The notes: generated from the letters alone by a model not told the origin. Shown: positions 1-64,000, numbered from the stretch's first letter. The stretch is DNA of 64,000 bases from Spirulina sp. (GCA_044070495.1 JBIPSI010000010.1:1-64000); one strand, 5' to 3'. A program made the numbers and translations.

Positions 1-147
1 CTATCCCACCGTCCGAAAACGAGCGAGTCGTCCTAAAAAAACGTCAAAAACCGTCGCGTAGCTCTCATATCATCTTTAAGACGTCACTATCTTCCCTTTC
101 TGACGACAGGGGAGAAATTTGCCTTAGTCTAAACTCCAATACCTAAG

Positions 148-178
148 AAAAACCCCCTAGCCACGGGGGTTAGGGGGT
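148..178 (-). terminator. Intrinsic terminator (minus strand)
   Basis: Minus strand reads ACCCCCTA-loop-TAGGGGGT followed by a T run. Confidence 0.55.
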
Positions 179-395
179 CAGAATCAGGGTGCATCTACCG
201 TTCTACTCTTCTGGCCTGGGTGCCAGGTTCCGGGAGTTTACCTAGAGTTTACGAAGCCTTGAAACAAGATCTAGATGATCTAAATACCCTGTAAATTTTG
301 GCGTTTTGCGGATGTATGACGTTCCCCTTGATAGTAGACACCCAGGATTTTGGCTGTACTGAATCCGGTTCTACAGGGCCGTTTGTCCGCTAGGG

Positions 396-1097
396 CTAGG
401 TGGGCTGTATTGCTGACTGCTGCACTAGGTCGCGGCAGGTGGCCATGGAGGCCCGTTCTGCCATGGCTTGGACGAGGGTTTCAAAGGTGGCGTGGTGGTT
501 TTCTAGGAGGGTTTTGGCCTGGAGGGTGGCCCAGCGCTGTTTGATGGTGGCCTCTAGGTCAGACTTACCCAACCCTCGCCACAGTTGCCGTAGTGCCTGT
601 ACATCGCCATCGCCGCCGAGGGCGTTGCCGTAAACCATCTGTTCCGCCGCTAGTCCGGCCATCCACACCTGGCTGTAGCGGTCTAGCCACTGGGGGGTGA
701 GGTTGGCAGGCCGTTCATAATTAATGCCACTATCCGTACCTTCCTCGAAGCCAAAGACCACACCGCCCTGCCCCGGTAGCCCCCGCCGCCAAGCTTCCCA
801 GGTGGTGAGAGTGTAGTCTTGGACGGGGATATCGAGCAGTAGGGCCACCAGCAGGTGACCCGCCTCGTGGTGAATCACCCGCTGCCGATGCTCTGGGGAA
901 AACCAGGCGAGGGCATCGGTGATCAGGTTGCCGATGCGCCCCTGAAGATTGAGTTGATCGAGGGTGAAGATGCCGAGGCCCGTCGCCGCCACTCCGGCCA
1001 CCACGGCGGGCGAGAGATGCACGACAGGGCCGAGCAGACTGGCCATGGTGGTGGCAAAAATAACGACGGCAATGGCGTTGAGGGTGGTATCGCGCAT
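396..1097 (-). CDS. Membrane protein with peptidase M41 (FtsH protease-domain)-like HExxH motif, no AAA domain
   Basis: Two hydrophobic N-terminal segments, then RVIHHEAGHLLVA and MAGLAAE. Start moved to ATG 1097 (MRDTTL) because the longer track ORF overlaps the divergent gene. Confidence 0.75.
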   Translation of the reverse strand: MRDTTLNAIAVVIFATTMASLLGPVVHLSPAVVAGVAATGLGIFTLDQLNLQGRIGNLITDALAWFSPEHRQRVIHHEAGHLLVALLLDIPVQDYTLTTWEAWRRGLPGQGGVVFGFEEGTDSGINYERPANLTPQWLDRYSQVWMAGLAAEQMVYGNALGGDGDVQALRQLWRGLGKSDLEATIKQRWATLQAKTLLENHHATFETLVQAMAERASMATCRDLVQQSAIQPT

Positions 1098-1265
1098 AGG
1101 AATAGGGCAGGGGCAGCTTGGGAAGATGGGAGCGCGCAAAATGGGCGCAGCGTATATCATTATCCTCAAGTTTAGGGGTGCCGACAAACGCTCTCTAGGC
1201 CCTGGTACATTCCGGGCTGGCTCTGGTGGGCCAGACTTGGGCTTGGTTGATTTGGGAGAGGCGCA

Positions 1266-3035
1266 ATGCCGCAAGCGATGCAAGGCATGGTTATTGGGCT
1301 GCTGATCAGCTTGCTGGTTGGCATCATCATCGGGTTTTATTTGCGTCAACGCCAGGTTAATGCGCTGACGGCGACCCTCAAGACTGGCCAGGAGCGAGAG
1401 CAAGCCTTGCAACAGGAGCACGAGCATCGTCTACGCACCGCAACGGCCCAGCTTCAGCAAGACTACGAAGCCCAACTGGCCGAAAAAATTGAGCGCTACC
1501 AGCACCAATACGAAGCCCAGCGCCAACAGCTTGAGGCGGAATACGAAGCCCGCCAAAACTTGATGCCGGGGGGATCGGGGCTGGCGGATGCCGATGCCCA
1601 GGATCCTAACGCGTCCCCCTCCGACGAGTGGAATAATGCCCCCGTCAGCGAGTATGAAGCCCATCTCAGGCGGCAGTACGAAGCCCGATTGAAGGAAGCC
1701 GCCTACAAAATTCAGCAGGCCTATGAGCAGCATTTACGGGAAACCCTAGCCGCCGAGCGAGAAGCCCAGCAGCAAGCCTATGATCAACGCCTGGTCGAGG
1801 CCATTGCCCGCTACCAAGACGAAGCCGATGCCCGATTGGCGGAGGCCCTGAAGGATCAAGACGCGGTGGCCCAAACCGTCAGTGGAGAAAACAGCTTAGC
1901 GTCCAGTGGCCTGGATGACGCTGAGGCCGAAGTGCAGGAGCGTCTAGCCACCCTGGAGGCCGAACTGCGCCGCGACTATGATCGGCGGTTGGCGGAGCGC
2001 ATTGAGCAGTATCAAGACGATATGTCCCAGCGGATCGCTCAGCTTGAGGAGGAATTTGCCGCTCGCTTGCAAATGGCCCAAGCCGCCCAACCCGTGGATG
2101 AGCCGCCTCAGTTTCCAGAATTGCCCACCAACGCCGAACTCGAAGCCCGACTGAAAACCGAGTATGACCAACGGTTGGCGGAGGCGGTGGCTCGCCACCA
2201 GGATGAATTGCTGGAGCGCACCCAGGCCCTAGAACAGGACTATGAAGCCCGCCTGCAAATGGCCTTGGGCGGTGGTGAAGGTGCCGCTGAGGGTGAAGAA
2301 CGCCTGCACCAAACCCTGGAGGCCGAACTGCGGGCTGAGTATGACCTGAAACTGGCGGAAACGCTAGGGCAGTTCCAGGCGGAACTGAATCAACGTGCCC
2401 AGGACTTTGAATCGGGGTTGATCGCCACCATAGATCCCTTCACCGATCCAGCCATTGCGGCGGAACCACTGGAGGAGGACGATGTGATGGTCGATCCCTT
2501 CCCCGATGTGGATGCCTTTCAATCCGTGATGGCTGCTGCGGAGGAGGACAGCCCTGTTCTCAATAATCAGGACGCTCCACCCCTTGACCTAGGGGCGATG
2601 GACGATGGTGACGCAGGGCTTGCCGCTGAGGTGGAGGCCTTAGTTCAGGCCAATTATTATCAGGATGCAGGGGAGGGCCTCGATAACGTTGAGGCGTTAG
2701 GGGCAGAGCAGGGTTTAGAGAATTTAGACCTAGATCCCTTCCCCGATCTCGATTCTGAAAATGCGACCTTAGACGTAAACGACGGGGGCGAAGCGAGCAA
2801 TCCCTCGGAGATGGAAACGGCTTTCAACCTCGATGATCTCGACCTCTCAGCCCTGTCCGACGATGCCCTAGCCGACTTGAGCGATGAGGACTTGTTCGAC
2901 CTCGAAACCCTGGCGCGGCGGGCTGGGGTAGATCTAGGGGAACTGAACAATCTCTTGAATCAGGTGGACGCTCCAACCCCCTCTGAAGCGGAGAACGCCG
3001 ACCCAGAGAATGAGGACTGGGGCAGTCTCAGCTAG
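1266..3035 (+). CDS. Membrane-anchored coiled-coil repeat protein with acidic C-terminal tail, function unknown
   Basis: 589 aa ORF; N-terminal TM helix, Q/E/A/R-rich repeats, D/E/L-rich tail. Confidence 0.8.
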   Translation: MPQAMQGMVIGLLISLLVGIIIGFYLRQRQVNALTATLKTGQEREQALQQEHEHRLRTATAQLQQDYEAQLAEKIERYQHQYEAQRQQLEAEYEARQNLMPGGSGLADADAQDPNASPSDEWNNAPVSEYEAHLRRQYEARLKEAAYKIQQAYEQHLRETLAAEREAQQQAYDQRLVEAIARYQDEADARLAEALKDQDAVAQTVSGENSLASSGLDDAEAEVQERLATLEAELRRDYDRRLAERIEQYQDDMSQRIAQLEEEFAARLQMAQAAQPVDEPPQFPELPTNAELEARLKTEYDQRLAEAVARHQDELLERTQALEQDYEARLQMALGGGEGAAEGEERLHQTLEAELRAEYDLKLAETLGQFQAELNQRAQDFESGLIATIDPFTDPAIAAEPLEEDDVMVDPFPDVDAFQSVMAAAEEDSPVLNNQDAPPLDLGAMDDGDAGLAAEVEALVQANYYQDAGEGLDNVEALGAEQGLENLDLDPFPDLDSENATLDVNDGGEASNPSEMETAFNLDDLDLSALSDDALADLSDEDLFDLETLARRAGVDLGELNNLLNQVDAPTPSEAENADPENEDWGSLS

Positions 3036-3280
3036 GGTGGTTGTCTCCTAAAAACGACCTGATCTTGGCTGCATGGCCGCCATGGGGGGATGATGGCATG
3101 GGGTACCGCCTGGGAAGCATTGCCGACGCATCTCTATCAGGTTTTGAATCATGATGGTCTACGAACGACGAGTCATGGATTACCCACCATGGTCTACGAA
3201 TTATTGAGTTCCTGGTTTGTCCGGTGGTTTGCCGTGGTACCCGTGAAGCATGGCCAAGGCACGAAAAGGATCGCAACGGT

Positions 3281-3811
3281 ATGTCTCTGTTTTTTGATGT
3301 ATTGAGTTCCATTAACAACCCTCACCAACAGGGCAGCGTGAAGCAGCTTAGATCGGTGGTGGAATCGCTGCAACAACTGGCCCACCGCCAGGGGCTAGAC
3401 ATGGGCCAAATGGCCACCATGCTGGACAGCCTGGGCGGGGCGCTACAACCCGTCCTCCAGGATCAGGCCAGCGCCATTGGGGTGGGCACCCTGGAGGGAC
3501 TACTGGGAAAATTGTCGGGTTCCGGTAGCCTAGGGCTGTTGCAGGTAGCGATTCCTCGCCCCATCCAGCAGGAGATTATCCAAACCGTGGCCCACGCCAC
3601 CGGGATTCCCGCCGATCAAATTCAGGCCATGCTGCCCCAACTCATTCCGGCCATCATGGGATTGCTCGGCATGGGATCGGCAAAGCCAGGAACCAGCGGC
3701 CAGAACGGGCTACTGGAGGCTTTTCTATCGGCTGAATCTGGGCAAGGCACGGATCTGGGTACCGTGATCACCTTTGCCAACCGTTTTCTCAATCCGCCAG
3801 CCCAACCCTAG
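3281..3811 (+). CDS. DUF937-like protein
   Basis: MSLFFDVLSSINNP start, LGxL/GLL helices, TGI...IQAMLPQLIP segment; ATG 3281 chosen. Confidence 0.7.
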   Translation: MSLFFDVLSSINNPHQQGSVKQLRSVVESLQQLAHRQGLDMGQMATMLDSLGGALQPVLQDQASAIGVGTLEGLLGKLSGSGSLGLLQVAIPRPIQQEIIQTVAHATGIPADQIQAMLPQLIPAIMGLLGMGSAKPGTSGQNGLLEAFLSAESGQGTDLGTVITFANRFLNPPAQP

Positions 3812-3900
3812 ATCCGTGCTGCGGGGTAGATCCCCAGGATGCGACCCACAATCTACCCCATAATCCGCCACAATAATGCTGATCCATCGCTGCGTACCCC

Positions 3901-4722
3901 ATGGGACAGACCCTTACCGTTACCCAAGCCAATTTTGAAACCGACGTGCTGGTGCAGTCCGTCGATCAGGTGGTGCTGGTGGATTTCTACGCCACCTGGT
4001 GCGGCCCCTGCCAAATCCTCAAGCCGATGCTCGAAAAGCTGGCCCAGGAGTATGACATCACCGTCGCCAAGGTTGACATTGACCAAAACCCCGAACTGGC
4101 CAAAGCCTTTCGGGTGGAGGGGGTGCCCGATGTCCGCATCGTCAGCCAGGGGCAGGTGATGGAGGGCTTTGTGGGGGTGCTGCCAGAGCCGCAAATTCGC
4201 GAATTGCTGACCAAGCTGGGGCTGAAATCTACCCTCGACCAAGCCTTTGCCGCCTTGGATGCGGTGCAGGCCAGCGGCGACGTAGCGGCCATCCAAGCGG
4301 CCCTGACCGATCTGCTCACCCAATTCCCTAGCAACCCCGCTGTGTTGATGACGGCGGCCCAGGTTTACCTAGGCCAGGGATCGGTAGACTTGGCCCGCCA
4401 ATACATCGACCTCATTCCCACCGAGGATCGATCCATCGCCCACGCGGTGGACGGGCTGCGGGAATTGATCGCCCTGCACGACACCCTAGCCGAACCCGCT
4501 GAGGACAATCCCCTAGAACTGGCCTATCGACGGGCCTGTGCAGCCACCCTCGCCGCCGACTATGACACCGCCCTAGCGCAATTTCTGGCCATCGTCCAAC
4601 AGGATCGCGGCTTCCGTAATGACGGGGCACGGAAAGCCATGCTGACGGTATTTAAGCTGCTGGGGGATGAGTCAGACCTCACCACCACCTACCGCAAGCG
4701 GTTGATGCAGTCGCTTTACTAG
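3901..4722 (+). CDS. Thioredoxin-TPR co-chaperone, YbbN/CnoX family
   Basis: DFYATWCGPC active site, helical C-terminus ending DGARKAML..F...YRKRL. Confidence 0.9.
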   Translation: MGQTLTVTQANFETDVLVQSVDQVVLVDFYATWCGPCQILKPMLEKLAQEYDITVAKVDIDQNPELAKAFRVEGVPDVRIVSQGQVMEGFVGVLPEPQIRELLTKLGLKSTLDQAFAALDAVQASGDVAAIQAALTDLLTQFPSNPAVLMTAAQVYLGQGSVDLARQYIDLIPTEDRSIAHAVDGLRELIALHDTLAEPAEDNPLELAYRRACAATLAADYDTALAQFLAIVQQDRGFRNDGARKAMLTVFKLLGDESDLTTTYRKRLMQSLY

Positions 4723-4778
4723 GTGGCTGCATCAGCGGAGGAAGAGAAAGATCGGGTCGCTACTAACAAAACTCTGGA

Positions 4779-4888
4779 GGATCCCCCTAAATCCCCCTTG
4801 AAAAGGGGGACTGTGGCGCTGGTTCCCCCCTTAATAAGGGGACTGTGGCGCTGGTTCCCCCCTTAATAAGGGGGGCTAGGGGGGATCC
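4779..4888. repeat. Cyanobacterial CCCCCTT/AAGGGGG palindromic dispersed repeat, copy 1, with internal duplication
   Basis: GGATCCCCCTAAATCCCCCTT...AAGGGGGGCTAGGGGGGATCC; a related copy in opposite orientation lies at 57294-57368. Confidence 0.85.
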
Positions 4889-5051
4889 AATCCGAACAAA
4901 CAATAACAGCATCCGCAACGAACCCTGACAACTTGGCCCCTAGGGCAGTGGCATTTTGTTACATTCGGGCAAAAATCTAAACCTAGCCCCTGAAGGCTGA
5001 TTGCCGCTATACCATTAAAGGCGTTAGCCCATTGGCAGTCGGTGCTTGTCC

Positions 5052-7865
5052 ATGAATACCATCCAGTCTTCGACGGATCTCCTTTGGCATACCGTTGACC
5101 GAGATCAGGCTCTCGAACGTCTGGAGAGCAACCCAGAGACGGGGCTAGATGCCGAGGCGGTGGTGGCCCGACGCCAAACCTACGGCCCCAACGAGCTAGA
5201 GGAATCGGGTGGGCGACCCCCCTGGCGGATCCTGCTGGATCAGTTCACCAACATCATGCTGCTGATGCTGATTGCGGTGGCGGTGGTGTCGGGGGTGCTG
5301 TCCCTGCGGCACCAGGAATTTCCTAAGGATGCCATTGCGATTTTCTCCATCGTCATCCTCAACGGGGTGCTGGGGTATTTCCAGGAAAGTCGGGCCGAAA
5401 AAGCCCTAGCGGCGCTCAAAAAAATGGCCTCCCCCAGTGTGCGGGTGCAGCGGGACGGGCGATCCCAGGAAGTGCCTTCCCAAGACCTTGTTCCCGGTGA
5501 TGTGGTGCTGCTAGAGGCGGGCGATCAAGTGCCTGCCGATGGGCGGCTGTTAGAATCTGCCAACCTGCAAGTGCGAGAATCGGCCCTGACCGGGGAGGCC
5601 CACGGATCCAGTAAGCAGGCCCAAATCACCCTAACGGAATCGACCCCCCTAGCCGACCGCAAAAACCTGGTGTTTCAGGGCACCGAAGTGCTCCAGGGGC
5701 GGGGCAAGGTGCTGATTACCCACACCGGGATGAAGACCGAACTGGGCCGCATTGCCGCCATGCTGCAATCGGTAGAAAACGACCCCACCCCCCTCCAGCA
5801 GCGCATGAATCAGTTGGGTAATGTGCTGGTCAGCGGATCCCTGACTTTGGTGGCCCTAGTGGTGGGCGTTGGCGTGGTGGTGGGCGGCTGGAAAGCCTTT
5901 GAGCCCCTGCTAGAGGTGGCCCTGAGTATGGCCGTGGCCGTGGTTCCCGAAGGGCTCCCAGCGGTGATTACCGTTACCCTGGCCATTGGTACCCAGCGGA
6001 TGGTACGCCGCAATGCCCTCATCCGTCGTCTGCCAGCGGTGGAAACCCTCGGATCCGTCACCACCATTTGCTCCGACAAAACCGGAACCCTGACCCAAAA
6101 CAAAATGGTGGTGCAGCATATTCGCACCCTCTCCCACCAGTGGCAGATCACGGGGCACGGCTATGACCCCGATGGTGAGTTCATCTCAGCGGATCATGCG
6201 GTGGATTGCGCTCAATGCCCAGATTTGCAGCTTCTCCTGCTAGATGGACTGCTGTGCAACGATGCGGTGCTGCAAAAGGAAGCCGGGGACTGGGCCATTT
6301 TGGGCGACCCCACCGAGGGATCCCTGGTGGTGATGGCGGCCAAGGGTGGGCTAGATCGGCACCACCTCACCCACGCCCTTCAGCGGGTGGCGGAATTCCC
6401 CTTTTCCTCCGAGCGCAAGCGGATGAGCGTGGTGCTGGGGGGAATTGCCCCATTGAAATCGACCCTTGCCCTGCCCTCTGCCCTCACCAAATCGCCCTAC
6501 CTCCTCCTGGCTAAGGGGTCGCCGGAACTGTTGCTAGACTGTTGCACCCATGGGTTTGTCGGTGGTCAGCCCACTCCCCTCAGCCCCGACCATCGGAAAC
6601 GGGTGCTGGCTGACAATACGGCCCTCGCCGCCAAAGGGCTGCGTATCCTGGGGTTTGCCTATCGTCCGCTGGATGCCATCCCCAACGAAGACCATCCCGA
6701 TCAGGCTGAACGGGATCTGGTGTGGCTGGGCTTGGTGGGCATGATCGACGCCCTGCGCCCGGAGGTGAAGTTAGCCGTAGAACGCTGTCGGGCGGCGGGG
6801 ATTCGGCCCATGATGATCACGGGCGACCACCATCTCACAGCCATGGCCATTGCCCAGGATTTAGGAATCGTCAACCATCCGGCCAAGGTGGTCAGCGGCA
6901 CCGAGCTAGAGGTCATGACCCAAGCGGATCTCGAACAAACCGTGAAGGAGGTGAGCGTCTACGCCAGGGTGTCGCCGGAACACAAGCTGCGGATTGTGCA
7001 AGCCCTGCAAAAAGATCATCAAATTGTGGCCATGACCGGGGATGGCGTCAACGATGCCCCCGCCCTGAAGCAGGCGGAAATTGGCATCGCCATGGGCATC
7101 ACAGGCACCGACGTGAGCAAAGAAGCCAGCGACATGGTGCTGCTGGACGACAACTTCGCTACCATCGTCGCCGCCACCGAAGAGGGGCGCGTGGTCTATA
7201 CCAACATTCGCCGCTTCGTGAAATACATCCTCGGTTCCAACATTGGCGAACTGCTGACCATTGCCCTCTCGCCCCTGCTGCTGCCAATTTTGGACGTGCC
7301 CCTCAGCCCCCTGCAAATTCTGTGGATGAACCTGGTCACCGACGGCTTTCCGGCTCTAGCCCTAGCCGTGGAACCCGCCGCCCCCGACGTGATGGATCAG
7401 CCCCCCCACGACCCCCAGGAAAGTATCTTTGCCCGTGGTCTAGGAGCCTATATGCTGCGGATTGGCTTGGTGTTCACAGTCATCTCCGTCACCATGCTGG
7501 TTTGGGCCTACCACGATGCGCAAACCCATGTCACCGATACCCTATCGGCAGAACGATGGAAAACCATGGTTTTCACTACCCTGTGTTTGGCACAGATGGG
7601 CCATGCCATTGCCGTGCGATCCGACAACCGCCTGACCATCGAAACCTCGCCCTGGTCAAACCCCTTTGTGCTGTTTGCCGTAGTGATGACCACCGCACTG
7701 CAACTGATGCTGATCTACATCGAACCCCTGCGTAACTTCTTCGGCACCCACCTGATCAGCCCCCTAGAACTGCTGATTTGTGTGGGCTTTAGCTCCCTGT
7801 TGTTTGTCTGGGTCGAGTTCGAGAAAATCTACCGCCGTCTGCGGGGTAAAGTGGTGAGAACCTAG
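5052..7865 (+). CDS. Type IIA cation (probably Ca2+) transporting P-type ATPase, PacL-like
   Basis: [46 protein letters not shown] motifs. Confidence 0.93.
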
Positions 7866-7924
7866 GACAAAACCGCTGAGGAACAGGAAGGCGAGCGTCC
7901 CGACGCTCACCCGTCCCGCCTAAA

Positions 7925-9235
7925 CTAGGCTTCTACGAGCACCTTGGCTAGGCCAAAATGGGCATCCTGCTCAGCCCGCAGTTGGTCACACAGCCGTCCC
8001 GCTGGCAGAATCACGTCGTCGTAGGTGATGGCCTGATCCTTGGGAATAGCTCGCTTCAGTTGGCAGCCCTCGGCCAAGCCCATGGGCAACAGGCGCTGAC
8101 GCTGCACCACATCGGCGTTTTCGCACTGGCCATAGGTCATGTAGTAGCCAATGCCGTCTAGGGTTTCCCCAGCTTTGAGATCGGTCTTGGCGAGGGTGAT
8201 CACCTCTACCATTGGCCCTGCGATGGGAGCCAGCACCACGTCGTTGCACAGCACCACCCGCGCCACCGATAGTGGCACCTCTAAATGGCAGAGGTGGTAG
8301 GGGGTGTAGAAGGAATACAGCGGCCCATCGCCTTTCTTGTAGTAGCGCAGGTAATGTTGTTGCTTGGGATCTTCCATCAGGCCAATCACGTAGACCCCAG
8401 GGGAGGGCTGAGCCCCCACCACGTAGTCCACAATGCCGCCCCAAGCCTTCAGTTCCTCCGCATCGTAAACCTGGGTGAGTTCATCGATGTGGCCCCGAAA
8501 ATCGCGACCGATCATGCCCCGCTGGGAGACCTTCATCCCGGTGGCGTTGGCGACAATGGCCTGCTCAAAGGAAATTTTGCTGCCATCGGCAAAGCTAGTC
8601 ACCATGTGGGCGGCCTGTCCCCACTGGGCGGCAAAGCTGGCCTGGGTAGTGGGGTTGCGATAGGCATCTTGCAGACCCTTGATGTTGCCGCAGACCAGGG
8701 GCTTGAGGCCAATGCTCTTGACGTATCGGAACAGATTCATCTCCACACCGGGCTGGTCGCCATCGCAGCCAGAGAGGATTACCCCGGCCCGGTCGGCGTA
8801 GGTTTTGAGGATGGGGCCGAGGGTGCCGTCTAGCTCGGCATTCATCATCACCACATGCTTGTGGTGGGCGATAGCGTCTAGGATGACTCCGGCGGCAAAC
8901 TCAATGGTGCCCGTTACTTCGATCAGGGCATCAATCCCCTCCGCTCGACACAGCAGCTTGGCGTCTTCGGTAACGGCGGGCTGTCCGGCACGAATGGCGT
9001 CTTCTAAATCGGCCTGGGTGGTTACTTCACGGGGGCTATCAATTCCGGCTTCGGCGTAGGCTTTGCGGGCGCTGGCCAAGGTGCGGCTCGACACCGCCAC
9101 CAGTTCCATCCCCGGCAGGTAGTTGACGATTTGATTGGCAATGCCCCAGCCCATAAAGCCAGCCCCAATCATGCCAACTTTGACCGGGTTACCCGCTTCG
9201 TGGCGAGCCTTTAGGGCGGTATCGACAATAATCAT
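7925..9235 (-). CDS. NAD(P)-dependent oxidoreductase (homoserine dehydrogenase-like) with C-terminal SAF domain
   Basis: GMIGAGFMG Rossmann motif, GDQPG, FADGSK, AKTDLKAGETLDGIG...LLPMGL. Confidence 0.85.
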   Translation of the reverse strand: MIIVDTALKARHEAGNPVKVGMIGAGFMGWGIANQIVNYLPGMELVAVSSRTLASARKAYAEAGIDSPREVTTQADLEDAIRAGQPAVTEDAKLLCRAEGIDALIEVTGTIEFAAGVILDAIAHHKHVVMMNAELDGTLGPILKTYADRAGVILSGCDGDQPGVEMNLFRYVKSIGLKPLVCGNIKGLQDAYRNPTTQASFAAQWGQAAHMVTSFADGSKISFEQAIVANATGMKVSQRGMIGRDFRGHIDELTQVYDAEELKAWGGIVDYVVGAQPSPGVYVIGLMEDPKQQHYLRYYKKGDGPLYSFYTPYHLCHLEVPLSVARVVLCNDVVLAPIAGPMVEVITLAKTDLKAGETLDGIGYYMTYGQCENADVVQRQRLLPMGLAEGCQLKRAIPKDQAITYDDVILPAGRLCDQLRAEQDAHFGLAKVLVEA

Positions 9236-9312
9236 GGTTCGTCAATCCTTAAGGGGGTGAAGTGGTTGGTTGGGCTGTTCGGGATGGGGTCGATGATAAG
9301 TCCGTCCGTCGA

Positions 9313-9843
9313 TCAATCGGTCAGCAGATCCCAGGCGTTATCTTTGTCGGAAATGAGGCTAACGGGCTGCGGCCACTGAATCTGAAGTTTCGGATCGTTG
9401 TAGCGTAGGCCACGTTCGCAGCCCGGAGTATAGAACTCGCTCACCACGTAGACAATCTCGGCCTCTGGGGTCAGGGTTTGATAGCCATGGGCAAACATTT
9501 CGGGAACGTAGAGTGCCCGAAAGTTATCCGCCGTTAGCTCTACCCCAAAGTGCTGGAGATAGGTGGGCGAGTCGGGGCGCAGGTCAACAATCACATCGTA
9601 GATGGCCCCACGGGTGCAGCGTACTAATTTAGTCTCCGAGGCGGGCGGTACCTGGTAGTGCATCCCCCGCAGGGTGCCCTGGGTGCCGTTGTAGCAGAGG
9701 TTAATCTGGGCGACTTCGGGCTTCATGCCCAGTTCGGCGAATTCGCGGGCGCAAAAGGTGCGGGCAAAAAAACCGCGATCATCGGCTTTTTTGTCAATCT
9801 CAACAACATAGGCCCCGGCGAGGGGCGTTTCAGTAAAAATCAT
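9313..9843 (-). CDS. rfbC: NDP-4-keto-6-deoxyglucose 3,5-epimerase (RmlC family)
   Basis: DDRGFFAR, GTLRGMHYQ, VDLRPDSPT, FAHGYQTL, SDKD. Confidence 0.92.
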   Translation of the reverse strand: MIFTETPLAGAYVVEIDKKADDRGFFARTFCAREFAELGMKPEVAQINLCYNGTQGTLRGMHYQVPPASETKLVRCTRGAIYDVIVDLRPDSPTYLQHFGVELTADNFRALYVPEMFAHGYQTLTPEAEIVYVVSEFYTPGCERGLRYNDPKLQIQWPQPVSLISDKDNAWDLLTD

Positions 9844-9880
9844 GGCTTAGGAGATCCAAGAGAGAGCCAAGGGGCTGGCG

Positions 9881-11011
9881 CTAGGCGATAGGCAGGGGCA
9901 CAGCGGTGGACATCAGGCCACTGGGGAACCCAGCCGTGCCGGGGGTACGGGCCTGGTATCGCTGAATTTGGTGGGTAGCAATGTCGCGAGCCGATTGGCC
10001 ACCATAGTAGCCCTGGTAAAATTCCACCACCCACTCTAGGGTATCGGCCAGGGTGAGCCGAGGTTCCCAGCCCAGACGAGCCTTGGCCTTGGAGCAGTCC
10101 AGCTTCAGATAATGGGCTTCGTGGGGATGGGATCCGCCATCCAGTTCCCAGGTGGCCCCGTTACCCCACAGGGTCGTCAGCCGATCCACAATCCAAGATA
10201 CGGGTTTGGCATCGTCGTCTTGGGGGCCAAAGTTCCAGCCGCCCACCAAGTCGGAGCCGTGGTGCCATAGTTTTTCCGCCAGCAGCAGGTAGCCGCCGAG
10301 GGGTTCCAGCACGTGCTGCCAGGGGCGAATGGCGTGGGGATTGCGAATCAGTACGGGTTGCCCAGCATGGAAGGCTTTGATCATATCGGGAATCAGCCGA
10401 TCCAAGGCCCAATCGCCGCCGCCGATGACGTTCCCGGCCCGCACCGAGGCCACCGCCACCCGATGGCTCTCAAAGGTCTCAGGGGCAAAGAAGGACGACC
10501 GATAGGCCGCTGTGACCAGTTCGGCACAGCCCTTGCTGTTGGAGTAGGGATCATGGCCACCCATGGCTTCGTTCTCGCGGTAGCCCCACACCCATTCCCG
10601 GTTTTCGTAGCACTTGTCGCTGGTAATCACCACCGCCACGCGCACACTTGAGGTCTGACGCACCGCCTCCAGCACATGCACAGTACCCATGACGTTGGTG
10701 GCGTAGGTTTCCACCGGGTTCTGGTAGGAGTAGCGCACGAGGGGCTGGGCCGCCAGGTGCAGCACAATCTCCGGCTGGGCCTGGTTCATGGCTTGGGTTA
10801 ACCCCTCCAGATCCCGCACATCGCCCACTAGGGACGTCATCCCATGGGCGACCTGAGCCGCCTCAAACAGGCTGGGATCGGTAGGGGCAGGCTGGGAAAA
10901 CCCCACCACCTCAGCCCCAAGCTGCTGGAGCCAAAGGGAGAGCCAACTGCCCTTAAAGCCCGTGTGTCCGGTGACAAAAACCCGCTTACCCCGCCAAAAA
11001 TTCACATCCAT
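9881..11011 (-). CDS. rfbG: CDP-glucose 4,6-dehydratase
   Basis: VTGHTGFKGSWL, HLAAQPLVR, TSDKCY, YSNSK, RAGNVIGGGD, RPWQHVLEPL. Confidence 0.95.
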   Translation of the reverse strand: MDVNFWRGKRVFVTGHTGFKGSWLSLWLQQLGAEVVGFSQPAPTDPSLFEAAQVAHGMTSLVGDVRDLEGLTQAMNQAQPEIVLHLAAQPLVRYSYQNPVETYATNVMGTVHVLEAVRQTSSVRVAVVITSDKCYENREWVWGYRENEAMGGHDPYSNSKGCAELVTAAYRSSFFAPETFESHRVAVASVRAGNVIGGGDWALDRLIPDMIKAFHAGQPVLIRNPHAIRPWQHVLEPLGGYLLLAEKLWHHGSDLVGGWNFGPQDDDAKPVSWIVDRLTTLWGNGATWELDGGSHPHEAHYLKLDCSKAKARLGWEPRLTLADTLEWVVEFYQGYYGGQSARDIATHQIQRYQARTPGTAGFPSGLMSTAVPLPIA

Positions 11012-11191
11012 AGCTGCCCCTTGTGCTTGATTGGTTTTGATGTTGATTGGTCTTGGTGTTGATTGGTTCTAGCCTAGGTTCGGCTTCCTGGGCCCCGGTT
11101 CAGCAGGGCGATGGCCGTAGACCTTTGGCTTTATGACTGCCCAACGGTCTGCCTAATCGGGAATCAGGGTTGTTACGATGATGATCTAGCC

Positions 11192-11965
11192 CTACCAAAC
11201 CTTCCAGGGGGCTTGTCCGGTTTTCCAAAGATCTTCCAGCATATTTTTGTCGCGTAAGCTATCCATTGGCTGCCAGAACCCCTGGTGGCGATAGGCCGAC
11301 AACTGCCCCATGGCGGCGAGCTTGCGCAGGGGCTCGTGTTCCCACATCACCGAATCATCGGCCACAAAGTCGATCACCTGGGGGTCAAGGACAAAGAAGC
11401 CCGCATTGATATAGGCTCCATCACCATCGGTTTTTTCTGAAAAGGATTCAATGGTGGTTTGGCCTTCGTGGAGGGCGATGGCCCCAAAGCGTCCCGGTGG
11501 CTGCACGGCGGTCAGGGTGGCCAGGGTCTTTTGTTGGTTGTGAAACTCGATGACTTCGGTGATATTGACGTCGGCCACACCGTCGCCGTAGGTAAAGCAG
11601 AAGGGTTCGTTACCGATGTACTCGCGCACCCGCTTCAGGCGGCCCCCGGTCATGGTGGCTTCTCCGGTGTCTACTAGGGTGACCTTCCAGGGTTCGGCCT
11701 TGCCATTGTGAACGTTCATCTGGTTATACCGGAGGTCAAAGGTGACATCCGACATGTGCAGGAAGTAGTTGGCGAAATACTCTTTGATCACATAGCCCTT
11801 GTAGCCACAGCAAATAATGAAATCATTGATGCCGTGGCTAGAATAAATTTTCATGATGTGCCAGAGAATCGGCTTACCGCCAATCTCCACCATGGGCTTT
11901 GGCCGCACACTGGTTTCTTCGCTAAGACGAGTCCCTAAACCACCGGCTAAAATAACAGCTTTCAT
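11192..11965 (-). CDS. rfbF: Glucose-1-phosphate cytidylyltransferase
   Basis: [45 protein letters not shown]. Confidence 0.95.
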
Positions 11966-12143
11966 AATGCCCTCTAGAGTATGGTTGAACGCTGACCTTT
12001 ACCGACCCTTTTGGATGCAGCCTAGGCAGGGCTTCATTAGGGCGGCGATTCTTTCAATCAGCGCACTCTGAACTATTGCACTGGAATCAATGGAAATATC
12101 TCCATGGCATGAATTGTGCCCCAATTGGGTGGGGAAATACACA

Positions 12144-12183
12144 GCCCATGGACGTTAGCCTATCAAGGCTAGCGTCCATGGGC
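12144..12183. terminator. Long GC-rich hairpin downstream of ppc / upstream of rfbF
   Basis: GCCCATGGACGTTAGCCT..AGGCTAGCGTCCATGGGC near-perfect inverted repeat; no clear U tract. Confidence 0.4.
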
Positions 12184-12301
12184 GTGAGCTATAGGTGAAA
12201 TCGCTGAGGCGCTTTATGAAAAAGCTGTAAAGCGTCCGGATAGCCTTTTGCCCAAAGAATATTTGACAAGTCAGCCCCTTTCCGCCCCCTGGTTGACTGG
12301 C

Positions 12302-12400
12302 CAAGATTCTGAACCGGGCGCGACAACCGCGCTCCTACAGGATTGGGATGATGTAGGGGGCAGGTCTCCTGATCCTCTTACGGATCTGGCTTCTGGCGAG
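12302..12400 (+). repeat. GTAG-type REP doublet (BIME/REPIN-like), copy 1
   Basis: About 100 bp clearly alignable to the reverse complement of 21203-21301. Confidence 0.8.
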
Positions 12401-12547
12401 GCTGATCAGCCAACCCGTTCTACCCTCTACGGCCCTGAAGTTGCCTATCCTAGCCACAGCTACGAAGGAGCAACACTGGACTTCCCCAGTGCCGGGTCAG
12501 GGACGTTGCGCCGGTGGGGCTGTGACAACGGCCTGGGGTAGATCAGC

Positions 12548-15500
12548 CTAGCCCGTATTCCGCATTCCGGCAGCGATGCCGTTGATGGTGAGCAGGGCTC
12601 CGCGCAGCAGCTCGCCCTGGCTATAGCGGGATCGGATAATGCCCGTGGCGGCCTGGTCTTTGTACTGGCGCAGACGCTTTAGCAGGGCCACCTGTAGGAA
12701 CCCTAGGGGCACGATGGTACCGTTACGCAGGTAGACAGATCGCTGGAGATCGGGATCACTATCCAGCAATCGTTCGTGGCCAGTGATTTGCAGTACCTTG
12801 TCGCGGGTGAGGTGGAACTCTTTGGAAATGGAGGTAAACAGGGCCACAAAGCGCTCCCGGTCGTCGGGGTTGGACAGTTCCCGCACGTAGTGTTCGGCAA
12901 TTTGCAAATCCACCTTGGCCAGGGTCATCTCCACCTTGGAGACGACCATTTTGAAGAAGGGCCACTTGTGGTAGAAGTAGCGCAGCAGTTTCAGGTGCTC
13001 CTCCGGGGCTTCCTGCAAAAATTCCTCTAGGGCGGTGCCGACGCCATACCAGGAGGGCAGTAGGAAGCGGGCTTGCGTCCAGCTAAATACCCAGGGAATG
13101 GCCCGCAGGCTGCTGAGATCTTTTTTGCCGCCGCGACGGGCGGGGCGAGAGCTAATCTGCAACTGGCTGATTTCTTGGATGGGGGTGACTTGGTGGAAGA
13201 AATCCACCAGATCCGGCTGTTCGTAAATCAACTGGCGGTAGTGGCGGCGGGAGCGGGCGGCCAGTTCCTCCATGGTGGCATTCCAGGGCTTGATGTCGTC
13301 GAAGCTGTTGCTGAGGATGCTGGCCTGGAGTACCGCCGTAGTGACGGTTTCGAGGTTATACAGGGCGAGGTCGGGCAGGTTGTACTTGGAGGCCAGGACT
13401 TCGCCTTGTTCGGTAATTTTGATGCGGCCCTTGATGCTGCGTCCCGGCTGGGCCAGGATGGCTTCGTAGGCAGGGCCACCGCCGCGCCCCACGGAACCAC
13501 CCCGACCGTGGAAAATCCGCAGGGCCACCGAGAACCGATCCGCCGTTTCCTGGAGCGCCTGCTGGGCCTTGTGGATTTCCCAGTTGCTGCTGAGGAAGCC
13601 GGAGTCTTTGTTGCTGTCGGAATAGCCCAGCATCACCTCTTGCAGGGGCACCGGGGCCGAGGTGGAAACCTGGCTGGTGGCCAGTTGGGCGGCCCGCCCT
13701 TGCAGCATTTTCAGGTACAGGGGAATCTCAAATAGCTCCTGCATGGCGCTGGGGGCGCGTTGCAAGTCTTCCACGGTTTCAAACAGGGGTACGGGCTGAA
13801 TGCCGCTCAACCCGGTGACGGGGTCGTAGAGTCCGGCTTCCTTGGCCAGCAGCAGCACCTCCAGCATGTCGCTGACGTGGTGGCTCATGCTGATCACGTA
13901 GCTGAAGCAGATGTCGGGGCCAAACTCCTGGTGCAGTTGGCGTACCATGCGTAGGGTGGCGATGGTTTCGCGGGTTTTCTCGGAGAAGGGCAGTTCTCCG
14001 GGAATCAGGGGGCGGCGGGTTTGCAGTTCCGACACCAGCCAGGCGGTTTTCTCGGCCTCCGAAAGGTCGCTGTAGGGCTGGGGCAAAATTTGAAGGTACT
14101 GGGTAATCTCGTCGAGGGCATCGGAGTGGCGGGAGCTTTCCTGGCGCAGATCGAGTTGGGCCAGGTTAAAGCCGAAGATTTCCACCTGACAAATGAGGGT
14201 ATCCAACTCCTGGCAGTGGATCCCCGTGGCCTCTAGGTTGCGCTGAATCAGGCGTAGTTCGGTCAAAAACTCTTCCCCATCCCCATAGGTGGAGGTGGCT
14301 GGGGCGGCTTCCCGGAATTGATCCGCAAAGGGATCGCCCTGGTATAGCCCTTCGCTGCGGGTGAGGGTATTTTTGAGCCGCTGTTTAATGTAGGCCAGTT
14401 TCAGGCGGTAGGGTTCCTGGCGGTAGCGAATGGCCAGTTGGTCGTAGATTTCCGGCATTTTCACCTGGTCTTGTTCCAGGGACTCCAGCAGTTCCGGCAG
14501 CACTTCGCTCCAGTGCAGGGAAAGGCTGAGCAGTTCCGTCAGCCGATCCACGGAAACCACGTATTTATTCAGCACCAGGTTGCGCTGGTAGCAGGCGGTT
14601 TTCCAGGTCACCTCCGGGGTGACGGAGGGGTTGCCATCCCGATCAGCGCCCACCCAGGAACCAAAGCGGCAAAAGCGATGGCGGGGGGGATCCAGTTCGG
14701 GAAATGTGGCGGTGATGGCCCGTTCAAACCGCTGGTAGAGTTGGGGCAGGGTCTCGAACAGCACCACCTGAAAATAGTGCAGGGTGTAGTCCACTTCGTC
14801 GAGCACCGAGGGCTTGAACTGGTGCAGTTCGTCGGTGCGCCACCAGAGGCGAATTTCCTCCGTGAGTTCGGCCTTGAGGGCTTCGATTTCCCAGGAGGAG
14901 GCTAGCCCTAGGGTTTGGGCGCTCTCCTCGGCTTGGTCCATTTGGCGCAAAATGTTGGCGATGCGGCGCTGTTTGTCGCGGATGGTATGGCGGACAATTT
15001 CCGTGGGGTGGGCGGTAAAGACGAGGCGCACATCCAATTGATCAATCAGGTTTTGAATCAGTTGGGGGGGCACATTCAGCCGTTTGAGGGTGGGAAACAG
15101 CCAGTGAAAGGTGCCTGCCTCTCGGCGTAGGCTGGCCGGATCAACGGTGCTGCGATGGAGTAAATCCGCCTGGAAGGAATGGCCGTTGGCCCCCTCTTCG
15201 CCCTCCTCGCTGCCCAGGGTGGGATGGCTGTCTAGCAGGGCTTTCCCTCCCCAATGGGCTAAGTCGGAGGTTTGGTAGGCGGCCCGATACTGCTGCTGTT
15301 GCCCCCGTTGTTCGTAGTGCTGTTCGACAATGTTAATAAGCTGGAAATAGAGGGCAAAGGCCCGTGAGGCCCGAATGGCGTCCTCCAGATCTAGGGCTTC
15401 CACCACATCCACCACCGCCTTAACGCGGGCTTCATCGGTGGTGGGGGCTTGCCCCTCCGGAGAACACATCCGCCGCAACTGCCGTAGTAGGTTAAGTAAC

Positions 15501-15676
15501 TCTGGCCCACAGGCATGGTCCAAAACGCTCTCCCACAGGTCTTCGACTACCCGCAGCCGATGGCGCAGTAACAGATCTTGCGTGGACGGGGAGGATGACA
15601 GGGGCTCAGACATCTCCGACTGGGGAGATGGAGGGGTGGGCAGAAGATCCCCGGAGGGATGCAGCGTTGAGCTCAT
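12548..15676 (-). CDS. ppc: Phosphoenolpyruvate carboxylase
   Basis: [47 protein letters not shown]-terminal GMRNTG. Confidence 0.98.
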
Positions 15677-15847
15677 GGGTGGCGTTAGGGAGAGAACAGC
15701 AGTATCGCAAGAATTCTATAGGATTACCTGGTATAGAAGAAGTTTATGGGTACGGTAAACCCCAATTTTTCATTAAGCGTGCTTTAGTACGAGGGAGATG
15801 TAGCCTTCCGGGCGGTGAAACATAGCCCGATGGAAAGCGGTGGTGTT

Positions 15848-16048
15848 TTATTCTTGGGCGTGGACATGGAGGTGGGGCAGCCGTTGGCCCTGGAGCAGTT
15901 GCTCCCCTATTAACCCCGCTTGTCGAAATCCATCGGCCACGAGACGAGCAGTGATAAGACCGAGGAGTACTGGCGGGACGAGGGCTCCAATCAGGATTTG
16001 GGAAGGGTAGACCAGGGCAAACGGTGGGCTAGGGTTGGACTGGGACAT
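15848..16048 (-). CDS. Small hypothetical membrane protein
   Basis: Hydrophobic core followed by GEQLLQGQRLP, resembling a small conserved cyanobacterial family from memory; start uncertain (16048 preferred, up to 16144). Confidence 0.55.
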   Translation of the reverse strand: MSQSNPSPPFALVYPSQILIGALVPPVLLGLITARLVADGFRQAGLIGEQLLQGQRLPHLHVHAQE

Positions 16049-16509
16049 GGGGTAGACAACATCGGGTCGAGATCTGGGAGAAGACATAGCTGGGGAAAGA
16101 CATCGGGCGAGGACAAAAACCATAGGCAATCCTACTTCCATCATACCCCTGGCTACCCCGACCCTAGGGTTGCGTCAGGGGATCATAAATTCGTGGTCGA
16201 ATGCGACCAATGGGCTAGACTGCGGTATGCTTCAGTGCTATGTCTGGCCTACCCCAGGGGAGGCCTGTTGGGCCATGGATCTTCAGGGTGCATGAAGGCG
16301 TCTTGTGGTAAGGGCTTTAGCCGTCTAGCCAGGGCTTAGGGGGTGATCCCATCGGCGATCTATCTAAACGGCTGCCCCCGTCGCTGACGACTGCCGTCGT
16401 CGGGTGTGAGGATGACGCAACGGTGGGCACGATACCCTGGTAGTAGCCCACGATGTGGTATCGGTGTCGAATTGCGATTTGAGTTCAAGGGTATAACCCC
16501 GCAACGTCT

Positions 16510-19500
16510 ATGCCTGTCTCCTTTTCACCATCCTACGCCCCAGCCAGTGCTACGGCACCGGGCATTTTAGACTGGCTGAAGCATCATCTGGGGCTGTCCG
16601 AGGCGGATTTGCACATTAAGCTGCGGGGCAATATTCTCCATGTGCTGTGCGAAACCGCCCATGCCTTAGATCAACCCACGGTGCTGCTGCGGTTGGTGCG
16701 GGCGCTGCTGGAGGATCGAGAGCAGCGATGGCTGCACCAGGTCTATCCCCAGGTGTACCAGGTCTATGTTTACAGTCGTCGCCAAGGCCAGCCCAACCCC
16801 GACTGGACGGCCCCCATCTATCTCAATCGTCTAGAGCGGCATCTCGCCCAACTGGTGCTAGAAAACCAGGACGAGGCCGATTTGCAGGCGGCCAAGGATC
16901 TCCTAGCGACCTACGTTCAGGATCACCCCGATCAGCGACAGGGGGAGGCTGAGGGGGGCGGAGCCATCGTGCTTTCTAACCTTAGTTTGGCCCGCAAGGG
17001 TGATCCAGAAGCTATTGCTTGGTACCTCAGCGAAACCCTGAGTGCCCTAGATGTGGGGGTATGGGTCAGCATTAAGGCGATTCCGGGGCTAGCCCACCTG
17101 CACCGCCGCGCCGTGGGTACCGATCACCCTGGTGCTGAGGATTGGCCTGCCGAAGGCGGGGGGACGGAAGAGGAGGCCACCATCCCTCGGCTGTGGATTC
17201 TCTGTGAAGCGGCCTACAGCCCCGATCCATCCCTGATTGCCCGTCCCACCGCTGAACGGCTGCGCCTGCTGCAACTGACGCAGTTCAAAGATGCGGTGAT
17301 TCTCCTCCAGGTGCGGGGGGAAGCAAAGCCCGACTGGAGTCTCCGTATTGATCTCACCCCGCCAGAGGAGATGCTGCGGGAATGGAGCCGCTGGGGGGAT
17401 GTAGCCTCCCTAGGACGATTGATGGCGTCGATGCTAGAGCGCTACCACCTGACCGTGGATCCCACCCTCAATGGCGATACTCTCCATGTGCTGTGCCAGC
17501 CCCAGCGGGAGGGAGAGGGCTTGGGGGCCGAGACCACCGTGGTTCAGGCCCAGGCCGAGATGGTGGAGACTCTGTCTAGCCTCCTAGAGGAACTGGCTCC
17601 CCAGGGCATCTGCCGAGCGATTCTCTACGGCCAACCCCATCCCAATACCGACCCCGCCTGGGTGCACTACCTAGACCTGCCTGCGGCCCACCATAGCGCC
17701 TTGGCCGACTCCCCTGAGTATCTGGCGCAGATGGGGGATTTGCCTGCCATGGCCTTTCTGCTGACTCGCCAGCTCAATCCCAACTTGGAGGATCGGTTGG
17801 CGACGGGGGGGCAGCGGGTGCAGTTGTTGCGGCGAGATCAGTTGCTCCATGTGATGGTGGATGGCCCGGTGGTACCCCAGCGGCGTCTGGTGGCTCCGCT
17901 GCTCCACAACTACCTGCTGAGCCTCAGCCCCGTGGGCTTGGAGGGAGTACGGATCTACGGGCGGCGATCTGGCCAAAGCCGCCCTGCCTGGAGCTATGGT
18001 CGAGACTTCTCAGAGCGCCGTCGCCTGATCCCTGAGGCCGCCCCAGAATTCACCGCCTCCGATGCCTACGTGAACGAACTGCTGGTGCGGCCCGATAGCC
18101 CTATTACCCACGCCGAGATTTCGCCGGAGGAGGAAGCCGCCGCCCTAGCCCACTGGTGGACAGCGGTGGTGGATCGGTGGCAGGGGGTGCTGGTGCAGTC
18201 CCAATTGTTTAGCCGCGCCCAGCCCCTCAGCGTTCTAGATCGGGCTTCCAGCCCCCAGGCTACCGATGGCGTCAAAATCGCCATGGTATGGGCGGCGGTG
18301 GGGGTTTTGATGGCCGTCCAGGTGGATTGGTTCATGGGGCAAATGTTGCGGCCCTCGGCCAATGCCGCCAAGGCGGAACCGATGGCCACCCTGGCCCCTT
18401 CGCCCCCTGACCCTGAGGCCGAGTTTGCCCAAGCCCTATCGGAACTGGACTGGCCCACGGGATCCGCTGACCCTGACACCGAGGGCGAGGGGTTTGTCTC
18501 GGAATCCACCACCGATCTGTTCACCAGCCCCAGCCAGCCCCTGGTGGCCCTCGATAATCTGGTGGCGGACTCTCCCTTTGCCACCTTCAATAGCGAACAA
18601 CTCAATGAAAAGGTGGCCCTCTATGCCCAACGGGTAGCCACCGAGGGGCCTGCTGATGTGCTGATCGTCGGTAGTTCACGGGCCTTGCGCGGGGTTGACC
18701 CAGAGGCCCTACGGCGAGAACTAGCGGCCTTGGGCTACGAAAATCTGAATATTTTTAACTTCGGCATCAACGGGGCCACGGCTCAGGTGGTAGATCTCGT
18801 ACTTCGTCAGGTGCTAGAGCCCGATCAACTGCCTCGACTGATTCTTTGGGCCGATGGGGCTAGGGCCTTCAACAGCGGCCGGGATGACGTCACCTACAAT
18901 GCCATTGTTGCCTCCCCCGGCTATCGAGAGCTGCTGACCCAGCGACCGGCTGTGGTCGCTGCTGCTGGGGACGATCCTGCCGTGGCGACCGAGGGCGATT
19001 CTGGCACCCATGATCGCTCTCTGCCCCAGAGCTATGCGGCCATGGACGAATGGATTAGCGATCAGATGGGCGGGTTTTCGGCAGCCCACGAAGATCGGGG
19101 CGTACTAAAGACCTGGATCCAGAGTCAGCTAGGGGCCGTCATCCCTGCGGTGGCAACGGAGGGAACCGTAGCGGAGGAGCAACTGGATGCGCCCATGCCC
19201 GCTGGCAGCGCCGTTGACCGCGATGGCTTCTTGCCTTTGTCCGTGCGGTTTAACCCCGCCACCTACTATCAAACCTACGCCCGCGTCTCTGGCCGCTACG
19301 ATGGCGACTATGAAGACTTCCGCCTGGATGGGGCACAGATGGAAGCCCTAGATAGCCTACTGGCCTTTACCCAGGATCAAGGCATTCCCGTCGTCTTCAT
19401 CAACACGCCCCTCTCCGACGAATACCTAGACGACTACCGTCAGACCGCCGAGGATGAGTTTTTGCGCTATATGCTCACCCTCTCCACCACCGAATCCGGC

Positions 19501-19659
19501 TTTCTCTTCCGGGATCTCGGTCAGGCTTGGCCCCAGCAGTACGATTATTTTTCTGACCCCAGCCACCTCAACCGCTACGGGGCCTACCAAGTCTCTCAAC
19601 GACTGGCCCAGGATCCTCTCATTGCTTGGCCGAGATCTGCGGCCTCCGCTGCCCCATGA
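16510..19659 (+). CDS. Large membrane protein with C-terminal SGNH-like (DUF1574/DltD/AlgJ-like) domain
   Basis: VLIVGSSRA, NFGINGAT, RAFN, YFSDPSHLN blocks; central TM segment; repeated N-terminal modules. Confidence 0.8.
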   Translation: MPVSFSPSYAPASATAPGILDWLKHHLGLSEADLHIKLRGNILHVLCETAHALDQPTVLLRLVRALLEDREQRWLHQVYPQVYQVYVYSRRQGQPNPDWTAPIYLNRLERHLAQLVLENQDEADLQAAKDLLATYVQDHPDQRQGEAEGGGAIVLSNLSLARKGDPEAIAWYLSETLSALDVGVWVSIKAIPGLAHLHRRAVGTDHPGAEDWPAEGGGTEEEATIPRLWILCEAAYSPDPSLIARPTAERLRLLQLTQFKDAVILLQVRGEAKPDWSLRIDLTPPEEMLREWSRWGDVASLGRLMASMLERYHLTVDPTLNGDTLHVLCQPQREGEGLGAETTVVQAQAEMVETLSSLLEELAPQGICRAILYGQPHPNTDPAWVHYLDLPAAHHSALADSPEYLAQMGDLPAMAFLLTRQLNPNLEDRLATGGQRVQLLRRDQLLHVMVDGPVVPQRRLVAPLLHNYLLSLSPVGLEGVRIYGRRSGQSRPAWSYGRDFSERRRLIPEAAPEFTASDAYVNELLVRPDSPITHAEISPEEEAAALAHWWTAVVDRWQGVLVQSQLFSRAQPLSVLDRASSPQATDGVKIAMVWAAVGVLMAVQVDWFMGQMLRPSANAAKAEPMATLAPSPPDPEAEFAQALSELDWPTGSADPDTEGEGFVSESTTDLFTSPSQPLVALDNLVADSPFATFNSEQLNEKVALYAQRVATEGPADVLIVGSSRALRGVDPEALRRELAALGYENLNIFNFGINGATAQVVDLVLRQVLEPDQLPRLILWADGARAFNSGRDDVTYNAIVASPGYRELLTQRPAVVAAAGDDPAVATEGDSGTHDRSLPQSYAAMDEWISDQMGGFSAAHEDRGVLKTWIQSQLGAVIPAVATEGTVAEEQLDAPMPAGSAVDRDGFLPLSVRFNPATYYQTYARVSGRYDGDYEDFRLDGAQMEALDSLLAFTQDQGIPVVFINTPLSDEYLDDYRQTAEDEFLRYMLTLSTTESGFLFRDLGQAWPQQYDYFSDPSHLNRYGAYQVSQRLAQDPLIAWPRSAASAAP

Positions 19660-21149
19660 TTTTGCCCTCCATCACCTACGCCCTCTTTCTGATCAGCGTC
19701 ATTGGTATTTTTTGGGCGCTGGAGTCGGTTCAGGCTCGGCTGTGGTTGCTGTTGGTGGCCAGCCTGGTGTTCTATGCCTCCCTCCAGGTGCAGTATTTGC
19801 TGCTGATGGTGGCCCTGCTGATGGTCACCTTCTTCATCGGTCAGGCCATCGTGGCTCCCCTCGACTGGCGCACCCCCAGCGCCCAATGGCAGGTGGCCGA
19901 ACAAAGCTGGAACCAGCGCCGTAAACGGTTTCTGTGGCTGGGGATTGGGATTCAGGTGGCCCTGCTGCTGGGCTTTAAGTATCTGGAGGGGGTTTTTCGG
20001 CTCTTGGGCTGGACAGGCACGAGCTTTGGGGGGGCGCGTCTCGGCGATACCTTGACCAGTGTTGTGATGCCCCTAGGGCTGAGCTTCTTTGTGTTTGAGT
20101 GCATCGCCTATCTAGTGGATGTCTACCGAGGCTCCCCCGCCGCCACGAATTTTGTAGACTTTGGGGCCTACAAATTCTTCTTCCCCAAGCTGATCTCTGG
20201 CCCCATCACCCGTTTCCATCCCTTTGTTGACCAGGTGGAACAACCCAAGGCTCCGGGGCTGAATGGGGTTGTGGAAGGACTATGGTTGATCGCCTACGGA
20301 GCCGTGAAAAAGCTGCTGCTGGCCGACCACATCGCCATTTTGGTGAACCTCAGCTTTGACAACTTGCCCCGTGCTGGCAGTGCCGACATCGTTCTGGCGG
20401 TGTTCGCCTACGGCCTCCAGCTTTATCTAGATTTCAGTGCCTATGTCAACATTGCCTGCGGTAGCGCCCTCTTGCTGGGCATCCAACTCCCCGAAAACTT
20501 TGACGCCCCCTACTTCACCACCAGCCTAGCCACCTTTTGGCGACGCTGGCACATCACCCTAGGCGACTGGCTACGCAACTACCTGTATTTCCCCCTGGGG
20601 GGATCCCGCCAGGGCCTAGGGCGCACCTGCCGCAATTTAATGACGGTGATGCTGATTGCCGGGGTGTGGCACGGCAACAACTGGGGTTTCGTGATCTGGG
20701 GTGCCATCCACGGGGCGGGCCTAGTCCTCCACCGCCTTACCCAATCCGGGGGGAAGATCGCTCCTTGGACAGCCCAGTTTTGGCAGAGTATCCCCGGCAC
20801 CCTCCTAGGCTGGATCCTCACCCAAGGACTGGTCTTCTTTAGCTGGCTCTTTTTCCGCCTGCCCGCCCCCGATCAGTTCACCTTGGCCCTGCAACGGCTG
20901 TGGGCCACCCCCGCCGATCCTCAGTTTGTCCAGAAGGTCTACCTCGAATCCTTAGGATTTAGCTACGGGCAGCTATGGCTGCTGCTAGGGGGCCTATTTG
21001 GGCTGATGGGAGTCGCCTACGCCTTCAAACGCGGGCTAAAACTAGAGCTAAGCTGGCCCGTCAAACTCCTGCTCATTCCCCTGTTCAGTCTCCTTGCTTG
21101 GCTGCTGGCCCCCGCCGAAACCCTGAGCTACATCTACTTTGATTTCTAG
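19656..21149 (+). CDS. MBOAT family O-acyltransferase (AlgI/DltB-like)
   Basis: PLGLSFF, FFPKLISGPI, YLDFSAY, PENFDAPY, FWRRWHITL, GVWHG, FIYFDF-like end; ATG 19656 overlaps upstream TGA (ATGA). Confidence 0.93.
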   Translation: MILPSITYALFLISVIGIFWALESVQARLWLLLVASLVFYASLQVQYLLLMVALLMVTFFIGQAIVAPLDWRTPSAQWQVAEQSWNQRRKRFLWLGIGIQVALLLGFKYLEGVFRLLGWTGTSFGGARLGDTLTSVVMPLGLSFFVFECIAYLVDVYRGSPAATNFVDFGAYKFFFPKLISGPITRFHPFVDQVEQPKAPGLNGVVEGLWLIAYGAVKKLLLADHIAILVNLSFDNLPRAGSADIVLAVFAYGLQLYLDFSAYVNIACGSALLLGIQLPENFDAPYFTTSLATFWRRWHITLGDWLRNYLYFPLGGSRQGLGRTCRNLMTVMLIAGVWHGNNWGFVIWGAIHGAGLVLHRLTQSGGKIAPWTAQFWQSIPGTLLGWILTQGLVFFSWLFFRLPAPDQFTLALQRLWATPADPQFVQKVYLESLGFSYGQLWLLLGGLFGLMGVAYAFKRGLKLELSWPVKLLLIPLFSLLAWLLAPAETLSYIYFDF

Positions 21150-21202
21150 TTTGACTTCTAGGGAAACTCTAAACCCCTTAAATTCCTGGTTGTTTTACAA
21201 AA

Positions 21203-21301
21203 CTCGCCAGCAACCAGATTCCTCCAAGGGTCAGGAGACCTGACCCCTACAGGATCCCAATGCGGTAGGGGCGCGGTTGCCGCGTCCGGTGCAGAATCTT
21301 G
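21203..21301 (-). repeat. GTAG-type REP doublet (BIME/REPIN-like), copy 2
   Basis: GGGTCAGGAGACCTGACCCCTAC...GTAGGGGCGCGGTTGCCGCGTCC: two hairpins each flanked by GTAG/CTAC. Confidence 0.8.
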
Positions 21302-21351
21302 TGTCGGCCAAACAGCTTGGATCCCACGTAGCCTGGATTTCAAATCCCAAG

Positions 21352-21404
21352 AAAAAAGCGCCAGAGGACTCTCTGACGCCGGGTGTTGAGGAGTGAACGA
21401 TTAA
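21352..21404 (-). ncRNA. Candidate Yfr1-like small RNA
   Basis: Minus strand TAATCGTTCACTCCTCAACACCCG-GCGTCAGAG-AGTC-CTCTGGCGC-TTTTTT; TAACTT -10-like hexamer at 21415-21410; no upstream minus-strand gene nearby to explain the terminator. Confidence 0.6.
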
Positions 21405-21523
21405 TTCTTAAGTTACGGGGTGGGTATGACGGTGGCATGTTTTCGGTATGTCAACCCTGTGACAATCGCCACCCGTGATGATTCCAGGGACAATAGCCAA
21501 AGAACGTTTCTTGCCCAACCACC

Positions 21524-22309
21524 GTGACCCAGCCCGAAGCCCTACGTACCCTACTCGCCGCCGTTGCCCAGGGGCACGTTAGCCCCGATGCCGCCCTAGA
21601 GCAGTTGAAATACCTGGAATTTGAACCCATCGAAGACTTTGCCAAGGTCGATCATCACCGCACCCTACGGACAGGCTTTCCGGAGGTGATTTGGGGGCCA
21701 GGGAAAACGGTGGATCAAATCGTGCAAATTATGCGCAGTTTGCAGGCCCGTAACCCGGTGGTGATGGCCACCCGCATTGAGGCCGATGTCTACGAGCAAA
21801 TCCGCCAGCAATTGCCCGAAGCCCTGTACTACCCAATGGCCCGCATTTGTGCCCTAGTCCCCCTCAACCTAGCTCCCCATCGACCGGGCACCCTGGGTAT
21901 TCTCACTGCTGGCACAGCGGATCTCCCCGTAGCCGAAGAGGCGGCGGTGACGGCAGAGCTATCCGGCTTTCGCGTCGTGCGGTTGTGGGATGTGGGGGTG
22001 GCGGGGCTGCATCGCCTGTTGCGCCACCAGCACATGATTCGGGAGATGGACGTGCTGATTGTGGTAGCAGGCATGGAGGGAGCCTTACCCAGCGTGGTGG
22101 CGGGCTTGGCGGATTGCCCCATTGTGGCGGTGCCCACCAGCATCGGCTACGGGGCTAGCTTTCAAGGGCTTTCGGCCCTGCTGACCATGCTCAACTCCTG
22201 CGCCGTGGGCATTGGCGTCGTCAATATCGATAACGGCTTTGGCGCGGCGATGCTGGCGGGGCAAATTTTGCGTACTGGGGCGAAGCTGAACAATATTTCT
22301 AATCTGTAA
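21524..22309 (+). CDS. larB: LarB / CpmA family protein (PurE-like fold)
   Basis: FAKVDHHR..RTGFPEVI, AGTADLPVAEEA, DVGVAGLHRL, AGMEGALPSV, VPTSIGYG, VVNIDNGFGAA. Confidence 0.92.
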   Translation: MTQPEALRTLLAAVAQGHVSPDAALEQLKYLEFEPIEDFAKVDHHRTLRTGFPEVIWGPGKTVDQIVQIMRSLQARNPVVMATRIEADVYEQIRQQLPEALYYPMARICALVPLNLAPHRPGTLGILTAGTADLPVAEEAAVTAELSGFRVVRLWDVGVAGLHRLLRHQHMIREMDVLIVVAGMEGALPSVVAGLADCPIVAVPTSIGYGASFQGLSALLTMLNSCAVGIGVVNIDNGFGAAMLAGQILRTGAKLNNISNL

Positions 22310-22376
22310 GGACGGGGGACCCAGATCCTAGGAGTTGGCGGACTAGGTATGGGGAACGCAGGATTGGGATTGGGCC

Positions 22377-22901
22377 TTAGGCTTCCTGCCAAATCCATTT
22401 GCCCTCTTTCCACAGCGCCACGGCGGCTCCGATGGCGTACTTCACCACAATCTCCCCAAACAACAGCGCTACCATATCCGCCCGCGACAGCACCCCAGCA
22501 AAGGCAATCAGCGTAAACAGCAGGGTATCCAAGGGCACCGAAACCGCATTGCTCCCCGCCACCCGCACCAGCCAGGGATAGCGCAGCAGCTTTTGGTAGA
22601 CCTCAGTATCGGCAGTTTCAGCCAACACAATAGCCACAAAGCTGGCCAAAATAATCCGAAAAGGCACCCCCAGCAGCGCACTCATCAACACATTGGCCAG
22701 GGCCGCCACGGCAATGGTGCCATACACCCAACCCCGTCCGGCTTCGTGGAGGCGATCCCGCTGGGTAAAGGTGAGGCCAAACACAAAGGTACCCACCGCC
22801 ACCTGGCCAAAAATCGGCAGCGGAATAAACCAGGCCGCCGTATAGTTCGCCGCTAAGGTCGCTAGAACGTAGATTGCGCCGTTGATGAGAGATTTATTCA
22901 T
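22377..22901 (-). CDS. VUT family (YhhQ-like, putative queuosine-precursor) transporter
   Basis: Hydrophobic 174 aa; LAANY, GLTF..RD, RIILAS, ETADT.VY, SNAVS.PLDTLLF..IAF. Confidence 0.75.
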   Translation of the reverse strand: MNKSLINGAIYVLATLAANYTAAWFIPLPIFGQVAVGTFVFGLTFTQRDRLHEAGRGWVYGTIAVAALANVLMSALLGVPFRIILASFVAIVLAETADTEVYQKLLRYPWLVRVAGSNAVSVPLDTLLFTLIAFAGVLSRADMVALLFGEIVVKYAIGAAVALWKEGKWIWQEA

Positions 22902-22975
22902 GGAAGGCTCTAAAAGCGAATTGCGAGGAACCATGCCCCCGCAATTGCTGATAATTGAATCAATAGGGTTTGCTT

Positions 22976-23042
22976 AGAACCCAGGGTTGTGGAGAGGGAC
23001 TCGGATATGGGCCTCAGGACTCCTCACAAAACCCTGGGTTCT
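22976..23042. repeat. 13 bp inverted repeat element right after the glsF stop
   Basis: AGAACCCAGGGTT ... AACCCTGGGTTCT with 41 nt spacer. Confidence 0.6.
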
Positions 23043-23048
23043 GATGGG

Positions 23049-26000
23049 CTAGGATTGCGCCGAACTCAGCACCTTTTCCGCCGGATTGGCCTCAGAGCTG
23101 TCGGCCTCGGAGGGGGGCACCACCTGCCAGAACTTGGGCAGATACTCGCTCCAGTTATCGAGAATGCGCTGGGCCTTGGCGCTGCCCGTATGGGCGACGT
23201 GGGCTTCGATCAGGCTCTTCAACTGGGACTCTCCCGCCGGGGTAATCACCCGCTGCACCTTCACAATTTCTGGGTTAACCAGGGTGGGGAAGTTGCCGTC
23301 TTCGTCGAGGAAGTAGGCCAAGCCCCCGGTCATCCCCGCGCCCACGTTGCGACCCACTGGGCCGAGCACAACCACGGTGCCGCCCGTCATGTATTCGCAG
23401 CAGTGGTCGCCAGCCCCTTCAATCACCGCTTGCCCCTTGGAGTTACGCACGGCAAAGCGTTCCCCTGCCGTGCCCAGGGCGTAGAGGGTTCCCCCCGTTG
23501 CGCCGTAGAGGCAGGTGTTGCCGATAATTACGTTCTCGGAGGGATCGTAGGTGATATCTACGGGGGGCTTCACCACCAGTTCGCCGCCGTTCATGCCCTT
23601 GCCCACGTAGTCGTTCGACTCGCCGACAAGGGTAAGGGTCATCCCCGGCAGGTTGAACGCGCCAAAGCTCTGTCCAGCGCTGCCCTCAAAGGTGAGGTTG
23701 ATCTGCCCCTCAAAGCCAGCGTTGCCGTACTTATCGGCGATTACCCCCGCTACCCGTGCGCCCACGGTGCGGTCGGTGTTGATCACCTTGTAGGACTTGG
23801 CCACGGTGCCCTGGTTTTGGATGGCCTGCTGCACCTCGGCATCGGCCAGGATGGTGTCATCCAGCACGGGGCCGTTGCTGTGGACGGCTTCGTGGGTGAG
23901 CCAGCTCCGGTCTTGGCGCACGTCGGGCAGGTTGATTAGGGTCTCCAGGTGGAGGGACTGGGTTTTGGCGGGTTTTGCGCCATCGCGGGGCTTCAGCAGG
24001 TCAGACCGACCGACGATGTCTAGCAGGTTGGCGTAGCCCAGCCGTGCCAGCAGGGAGCGGACTTCTTCGGCGATGTAGAAGAAGAAGTTGACGACATGCT
24101 CAGGAATGCCCGTGAACCGCTTGCGGAGTTCTTCTTTTTGGGTGGCGACGCCGACGGGGCAGTTGTTGGTGTGGCAGACGCGGGCCATAATGCAGCCCTC
24201 GGCAATCATGGCAATAGAGCCAAAGCCGAATTCCTCGGCCCCCATCAGGGCACCCATCACCACATCCCAGCCCGTCTTTAGGCCACCATCCACCCGCAGG
24301 GTAACGCGGTCGCGCAGTTGGTTATCCAGCAGCACCTTGTGGACTTCGGTGAGGCCCAGTTCCCAGGGCACCCCGGCGTGCTTGATGGAACTGAGCGGCG
24401 ATGCGCCTGTGCCGCCATCGTGGCCGGAAACCTGGATGATATCGGCGTTGGCCTTGGCGACCCCCGCCGCAATGGTGCCGATGCCCACCTCCGACACCAG
24501 CTTCACCGAAACGCCCGCCTTGGGGTTGATCTGGTGCAGGTCAAAGATGAGCTGGGCCAGGTCTTCAATGGAGTAGATATCGTGGTGGGGCGGCGGCGAA
24601 ATCAGCGATACCCCCGGCTTCGAGCGGCGCAGCATGGCGATGTAGGGGCTGACCTTTTTACCGGGTAGTTGCCCACCCTCACCAGGTTTTGCGCCCTGGG
24701 CCAGCTTAATTTCAATCTGCTTGGCGTGCATCAGGTATTCCGGCGTCACCCCAAAGCGACCGGAAGCCACCTGTTTGATGGCAGAACTGGCGGTGTCACC
24801 GTTCCGCAGGCCGCGCAGGTGGGGGAAGGTGGGAGAGTTGCCCTCGCCATCCACATCGTTCAGCACGTTGAAGCGCACCGGATCTTCGCCGCCCTCGCCG
24901 GAGTTGGATTTGCCGCCAATCCGGTTCATGGCGATGGCCAGCACCTCGTGGGCCTCGCGGGACAGCGCCCCCAGGGACATACCCCCGGTGCAGAACCGCT
25001 TCATAATCGACTCCACCGACTCCACCTGGTCGAGGGGAATGGGCTGACGGTCGCTCTGTAGATCCAGCAGGTCACGCAGAGCGGTGAGGGGGCGGTTCTC
25101 AAGCTGCTCTTTGTAGAGTTCGTAGTGGTCGTACTGGCGATCCGCCACGGCCTTGTGCAGCAGCTTGGTCATGGCCGGGTTGTTCATGTGGTACTCGCCG
25201 CTGGGCCGAGACTGCACAAAGCCCATGTTTTGCAGGCGCTTGGCCACTTCGGGGAAGGCTCGCTGATGGAAGCTTAGGGTTTCCTGGGCCAAGTCCGCGA
25301 TGGACAGGCCCCCCAGCCGCGAGGTGGTGCCCCGGAAGGCCAGTTCCAGCAGGTCTTCGCCAATGCCGATGGCCTCGAAAATCTGCGCCCCCTGGTAGCT
25401 GGTAATCAGGGAAATCCCCATCTTGGAGAGGATCTTCAGCAGACCCGCATCCACGGCCTTGCGGTAGTTGTCCTGGGCACCGTTGAGGGTAGACACAGGC
25501 AGCTTGCCGCTTTCCATCAGCTTTTGGGTGCGGCTGTCCGACCACCAGTGGCGCACCGATTCTAGCGCCAGGTAGGGGCAGACGGCACTGGCCCCATAGC
25601 CAATCAAGCAAGCGAAGTGGTGGGTGCTCCAGCACTGGGCGGTATCGACCACCAGGGAGGTGTGCATCCGCAGGCCGTTGCGAATCAGGTGATGGTGAAC
25701 GGCCCCCACGGCCAGCAGGGGCGGAATGTAGGTGGTTTCAGCGCTGAGGGTGGTGGGGTTGCCGTTAGCGTCCACCCGATCACTCAGCACTAGGATGGTT
25801 TTGCCAGCCTTCACCGCCTGGTCGGCCTGCTCACAGAGGGCATCCACCGCCTTGGCCAAATCCCCAGGGCCATCGGCCAGGGTGTATAGGGTGGACAGGG
25901 TGGCGGTGTCAAAGCCGGACTGGTGAATTTGGGCCAGTTCCACCTCGTTGATCACCGGGCTTTCCAGCTTCAGCAGGCGGGCATATTCGGGCTTCTCGTC

Positions 26001-27743
26001 CAGCAGGTTGCCCCTGGCCCCCAGTTGGGTGGTCAGGGACATCACCAGCCGCTCCCGCAGGGGGTCGATGGCGGGGTTGGTCACCTGGGCAAAGCGCTGC
26101 TTGAAGTAGTCGTAGAGCAGGTGGGGCTTGTCGGAGAGCACCGCCAGGGGGATGTCGTCGCCCATGCAGTAGGTCGGTTCCTTAGCCTGGGCCGCCATGT
26201 CTTGGATGATCATGTCCACATCCTCGACGGTGTAGCCAAAAGCGCTTTGTTGCTTCAGCAGAGCCTCGCCGTCGTAGAGGCTGGCTGCGGCGAACAACTG
26301 GGGCGAAATTTCCTTGCGGTGAGCCTTCAGCCAGTCGCCGTAGGGATGACGATGGGCCACCCGCTGCTTCAGCGTCCAGTTTTTCAGAATTTCCTGGGTA
26401 TCGAGATCCACGGCGATCATCTGGCCAGGGCCAAGCCGCCCTTTTTCCACGATGTCGCTGGCGGCCACATCCAACACCCCGGCTTCCGAGGACACCATCA
26501 GCAGGCCGTCCTTGGTCACCACGTAGCGAGCCGGACGCAGACCGTTTCGATCCAGGGTTGCCCCCACCTGATGGCCATCGCTAAACACGATCAGCGCAGG
26601 CCCATCCCAGGGTTCTTGCAGGCCGCTGTAGTACTCGTAAAAGTCGGTGATTTCAGGGTACTGATCCAGGGCGGGCTGGTTGTTGTAGGCCTCCGGCACC
26701 ATGATCATCAGGGCTTCCTGGGGCGTGCGGCCTGAGCGCACCAGCATCTCCATGACGTTATCGAGGTTGGCGGAGTCGCTGTTGTCCAAATTGACAATGG
26801 GCTTCAGCATCTCCACCCGGTCGCCCCAAATCTCGTGGGACAGATCCGCCTGCCGAGCCATCATCCAGTTGACGTTGCCCACCAGGGTATTGATTTCGCC
26901 GTTGTGACCCAGCAGCCGCATGGGGTGGGCTAGGGGCCACTTGGGCATGGTGTTGGTGCTAAAGCGACGGTGATACACCGCAAAGGCGCTGACAAAGGCG
27001 GGGTTGGTCAGATCGTTGTAGAAGCTGGCCAGCACCGAGGAGCGCACCATCCCCTTGTATACAATCGTGCGGCAGGAGAAGGAGCAGACGTAGAAATCGC
27101 CCAGGGCGGCAACCTGCTCAGCAGATAGCGTGCCGCCCGTTTTCAGTTGGGCTACCGCATGGAGCACCTGTCGCCGCACCAGATAAAGCTTGCGTTCCAG
27201 ATCCTCGCCCGTGGCCGACTCCGAAGCCACCACCAACTGCTCGATATGGGGCTGAAACTGCTTGGCCAATGCGCCCAGCACATCAGGATTAACGGGAACC
27301 TGCCGCCAGCCCACTAGGGTCAGTCCTTCGGATTGGAGGACGCGCTCGAAGGTTTCACGCACGAGAGCCGCTGCGGTCTCATGCTGGGGCAAAAAGATCA
27401 TCCCCACGCCCGTTTGAGCTGGGTTGAGAGCCGCTTTACCCGATTCCGAGGCCCAGGTCTGCAAAATCGCCCAGGGAATCGCCGTCATCACCCCGGCCCC
27501 ATCGCCAGAATCCTGGTCGGCACAGCACCCGCCCCGGTGCTCCATGCAGTCCAGGGCCGCCAAGGCTCTGGATACTAAGTCATGGCTGGCCCGATTCTGC
27601 TGATCGGCCAAAAAGCCAACGCCGCAAGCATCCCGCTCTTCCACAATGGATTTTGGCCCCCAGTTGGGCCAAGGAGCAGAGGATTGAGGCTGCGATGGAT
27701 GCGAGTGGTTCACAGGTGTATGTCCCATGGGATAGCAGGTCAA
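23049..27743 (-). CDS. glsF: Ferredoxin-dependent glutamate synthase (Fd-GOGAT)
   Basis: [55 protein letters not shown]; no gltD adjacent. Start may be 27728 or 27713. Confidence 0.95.
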
Positions 27744-28118
27744 GCGAGGGGATAGGTCTGAAACAAGCGGTCAAAGAGTGAGCCAATTCATCAAAGAATT
27801 GACTGCATCACGGTCGAAACCTTGGACAATTTAATAAGCCTTACGAAGGCCGAGGCGGTGGTGTCATAGCGTCAAGGCAGGATTCGTATGATAAACCATC
27901 CAGCCCTGGCACCTAAACCGCCATAACACCGTCCTGTTGAGTTGGGGGAAGCAGAGCCGAAAAGATCGCCCTACCTTGCCTATAATTTACAGACTTTATC
28001 AGTAGTTTACAGACCTTAGCATCTCCTTGGGTCAAGGTTCGTTAATGGATTGACCCGCCGTGCCCGATGCCTATCCTCATCAAGCCTTTATCCAGCCCCC
28101 AAGGGAGTCGATTTTGCT

Positions 28119-29984
28119 ATGACGCCATCCCCCCGTTTCGGCCTCCATTTGCCTCTGCTGACTAGCCTACTGATCGGTCTAGCCCATTCGGCGATTATCT
28201 TTATCTCTAGCGCTGATGCCACCGAGACTTCCCCCGATTCGCGATCCGATGCCATCTCAGCCGAATCGGGGATTCAACTGGGGACGCTATCCGCATCTAC
28301 TGCCCCATCGGAGGTTTCCGTTACCGTCGCCCAGGCGGTCATTGCTACGGGGAATCGGGTGAGCATCAACGGCATGAGTGCCTCAATACCCTGGATGCAG
28401 CGGGATAACCAGATTGGTTTGGCGGATTATGGCCTGACGGATTACTTGGGAATCACGTTGCTGAATACGAACGATGCCCAGCGCCAGCCCGTGCAGTGGT
28501 TCTCTAGTAGTCAAACCCCGACCGTCCTCAGCGCTTGGGTGCAGGGGGGGCATCGTTACCTTGATCTCACGCCGCTACAAACCACCCACGGATGGACAGC
28601 CACGGTGCAAGGGCAAACCCTCAATTTGACCGTGCCCACCACCCAAATCACCGCCCTGCGTTCTGGCAATCAGCCCTGGGGTCAGCGCTGGGTGATGGAT
28701 GTCTCTGGGCCGACGGTGGCCCAAATTAGCGAAACCGCCGGAGCCGTCACCGTCACCCTTGCGGCCACGGCCTCCTCTTCAGTGAACCCATCCGTGGCCC
28801 CATCTGCGACCCGTCCACCCAGGGGGCAGGCTCCGGCACAAATTACCCCAGTCGGACAGTCTATCCGGATTACCCTTCCGGTCTCTGATACCAACGCCCG
28901 TCCGGTGCTGTTCACCCTCACCAATCCCCACCGGGTTGTGGTGGATGTGCGTACTGATCATTTGCGGCCCTTGGATATCCTCTGGGCACCGGGTCTGCGC
29001 TGGCGGCAGCAGTACTTCACGGTTGGCACCAAAACCCTGCCCGTCTACTGGCTCCAACTCAGCGCTAGGGAGGCCCAAACCACCCTGCGCCCGATCTGGA
29101 CAGATCCCACTACCGCCACAGGCATCACCCCCCTGCAAACCATGGCCCAGCGCTGGCAGGTCGCAGCAGCCATCAACGCCGGATTCTTCAACCGCAACAA
29201 CCAGTACCCCCTAGGGGCCGTCCGCTATAGCAACGACTGGATTTCTGGCCCCATCCTCGGTCGTGGCGTGGTGGGCTGGGGCAACGGGCAGGTGCAGATG
29301 GATCGCCTTACCCTGCGGCAAACCCTGAGAACGGGGAGCGGCCAAACCTACCCTATTCAGGCTATCAACAGCGGTTATGTGCAAGCGGGTATGGGGCTGT
29401 ATACTCCCGCCTGGGGCAGCACCTATCGCCCGATTACGGAGTCTGAACGAATTGTGACGGTACGAAATCAGCAGGTGGTCGGCCAACAGTCGGTGACGGG
29501 TAACGGGAGCGTTCCGATTCCCCAAGACGGCTATATTCTCGCCCTCCGCGCCTACGATACCCCCGCCCCAGCGCTGACTTCGGGCACCGCCGTCACGATT
29601 CAGTCTGACTTCGTTCCCCCGACCCTCGCGCCTTTCCCCCACATTGTCGGCGGAGGTCCCTTGCTGATCCGCAATCGGGGAATTGTCTTGGATGCCGCCC
29701 TAGAACAATTCGGGAGCGCCTTTGCCAGCCAAGCCGCTCCCCGCAGCGCTATCGGTTACACGGCAAATGGGGACATCCTACTGGTCGCCATCCATAACAG
29801 CCCCGCTGGCCCTGGCCCCACCCTGGCTGAAACCGCGCAAATCATGGCCCAACTCGGTAGCACCGATGCCCTCAACCTCGATGGCGGCAGTTCCGCCAGC
29901 CTCTACCTAGGGGGACGACTGATCAACCGCCACCCGCGCACCGCCGCCCGTGTAAATAATGGAATCGGCGTCTTTCTGCCCTAA
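28119..29984 (+). CDS. Exported phosphodiester glycosidase (NAGPA/DUF2233) family protein
   Basis: Signal-like N-terminus, AMIN-like LTNPHRVVVDV, AAINAGFF, APRSAIG, ALNLDGGSS. Confidence 0.85.
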   Translation: MTPSPRFGLHLPLLTSLLIGLAHSAIIFISSADATETSPDSRSDAISAESGIQLGTLSASTAPSEVSVTVAQAVIATGNRVSINGMSASIPWMQRDNQIGLADYGLTDYLGITLLNTNDAQRQPVQWFSSSQTPTVLSAWVQGGHRYLDLTPLQTTHGWTATVQGQTLNLTVPTTQITALRSGNQPWGQRWVMDVSGPTVAQISETAGAVTVTLAATASSSVNPSVAPSATRPPRGQAPAQITPVGQSIRITLPVSDTNARPVLFTLTNPHRVVVDVRTDHLRPLDILWAPGLRWRQQYFTVGTKTLPVYWLQLSAREAQTTLRPIWTDPTTATGITPLQTMAQRWQVAAAINAGFFNRNNQYPLGAVRYSNDWISGPILGRGVVGWGNGQVQMDRLTLRQTLRTGSGQTYPIQAINSGYVQAGMGLYTPAWGSTYRPITESERIVTVRNQQVVGQQSVTGNGSVPIPQDGYILALRAYDTPAPALTSGTAVTIQSDFVPPTLAPFPHIVGGGPLLIRNRGIVLDAALEQFGSAFASQAAPRSAIGYTANGDILLVAIHNSPAGPGPTLAETAQIMAQLGSTDALNLDGGSSASLYLGGRLINRHPRTAARVNNGIGVFLP

Positions 29985-30458
29985 CGCTGGGCCATCTACT
30001 CATGAAGCATCTGAGGGGAAGCCGTTAGCCAGGGCTTTAACCATTTAAAGAATTTGTGTGGTTTCGCCTCTCCCCGTGGGCTCACCCTTGCGTCTTGGGG
30101 GGGGCTTGCTAAACTTAGCCTGAGTCATCCGCAATTTCTCTGAGGTCGCCTCTCCGATGTTTTCTGGGCAATCCCGGGATCCTCTCCAGAGTCACTAGGG
30201 TTCACATATCCATGCTCCCTAGCGGTATGAGCAATCTGGGCCATGCCAGAATCGTGTCACCAAATTGCGATCATCCCAACTTGGGTAATCCTACGGAGAG
30301 ACTTCTTGACGCCTCAGGGAACGCTATGACTGGACGACCTCTGGCACCCATGACCCTTGCCTCCAGTCTGGGGCCTTGTCGCCGCTATGTCTAACGGCCC
30401 GATACCCAGGCTTCAACTCAGCCAACCACCCAAGCGATTTCTAGGAGACGATGTCACT

Positions 30459-30887
30459 ATGCCCAAGCTAGAAGAGTCTATCCAGCCCACCGCCCTGGCC
30501 CTAACCAACGGCAACGGCAAGGAGGTTGCTGAAACTGGCCTACGCCCCTGGGGTTCCTACACCGTCCTTGAGGAAGGCCGAGGTTATAAAATCAAGCGTA
30601 TCGAAGTAAAGCCCGGTCATCGACTAAGCTTGCAACTTCACCACCATCGCAGCGAACACTGGATTGTGGTCTCCGGCACCGCCAAGGTCACCTGTGGCGA
30701 GAACGAAATTCTCCTGTCCACCAACCAATCCACCTACGTCCCCCCCTGCACCCAGCACCGCTTAGAAAACGTCGGCGTTATCCCCCTCGTCCTCATCGAA
30801 GTCCAAAATGGCGAGTATTTGGGCGAAGACGACATCGTGCGCTTCCAAGACGACTACGCCCGCATCAGCGACGTTTCCAAGTCATAA
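30459..30887 (+). CDS. Stand-alone mannose-6-phosphate isomerase type II cupin domain
   Basis: RPWGSY, RLSLQLHHHRSEHW, HRLEN, EVQNGEYLGEDDIVRFQD. Confidence 0.9.
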   Translation: MPKLEESIQPTALALTNGNGKEVAETGLRPWGSYTVLEEGRGYKIKRIEVKPGHRLSLQLHHHRSEHWIVVSGTAKVTCGENEILLSTNQSTYVPPCTQHRLENVGVIPLVLIEVQNGEYLGEDDIVRFQDDYARISDVSKS

Positions 30888-31014
30888 CGGCTGGAGCCAG
30901 GGTTTCCATTTCTATGGCTCCGCATTCGCAAAACCGAGGGAAGCGCCCCAATCCAGCCCCTCTTTTGGCAACGGCCCCTCTCTCCGTGACGATTCAACCC
31001 CAGATCCAACCTCC

Positions 31015-31046
31015 ACCGACCGTCTACCCCAAGGCGGTCGGTTTTT
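31015..31046 (+). terminator. Intrinsic terminator
   Basis: ACCGACCGTC-loop-GGCGGTCGGT then T run. Confidence 0.7.
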
Positions 31047-31183
31047 GTTAACGTTCTCGCCGACCCTGAAAGCAAGGAAATTCTCGTACTTTACATCCCG
31101 ATTCTTCCCCGTGATAGGCTATTGTCCGGTGCGCCACTAGGCCCACGCCCACGGCCCCAACCGCCTTTCTCCTCAGCCTTGCC

Positions 31184-31561
31184 ATGATTCACCTGCGTCC
31201 AGCCGCCGCTCAAGAAATTCAGCGACTTTTGCAGCATCGGCCCCAATCCACCAACCGTATGCGTATCAACCTACGGCCCAGCGACTGCGCCGAATGGGCC
31301 TACGACCTAGGGCCTGCCGATACTGTCAGCGGCGAGGAAATTACGATTAACTGCGGTGATCTCCAGGTAGTTGTCGCGCAGGATCACCTTCTCCTCCTGC
31401 AAGATCTCACCATCGACTATTCCGAAGATCTCATGGGCGGAGGGTTTCGTTTTATGAACCCCCAAGCCCAGCAAACCTGTGGTTGCGGCAATGCCTTTTC
31501 CGTTACCGCTGCTGCAACTGCTGAAGGCAGCCACAATTCAATGGCCCAATCCCAGGTTTGA
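31184..31561 (+). CDS. HesB/IscA family Fe-S carrier protein
   Basis: IDYSEDLMGGGFRF.NP...TCGCGNAF plus upstream Cys. Confidence 0.88.
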   Translation: MIHLRPAAAQEIQRLLQHRPQSTNRMRINLRPSDCAEWAYDLGPADTVSGEEITINCGDLQVVVAQDHLLLLQDLTIDYSEDLMGGGFRFMNPQAQQTCGCGNAFSVTAAATAEGSHNSMAQSQV

Positions 31562-31647
31562 CGAAAGCCATCCATCAGTGATACACTAGACCCTTGTGAA
31601 AACTTTTGAATCACTAGCCATACTGTAGCGTCTAGAGCACCTGATCT

Positions 31648-32022
31648 ATGCCCACGATTCAGCAACTCATTCGGAGTGAGCGTCAGAAAACCGAGAAAAA
31701 GACCAAGTCTCCTGCCCTAAAAAGCTGCCCCCAACGCCGTGGGGTATGTACCCGTGTCTACACCACCACCCCCAAGAAGCCCAACTCTGCCCTCCGTAAA
31801 GTTGCGCGGGTGCGTCTTACCTCTGGTTTTGAAGTAACCGCCTACATTCCCGGTATTGGACACAACCTGCAAGAGCACTCCGTGGTCATGATCCGTGGCG
31901 GTCGTGTGAAAGACTTGCCTGGGGTTCGCTATCACATCATTCGCGGCACCCTAGATACTGCTGGCGTGAAGGATCGTCGGCAAGGGCGTTCCAAGTATGG
32001 CGCTAAGCGTCCCAAGTCCTAG
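31648..32022 (+). CDS. rpsL: 30S ribosomal protein S12
   Basis: [27 protein letters not shown]. Confidence 0.99.
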
Positions 32023-32206
32023 AACAGACTTCTAGCTTTCGGCGATGGTGTGGCTAGTCGCAACGATTCATCGTGTCTGAAAAGCAATTTCTGGTCTGAA
32101 ATTCATCGGCTGGCTGTCCTCAAAGCCTGGGAAACGCATCTAAACCATGCGTTTTTTCCACCTCTAACATCGATCCTTACGTTCCACAGACTTCGGAAGA
32201 TAAGTT

Positions 32207-32677
32207 ATGTCCCGTCGTACCGTTATTCAGAAACGTCCGATTCCCCCCGATTCGGTCTATAACAGCCGCCTCATCACCATGATGAGCCGTCGTTTGATGA
32301 CCAGCGGCAAGCGCTCCCTGGCCGACCGCATCATCTACGATTCCTTCAATATCATTAAGGAACGTAGCGGTGGCGATCCCCTCGAAGTGTTCGAGCGGGC
32401 TGTCCGCAACACCACTCCCCTGGTCGAGGTAAAGGCTCGCCGGGTGGGGGGGGCTACCTACCAAGTTCCCATGGAAGTCCGTCCTGAGCGGGGTGTAGCA
32501 CTGTCTCTGCGCTGGTTGACCCAGTTTTCCCGGCAGCGTTCTGGTAAATCCATGGCCATCAAGCTAGCTAACGAGCTGATGGATGCAGCCAACGAAACGG
32601 GCGGTGCGGTACGTAAACGGGAAGAAACCCACCGTATGGCTGAAGCGAACAAGGCTTTCGCTCACTACCGATACTAG
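32207..32677 (+). CDS. rpsG: 30S ribosomal protein S7
   Basis: [25 protein letters not shown]. Confidence 0.99.
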
Positions 32678-32684
32678 GCCGTCC

Positions 32685-32733
32685 ATACCCATCGCTAGGT
32701 GTCTGGGGCAGGCCCGGCGCTAGCGATGGGTAT
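32685..32733 (+). other. Stem-loop in rpsG-fusA spacer (processing/stability or partial termination)
   Basis: ATACCCATCGCTAG ... CTAGCGATGGGTAT, 14 bp perfect arms. Confidence 0.55.
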
Positions 32734-32802
32734 CGCTTTATTGAAAACAGGTCTAAAACAGTGCGGTTAATGGACTAGCTCCATACTAATCAGGAGGTAG
32801 CT

Positions 32803-34878
32803 GTGGCACGGACAACGCCCCTAGAGCGAGTTAGGAATATCGGAATCGCTGCCCACATCGACGCAGGCAAAACCACCACCACAGAGCGAATTCTCTACTA
32901 TTCAGGGATCGTTCACAAAATCGGTGAAGTACATGAAGGTACCGCTGTAACCGACTGGATGGAGCAGGAACGGGAGCGGGGAATTACCATCACCGCCGCC
33001 GCCATCAGTACCAGTTGGCGGGATCATCAAATCAATATTATTGATACCCCCGGCCACGTCGATTTCACCATCGAAGTCGAACGCTCAATGCGTGTTCTAG
33101 ATGGCGTGATTGCCGTGTTTTGCTCAGTGGGTGGTGTGCAACCTCAATCTGAAACCGTTTGGCGGCAAGCCAACCGGTACAGGGTACCGCGCATCGCCTT
33201 CGTCAATAAAATGGATCGAACTGGGGCCAATTTTTTCAAGGTCTACCAGCAGTTGCGAGATCGCCTAGGGGCTAATGCCGTGGCCATCCAGGTACCCATT
33301 GGCTCAGAGAGTAATTTCCAAGGGGTCATCGACTTGGTGTCCATGCGTGCCCGCATCTACCATGACGATCTTGGCAAAACCGTTGAAGATGCTGAAATTC
33401 CTGCCGACTTGCAGGGGGTAGCTGAAGAGTATCGCACCCACCTCGTAGAAGCAGCGGCGGAGACCGATGATCACCTGATGGAAAAGTATCTGGAAGGGGA
33501 AGACTTTTCCGAGGAGGAAATCGTCGCTGCCCTACGTCAGGGAACCATCAGCGGCAATATTGTCCCCGTACTGTGCGGATCCGCGTTCAAAAATCGGGGC
33601 GTCCAGCTCTTGCTAGATGCGGTGGTGGACTATCTCCCATCTCCCCTAGATGTGCCTGCAATCCAGGGTCTTTTGCCCGATGGCAACACCGCCGAGCGCC
33701 ACGCCAACGATGAGGAACCCCTAGCTGCCTTGGCCTTCAAAATCATGGCCGATCCTTACGGTCGCCTGACCTTTGTACGGGTATACTCCGGGGTATTGAA
33801 AAAAGGGAGTTACATCTACAACGCCACGAAGGATAAAAAAGAGCGCATCTCTCGCCTGATCGTCCTTAAAGCTGATGATCGCATTGAGGTAGATGAGCTA
33901 CGGGCTGGCGATTTGGGGGCCGTGATTGGCCTGAAGGATACCTTTACCGGTGACACCATCTGCGAACCAGAACATCCTATTGTCCTAGAATCTCTGTTTG
34001 TGCCAGAGCCTGTTATTTCCGTGGCTGTAGAGCCTAAGACCAAGCAAGACATGGACAAGCTGTCTAAAGCACTACAATCGCTGTCTGAGGAAGACCCTAC
34101 CTTCCGAGTGAGTACTGATCCTGAAACCAACCAAACCGTGATCGCGGGCATGGGTGAATTGCACCTTGATATCCTAGTAGATCGCATGCTGCGGGAATTT
34201 AAGGTGGAGGCCAACATCGGCGCACCCCAGGTCGCCTATCGCGAAACTATTCGCAAGGCAACCAATGCTGAAGGACGCTTTATTCGCCAAAGCGGTGGTA
34301 AAGGTCAATACGGTCACGTTGTTGTCAAGGTAGAGCCAGCTGAAGCAGGTAGTGGGTTTGAATTTGTGTCTAAAATTGTTGGAGGGACAATTCCAAAGGA
34401 ATACATCCCTTCCGCCGAACAAGGCATGAAAGAAGCCTGCGAATCTGGTATCCTAGCTGGGTATCCTGTAATCGATTTAAAGGTTACACTAACCGATGGG
34501 TCTTACCATGAGGTAGATTCTTCGGAAATGGCCTTTAAGATTGCTGGGTCGATGGCGATGAAAGAAGCCGTCATGAAGGCATCTCCCGTCCTTCTTGAGC
34601 CCATTATGAAGGTCGAGGTTGAAGTTCCGGAAGACTTTCTGGGCGATGTCATGGGAGACTTGAACTCCCGACGTGGTCAGATCGAAGGCATGGGGTCTGA
34701 GGCTGGTGTTGCAAAGGTTACCGCCGATGTCCCATTAGCTGAGATGTTTGGTTATGCTACCGACATCCGCTCTAAAACGCAGGGTCGGGGCATTTTTTCG
34801 ATGGAATTTAGCCATTATGGCGAAGTTCCTCGAAATGTGGCTGAGGCCATTATCTCTAAAAACAGTGGGAACGCTTAG
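32803..34878 (+). CDS. fusA: Elongation factor G
   Basis: [37 protein letters not shown] start after AGGAGG. Confidence 0.99.
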
Positions 34879-34902
34879 AAAAAGAAAGGACACGTAACGT
34901 AA

Positions 34903-36132
34903 ATGGCACGCGAAAAGTTTGAACGGACTAAACCGCACGTTAACATTGGCACCATTGGTCACGTTGACCATGGTAAAACGACCTTAACGGCTGCTATTAC
35001 CATGGCGCTAGCTGCCGCCGGTGGCGCTAAAGCTCGTAAGTACGATGAAATTGATGCTGCTCCCGAAGAAAGGGCTCGTGGGATCACCATCAACACCGCC
35101 CACGTGGAGTATGAAACCGAAACTCGGCACTATGCCCACGTGGATTGCCCTGGACACGCTGACTATGTGAAGAACATGATCACCGGTGCCGCTCAGATGG
35201 ACGGTGCCATTCTGGTGTGCTCCGCCGCTGATGGCCCCATGCCCCAGACCCGTGAGCACATCCTCCTAGCTCGGCAGGTGGGTGTACCTAGCCTAGTGGT
35301 TTTCCTGAATAAGCAAGATCAGGTGGATGACGAGGAACTGCTGGAACTGGTGGAACTGGAGGTTCGTGAACTCCTGACCGAGTATCAGTTCCCTGGCGAT
35401 GATATCCCCATCACCCCTGGTTCTGCTCTGCTGGCCGTGGAAGCCCTAACCGCCAACCCCGCCATTAAGCGTGGTGAAGATACCTGGGTAGACAAAGTGC
35501 TGACGCTCATGGATAGCGTAGACGAGTATATCCCCACCCCCGAACGCGACGTGGATAAGCCCTTCCTCATGGCCGTTGAAGATGTCTTCTCCATTACAGG
35601 TCGGGGTACGGTAGCCACCGGGCGGATCGAGCGTGGAGTCGTCAAGGTTGGCGACGTGGTTGAACTGGTGGGTATTCGTGACACTCGCAACACGACGGTC
35701 ACCGGTATCGAAATGTTCAAAAAGAGCCTTGATCAAGGTATGGCCGGTGATAACGCTGGTCTACTGTTGCGGGGTATCCAGAAGGAAGATGTGGAGCGTG
35801 GGATGGTGCTCGCTAAGCCCGGCAGCATTACTCCCCACACTGAGTTTGAGGGAGAAGTCTACATCTTGACTGAAAAAGAAGGCGGACGAAAGACCCCCTT
35901 CTTCCCCGGTTACAAGCCTCAGTTCTACGTGCGTACAACTGATGTAACGGGTAGCATCAAAGCGTTCACCTCCGATGACGGTAGTGCGGCTGAAATGGTG
36001 ATGCCTGGTGACCGGATCAAGATGACCGTGGAACTGATCAACCCCATTGCCATTGAGCAAAATATGCGTTTTGCTATCCGTGAGGGTGGTCGCACCGTGG
36101 GCGCTGGTGTTGTGTCCAAAATCCTGAAGTAA
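34903..36132 (+). CDS. tuf: Elongation factor Tu
   Basis: [27 protein letters not shown]. Confidence 0.99.
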
Positions 36133-36157
36133 CTTCAGATCTTCTAGATAGCAGAGT

Positions 36158-36190
36158 GGGGGCAGGTGAGTGGCTTGCCCCCCTTCTCTT
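36158..36190 (+). terminator. Hairpin/terminator after tuf
   Basis: GGGGGCAGGT-loop-GCTTGCCCCC followed by pyrimidine run. Confidence 0.55.
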
Positions 36191-36237
36191 CTTGATTCTG
36201 TTTGTTGAACCTTGAAAATTTAATTGGAGTTAGCCCT

Positions 36238-36555
36238 ATGGCAACGATTCAGCAGCAAAAAATTCGGATTCGCCTTAAAGCCTTTGACCGCAGACTGCTC
36301 GACACCTCCTGCGAAAAGATTGTTGATACAGCCAACCGCACCAACGCTACAGCCATTGGCCCCATTCCCCTACCCACCAAGCGCCGCATCTATTGTGTGT
36401 TGCGCTCTCCCCACGTCGATAAGGATTCTCGGGAACATTTTGAGAGCCGCACCCATCGCCGGATTATCGATATCTATCAGCCCTCTTCTAAAACCATTGA
36501 TGCACTCATGAAGCTGGATTTACCAGCTGGAGTTGATATTGAAGTGAAGCTCTAG
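36238..36555 (+). CDS. rpsJ: 30S ribosomal protein S10
   Basis: [33 protein letters not shown] 36238. Confidence 0.99.
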
Positions 36556-36623
36556 AAGCACCGACCTGTGGGGGATAGAGTCCTCGATGATAGTTTTCGA
36601 GACTTGTCTGTCATTACCAGAGA

Positions 36624-36662
36624 CCATATACAGGCAACCTTTTAGGGGTTGCCTGTATATGG
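36624..36662. terminator. Long hairpin after rpsJ
   Basis: CCATATACAGGCAACC ... GGTTGCCTGTATATGG, 16 bp perfect arms. Confidence 0.6.
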
Positions 36663-36984
36663 ATGGAGAGTATTTTGTCCCTCAATGATGTTTTATCCCC
36701 TGCCAGTCTCGGACTTCTATCAAGCTCTCCACCGGAGTGTGGCCTAGACCGTATGATTATCATCCTCAGCTCCCTGTTTCCATGCAATAGGGGGGATTTC
36801 CTATTGTTGAAATAACTTGCCTAAAGTATCGAGAGAGCCGCAGATTCGCTCTACGAGAAAGCCGCACTCCTGCGAAGAGTTAGGCTAAGATAGAAGGGCA
36901 TTATATTAAAAAGTATTACGGTCGAGCGCGTCGCTACACTGAACGGCGCTGAACACAGAGGCATTTTGATCCATAGGGGCGTCC

Positions 36985-37626
36985 ATGGCATTCTCTGAAT
37001 CAATCTCTGTCCGAGAGCTACCGCTATTTCCTCTGCCGGAACTGGTGTTGTTCCCAGGACGACATCTCCCTCTCCATATTTTTGAGTTTCGTTACCGGAT
37101 CATGATGAATACCTTGCTCCAGGGGGATCGTCGGTTTGGAGTGTTAATGTTGGACCCAACAACAGGGCAACCAGCCCAGGTTGGTTGTTGTGCTGAGATA
37201 TTGCACTATCAGCGACTACCTGACGACAGGATGAAGATTTTGACCATTGGGCAACAGCGCTTCCGAGTATTGAGCTATGTGCGGGAAAAGCCTTATCGAG
37301 TGGGCCTGGTAGAATGGCTAGAAGATAAGCCGACAGACCGCAATTTAGCCCCTTTAGTGTCAGATGTGGATCGCTTATTACGTGATGTGGTACACCTTTC
37401 GGCCAAGCTGACTAGCCAAGAAATTGAGATTCCAGAGAATATACCTAGTTTGCCAACAGAGCTTTCCTATTGGGTTGCGAGTAATCTTTATGGAGTCGCC
37501 CTGGAGCAGCAGTCCTTGTTAGAAATGGATGATACTGAGACTAGACTAGAGCGCGAGGCAGAGATTTTGACCTCAACCCGAAATCACCTTGCTGCCCGTA
37601 CAGCCCTGAAAGAGGTGCTCGAATAG
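36985..37626 (+). CDS. Lon protease substrate-binding (N-terminal) domain protein
   Basis: ELPLFPL..VLFPG..LPLHIFEFRY, GQQRFRV; no AAA/protease domain. Confidence 0.92.
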   Translation: MAFSESISVRELPLFPLPELVLFPGRHLPLHIFEFRYRIMMNTLLQGDRRFGVLMLDPTTGQPAQVGCCAEILHYQRLPDDRMKILTIGQQRFRVLSYVREKPYRVGLVEWLEDKPTDRNLAPLVSDVDRLLRDVVHLSAKLTSQEIEIPENIPSLPTELSYWVASNLYGVALEQQSLLEMDDTETRLEREAEILTSTRNHLAARTALKEVLE

Positions 37627-37760
37627 TTACTAGCAGGCTCTACTTCATTAGCATGTTTATGCTAGCCTTTGTTTTCTCAAGTTAGTTATGCTAATTCTTT
37701 AAAGAATTAGCATAGTGTTGTTTGGCGAAGTACCTTAAACACAGTACTTGATTAGAGTAA

Positions 37761-38290
37761 TACCCATCCGACATGAAGTTGAGCATAATAGATAGAGGGT
37801 GGCGTTCGAGAGGGTAGAGAGGATGGCCCGCCCCTTTGTGCTTGAGATTGCCGAGAGTGAAACCTTTCTGGAGAAAAGCCTGAAGCAGGCGAAAACGGGG
37901 TTCCGCAAAGAGCGGTTGCAAATGCTGTGGTGGATTAAGACGAAGCAAATCCGGTATCGGCAGGAGATTGGTGAGCGGTTGGGGCGCAGCCCAGCGACGA
38001 TTAGTCGTTGGCTGTTGTTGTATCGTCAGGGGGGCTTGGCGGCGCTGCTGGAGGAATTGTCCCGAACTCAACCCCATAGAACGCTTCTGGCTGCACCTCA
38101 AAGCCACCTGGAAAGGCGAGAACTTCCCCTCCCTCGATGCCCTTCAACAGCGGGTTGACGAGGAACTCGCCCGCCTAACCCCAGAGCAAGTGCAGTCCGT
38201 CATGGGGTATGACTTCATTCTCGACGCCTTACGCCAAGCTGAATGCCAGAAAACAGCCTAAATTATACTCAGCTTCATTTTGTATTGGTA
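37761..38290 (+). mobile_element. Internally deleted IS630-family element (about 530 bp)
   Basis: Imperfect 29 bp terminal inverted repeats (37761-37789, 38262-38290; 23/29 match); HTH fragment and PELNPIERFW DDE tail; TA follows the right end. Confidence 0.85.
37823..38261 (+). pseudogene. IS630 transposase remnant
   Basis: MARPFVLEIAES...TISRWLLLYRQGGLAALL in one frame joined near 38055 to PELNPIERFWLHLK in another; central DDE region missing. Confidence 0.85.
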
Positions 38291-38388
38291 TAACCCGTTT
38301 CGGTTTGCTAGGCCGTAGGATAGGCACCGCTTACCCTTAGGAAAAGCGATGCCAGCGCACTACCGCAATCTAACGATTTGGGGCTGAC

Positions 38389-39768
<1,380 letters not shown>

Positions 39769-40025
39769 CTATAAACACGTAGCGCTAGAGGGGACGAGTA
39801 CGGCAGAAGAGGCTAGATTTCAACGAATGCAGAAAATTATGGGGCTATGGCTCGTTGAGAGATGCCTATCTGGTCATAGCAACTGGGCTAAAGTGACCTC
39901 AATATCATTTCCGTAACCAACCATCTATCCACCGTAGCTCGAGGCGAATGCCCACCCATAGATGGGCTAGCCCTAAGCCAGACATATTCTGCAATCGTCG
40001 TTGCGATCTAATGACCTCAAGCAAC

Positions 40026-40100
40026 GCTTCCCTCCGCTGGTACTAACCAGGTCAGGTTCTGAGGGTATGATCTCAGTCCGATTCCTCGGACACCCCTAGC
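40026..40100 (-). promoter_or_regulatory. TPP riboswitch aptamer
   Basis: Minus strand GCTAGGGGTGTCC...CTGAGA..ATACCC..GAACCTGACCTGGTTAGTACCAGCGGAGGGAAGC, upstream of thiC. Confidence 0.92.
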
Positions 40101-40199
40101 TTGCTCGTATGATAGCACGGTCAACTGGTACGCCTTTCACGGCTGACTGAGAGTTATTCCACGGATCAAGGAGGCCACCCATAACTCCTGTTTAGCAGC

Positions 40200-41492
40200 C
40201 TAGCTATAGTGCTGATCCAGGCGCAGCAGGGTTTCTAGCAGCACGTTGGCCCCCTGGGTGCATTGGTCGGGGGAGGTGTATTCCACCTCAGAGTGGCTGA
40301 AGCCACCCTCGCTGGGTACAAAAATCATGCCCATGTCGGTGAAACGGCCAATTTCCAGGGCGTCATGTCCGGCGCGGCTGGGCATGGGCATAGAACTCAG
40401 GCCCAGGGTGGCGCAGACCTCGGCAATGGTGGACTGGATGTGGGGGGCGGCGGGGCTGGGGGCCACATTGAGCTGGGGCAGAATTTCGATGTGGGTGTGG
40501 GTGCGCTGGGCAATGGCAACGAGTTCAATCTTCAGGTCGTTGACCAGCTTGTCGATCACGTCTTGATCCAAATCGCGCACATCTAAACTAGCGACGACCT
40601 TACCGGGCACAATGTTGGCGGCGTTGGGCGACACCTGCAAGGCTCCCACGGTGGCCACCCGCTGCCCCGGTGGATCGGTGGCCAGTTGGTTGACGGCCAG
40701 CACCACCTGAGCGGCGGCAACCAGGGCATCCTGGCGCAGATCCATAGGTGTAGTTCCGGCATGGTTGGGCCGTCCGGTAATTTGGATTTGGTAGCGCTGC
40801 ATCCCCACCACCCCTTGCACCACGCCGATTTGGGCCTTGGCGGTTTCTAACACGCCCCCCTGCTCCACATGGAGTTCCACAAAGGCGCACACTTCGCCAC
40901 GGGTGCGGCGGGCCAGGGCAAGGCGGCTCCAGTCGCCCCCCACCTGCTGAACGCATTGATCGATGGGGTGGCCATCCTTGCGGCGATAGTCTGTCACTTC
41001 CAAAGACGCCGTTCCGGCCATGGCCCGACTGCCGATCATGGTGTCCTCTTCGTCGGCGAAGACAATCACCTCAAAGGGATGATCCAACTGAAGGCTGTGC
41101 TCTTGCAGGGTGCGAGCTACTTCGAGTCCGGCCAACACGCCCAAACAGCCATCAAACTTGCCGCCGCAGGGCACCGTGTCGATGTGGGAACCCGTGGCCA
41201 GGGCCGGGAGATCCAACCGTCCCGGTAAGCGGCCAATCATATTGCCCGCCGTATCCAGCCGTACGGTCATGCCCGCCTCGGTCATCCAGCGCCGCACCAG
41301 TTCCCGCCCTTGCACATCCTCCGGGCTAAAGGCCAGCCGACAAATGCCACCGTTGTCCATTTGGCCAATGGCTGCAAGGTCGTCCAAGCTTTGGTTAAGG
41401 CGCTTGCCGTTCACCCGCAGCACGGGCTGACCATGGACGGCCTGATCGGCGGCGGGTTGACCTTGGGAAGAGAGGGTGGGCAGGGTGGTCAT
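40200..41492 (-). CDS. M20 Zn amidohydrolase, allantoate amidohydrolase / N-carbamoyl-amino acid hydrolase family
   Basis: GSHIDTV..GG.FDG.LGV, ELHVEQG, NHAGTTPM, SRAGHDA, GG.SH..E. Confidence 0.92.
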   Translation of the reverse strand: MTTLPTLSSQGQPAADQAVHGQPVLRVNGKRLNQSLDDLAAIGQMDNGGICRLAFSPEDVQGRELVRRWMTEAGMTVRLDTAGNMIGRLPGRLDLPALATGSHIDTVPCGGKFDGCLGVLAGLEVARTLQEHSLQLDHPFEVIVFADEEDTMIGSRAMAGTASLEVTDYRRKDGHPIDQCVQQVGGDWSRLALARRTRGEVCAFVELHVEQGGVLETAKAQIGVVQGVVGMQRYQIQITGRPNHAGTTPMDLRQDALVAAAQVVLAVNQLATDPPGQRVATVGALQVSPNAANIVPGKVVASLDVRDLDQDVIDKLVNDLKIELVAIAQRTHTHIEILPQLNVAPSPAAPHIQSTIAEVCATLGLSSMPMPSRAGHDALEIGRFTDMGMIFVPSEGGFSHSEVEYTSPDQCTQGANVLLETLLRLDQHYS

Positions 41493-41541
41493 AGGGGTTG
41501 TGGGATAAGGGGTAGAGCGGGTTGAGGGTATTGTGGTGTCG

Positions 41542-41609
41542 AGATCCCAGGGTTCTTTTACGGCCTGTCCCCAGGATGAGGGCGATCCCGAAGCAGAACC
41601 CTGGGATCT
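41542..41609. repeat. 15 bp inverted repeat element in amidohydrolase leader
   Basis: AGATCCCAGGGTTCT ... AGAACCCTGGGATCT with 38 nt spacer. Confidence 0.6.
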
Positions 41610-41763
41610 GAACCCTAAGGTGTGTCATCAAATCCAGCCAAAACCCTTGTAGAACAAGCCTTGCCATGCCCGCAGGCTAGGGGCTGTAATCGTTAATTTC
41701 TGGGCCATCAGCGATTGATGACAGGCCCTAGGGCTTAGGCCAACATTGTAGAAAATGTTAACA

Positions 41764-41777
41764 GTAGGAAATGTTAC
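41764..41777 (-). promoter_or_regulatory. Candidate NtcA box
   Basis: GTAGGAAATGTTAC = GTA-N8-TAC, near-copy at 41748-41761; no TAN3T at the canonical 22 nt spacing. Confidence 0.45.
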
Positions 41778-41869
41778 TAACCTATCCTAGCGGCTGATGA
41801 CGGTGTATACCGTTTATTGTATACAGTCCTGCAATATGGCTGGGGGAATGACATCTAGGCTGAGGGCCG

Positions 41870-42730
41870 CTAGTCCTCCATATCCGTGAAGGGTGGCACT
41901 TTGGGGTAAGGGAGGGAGCGTTGGGCAAAGGCCGCTTTGGCGCGGCGCAGAATATCGGTGCGGAAGGCGGGTTCGTTGCGAATATCGAGGGGATAGGCAC
42001 GGAGCTTAAAGTGGGTGCCCCAGGGCTTTTCGGCGATCACCACCACGATGGGCAGGTTGAGCTGGGTGAATCGGCTGCTGTAGGCGGCTTGGTACAAAAT
42101 GTCGGTGACGGCTTCGGCATCCACCCCATGGTCAAAGTAAACGTCGGTGGCGACCTGGGCCTCTAGGCTGCCGCTGTTGGCGTTGATAATGGCCTCCGTC
42201 CAGGTTTTGCTGTGGGGAATGGTGATCAGGTCGTCGTCAAAGGTGTGGAGCCGAATGCCGCGCAGCCCATAGCTGACCACCTCGCCGTAGTGATCACCGA
42301 TGGTGATGCGATCTCCCACTCGGTAGGGAGCCTCGAACAGGGCCACCACCCCGGCAATCACCGAGGTAATGTAGTCCTTGAAGGCGAACCCCACCGCCAC
42401 CGCCACCGTGCCCGTAATGGCAAACAAATTTTGCTCCGATACATTGAGAAACAGCCCCGCCACATGGGCAATCAGCACAATTAACACCGTGCCCTTCCAG
42501 AAGGGAATCGACTGTTTGATGATCAGCCGAGAACGGCGGGGCACTTTTTCCGAGAGCCAATTCGCTAGGGTTTGCCCCCCGGAAAGCAGGGCGTAGGCCA
42601 GAATAACGCTCAGAACCGCATTGGCCACCCGCCCTAGGGTAATGGTCTTGAACAGGGCGGAGGCGTCTTCCACGGCATCCATCTGCCCCAACCACCATAG
42701 GGATAGCTGTGCAAGGTTAGCCAAATTCAT
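41870..42730 (-). CDS. MscS family mechanosensitive channel
   Basis: AVGFAFKD, PYRVGDRI.IG..YGEV...GLR, IPHS, IINAN. Confidence 0.9.
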   Translation of the reverse strand: MNLANLAQLSLWWLGQMDAVEDASALFKTITLGRVANAVLSVILAYALLSGGQTLANWLSEKVPRRSRLIIKQSIPFWKGTVLIVLIAHVAGLFLNVSEQNLFAITGTVAVAVGFAFKDYITSVIAGVVALFEAPYRVGDRITIGDHYGEVVSYGLRGIRLHTFDDDLITIPHSKTWTEAIINANSGSLEAQVATDVYFDHGVDAEAVTDILYQAAYSSRFTQLNLPIVVVIAEKPWGTHFKLRAYPLDIRNEPAFRTDILRRAKAAFAQRSLPYPKVPPFTDMED

Positions 42731-43947
42731 TTCGCCTCCCCGGTGAGAAAGTTATTGGACTTCAGTTCAGCCAACACCAGCGGGTAGTAGGCGGGGTAGA
42801 GGGAAATTCCCTGGCGGGTTTGGCGTAGCACCCCGGCCTGCCGTAATCGCTGCACGTTGACCTCCACTAAATTAGCCGCCAGCCCCAGGCTTTGGGCCAG
42901 ATGGGATCGGGTCATGGATCCATGGAGCATCAGGGCATGGAGGACGTAGTGATCCTCGGCGGTAAGGCTGGGCAAGCTGGGCAGGGTGGCGGGCAGCAGT
43001 TGCAGCGGCACGGGCAGGGGGCCAGCCTGATCTAGGGGTTGGGGCTGTTCTGGCACATCCTCCTCCCGCAACCGCAGGGATCGCAGCCATAGGTATTGGG
43101 CCACCACCGCTTGCCCCCGCGACAGACTCGCCAACTCAGACCAAGACCAACCGCGAGCCTCCATTTCATCCAGGGGCGCATCGGCGGCCTCCCCAGACTC
43201 CGTCGTGGATGATTCTGGCTGCAAATCCGCCGCAAAGGGCCGCAGCCAGTCCGACAGCATGGCCTTATCCAGGGATGGCAACACCAGGGTTTCGCTAAAG
43301 TAGGATTCCACCTGGCAGACGCGATTTAAAAACGTCCAGGCCCAGGTATTGCAGCGAATCACCCAGAAATATTGCGGATACTGCCCCACCGTATCCCGCA
43401 GCCACTCCACCCCCTGCCAGCCGCCAATGCAGCGGAGAAAACATTGCTCTAAGGGCGGCATGATCACCAATCTGCGCCGCTGGGAGAGGGGATCGGGGTG
43501 GTCATCATCGGTTTGGGCCGTTTTCGACGGAATCTCCGCCAGGGCCTTGCTAAACTGTTCTGCCAAATTGAGGGGATTGGGGGGCCGCACCTGCCACGCC
43601 ATCGGTCGCCAAACTCGCACCGCCTGGGGCAGATCCCCCAGCCAATCTCCAGCCATCAAGCTCTCCATCAGCGCCTCGGTGTCCTCCACCGGGCTACTGA
43701 GAATCACCAGACTATTGGGGGCATCGGGATCCTGCTGCCAAGCGGTAACCACCGCGCTCAGACGCTCCTGGGCAGTGGTTTGGTAGACATCGGGAATCGG
43801 CCACTGGGCTAACCGTCGCCGTAGAGCCGCGTTCCACAGGGTCGGCAATGGGCACAGGTTGGCAACATCCTCCTGCTGGTTATTACGCGCCGCCGTCAGC
43901 CATGACCTAGCCTGACGCAGCAACGGACGAGAGGGCCACCCTGCCAT
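42727..43947 (-). CDS. Hypothetical protein, degenerate P-loop-like core with probable C-terminal winged helix
   Basis: 406 aa ORF coupled to mscS by ATGA overlap; VLHALMLHGSMTRSHLAQSLG...VQRLRQAGVL. Confidence 0.7.
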   Translation of the reverse strand: MAGWPSRPLLRQARSWLTAARNNQQEDVANLCPLPTLWNAALRRRLAQWPIPDVYQTTAQERLSAVVTAWQQDPDAPNSLVILSSPVEDTEALMESLMAGDWLGDLPQAVRVWRPMAWQVRPPNPLNLAEQFSKALAEIPSKTAQTDDDHPDPLSQRRRLVIMPPLEQCFLRCIGGWQGVEWLRDTVGQYPQYFWVIRCNTWAWTFLNRVCQVESYFSETLVLPSLDKAMLSDWLRPFAADLQPESSTTESGEAADAPLDEMEARGWSWSELASLSRGQAVVAQYLWLRSLRLREEDVPEQPQPLDQAGPLPVPLQLLPATLPSLPSLTAEDHYVLHALMLHGSMTRSHLAQSLGLAANLVEVNVQRLRQAGVLRQTRQGISLYPAYYPLVLAELKSNNFLTGEAK

Positions 43948-44023
43948 AGGACGGTAAAACCGGGGACTACCCCCCTAGGGTACGGGAAAACCGCCGCCGC
44001 CAGCCATCAGACCGACAAAACAC

Positions 44024-44923
44024 CTACCCTGCGGTGACTTCCAGGCGAGCCAGCCAGTCGATCAAGAGCGGATTCACCACATCGGGCCGTTCGTCGTGGG
44101 GGCAGTGCCCGGTGTTGGGGATGCTGTGGAAGGTGACGGCCTGGTTGGGGTCGTCCGCCAGTTGGCGATAGAGCTTGGCCCCTTGGATGGGTGTCCAGGG
44201 GTCGTTTTCGCCCCAGAGAACGAGGAGGGGTTGGGCAATGGTGGGCAGCAGGTCGCTGGGTTTTGGGCCTGGGGGCGCAGTAACGATGGAGGCAAACACC
44301 TTTTGGGCGTTGGGCTGGCAGGCGGGGGCGTAGAGCATCTCCACCAGGTCGTCGGTGATGGCGGCCTGGTTGCGGTAGACCTGCTTGAGGGAACTGCGAA
44401 TCCGGCCCTTGCGACGCACTTGATTAAACACCAGCGGCCCCACGGTTTCAGAACTCACCAGCCAGGTAAAGGCTCCCATAACCCAACTGAGGGGCGGGTG
44501 CATTTCTTCGGGGCGATGGTTCAGCCCGCCCGCACAGTTCAGCACGGCCCCAGCACGGGCGGTTTCGGGATGGTTGGCCAGCATCATCAGGGTCAGCAAT
44601 CCGCCAATGGAGTTGCCCACATAAATTGCCGGAGCCTGCACCAGTTCCGCCCAAAAGTCGTAGAGCAGGGCTTGCCAGAGTTCCAGGCTGTAGTCCAACA
44701 CGGGCTGATCCGAGGCCCCAAACCCCAGCAAATCCAGGGCATAGACCCGATACCCCGCCTCGGCCAGCACTGGAATATTCTTGCGCCAGTGCCCCAAAGA
44801 AGCCCCAAACCCGTGGATCAACACCAACGGCTGACCATGACCCTGCACGGTGTAGGTAATGGTGTGATCCCGCCATTGCCAGGTGCAAGTTTCTAGGGCG
44901 ACCATCGTCAGTTCTGCAACCAT
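44024..44923 (-). CDS. Alpha/beta fold hydrolase
   Basis: LIHGFGAS, DLLGFG, GNSIGG nucleophile, WGENDPW, GHCPHDE. Confidence 0.93.
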   Translation of the reverse strand: MVAELTMVALETCTWQWRDHTITYTVQGHGQPLVLIHGFGASLGHWRKNIPVLAEAGYRVYALDLLGFGASDQPVLDYSLELWQALLYDFWAELVQAPAIYVGNSIGGLLTLMMLANHPETARAGAVLNCAGGLNHRPEEMHPPLSWVMGAFTWLVSSETVGPLVFNQVRRKGRIRSSLKQVYRNQAAITDDLVEMLYAPACQPNAQKVFASIVTAPPGPKPSDLLPTIAQPLLVLWGENDPWTPIQGAKLYRQLADDPNQAVTFHSIPNTGHCPHDERPDVVNPLLIDWLARLEVTAG

Positions 44924-45145
44924 AATTCAGTGAATTCGGAGAATAAAGGGAAATGGGGATTTTAGGACCGGGCCAACGTACCGTAGGATGGACAGCGCCC
45001 ATCAATACAAGAACCGCCAAAAGAACGCCTACCAGGGCGACCCCTAGACTTAATTGTAAAGAAATATCACCGTTCATGATATGGCTTTATCCTACTCCAG
45101 CCATAGACTGAGAAGCGTCTGACCAACCTATCCCAGTTTTGCCCT

Positions 45146-45838
45146 ATGCCGCCGACCAGTCTCCTCCTTGATCTCCTTCCCCTCATGCTGGGCGCGGCCC
45201 TGGCTCCCCTGTGGCTGGTCATTTTGCTGCTGATTTTGCAGAGTCGGCGGGGATTGGTGAAGGCCACCGCCTTCGTAACGGGCATTACCCTGGTACGGTT
45301 GCTTCAGGGCTGGCTGTTTGGCTATGTGTTGGGGCAGGCCAATGTGCTGGCAGAATCCAACGTGCCCCGGCTGATCATGGCTCTATTGCTGATAGCCCTG
45401 GGGCTGATGCTGCTGATTTCGGCCCTCAAATCCTTGGTCAACGCCCCCGACCCCGATGCGCCGCCGCCCAAGCTGTTTCAGCAAATTGATCGGGCTAAGC
45501 CTCTAAATCTGCTGGGCATTGGCATCATGCTCACCACCATTGCCCCCAAGTTTTGGGTGTTTACCCTCGCCGCCCTGGGCATCATTCGCGAGGCTAACCT
45601 AGACAGCCTTGCCGCCGCCCTCACCGCCTATGCCATATACATCCTGGGAGCACAGTCGCTGTTGATTTTGCCCCTGTTGCTCTATGCCGTTGTGCCTGGC
45701 CCCGCCAGTGGTCTGCTGCGAGCGCTGAACGAGTGGCTCACCGCTAACCAGCGGGTGATTAGCCTGGTGGTTTCGCTGGTGTTTGGGGGTCTCTTTTTCT
45801 GGAAGGGCTGGAATAACTTCTGGGCCATTGGTTTTTAG
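45146..45838 (+). CDS. GAP/Sap family (DUF2910-like) membrane protein
   Basis: About six hydrophobic segments, LGAALAP, PPKLF, WL..NQRVI. Confidence 0.7.
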   Translation: MPPTSLLLDLLPLMLGAALAPLWLVILLLILQSRRGLVKATAFVTGITLVRLLQGWLFGYVLGQANVLAESNVPRLIMALLLIALGLMLLISALKSLVNAPDPDAPPPKLFQQIDRAKPLNLLGIGIMLTTIAPKFWVFTLAALGIIREANLDSLAAALTAYAIYILGAQSLLILPLLLYAVVPGPASGLLRALNEWLTANQRVISLVVSLVFGGLFFWKGWNNFWAIGF

Positions 45839-46013
45839 GGCAAGGCTTAACGTTTCCCTTGCCTCCGCTGGCCTTTGGGAAAAGCTAACTCATCTGCCTG
45901 TAACCCTGCGTAGTGACTTCACGAGGCTCTCTGCGCCACCCAAGAGCCACCCCTAGAAGAGTTTCAGGTTTTTGTTCAACGGTAGTCTGATGGATCAACT
46001 TGGGAAGACGGTT

Positions 46014-46060
46014 GCCATTGAGAACCCCGGTTTTTTGAAAAAACCGGGGTTCTCAATGGC
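46014..46060. repeat. 47 bp near-perfect palindrome between convergent genes
   Basis: GCCATTGAGAACCCCGGTTTTTT-G-AAAAAACCGGGGTTCTCAATGGC, 23 bp perfect arms. Confidence 0.85.
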
Positions 46061-46095
46061 CATAATTATCTTGATGGGTGCCCCTGTCCTAATAC

Positions 46096-47514
46096 CTAAT
46101 AGTGGATAGCTTCCTCTGGGGTGCGCGCGCTGGGCCAGGCTTGGGTATCAAGGTCAACTCCGGGCAGTTGGGAGGACTCAAAGACGGGTTCGGCAATTCC
46201 GGCTTTAACTTGTTGGTCGTAGTCCTGCATCACCTTCAGGCCCACTTTAAATAGCATCACTAGGGCAAACAGGTTGACTAGGGCCAAAAAGCCCATGGTG
46301 ACATCGGCAAAGCCAAAGACGGTCGTGAGATCTTGGGAGGCTCCCCATACCACCAGGGCTAGGGTAAGCACCCGAAAACCGTTCAGCAGCCAGCGGTCGT
46401 TATCGCTGAAGAAGCTGAGGCTGTTTTCCCCTAGGTAGTAGTTGTAGATCATCGATGTGAAGGCAAACAGCAGCAGGGCCAGGGTGACAAACACTTGGCC
46501 CCATTGCCCTACGTGCTCGGCCATGGCGGTTTGGGTGAGGGTGACGCCGCCCACGTCGCTGCCCGGTTCGTAGACTGAGGAGAGGAGAATAATCGCCGCT
46601 GTGCAGGAGCAGAGGATGATGGTATCGATGAAGACGCTGAAGGATTGCACAATGCCCTGGTTAACGGGATGTTTAACGTAGGCCACGGCGGCGACGTTGG
46701 GGGCACTACCCAGCCCCGCCTCGTTAGAAAACAGGCCGCGCTTGACGCCAAAGATCAGCGCCGCGCCAATGCCGCCGCCAACAACCGCGTTGAGGCCAAA
46801 GGCACTCGAAAAAATCAGCCCAAAAACGGCGGGAATTTCGCTAAGGTTGGTCGCCATCACAAACAGGGCCATGGCAAAGTAGCCCAGGGCCATGATCGGC
46901 ACCACGAACTCGCTGACCTCAGCAATGCGCTTCACGCCACCAAAGATAATCAGCCCCAGCAGCACCAACAGCCCGATCCCGGTAATGGAGGTCGGTAGGC
47001 CAAAGGTCTCGTTGACTGCCGTGGCCACAGTGTAGGACTGAAGGGCATTGAACCCCAGGCCAAAGGTGACCAGGAGCAGCACCGAAAAAATACCCGCCAG
47101 CCAGCGGTTCCCCAGCCCCCGATGGATGTAGTAGGCGGGGCCACCGCGATAGGTGCCATCCGGCTCGGCCACCTTGAACACCTGGGCCAGGGTGCATTCA
47201 AAAAAGCTGGTGGCCATACCAAGCAGGGCAATGGCCCACATCCAAAACACGGCACCGGGGCCGCCTAGGGTGATGGCTACCGCCACCCCGGCAATGTTGC
47301 CTGCACCTACCCGTCCGGCCACGCTGAGCACAAGGGCCTGGAAGGAACTGAGGTGCCCCTCTTCGCGATGGGTGGATTGCCCCAGGATGGAAAACATTTT
47401 GCCAAAGTAGCGAAACTGGACAAACCGAGAGGCCACCGTAAACAGCAGGCCCACCGCCACCAGCACAAAAATCAGTACTTTACCCCATAGGAGGTCGTTG
47501 AGAAAATTCAGCAC
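46096..47514 (-). CDS. Alanine/glycine:cation symporter (AGCS family)
   Basis: VGAGNIAGVA..GGPGAVFWMW, GGPAYY, RGLFSNEAGLGS, FIDT..CSCT; GTG start after AAGGAG. Confidence 0.95.
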   Translation of the reverse strand: MLNFLNDLLWGKVLIFVLVAVGLLFTVASRFVQFRYFGKMFSILGQSTHREEGHLSSFQALVLSVAGRVGAGNIAGVAVAITLGGPGAVFWMWAIALLGMATSFFECTLAQVFKVAEPDGTYRGGPAYYIHRGLGNRWLAGIFSVLLLVTFGLGFNALQSYTVATAVNETFGLPTSITGIGLLVLLGLIIFGGVKRIAEVSEFVVPIMALGYFAMALFVMATNLSEIPAVFGLIFSSAFGLNAVVGGGIGAALIFGVKRGLFSNEAGLGSAPNVAAVAYVKHPVNQGIVQSFSVFIDTIILCSCTAAIILLSSVYEPGSDVGGVTLTQTAMAEHVGQWGQVFVTLALLLFAFTSMIYNYYLGENSLSFFSDNDRWLLNGFRVLTLALVVWGASQDLTTVFGFADVTMGFLALVNLFALVMLFKVGLKVMQDYDQQVKAGIAEPVFESSQLPGVDLDTQAWPSARTPEEAIHY

Positions 47515-47796
47515 CCGCCTTCTCCTTTGTTGATAGTCGTCGATAGTCTGTTGATAGTCGTCGCGTTTCGAGTTGCGTAATTCGTTCGATTGGTTTGATT
47601 CGTGGGATTCGTTCGAGCAAGGTGATCACGAATCCGTGGATCGCACACTCAATGTAGAACAGCTATCCTGGTTGTCTCCGTGGCAGGCAGGATGCCCATC
47701 CGACGAATTTCGAGCCTGCGATCCCGTAAGAATCGATAAACGGCGTTTTTGGCTGTACCGTCGTTCCGTTTTAACGGGGAGCACCAAGGTCTTTCT

Positions 47797-47810
47797 GTAG
47801 CCATCGGTAC
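47797..47810 (-). promoter_or_regulatory. Possible NtcA box upstream of the amino-acid symporter
   Basis: GTAGCCATCGGTAC = GTA-N8-TAC; weak -10-like TAAAAC 23 nt downstream on the minus strand. Confidence 0.3.
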
Positions 47811-48118
47811 TTAGATCTCGCTGCCAGAGTGGACAGCATCTCTCCAAAAGGGCGCTTTGGCCCTAGAGATCAAGGGTTTTCGTAGTTTTACGGATTTACC
47901 CTGGGGCTAAGATAATCGTTGGGCAAAAAAGTCATGAAACATAGAGAAACTACATAAAAATTCCACAAAGGAAGCGTATTTTTACGGATTTTCTTTCACG
48001 AAGAATAAGCCGTAATTAAATTAAACCTCATGCAATTAAAATCTGTTTTACCTCCGAGTCTACCCCCGTTTCCATCCAGATCCTTACACTAAGAATTATC
48101 AACCTTTTGGACAATCCC

Positions 48119-49264
48119 ATGGCCGCCGCCACTGATACCCAGCGTTTGGTCGAAATTATCCGGGATCTGTGCTTTGCCCCCAGTCTGGATATCGTGATGA
48201 CCTTGGTGGCCGTGGCAGCGCGCGAACTCACCCACGCCGACGGGGCGACCTTTGTGCTGAAGGAAGACAATCAGTGCTTCTATGCCCACGAAAACGCCGT
48301 TGCTCCCCTTTGGAAGGGACAACGGTTTCCGCTGAGCGCCTGTATTTGCGGTTGGGCGATCAACAACAAGCAGGCCGCCATCATCGAGGATGTCTACCGC
48401 GATGCCCGCATTCCCGTGGAAGCCTACGAGCCGACCTTTGTCAAAAGCTTGACGGTGATGCCCATTGGCCAGGATGACCCCCTGGGCGTAATTGGCGTGT
48501 ATTGGGCAGATCGACACCAACCCCTAGAGGCCGAAATCGACCTGCTGAAAAGCTTGGCGGAGACCACCGCCATGGCCCTCCGGCGGCTCAACGGTGGCAA
48601 TGGTATCCGGGAAGCGGACTGGGGAGAACCCGATACTCAACGCCTTTCTCGTCTAGAGCAACTCGAACGCACCAATGCCAAACTGCGGGCCGAGGTGCTA
48701 CAGCGCCACACCCAAGAGGCCGAACTGACTCGCCTGTCCCTCACCGATGGACTGACTGGGCTGTACAATCGGCGCGGCTTTTACCTAATGGCCAACCCCA
48801 AACTGCGGCAGGCCCGTCGTCAGCGGCAAACGGTGGCCGTGGCCTTCATTGATGTGGACTATTTGAAGCAGGTTAACGATCACTTTGGCCATGAAGCGGG
48901 AGATTGGCTGATTTTAGGCACCGCCGAGGCCCTGCACCGCACCTGCACCGATGGAGATATCCTGGCGCGTTTGGGGGGAGATGAGTTCGTCGTCTTCCTA
49001 TCCTCTGAGACCGATACCACGGCCTTTACCGATCAGCTGCGGGCCGAGGCCCAGCGTTTCATGGACGAAAATCAACTTCCCTATCCCCTCTCCCTGAGTG
49101 TGGGTCTGGTGGTCGGGCACTGGCACCAAGCCGATCTCTCCTTACACGACTTGGTCAATCGTGCCGATACCGCCATGTATCACCATAAACAGCGTCGTCG
49201 GCCCCTCAACATGGCATCCCTCAAAGCCGCCCAACGCTGGAACCAAGAGCAGGTCGGCCACTAA
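48119..49264 (+). CDS. GAF-GGDEF diguanylate cyclase
   Basis: GAF (WKGQRFP..CICGW, YEPTFVKSL), coiled linker, DGLTGLYNRR, VNDHFGH..GD, ARLGGDEF. Confidence 0.93.
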   Translation: MAAATDTQRLVEIIRDLCFAPSLDIVMTLVAVAARELTHADGATFVLKEDNQCFYAHENAVAPLWKGQRFPLSACICGWAINNKQAAIIEDVYRDARIPVEAYEPTFVKSLTVMPIGQDDPLGVIGVYWADRHQPLEAEIDLLKSLAETTAMALRRLNGGNGIREADWGEPDTQRLSRLEQLERTNAKLRAEVLQRHTQEAELTRLSLTDGLTGLYNRRGFYLMANPKLRQARRQRQTVAVAFIDVDYLKQVNDHFGHEAGDWLILGTAEALHRTCTDGDILARLGGDEFVVFLSSETDTTAFTDQLRAEAQRFMDENQLPYPLSLSVGLVVGHWHQADLSLHDLVNRADTAMYHHKQRRRPLNMASLKAAQRWNQEQVGH

Positions 49265-49649
49265 GGGTAGGCCAACGGGTCAGGTCGCCAAGCTAGGCCC
49301 TCATCCCCCCACTCCTCTGTATCATGGAACCTCTGTGTCATGAAACTTAGACGGGACGGCCTCAAACGTTAAGAAAAGAGGGCCGAAACCGACGGGTTTC
49401 GGGTGGCCACCCCTAGGATGCAAGGGAGGCGAGTTTAGCACGACTGTAATCATCGCCCCCAGCCCAATGCCTTTCTAGCGGCCTTGGCCACCGCCGCAAC
49501 CCCTATCGAAATGGCTTGGCGTATCCGTGGCTTGGTGTTCGATGGATCGATGATTTTGAAGCTCGATAGAAGTTCGATAGAAGTTCGATAGGATTCCGAC
49601 ATTTCTGACGGTCTAATATCCTCTCTGCTGCTCTCTCCAGGATTTTGCT

Positions 49650-52292
49650 ATGTCAATCACCAATCTCGAAGAACTGGAAGCGTTGATTGCCCGCGTGAAA
49701 ACGGCCCAGCAACAATACGCCGAATTTAGTCAGGCCCAGGTAGACCATATCTTTAAGCAGGCGGCTTTGGCGGCCAATATGGCCCGCATTCCCCTGGCCA
49801 AAGCGGCGGTAACGGAAACGGGCATGGGCGTGGTGGAGGACAAGGTGATTAAAAATCACTTCGCCTCGGAATCCATCTACAACAAGTACCGGGACGAAAA
49901 AACCTGCGGCGTGCTGGAGGAGGATAAGTCCTTCGGGATGCAGAAGATTGCCGAACCCGTGGGCTTGCTGGCGGGGATTGTGCCCACCACAAACCCCACT
50001 TCAACGGCCATTTTCAAGGCGCTACTGGCGCTGAAAACCCGCAACGGCATTATCTTTTCCCCCCACCCCAGGGCCAAGGGCTGCACCATTGCGGCGGCCA
50101 AGGTGGTACTGGAGGCAGCGGTGGCGGCGGGGGCTCCAGCGGACATCATCGGCTGGATTGACGAACCCACGGTGCCCCTCTCCCAGGCGCTGATGCAGCA
50201 CCGGGATATTAGCCTGATTTTGGCCACGGGTGGCCCCGGCATGGTGCGGGCAGCCTACTCGTCGGGCAATCCCTCCCTGGGCGTGGGAGCTGGCAACACC
50301 CCAGCGGTGATCGACGCCACCGCCCACCTGAAAATGGCGGTGTCCTCCATTCTGCTCAGCAAAACCTTTGACAACGGCATGATCTGCGCCAGCGAACAGT
50401 CCGTGGTGGTGGAAGAGGCGGTCTACGACACCGTGCGCCAGGAGTTTGCCGATCGCGGAGCCTACCTGCTGAATGCCGAAGAACTGGACAAGGTGCGGCA
50501 GATTATCCTCAAGGATGGCCACCTGAACGGCGCAATCGTCGGCCAGCCCGTCCAAAAACTGGCGGAACTGGCGGGCATCACCATTCCCCCCACGGCACGG
50601 GTGATCATCGGCGAAGTGGACATCATCGGCACCGAAGAACCCTTCGCCTTTGAAAAACTCTCCCCCATCCTGGCCATGTATCGGGCCAAGGATTTTGCGG
50701 CAGCGGTAGACAAGGCCCAAGCCCTAATTAGCTTTGGCGGACGCGGCCACACCGCCGTCCTCTACACCGCCCCCGACAACCACACCCATATCCAGCAATT
50801 TGAACACAAGGTGGAAACCGCCCGCGTGTTGATCAACACCCCCGCTTCCCAGGGGGCGATTGGTGACCTGTTCAACTTCCGCCTGGATCCGTCTTTGACC
50901 CTGGGCTGCGGCACCTGGGGCGGCAACTCCGTCAGCGAAAACGTCGGCGTGCAGCACGTCCTCAACATCAAAACCATCAGCGAGCGGCGGGAAAATATGC
51001 TGTGGTTCCGGGTGCCGCCCAAGGTCTACTTCAAGTATGGCTGTCTGCCCGTGGCCCTGCGGGAACTCTCCGGCAAGCAGCGGGCCTTCGTTGTCACCGA
51101 CAAACCCCTCTACGACATGGGCATGACCAAGGGCCTAGAGGAAGTTCTAGAAGAAGTCGGCCTCAAGTACGACATTTTCTACAACGTGGAACCCGACCCC
51201 TCCCTAGCCACAGTGCAGCGCGGTCTGGCGGTGATGAACACCTTTAATCCTGACGTGATCATTGCCTTTGGCGGCGGCTCGCCCATGGATGCGGCCAAGG
51301 TGATGTGGATGATGTATGAGCACCCCGAAATTGAGTTTGAGGGACTGTCTACCCGGTTTATGGACATTCGCAAGCGGGTCTACAACCTGCCGGAACTGGG
51401 CCAAAAAGCCATGATGGTTGCCATCCCCACCACGTCGGGTACGGGTTCCGAAGTCACCCCCTTTGCGGTAGTGACGGACGAACGCACCGGGATTAAGTAT
51501 CCCCTGGCGGATTACTCCCTGACGCCTAACATGGCCATTGTCGATCCCGAACTGGTGCTGAACCTGCCCAAGGGGCTGACGGCCTACGGCGGCGTGGATG
51601 CCCTCACCCATGCGCTGGAATCCTACGTGTCGGTCTATGCCTCGGAATACACCAACGGCCTAGCGTTGGAGGCGATTCGGCTGTTGATGAAATACCTGCC
51701 CAGCGCCTACGAAAACGGTGCCAACGACCCCAAGGCCCGCGAAAAAGTCCACTACGCCGCCACCATGGCCGGAATGGCCTTCGCCAACGCCTTTTTAGGC
51801 ATTTGTCACTCCATGGCGCACCAACTGGGGGCCACCTTCCACGTCCCCCACGGGCTGGCCAATGCGCTGATGATCTCCCACGTCATCCGCTATAACGCCA
51901 CCGATGTGCCCTTTAAGCAGGCCATCTTCCCACAGTACAAATACCCCAACGCCAAGTGGCGCTACGCCCGCATTGCCGACCACCTGCACCTGGGCGGCAG
52001 CACCGAGGACGAAAAGGTGGAATTGCTGATTGCGGCCATCGAAGACCTGAAGCGCAAGGTGAACATCCCCACCGCCATCCGCGAGGTGATCAACGAGGAT
52101 GAACACACCTTCTTCGCCCACCTAGAGGGCATCGCCGACCAAGCCTTCGATGACCAATGCACCCCCGCCAACCCCCGCTATCCGTTGATCCAAGACCTCA
52201 AGGATCTCTATACAGCGGCCTATCGGGGCGTTCAGGTGGAAGCAACGCTGCCCCAGTCGGTCAGTGAGCGGCTAGAAACGGCGGCTGGATAG
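49650..52292 (+). CDS. adhE: Bifunctional acetaldehyde-CoA/alcohol dehydrogenase
   Basis: PTTNPTST, FDNGMICASE, LGCGTWGGNS, GGGSPMDAAK, DALTHA, HSMAH, HGLAN. Confidence 0.98.
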   Translation: MSITNLEELEALIARVKTAQQQYAEFSQAQVDHIFKQAALAANMARIPLAKAAVTETGMGVVEDKVIKNHFASESIYNKYRDEKTCGVLEEDKSFGMQKIAEPVGLLAGIVPTTNPTSTAIFKALLALKTRNGIIFSPHPRAKGCTIAAAKVVLEAAVAAGAPADIIGWIDEPTVPLSQALMQHRDISLILATGGPGMVRAAYSSGNPSLGVGAGNTPAVIDATAHLKMAVSSILLSKTFDNGMICASEQSVVVEEAVYDTVRQEFADRGAYLLNAEELDKVRQIILKDGHLNGAIVGQPVQKLAELAGITIPPTARVIIGEVDIIGTEEPFAFEKLSPILAMYRAKDFAAAVDKAQALISFGGRGHTAVLYTAPDNHTHIQQFEHKVETARVLINTPASQGAIGDLFNFRLDPSLTLGCGTWGGNSVSENVGVQHVLNIKTISERRENMLWFRVPPKVYFKYGCLPVALRELSGKQRAFVVTDKPLYDMGMTKGLEEVLEEVGLKYDIFYNVEPDPSLATVQRGLAVMNTFNPDVIIAFGGGSPMDAAKVMWMMYEHPEIEFEGLSTRFMDIRKRVYNLPELGQKAMMVAIPTTSGTGSEVTPFAVVTDERTGIKYPLADYSLTPNMAIVDPELVLNLPKGLTAYGGVDALTHALESYVSVYASEYTNGLALEAIRLLMKYLPSAYENGANDPKAREKVHYAATMAGMAFANAFLGICHSMAHQLGATFHVPHGLANALMISHVIRYNATDVPFKQAIFPQYKYPNAKWRYARIADHLHLGGSTEDEKVELLIAAIEDLKRKVNIPTAIREVINEDEHTFFAHLEGIADQAFDDQCTPANPRYPLIQDLKDLYTAAYRGVQVEATLPQSVSERLETAAG

Positions 52293-52439
52293 GCTTCAGG
52301 TAGCCTCCCACCACACCATCCGAGGGTGACGACCTCTGTCTCAGGCCAGATGGCAGGGGAAAGGAACGGTGTTAGCTTGGGTCACGACGTTTCCCTAAAC
52401 AGGAAACGCGGATCCGGCTAGCACCTTTTTCTTGGCACC

Positions 52440-53747
52440 ATGGTTTCTTCTGCCACCCATTTTCCCCTCCACCAGCAAACCCTTTCCCTCGATCACCAAG
52501 CCTGGACTGAGGTACTGGCCACTACACCCAACCTGCTGATTATTCAGGATTTGGATGGGGTCTGCATGGGCCTCGTGGCAGATCCGCTAGATCGGCAGAT
52601 TGATTTGGACTATGTGCAGGCCACCCAAGCCTTTGGGGGGCATTTTTATGTGTTGACCAATGGCGAACACACGGGCACCAGGGGCATGAACCGAATTGCG
52701 GAACGGGCCTGGGGCGGGCAAGGGGCGGCATCCACCCACCAGGGCTATTTGCCAGGGCTGGCGGCGGGGGGTGTGCAGTGGCAAACCCGGTCAGGCCAAG
52801 TCAGCCATCCGGGGGTGAGCGCGGCAGAATTAGATTTCCTGGCGGCAGTGCCCAAGCAGATGCGCCAGCGGCTCAGGGACTTTTTTCAGGAACGACCGGG
52901 CCAATTATCTACGATGGCGATCCAGCAGAGCATTGAGGCGTCGGTGCTAGATAATGTGGCTTCCCCAACCGTGAACCTCAACACCCTCCACGCCCAACTC
53001 CAGGCGGCGGGGGATGCCGACGGATCGATCTACGCTGACCTACAACGGGCTATGGCCGATCTGATGACGGATTTGCTGGAACAGGCGGCAGCGCAAGGGC
53101 TGGGGGAATCCTTTTTTGTCCACTATGCCCCCAACCACGGGCGACAGGCCGATGGCAAAGAAGTCCTGTGGCTAGGGAAAGGCGCGGAATCGGGCACGAC
53201 GGATTTTCAGTTCATGCTGCGGGGGGCGATCAAGGAGGCGGGGGTGCTGGCCCTGCTGAATCGCTACTATGCCCAGCACACGGGCGAGTTTCCCCTAGGG
53301 GAAGACTTCAGCGTGCGCCAAGCCCCCCACAGCCTGCCGGAATTGTTGGCCCTAGCCGAGGCCCACTTCGACCCCGCCCTAATGCCGACCCTGGTGGGGG
53401 TAGGGGATACGGTAACCAGCCGCTGGAGCATCGGAGAAGATTGCCAGCCCATAGTGCAGCGGGGGGGCAGTGATCGCCTCTTTCTACAGTTGGTGCAAGA
53501 CCTGGGAGAACGCTTTGACCGGGGTAACCTAGTCACCTATGTGGACAGCAGCGGTGGCCAGGTCAAGAATCGTAAGCCTTTGACATTAGAACATCACAAT
53601 GGCCAGCCCGTCGTCGTTGAAGGCCCCGGCGACCCCCGCGACACCACCGATCCCCTGCGTCTGAATGTGGTGTTTCCGGGGGGGCATCGGCAATACTGCG
53701 CCGCCTTCCAATCCGCCGCCCAGCAGCGCCACTCGGTCAACGGTTGA
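52440..53747 (+). CDS. stpA: Glucosylglycerol-phosphate phosphatase
   Basis: LIIQDLDGVCM, VLTNGEH, GLAAGGVQ, GTTDFQFML.GA.KEAG, VGDTVTS, RGGSDR. Confidence 0.92.
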   Translation: MVSSATHFPLHQQTLSLDHQAWTEVLATTPNLLIIQDLDGVCMGLVADPLDRQIDLDYVQATQAFGGHFYVLTNGEHTGTRGMNRIAERAWGGQGAASTHQGYLPGLAAGGVQWQTRSGQVSHPGVSAAELDFLAAVPKQMRQRLRDFFQERPGQLSTMAIQQSIEASVLDNVASPTVNLNTLHAQLQAAGDADGSIYADLQRAMADLMTDLLEQAAAQGLGESFFVHYAPNHGRQADGKEVLWLGKGAESGTTDFQFMLRGAIKEAGVLALLNRYYAQHTGEFPLGEDFSVRQAPHSLPELLALAEAHFDPALMPTLVGVGDTVTSRWSIGEDCQPIVQRGGSDRLFLQLVQDLGERFDRGNLVTYVDSSGGQVKNRKPLTLEHHNGQPVVVEGPGDPRDTTDPLRLNVVFPGGHRQYCAAFQSAAQQRHSVNG

Positions 53748-53774
53748 TCGACCAAGATTGAGCGAAAGGTTGAT

Positions 53775-54509
53775 CTACCAATTGCGTGGCTGAAATTGCC
53801 TATCGTTGAGAATCGCCATGGTTTCCCCCGACTGCACTAGCACAAACAGGCCTTGGCGATAGGCGTAGCGGTCGGCCCCTGCATCGATGCCAATGCCCGC
53901 CATCGCTCCATAGAGTTGGCGCTGTTCGTATTCCGGGAAAAACTCGCGAAAGCGGATTAATTTCTCCGCAAAGTCCTTCACATCATCCACGCTCAGGCTG
54001 CTTTTCACCTCCACCGCTAGCACATGATTCTGGTTCAACACCAGCACATCAATCTCCATGGAGTCACCGTTCTGGCGCTGCCTGACCCGCTGGCTCACCC
54101 GATGGACGGGAATGCCCCACTCCAGGAAAATGGTCTCGCAGGCTGGGGCCACCAGATTTTCTACAAACAACCCCCACTTGCCGCCCAGACTGCCAATTTG
54201 CTGGCTCAATTGGCGGTTAATGCGGCGATTTTCCGCTGCCGTCTCCTGAAGTTTGCGATCCGTCTCCTGGGACTGTTCCCGCATCAGCCGCTCGGTTTCC
54301 TGGGACTGCTCCCGCATCAGCCGCTCGGTTTCTTGAAAGCGGCGTTCGGCTTCCTGGGAGCGACGTTTAGCTTCCTCAGATTGTGCCTGGAAGAGTTCTC
54401 TGAGTTCCTGGAACTGGTGATCGGTTTCTTGAAAGCGGCGTTCGGTTTCTTGCTGGGCAGTGGCTAGTTCGCCTAACAAACGCCATACATCATCTGCGGT
54501 TGTGGCCAT
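53775..54509 (-). CDS. Coiled-coil + PD-(D/E)XK nuclease-like protein (DUF3782-like)
   Basis: QETER repeats, LGGKWG.FVE, EIDVL, VEVKS, FFPEY, YAYRQGLFV. Confidence 0.8.
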   Translation of the reverse strand: MATTADDVWRLLGELATAQQETERRFQETDHQFQELRELFQAQSEEAKRRSQEAERRFQETERLMREQSQETERLMREQSQETDRKLQETAAENRRINRQLSQQIGSLGGKWGLFVENLVAPACETIFLEWGIPVHRVSQRVRQRQNGDSMEIDVLVLNQNHVLAVEVKSSLSVDDVKDFAEKLIRFREFFPEYEQRQLYGAMAGIGIDAGADRYAYRQGLFVLVQSGETMAILNDRQFQPRNW

Positions 54510-54702
54510 AGCTGTACGTCGAAGGGTATGTCCTTCTATTTTAATTCGGCTTTAATTCGACTGATTGCATCGGACTAACCATGGCCTGAAGTCATGCCAA
54601 TCGGGCCACGGCATGGGCCGCGATTTTGCCCTGGGAGGCCAGTATAGTGAACTATCAGCATGTAAATAGTCCAAGCATTGGCAAAGCAGGAGATCCCCAA
54701 CC

Positions 54703-55626
54703 ATGGGCGCAGCGGCACAACAGGTCATCGGCATTGATTTAGGCGGATCCGCCATTAAGTTAGGGCGCTTTACGGTCAATGGAGACTGTGTGGCCGAGTT
54801 GACAGTACCCACGCCCCAGCCCTCTACCCCCGCCGCTGTGGTCAGCGCCATTGCCGTTGCCATCGACCAGTTGGATCCTCACCGAAAAGCCGGAGCCATT
54901 GGCCTCGGCACCCCTGGCCCCGCCGATGCCGCCGGACGTGTCGCCCGCGTGGCCATCAACCTAGCGGGCTGGCGCGATGTGCCCATTGCCGACTGGCTAG
55001 AGGAAAAAACCGGACGGCCTACCCTCGTCGCCAACGATGCCAACTGTGCTGGACTGGGCGAGGCATGGCTGGGGGCGGGTCGCCATTTCCAAGACCTAAT
55101 TCTGCTGACCCTAGGAACGGGGGTAGGGGGGGCTGTTGTTTTGAACGGCGAGTTATTTGTGGGCCGTCAGGGCACCGCCGCCGAACTAGGACTGATCACC
55201 CTCAACCCCGATGGGCCACCCTGCAACAGCGGTAACCGAGGATCCCTGGAGCAATACTGCTCTGTCCAAGCCATCCAGCGCCAAACCGGGCGTTCTCCCG
55301 CCGAACTCTACCAACAGGCCCAGGCCGGGGATGGGGAGGCGATCACCTTCTGGCAGACCTACGGACGCTGGCTGGGGGCGGGCTTGGCCAGTTTGGTCTA
55401 CGTCCTCACCCCGGAGGCGATCATTCTGGGGGGTGGGGTGAGTGCCGCCGCCGATCTGTTTTTGCCCACGGTTTTACAAGAACTCGAAGAACGGGTGCTG
55501 CCCAGTTCTCGCGAGGGTCTGCGGGTGCTGATCGCCGAACTGGGTAATCGGGCGGGCATGGTGGGGGCGGCACGGCTGGCCCTGCCCCTGGTGCATCCCG
55601 CCGTACCGGATAATGGAGAGGCTTGA
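54703..55626 (+). CDS. ROK family sugar kinase (probable glucokinase)
   Basis: IGIDLGGS, NDANCA.LGE, LGTGVGG, CNSGNRGSLE, LGGGVS. Confidence 0.9.
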   Translation: MGAAAQQVIGIDLGGSAIKLGRFTVNGDCVAELTVPTPQPSTPAAVVSAIAVAIDQLDPHRKAGAIGLGTPGPADAAGRVARVAINLAGWRDVPIADWLEEKTGRPTLVANDANCAGLGEAWLGAGRHFQDLILLTLGTGVGGAVVLNGELFVGRQGTAAELGLITLNPDGPPCNSGNRGSLEQYCSVQAIQRQTGRSPAELYQQAQAGDGEAITFWQTYGRWLGAGLASLVYVLTPEAIILGGGVSAAADLFLPTVLQELEERVLPSSREGLRVLIAELGNRAGMVGAARLALPLVHPAVPDNGEA

Positions 55627-55651
55627 GGTGCCGTCCTAGTCTGGGTTTGCT

Positions 55652-57085
55652 ATGGTTTCTGCTGATTTGCCTATCCACGCCTTTGTCCATCCCCTGGGCC
55701 ACAATCGGGAGGCTATTGAGGCCATCATGCAGACGGTGAGCCAGGGCATTGTCGATTACCTGGCCACGGCGGGCACCCAGGTACCGTTGCCGCCTGGGGA
55801 TGAACTGCCCTACCGACCCATTCCAGCCCAGCCCGTAGCCTGGGCCACCCTCATGGATGACCTCAAGGGCGTGATGGCCGGGGCGATGAATCCAGCCCAT
55901 CCCGGCTACCTAGGGCATATGGATCCTCTGCCCAGCACGGTTTCCATTCTGGGAGATTGGGTGGCGGCAGCCCTCAACAACAACATGCTCAGCGTAGAAA
56001 TGTCGCCCCTCCTGTCGCGGCTAGAGCCGTTACTGATGGCGGAAATCGCGCAGTTGTTTGGATTGGGGGAGCGGGCCGGAGGGCTGTTGGTGAATGGCGG
56101 CACCCTAGCGAATTTACAGGCCCTCACCGTAGCGCGCAATGTCAACCTGGGCTGTCTGAAAACAGGACTGGCGGGCCACGGCAATCCGGTCATCCTAGCT
56201 TCAGAGATGGCCCATACCTCCATCCAAAAAGCGGCCATGGTGCTGGGGCTAGGGCTGGAGGGGGTGATCCTAGTGCCTGCGCCCCAAGGACAGATGGATG
56301 TAGAGGCCCTGGAAACCCTGATTCGCCAAGCCCTCGCCGATGGGAAGCGGCCCTTTGCCATCGTGGCCACTGCCGGAACAACGGTCACCGGGAATATTGA
56401 TCCCCTGCCCGCCATCCAGCGCCTCGCCCAGATCTACGATCTCTGGTTCCATGTGGATGCCGCCTACGGGGGTGCCCTGGCCTTTTCCCCGGCTCATCGC
56501 TATCGGCTGACCGGCATTGAACGGGCCGATTCCGTTACCTTCAACCCGCAAAAGTGGCTCTATGTCACCAAAACCTGCGCCTCGGTCATGTTTCGCGACC
56601 TCAGTCTGCTCCACAGCCACTTCCGCATTCCGGCCCCCTACATGAACAGCGAAACCGACTGGGTCAACCTAGGGGAAATTTCGATTCAGGGTACCCGCCA
56701 CCCCGATATCCTCAAACTTTGGCTATCGCTACAACACCTAGGCCAATCCGGCTGTGCCTCCCTGGTAGACCACGGCTATCACCTAGCGGCGGCGATGGTA
56801 GATCACATCCGCCAGCGCCCTTACCTGACCCTAGCCACGGAACCGGAAATGAACCTGGTGTGCTTTCGGGGCTGTCCTCCCCACCTACAATCTGATCAGT
56901 GGGATGATTGGAATGCCGGATTACAGCAGTTTTTGCTGACCGAAGCCCAAATCTTTCTTTCCCTGCCGCAATGGCGAGGGCAGCGCTGGCTGAAGGCGGT
57001 TCTCCTCAATCCGTTTACCACCGCCGATCACCTCGCCACCCTGTTTGACCAGATTGATCGCTATACCCAGGAAAGCACCCTATAA
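55652..57085 (+). CDS. Group II PLP-dependent amino acid decarboxylase
   Basis: HPGYLGHM, GGTLANL, AHTSIQK, TAGTT.TG.ID, WFHVDAAYGG, NPQKW (PLP lysine). Confidence 0.92.
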   Translation: MVSADLPIHAFVHPLGHNREAIEAIMQTVSQGIVDYLATAGTQVPLPPGDELPYRPIPAQPVAWATLMDDLKGVMAGAMNPAHPGYLGHMDPLPSTVSILGDWVAAALNNNMLSVEMSPLLSRLEPLLMAEIAQLFGLGERAGGLLVNGGTLANLQALTVARNVNLGCLKTGLAGHGNPVILASEMAHTSIQKAAMVLGLGLEGVILVPAPQGQMDVEALETLIRQALADGKRPFAIVATAGTTVTGNIDPLPAIQRLAQIYDLWFHVDAAYGGALAFSPAHRYRLTGIERADSVTFNPQKWLYVTKTCASVMFRDLSLLHSHFRIPAPYMNSETDWVNLGEISIQGTRHPDILKLWLSLQHLGQSGCASLVDHGYHLAAAMVDHIRQRPYLTLATEPEMNLVCFRGCPPHLQSDQWDDWNAGLQQFLLTEAQIFLSLPQWRGQRWLKAVLLNPFTTADHLATLFDQIDRYTQESTL

Positions 57086-57102
57086 ACAGCCCCCAGGAAA
57101 AT

Positions 57103-57240
57103 AAAAAGCCCCCAGGAAAGTCACCCTATCCTGGGGGCAGCGCACTCATAAATTAAGGGAAATCTTACCTAAACTAAGGGAAACCTTATCTCGGATTTCC
57201 CTTGAATGAGGCGCACCGCCCAGATTTACCCATCCCCCCT
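57103..57240 (-). ncRNA. Probable PsrR1 (SyR1)-like small RNA
   Basis: Minus strand CCGAG..GGTTTCC..TAGTTTAGGTA..TTTATGAG..GCCCCCAGG-loop-CCTGGGGGCTTTTT matches my recollection of the family; TAGCCT -10-like at 57251-57246. The 5' end is approximate. Confidence 0.6.
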
Positions 57241-57293
57241 TATGAAGGCTACCACCTATACATAAACCTCTATTCTGCTTAGTTCCTAGGGTT

Positions 57294-57368
57294 GATCCCC
57301 CCTAGCCCCCTTATGAAGGGGGAAACTGGATTCAAAGTCCCCCTTCACAAGGGGAATTTAGGGGGATC
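57294..57368. repeat. CCCCCTT/AAGGGGG palindromic dispersed repeat, copy 2
   Basis: GATCCCCCCTAGCCCCCTT..AAGGGGG...CCCCCTT..AAGGGGAATTTAGGGGGATC, inverse of the 4779-4888 architecture. Confidence 0.85.
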
Positions 57369-57442
57369 TCCAAGGATTTGTGGCATGAAAGCAGGATGTG
57401 TATGAGCAGTAGCTTATTAAGGGAGAGTACAAGGCAAATCGA

Positions 57443-58051
57443 CTATTCCTCTGTTTCCATGGCGCTCTCCATCTTGGCGGAAATTTTCTCCTTAATCTCC
57501 TCTAGACTAGGCATAAATTCCTTTTTCTTTTCTAGGCCCAGCTTAATCTTTTCGCCAATTTCCTCAGCGGTGGGAGCCATACCAGCCCCAGCGGCATCGG
57601 GTGCAAATTTCTCCTTGGCTTTCATCCCCGCTTCAATTTTCTCAACGATCTCATCCGCCGTAGGCATGAAGAGTTCTTTCTTCTTCATGAAGACTTCCTT
57701 CTTCTGTTCGGGGGTGAGGGCCGCAAACAGCTCTTGGGTGGGAACCGCCTTCATAATGGCTGATAGATCCGCTTTCTGCTCCTTGGTGAGGGCCATGGAT
57801 TTAAAGGCTTTGCGCAAACTAAAGCCATCCTCGATAGCCTGCTCAAATTTCTCCCGCTGATCGGGAAAGAGAATCGCCTCAATCTGAGGAACATACTCAG
57901 ACTCGAGTTGCTCCATCAGCCCTTGTTGGTCGGCATCAAGATCCACCCCTTGCAACCAGGGCAGAACAGAGGACTTGGCCTGGGCCGGGCTGATGGCTAC
58001 CATCATCACCAAGATGGTAGAGATAACAACTGATAGTAACGTCCGTAACAT
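57443..58051 (-). CDS. Exported helical protein, Spy/CpxP-like, with C-terminal repeats
   Basis: Signal peptide (ISPAQA), LTxEQ-type motifs (LDADQQ, LFPDQR, LTKEQK, LTPEQK). Alternative TTG start 58072. Confidence 0.7.
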   Translation of the reverse strand: MLRTLLSVVISTILVMMVAISPAQAKSSVLPWLQGVDLDADQQGLMEQLESEYVPQIEAILFPDQREKFEQAIEDGFSLRKAFKSMALTKEQKADLSAIMKAVPTQELFAALTPEQKKEVFMKKKELFMPTADEIVEKIEAGMKAKEKFAPDAAGAGMAPTAEEIGEKIKLGLEKKKEFMPSLEEIKEKISAKMESAMETEE

Positions 58052-58099
58052 ACTGAAAAATCTCCGTATCAAAAAACACTAAACTGCCTAGGCGCTGAC

Positions 58100-58900
58100 T
58101 CAAGTCTCTGACGCATTATCTCGCGTAGCCTTGGCATGTTCAGCAAAGGCCACAACCGCCATAAACGATATAACAATTGTAGGCAAAACCAGGCTCCACC
58201 ATGTTTCTGAAATCAAAACAAAATATGTAGCAGCTAGCCCTCCCAGAGCAAACCCAATAATGATTGGAATCACCCGTCCCATACGCTCCATGGATTCCTC
58301 GGCAGCTAAAGACGCTTTTTCATCGGTTTCAGAGGCTAACTTAGAGATGGCAACCTGCACGAGGTCAATGGTGAGCTGCGTCGTATTGCCCGTCATTACC
58401 GTGGTGGGAATGTAACTTTTAAACACGCCCTTAGCTTCCTTCATGATGGCATTTTGGATCGCCATCGCCACCACCCCTGCCATACCAATGGGCAGAATAT
58501 ATTCCTCCTGCACATTAAAAATAAGATAGGGAGAGAAGGTGACCCCAACCCAAAGAAAAATGCAAAGAGCGATGGCTTCGGCGGTGAGCAAAACCGCAAA
58601 GACAGGCCACTGTTTATGACGGGCGTAGCGGGCAAGGAGAGAAGTAGCCGCCACCGCAACCATGAAGGCAGGAAACATCAGCAGATGGGTAATGGTGGAT
58701 TCCTCATCGGCTTGAACAAATTCGTAGCCCGCTAGGGCGATATTGCCTGTAACGTGGGCGGTGAAAATACCAAACAAAATAATAAATGCCGACGTATCCA
58801 CAAACCCAGCAACCCAACTAAGCATAAAGCCAGCGGGGCCATCACTCAGCAGATACTGACCCAGGCTAAAATCAGATTTTTGAGGAGAGGTGGCAACCAT
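58100..58900 (-). CDS. YoaK/DUF1275 family membrane protein
   Basis: LSWVAGFVD, FTAHVTGN, AMAIQNA, TTVMTGN.TQ, GF.LGG. Confidence 0.88.
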   Translation of the reverse strand: MVATSPQKSDFSLGQYLLSDGPAGFMLSWVAGFVDTSAFIILFGIFTAHVTGNIALAGYEFVQADEESTITHLLMFPAFMVAVAATSLLARYARHKQWPVFAVLLTAEAIALCIFLWVGVTFSPYLIFNVQEEYILPIGMAGVVAMAIQNAIMKEAKGVFKSYIPTTVMTGNTTQLTIDLVQVAISKLASETDEKASLAAEESMERMGRVIPIIIGFALGGLAATYFVLISETWWSLVLPTIVISFMAVVAFAEHAKATRDNASET

Positions 58901-59101
58901 AAACTCAGCAGCAGCAAAGGCAAAGAACAGGAAAAAGGGACGTCAAGGATAAGAAAAGGCTGACCAATTTACTCAGCAAGCATACCCCTAGGAGAACGCA
59001 GCAACGCTAAAAAAGCCAACGATGACTCCTAGGAATCTTAAGTATCATCTGGATTGCCTCGGGCTCCATGGTAACAGTGGTCATGAATGGACATCGTCCT
59101 G

Positions 59102-60013
59102 CTAGCTAGCCCCATACTTGCTCACCTTGGGCGCAACGACCTTCACCAACTGATACAGATGATCGTCTAATTTGGGGGCAGCGAGGGCAGTAGGGGCCGA
59201 TTGGGGCGGAGGATCTGTCTGCTGATCGGCGGCATCTTGGGGCATGGACTCATCGTCCCCCTCGTCGGTGACGGGAACCTCCTCTGGTGAAGGCAGTGTC
59301 AGGGAGATCGTTGGTAGCTGGCTAACATCGCTAAATTCGCTGGCGTACCCCCAATTGGTCAACAGGCCGACATAGGGCGTATCTAGGGCCTGAAGCACAA
59401 GGGCCGACCGAGGCGCGGGGTACAGGCTGGGTAAGGTATCGAGGGAACGCCTAGCCGCATCGAGGATGAACCCCTGTTGTTCCGGGGAATCTGGATCCAA
59501 AGCCATAATCTGAACCAGGGCGTTTTCCCCAATGGTAATCGGCACCATCCCCGGTGGGGCCATCGTCTGATCGATGGTAAAGACTGAGGTAAGGCGAGGC
59601 TCTGGCGGATCGAGAATCAGACTACCCCCACCGGGTCTTTCCTTGACAAACTTCTCGTAATACTTGGTGTAGTCCACTTCTTCCGTTTCCGCCAAAGAGG
59701 CTTGGAAGGCTTCGTAGCTAGCGGGATCCTGCCACTGGGTTAGGGTGGCGATGCGACTGCCGTCGGTGCTGGTCAGGAGCGCAAATCGTTCAAATCCATC
59801 AATCTGTTTATAGAAGGATCGACTGGTTTTCAGTAAGGCTTTGACCACATCCGCCTGACTATCAGCCGTGGACTCGTAGACCGACAACACAACCGTGGTT
59901 GCAGAGTCGTCAAACACTAGGGGCTGAACTAACTTATCAGCCCAACCGGGGGCCACCCAACCCCATCCGTAGGCCATTACAGCCAGCAACACACCAAACA
60001 CAACGCGAACCAT
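59102..60013 (-). CDS. Exported protein with dimeric alpha-beta barrel (antibiotic biosynthesis monooxygenase-like) domains
   Basis: Signal-like N-terminus; GF...LL.STDG.RI...QW....YEAF pattern and a second similar unit; start 60013 preferred. Confidence 0.6.
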   Translation of the reverse strand: MVRVVFGVLLAVMAYGWGWVAPGWADKLVQPLVFDDSATTVVLSVYESTADSQADVVKALLKTSRSFYKQIDGFERFALLTSTDGSRIATLTQWQDPASYEAFQASLAETEEVDYTKYYEKFVKERPGGGSLILDPPEPRLTSVFTIDQTMAPPGMVPITIGENALVQIMALDPDSPEQQGFILDAARRSLDTLPSLYPAPRSALVLQALDTPYVGLLTNWGYASEFSDVSQLPTISLTLPSPEEVPVTDEGDDESMPQDAADQQTDPPPQSAPTALAAPKLDDHLYQLVKVVAPKVSKYGAS

Positions 60014-60234
60014 GGAGCAAATACCTAAGCAACAGGGCGACCAACTCAAGCAGTACTAAACTCAGCACTTGCTCCTCAGGACAAGGGGGTGACAGGGCTG
60101 ACTGGCTCGGCTTTTTATCCTAGCCCTAGCAATGAGGGCTATTTGTTAAACTCAATACCATTTTTTCAATACCCCCTGGGCTTACCCCTGAGCCGCCAAT
60201 CCGGTTGGCCCAGAGCCTCGGCCTCGGCGAATGC

Positions 60235-60289
60235 TGTACTTGCAGCTACAGATTCAAAGGGTGAGGTTCGCTATAAGACTGTATACAGT
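60235..60289 (+). promoter_or_regulatory. Candidate NtcA-activated promoter with adjacent palindromic operator
   Basis: TGTA-N8-TACA (60235-60250), 22 nt after TAC the hexamer TATAAG (60272-60277), then ACTGTATACAGT (60278-60289). Confidence 0.55.
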
Positions 60290-60529
60290 ACACCAAGAAT
60301 GCCATTAAACCTCTGGTCTTCTTTGAGGCCGGAGGGGCTTAAATTCTGTCTTCGGATAGGTGCCAGTCGGGAAAGATGGTGTTCAAGGCCCCCGGAAACG
60401 CCATTGTTTGTAGCTCTAAACACAAAAAAACTCATGGGTGCTTGCCATTCTTTGGGAGATGTGAAGGCCAATGGGGTTTCCTTGCGGTTTTAGTAAATGT
60501 TTTTGGAAATGACTTGATAGGGAGGATAC

Positions 60530-62053
60530 ATGACCCAGGCTGATTATGAAGGCTCTGGCCCAATAGCCGCCGAGCCCGCCGATGATATCGTTGAGTACGA
60601 CACAGGCATACTCTACGGCTTGCTAGACAAGCCTCCCGTGGGCGAAGCGGCCTTTGTGGCCATGCAGCACGTCTTAGCTTCCTTCGTAGGGATTATTACG
60701 CCACCCCTGTTGATTTGTTCCGCCCTTGGCGTGGATCCTGCGAATACCAGCTTCATCATCAGTATGTCGCTGTTTGCCAGCGGCCTATGTACGTTTATTC
60801 AGTGCAAACGCATTGGCCCTGTCGGTTCGGGTCTGCTGAGTTTGCAGGGCACCAGCTTTGCTTTTCTCGGCCCCATCATTGGGGTAGGAACAGCCGCCGT
60901 TAATGGCGGTGCCACCCCAGAACAGGCGCTAGCGCTCATCTTTGGGGTCTGTTTTTTTGGCTCCTCGGTGGAAATTATCCTCAGTCGCTTCCTGCACCTA
61001 GCTCAGGAAATCATCACGCCGCTAGTGGCGGGTACCGTGGTGATGATCATCGGCCTCAGCCTAATTAAAACAGGGATTTTTAGTTTGGCAGGGGGCGGGC
61101 CAGCCAAGCGCATTAGTGGGATCTTTGCCCAGCCCGAAAATGCCGGGTTGAGCCAAGCGACCGTGGATGGCGTGACCTTTAGGGCGGCTGATGCCTTTGG
61201 TAGCACTCAAAACCTAGCCCTAGGCTTTTTGGTTTTGGCCATCGTCACCCTGCTCACGCTGTCGAATAACCGCATTTTGCGGATGGGGGCGATTGCCATT
61301 GGCCTGATTATTGGCTATGTGATTGCCTTTTTCTTGGGCCTCGTCAACTTCAGTAACCTCAGCCAGCTACCCATCGTGCGGTTCCCCATCCCGATGCGGT
61401 TTGGCTTCGACTTCAACTTTGCCGCCTTTGCCCCCTTCCTCATTCTGTATCTGATCACCGCCGTTGAAACCATCGGCGATCTCACGGCCACTTCCGCTGT
61501 GTCTGGGGAACCGGTGAAAGGGCCGATTTACTTCCGGCGCATCAAGGGAGGCGTGTTAGGAGATGGTGTGAACTCCGCCATTGCCGCCCTGCTCAACACC
61601 TTCCCGAATACCACCTTTAGCCAAAATAACGGCGTGATTCAGATGACCGGGGTCGCCAGCCGCTACGTGGGTTTCTATGTGGCGGGTATTTTCGCCATCC
61701 TGGGTCTGGTGCCCATCGTTGGCGGAGTATTTCAAGCGATTCCGCAGCCCGTCTTAGGCGGAGCGACCCTGATCATGTTTGGTTCCATCGCTGTGGCTGG
61801 CCTCAACATTGTGGCCTCCACGGGGCTGGATCGCCGCTCCATCATTCTGGTGGCCATTTCCCTAGCCCTGGGCCTAGGGGTGGTCTATCACCCGGAAATT
61901 TTTGATGGCAAACCGGCCCTGATCAAAAACATTTTCTCGTCGGGGATTTCCACCGGTGGTTTGACGGCCATCGTTCTAAACACCGTCCTACCGGGTCGGC
62001 CTAAGGTGCCCTCCTTCCGAGAATCGCTGGCTGAAGCCGAAGCCGAAGCCTAG
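60530..62053 (+). CDS. NCS2/NAT family nucleobase permease, probably xanthine
   Basis: QH motif in TM1, GTSFAF, ETIGD, NAT signature FSQNNGVIQMTG as in XanQ/XanP-type transporters. Confidence 0.93.
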   Translation: MTQADYEGSGPIAAEPADDIVEYDTGILYGLLDKPPVGEAAFVAMQHVLASFVGIITPPLLICSALGVDPANTSFIISMSLFASGLCTFIQCKRIGPVGSGLLSLQGTSFAFLGPIIGVGTAAVNGGATPEQALALIFGVCFFGSSVEIILSRFLHLAQEIITPLVAGTVVMIIGLSLIKTGIFSLAGGGPAKRISGIFAQPENAGLSQATVDGVTFRAADAFGSTQNLALGFLVLAIVTLLTLSNNRILRMGAIAIGLIIGYVIAFFLGLVNFSNLSQLPIVRFPIPMRFGFDFNFAAFAPFLILYLITAVETIGDLTATSAVSGEPVKGPIYFRRIKGGVLGDGVNSAIAALLNTFPNTTFSQNNGVIQMTGVASRYVGFYVAGIFAILGLVPIVGGVFQAIPQPVLGGATLIMFGSIAVAGLNIVASTGLDRRSIILVAISLALGLGVVYHPEIFDGKPALIKNIFSSGISTGGLTAIVLNTVLPGRPKVPSFRESLAEAEAEA

Positions 62054-62273
62054 TCGTCCATCGAGTTGATCGGCAGAAGATGTCGATCCACCCGTTGATG
62101 GTTATCCCAGTGGTGCCGTTCGCTTGGGCACAACGCAACGGTTTTTCCATGCCCCATGGGCGTTATACCTGCGCAATCGCTTGTCCTAGCCGTTGAAGAC
62201 ACCCTGGGAAACCCAAGGATCTATGGTCATTGAGCACCCATAGATTCTCATTGCAGTAGACCGCTCTTACTTT

Positions 62274-62289
62274 GGTGTGAGGAGAACGA
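62274..62289 (+). promoter_or_regulatory. Yfr1-type sRNA target site overlapping porin ribosome-binding site
   Basis: GGTGTGAGGAGAACGA immediately before ATG; GTGTGAGGAG is complementary to 10 nt of the Yfr1 motif ACUCCUCACAC. Confidence 0.65.
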
Positions 62290-64000
62290 ATGTTGAATAC
62301 AAATGCTTTGGGGATTTCAGCCCGATTGTTAGCCTGGGCCAGCCGTGGTTCGGGATTGTTGGCCACGCTGTTGCTGTTGTTCTCTGCGCTGCCCGCTGCC
62401 GCTGAAGGATTGACCGAAACTGAGCAAGCCGCTCCCCAAGTGGAGGCACTGACTACAGAGGAGGCCCCCCGTACAGCGGATGCCTTGTCTGTAGATCGAC
62501 CTGAAGATCCCCTGGCCGATGCCATCCTGACCACAGAGCCTGTTCTGATGGCCGATGCGTCCGAAGATGCCCTAGGGGTAGACGCCGTGGCCAATGGGGA
62601 GGTTCCTGGCTCTCTGACGGTTGAGGAAACGACGCCCTCCAGTGATCAGATCGCCGATGCTGAGGCCTCTGACGTGGAAGCAACCCCGATGTTCCTGGTC
62701 ACCGACCTGGAATCTGCCCTCGAAAATGATGGTCGCGTTTTGCCCCAGGCGGCTGACTTGGCTCAGGTTACCCAGGTCACCGACTTTACGGATATTTTGC
62801 CCAGCGATTGGGCCTTCCAAGCCTTGAGCAATCTAGTCAACAACTATGGTTGTCTCCAGGGCTATCCGGATCGCACCTTCCGGGGGCAGCGCAGCCTGAC
62901 CCGCTTTGAGTTTGCGGCGGGTCTGAATGCCTGTTTGGATGTGCTCGCGGCCAACCTGAGCATGATTTCCGACGAAGATCTGATTCCCATTCGCCGCCTC
63001 CAGGAGGAATTTGCCGCCGAACTGGCCACCCTGCGCGGTCGAGTGGATGCCCTAGAGGCCGAAACCGCCGAACTAAGCGCTCAGCAGTTTGCCACCCAAA
63101 CCAAACTGCGGGGTTCTGTCTTTTTCAATGTGGGTAGCGGCTTTGCCAATGGCAGCATTCGGGCGGAGGGGAACAGTATCTTTGCAGCGGCTCGCGACCC
63201 CATCACCAATGCCCCGGTAACCCGCACAATCTCCCGCAATCCCAGTCTCACCACTAGCGCGTTGACTTGGATCAACATGGACACCTCCTTCAGCGGTTCC
63301 GACCGCCTGAAGCTTCAGTTTGTGGCCGGGGCGGGTACTTCACCGGCCAACCTCTACGGTTCGGCGGGCTTGTTCAACACCTTTGGCACTCCGTTCACCT
63401 TCCAAACCGGCGGCGTCGATCAGTTTGATGTCACTATTCGCGAACTCAGCTACATGTTCCCCGTGGGGGACAGCCTCACCATTGATGTCGGTGCCCGGAT
63501 CAACTGGTACAGCTACTTCGACAACAACCGCTACACCTTCTTCCTCACCGGGGCCAACAGCTTCAACTCCAGCGGCGGCACCCAGGTGAACACCGTAGAC
63601 CGTGGGGCAGGGGCCATTGCCGTGTGGGATGTGACGGACTGGCTAGACGTACGGGTTGGCTACCTGGCTGAAAGCACCGAATTCCTTCCGGGCCAGCGCG
63701 ATGCGGGCAACCCCACCCGAGGTTTGTTTGGCGGTACCAACACCCTCACGGGGCAGATTGGTCTTCAGCCCTTCAACAACCTCAACCTGCGGCTGCTGTA
63801 TACCCGCTCTAACCTGATGCCCAACGCCGCTGGCCAAATTGGCGGCACCCTCAGCGAACCCATGTATGGTTTTGCCGATAACGGGTTTGGAGGTGCCCTC
63901 ACCAATGCCCCTGCCGATACCTTCCTGGTCAACTTCGACTGGACGCCCCTAAGCTGGCTGGGCCTATTTGGTCGCTACAGCTACGGCAGCGTTAAGCTCA
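62290..64000 (+). CDS. Cyanobacterial SLH-domain outer-membrane porin (OprB/Som type), truncated by window end; absent from the ORF track
   Basis: ATG 62290 after GAGGAG; signal peptide (LPAAA-EG); acidic linker; DWAFQAL..LV..YGC..GYPDRTFRG...TRFEFAAGLNAC; QFATQTKLRG barrel start. Confidence 0.93.
   Translation, partial: MLNTNALGISARLLAWASRGSGLLATLLLLFSALPAAAEGLTETEQAAPQVEALTTEEAPRTADALSVDRPEDPLADAILTTEPVLMADASEDALGVDAVANGEVPGSLTVEETTPSSDQIADAEASDVEATPMFLVTDLESALENDGRVLPQAADLAQVTQVTDFTDILPSDWAFQALSNLVNNYGCLQGYPDRTFRGQRSLTRFEFAAGLNACLDVLAANLSMISDEDLIPIRRLQEEFAAELATLRGRVDALEAETAELSAQQFATQTKLRGSVFFNVGSGFANGSIRAEGNSIFAAARDPITNAPVTRTISRNPSLTTSALTWINMDTSFSGSDRLKLQFVAGAGTSPANLYGSAGLFNTFGTPFTFQTGGVDQFDVTIRELSYMFPVGDSLTIDVGARINWYSYFDNNRYTFFLTGANSFNSSGGTQVNTVDRGAGAIAVWDVTDWLDVRVGYLAESTEFLPGQRDAGNPTRGLFGGTNTLTGQIGLQPFNNLNLRLLYTRSNLMPNAAGQIGGTLSEPMYGFADNGFGGALTNAPADTFLVNFDWTPLSWLGLFGRYSYGSVKL

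Follow-up and report, generated by a model that had tools for sequence, protein, structure and literature searches.

The window analyzed here is a 64,000-nucleotide stretch of Spirulina sp. DNA (GCA_044070495.1 JBIPSI010000010.1:1-64000), in which a predicted small RNA (sRNA) gene lies on the minus strand, divergent to larB and convergent to a gene of the MBOAT family. The features of this locus are as follows:

21352..21402, minus strand: predicted sRNA transcript of ~51 nt (covariance model R1, 63.5 bits; fold), with a putative 5' end
21381..21402, minus strand: single-stranded seed tract AAUCGUUCACUCCUCAACACCC, the Yfr1 motif with an inserted A (CACUCCUCA[A]CACC)
21352..21380, minus strand: Rho-independent terminator, a 10-bp hairpin (21380-21357) plus a U6 tail (21357-21352)
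21410..21415, minus strand: probable -10 box TAACTT, of the form TAnnnT found in 36 of 36 copies
21403..21470, minus strand: conserved upstream module seen in the alignment, with TGTCAC at 21464-21459, TTGACATA at 21454-21447 and GTCATAC at 21430-21424
21524..22309, plus strand: larB, nickel-pincer cofactor biosynthesis (NCBIfam NF033503, 290.8 bits; cutoff 175)
19626..21149, plus strand: MBOAT gene, the convergent neighbor of the sRNA in the window

Read in its own direction, from 21402 to 21352, the candidate consists of an unpaired 22-nt tract followed by a 10-bp GC-rich hairpin and a U6 run. On this strand, UCGUUCACUCCUCAACACC was placed at 21400->21382, and our motif search located ACTCCTCAACAC at 21383-21394. 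The terminator hairpin, GGCGUCAGAG-AGUC-CUCUGGCGCU (21380->21357), contains 10 pairs, one of which is U.G, and ends in a T6 run at 21357-21352. The 51-nt unit folded with a minimum free energy of -16.6 kcal/mol (z = -3.3), a value that none of 200 shuffled sequences equaled, and its first 22 nt remained unpaired. Both the window sequence and the fold confirmed the minus-strand unit that a preliminary description of this DNA had outlined, with its unpaired anti-Shine-Dalgarno tract and a terminator whose G-U pair and U6 tail fix the strand. That description had also assigned the unit a -10-like hexamer of its own; a conserved -10-type box is indeed present, but it is TAACTT at 21415-21410 and not TAAGAAT. 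A consensus scan of 21100-21700 returned no two-hexamer sigma-70 promoter and no -35 partner for TAACTT. In the same interval, this hairpin was the sole terminator-like site (1 found versus 1.0 expected), and Yfr1-like motifs with at most one mismatch numbered two in the window versus 0.23 expected. Taken alone, these window statistics are weak for the candidate sRNA, the significance of which derives from its copies in other genomes. Neither of the small open reading frames (ORFs) at 21158-21343 and 21451-21645, both on the minus strand, had a Pfam match, and no usable ORF followed GAGGAG on the larB-sense strand. The interval that separates the MBOAT gene from the sRNA terminator contains a GC-rich palindrome, GGGTCAGG-TCT-CCTGACCC (21228-21247), which has no T-run on either strand and possibly serves to end transcription of the MBOAT operon.

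A pattern scan of 185,579 genomes with TTCACTCCTCAACAC-N15-45-TTTTT returned 58 loci, 35 of which proved to be further copies of the larB-linked sRNA. All 35 are cyanobacterial and belong to one clade, carrying the labels Nodosilinea (assigned to Nodosilineales by NCBI), Leptolyngbya/Leptolyngbyaceae, Phormidesmidales, Tildeniella, Shackletoniella and Phormidium FACHB, or those of unnamed cyanobacterial or "uncultured bacterium" bins. Covariance model R1, which was built from the family's own 36 sequences (the 35 copies and the window), scored the family at 60-83 bits and the window copy at 63.5 bits, and the 23 other matches at no more than 26.5 bits. These 23 matches were spread over several phyla in approximately the number expected by chance and had no LarB, and they were set aside as chance occurrences, together with the four cyanobacterial loci among them (L003, L015, L035 and L043), which showed neither the family context nor LarB. 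Two of the four, L015 and L035, come from Nostocales genomes and contain (at ~10001-10035, minus strand) a stretch of 17 nt that matches the seed exactly, TTCACTCCTCAACACCC; with no promoter module, hairpin or larB neighbor, and with scores of 21.5 and 21.4 bits, they were treated as unrelated to the family. The sRNA occurs once per locus; neither the window nor the 967 kb of locus sequence (~20 kb per genome) yielded a second copy.

Among the 28 distinct rows in the alignment of these copies, 96.8% of the cells of the terminator helix were paired, compensatory double changes were found in six of nine pairs, and none of 500 column shuffles reached the observed covariation score. Pairing dropped to 34-54% when one partner was slid by 1-3 columns. 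RNAalifold recovered the terminator as the single conserved helix of the family, and the seed is therefore expected to be free. The G.U pairs and the T-run identify the strand reading CACUCCUC as the RNA strand. The seed was invariant over TTCACTCCTCAACAC in all 36 copies, an invariance that arises partly by construction because the pattern demanded these 15 seed nt and a T-run, such that copies with different seeds would have escaped it. Conservation extended to the flanks, which the pattern left free: 34 of 36 copies have AATCG immediately before the demanded stretch, and 32 of 36 have CC immediately after it. A lack of conservation had been named beforehand as an outcome that would speak against the candidate; the search for it yielded 35 further copies and a covarying terminator instead. 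The candidate is thus very probably a real regulatory RNA gene of ~51 bases in one group of filamentous cyanobacteria, and conservation and covariation support its reading as a stand-alone, minus-strand, sRNA-like gene. The literature that we searched contained no description of a larB-linked, Yfr1-like family, which is apparently undescribed. A published screen of sequences preceding orthologous genes across 202 cyanobacteria (PMC12873609) may include a structure upstream of larB. The larB-linked sRNA represents a family beyond the reach of current Rfam models.

The genomic address of the family is as regular as its terminator. A divergent LarB homologue (80-95% identity) was found 87-232 nt from the seed in the window and in 34 of the 35 other loci, the sequence of the remaining locus ending 184 nt upstream. 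The divergent arrangement with larB, noted previously for the window together with the suggestion of a synteny check, accordingly extends to these 34 loci. In three loci (L008, L029 and L044), the longest larB frame extends upstream to ~50 nt from the antisense strand of the sRNA. Between the two genes lies a conserved module of ~65 nt with the layout aaaa-TGTCAC-AGGG-TTGaCATA, ~14 nt, gTGACATAc, ~8 nt, TAnnnT, 7 nt, AATCG. An nhmmer profile of this module gave 36 hits in 967 kb, one per locus and only at the larB-linked sRNA. The TAnnnT box was present in every one of the 36 copies, at a distance to the downstream TTCAC of 12 nt in 34 copies and 11 nt in two. Conservation begins at AATCG (34 of 36 copies), and the bases just upstream of it vary; for this reason, transcription is predicted to start at the A of AAUCG (window position 21402 or 21401), which would yield an RNA of ~51 nt with the seed at its extreme 5' end. 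Part of the module is a palindrome, TGTCA-N6-TGACA, in 24 of 36 copies; in 10 of the 36, it reads TGTCA-N6-TGTCA. The palindromic form was considered as an RNA helix or 5' hairpin and was rejected, since the element is a direct repeat in those 10 copies. RNAalifold, applied to the family alignment from -75 to the 3' end, likewise found no conserved 5' hairpin, bearing out the initial impression that none was evident in the window. The module may be a binding site for a regulatory protein or an alternative-promoter element, common to the divergent larB, and its conservation suggests that expression is regulated rather than constitutive.

The seed invites comparison with Yfr1 (Rfam accession RF01116; PMC12873609). 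Voss et al. (2007; PMC2190773) described Yfr1 as an abundant RNA of 54-69 nt with two stem-loops, a 5' helix of 6-10 bp and a 3' GC-rich hairpin of 6-9 bp with a U tail, which are separated by 16-20 unpaired nt containing a stretch, ACUCCUCACAC, that is perfectly conserved in 31 genomes. In their account, the gene usually lies between guaB and trxA (25 and 27 of 31 genomes), and their Table 2 places it away from these genes in some lineages. The invariant stretch was subsequently extended to CACUCCUCACACC on the basis of 89 genomes (Brenes-Alvarez et al. 2016; PMC4734099), and Yfr1 is described as using this motif to repress porin and envelope/cell-wall mRNAs, the target sites immediately preceding the start codons (PMC6974561). 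The larB-linked sRNA resembles Yfr1 in its near-identical unpaired anti-Shine-Dalgarno motif (CACUCCUCACACC in Yfr1, CACUCCUCAACACC here), in the GC-rich terminator with a U tail that follows the motif (9-10 pairs and U6, with covariation in the six pairs noted above), in its restriction to cyanobacteria, and in the ribosome-binding site of a porin mRNA as target, which is predicted here and has been validated for Yfr1 in Prochlorococcus and Nostoc.

Unlike Yfr1, the larB-linked sRNA carries one additional A within a motif for which invariance was reported in 31 and in 89 genomes. The exact Yfr1 undecanucleotide, ACUCCUCACAC, had no match in the window, where the candidate reads ACUCCUCAACAC; the 13-nt CACUCCUCACACC is present with a single inserted A, just as the 1-nt insertion had first been reported, and this A occurs in 36 of 36 family copies, having been required by the search pattern. 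Further differences are the missing 5' stem-loop, with the motif at the extreme 5' end and an alignment that holds the terminator helix only rather than two stem-loops; a position next to larB and not at guaB/trxA, the latter being a typical rather than obligatory feature of Yfr1; the family's own conserved promoter module; and a predicted length of ~51 nt, counted from the putative start, as against 54-69 nt. The RF01116 model gave no match at E<=10 in the interval 21200-21600, and Rfam models run over the whole window, at both gathering thresholds and E<=1, detected no Yfr1 and no Yfr2, returning only a TPP riboswitch and NsiR1. Across eight family loci (57.6 kb), no RF01116 match reached the gathering threshold of 38 bits. 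Two of these loci gave matches below it, of 24.6 and 21.8 bits. The RF01116 alignment kept both motif and terminator in register, treating the A as an insertion, and represented the 5' hairpin only by a 4-bp pairing spanning 28 nt. The candidate can thus be recognized as a derivative or relative of Yfr1, yet it fails four defining or typical features of that RNA and, by definition, falls outside Yfr1.

Additional sRNAs with the Yfr1 motif are known to coexist with Yfr1, and Lambrecht et al. (2019; PMC6778093) list among them Yfr10, Syr5 of Synechocystis 6803, Yfr104 of MIT9313, and the transcripts from TSS 2515196r and 3750139f of Nostoc 7120. The larB-linked family resembles this class in probably being an extra sRNA gene with a motif derived from that of Yfr1, and it shares with the two Nostoc 7120 examples (63 and 57 nt; PMC4734099, Table S3) a motif near the 5' end that is followed by a terminator hairpin only. 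It differs in its inserted A, where the core of the described members is given as the unaltered CUCCUCACACC, and in its strict synteny with larB across 36 genomes, whereas Yfr10-like sRNAs are characterized as poorly conserved in structure and synteny; Yfr10 itself is reported to hold the motif inside a hairpin loop (PMC6778093). The motif of the candidate is accessible and clearly derived from the Yfr1 motif, yet not identical to it, with the one inserted A setting it apart. Among described RNAs, the candidate comes closest to the additional Yfr1-motif (Yfr10-like) sRNAs, and it probably belongs with them. As such sRNAs already form a described class, the concept is less new than the preliminary description implied.

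N. nodulosa PCC 7104, which carries the larB-linked sRNA (L025), is among the 89 genomes for all of which Brenes-Alvarez et al. (PMC4734099) record a Yfr1 homologue, with CACUCCUCACACC conserved in every one. To count as a homologue in that work, a sequence had to match 35% or more of an 81-nt query in BLASTn, which corresponds to ~28 nt. The candidate and the Nostoc Yfr1 of its Table S3 have ~18 nt in common by visual comparison (CGUUCACUCCUCA[A]CACC), which is too little for the candidate to be the PCC 7104 homologue recorded there. In the same table, neither of the two Nostoc 7120 Yfr1-motif sRNAs has a recorded homologue in PCC 7104. Two indirect lines, the Yfr1 record for PCC 7104 and the perfect complements of the canonical motif in a porin leader and at 16400-16425 of the window, make it likely that the candidate is a sibling of a canonical Yfr1 encoded alongside it. 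The strongest alternative holds that it is instead this clade's own Yfr1 orthologue, relocated to a position beside larB, with the 5' hairpin lost and one base added to the motif. The ~18 nt in common with Nostoc Yfr1, the sub-threshold full-length alignments to the Rfam model and the positions of Yfr1 outside guaB/trxA in some lineages (PMC2190773, Table 2) are compatible with such a history, as is the absence of the canonical motif ACTCCTCACAC from the window and from 967 kb of family-locus sequence; this absence, however, says little because only ~20 kb per genome are covered. Against it stand the Yfr1 recorded for PCC 7104 under a criterion that the candidate sRNA would miss (PMC4734099) and an 11-nt perfect complement of the canonical motif in the leader of a porin gene of the window, which would be expected if a canonical Yfr1 were present. 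We consider an orthologue unlikely on these grounds.

The reading that we favor, and hold to be moderately probable, is that of an independently transcribed, trans-acting RNA of ~51 nt, a lineage-specific Yfr1 relative of the Yfr10-like class encoded back-to-back with larB. An RNA structure at such a fixed address might alternatively act in cis, either as the 5' leader or attenuator of a co-oriented downstream gene or as a regulatory region or 5' untranslated region of larB. The strict linkage to larB and the overlap of the upstream module with the short larB spacer lend this idea some support, as does a co-oriented gene, encoding a small exported protein of ~120 aa, that begins 134-358 nt past the terminator in 27 of the 35 loci. 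In L017, for example, this gene lies 171 nt after the sRNA terminator on the same strand, and its product has a signal-peptide-like N-terminus (M-K/N-R/Q-H-L...). The gene is present in most Nodosilinea-type genomes and nowhere in the window, which has no co-oriented gene downstream of the sRNA; in the window and eight other loci, the downstream gene is a different one, often on the opposite strand. As a target of the sRNA, the exported-protein gene was rejected, its start region pairing inconsistently with the seed (-4 to -17 kcal/mol). Given that the downstream side is not conserved and the pairing is not consistent, a leader or attenuator role cannot explain the whole family, though the RNA may conceivably act as a leader in those 27 loci. 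Read on the larB-sense strand, the hairpin lacks a T-run, and mismatches take the place of its G.U pairs; the complement of the seed is also 87 nt or more away from the start codon of larB. Both points argue against a larB element. A cis-acting role is accordingly quite improbable.

For the trans-acting sRNA that we favor, two sites in the window stand out as complements of its seed or of the canonical Yfr1 motif:

62273..62290, plus strand: predicted target site covering the Shine-Dalgarno sequence as well as the start codon of a porin gene of OprB/Som type (duplex prediction)
16400..16425, plus strand: second canonical Yfr1 complement, GGGUGUGAGGA, ~100 nt upstream of the start (16510) of a DUF1574/MBOAT (DltB/AlgI-like) operon

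The porin gene runs from 62290 to the window end and was identified by Pfam (OprB and SLH) and by NCBIfam as por_somb, "iron uptake porin" (241 bits). Its leader was predicted to form a duplex of 16 bp with the seed at -22.3 kcal/mol, spanning -17..0 relative to the AUG at 62290; the two bulges and the absence of mismatches reproduced the pairing originally proposed. Equally good pairing was obtained with 0.6% of 2000 shuffled seeds, and the inclusion of opening energies gave ~-17 kcal/mol. Of the 47 start regions predicted in the window, the porin leader paired best, 3 kcal/mol ahead of the next, and in a comparison with 524 start regions from related loci, its value lay near the first percentile. 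When all 21,322 segments of the two strands were scored, the site came only ~20th, with G-rich sites ranking higher. The core of the site distinguishes the two seeds, as the canonical 13-mer, for which it is also the best site, reached -21.2 versus -17.4 kcal/mol for the variant 14-mer; the candidate offsets this weaker core at the porin through extra UCGUUC:GAACGA pairs. Over 11 nt, the leader sequence GGUGUGAGGAG is perfectly complementary to the canonical Yfr1 motif and not to the variant. The porin mRNA can thus be regarded as a reasonable predicted target of the candidate, at a site that looks primarily like a classical Yfr1 site and that the candidate could occupy with a bulged A. The earlier suggestion that the candidate shares the Yfr1 envelope regulon stands as a prediction from this one site. 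In the other family loci, the sequence around larB (~20 kb per genome) contained no porin gene.

The site at 16400-16425 would form a more stable duplex with the candidate (-25.3 kcal/mol); it does not lie at a ribosome-binding site and is a possible further target. By arithmetic, ~0.12 10-mers of the GGGUGUGAGGA type would be expected in the window. The second-best start region was that of a Vut_1/queuosine-precursor-transporter gene (22377-22934, minus strand), with -19.3 kcal/mol for the candidate and -17.1 kcal/mol for the canonical motif. Approximately 94 nt upstream of this gene, UUGUGAGGAGU occurs at ~23018-23030 on the minus strand. A small comparative target scan of the 524 start regions in family loci yielded nothing recurrent. 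Its top three hits were discarded as artifacts, having come from over-long larB ORF calls that overlapped the antisense strand of the sRNA.

In the mechanism that these predictions suggest, transcription would begin at the A of AAUCG, 7 nt past the TAnnnT box, and end at the covarying GC-rich terminator, and the unpaired 5' tract CACUCCUCAACACC would pair with ribosome-binding regions of mRNAs and block their translation, by analogy with Yfr1. Within the window, the OprB/Som porin mRNA is the best local candidate for such a target. A canonical Yfr1 is probably encoded in the same genome too. The inserted A would force a bulge on canonical Yfr1 sites, and target preference may consequently shift relative to canonical Yfr1. 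Together with the separate promoter, the insertion could give the two RNAs distinct target weighting or expression conditions, and Yfr10 and Yfr1 are described as differing in a similar manner (PMC6778093). That the RNA should serve mainly as a decoy or sponge, its motif binding a Yfr2-type sRNA or a protein with no direct repression of mRNAs, seems to us decidedly unlikely. In favor of this idea, Yfr2 is reported to pair with and neutralize Yfr1 and Yfr10 in Prochlorococcus, with similar binding in Nostoc (PMC6778093, PMC6974561), and no perfect complement of the variant motif was found in 603 kb of family loci besides the sRNA's own antisense strand. Against it, the window contains no Yfr2/Cyano-1 match and the porin start region pairs well with the seed.

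A bolder extension of the trans-acting reading, which we regard as doubtful, would make the sRNA a conditional, register-shifted paralogue of Yfr1 that is driven with larB from a regulator-controlled bidirectional promoter and, unlike the constitutive Yfr1, tunes the mRNAs of a metal-uptake-type porin and of the envelope. If true, outer-membrane permeability would be coupled to a metal-cofactor (nickel-pincer) pathway, and the "ultraconserved" Yfr1 seed could be re-registered, splitting a regulon. Yfr1 is among the most conserved bacterial sRNAs, with an 11-13 nt motif reported as invariant across the phylum, and the larB-linked family keeps this motif plus one base in at least 36 genomes, with its own promoter module and at a fixed address. 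The family could thereby offer a natural experiment in which a single-base seed change redistributes targets between sibling sRNAs, as well as a handle on conditional control of porins and the envelope in a little-studied order of filamentous cyanobacteria.

The predicted layout also recalls RybB, MicA and OmrA/B of enterobacteria, short sRNAs that use a conserved 5' end to pair with outer-membrane-protein mRNAs in their start regions. The analogy concerns the 5' position of the seed and the envelope targets, which in the candidate are predicted; the enterobacterial sRNAs depend on Hfq and on sigma-E or OmpR, and they are unrelated in sequence to the larB-linked sRNA.

Both Rfam matches of the window lie apart from the larB locus. 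NsiR1 (RF02399) was matched over its full length at 146-200 on the minus strand (50.6 bits; threshold 39), at the window edge, where copies may continue beyond. NsiR1 is a heterocyst-associated sRNA of Nostocales, and the larB region of the genome that contains this match most resembles those of Nodosilinea/Phormidium FACHB-type filaments. The TPP riboswitch (40012-40107, minus strand; 67.9 bits) is located upstream of thiC (38389-39759, minus strand), an ordinary arrangement.
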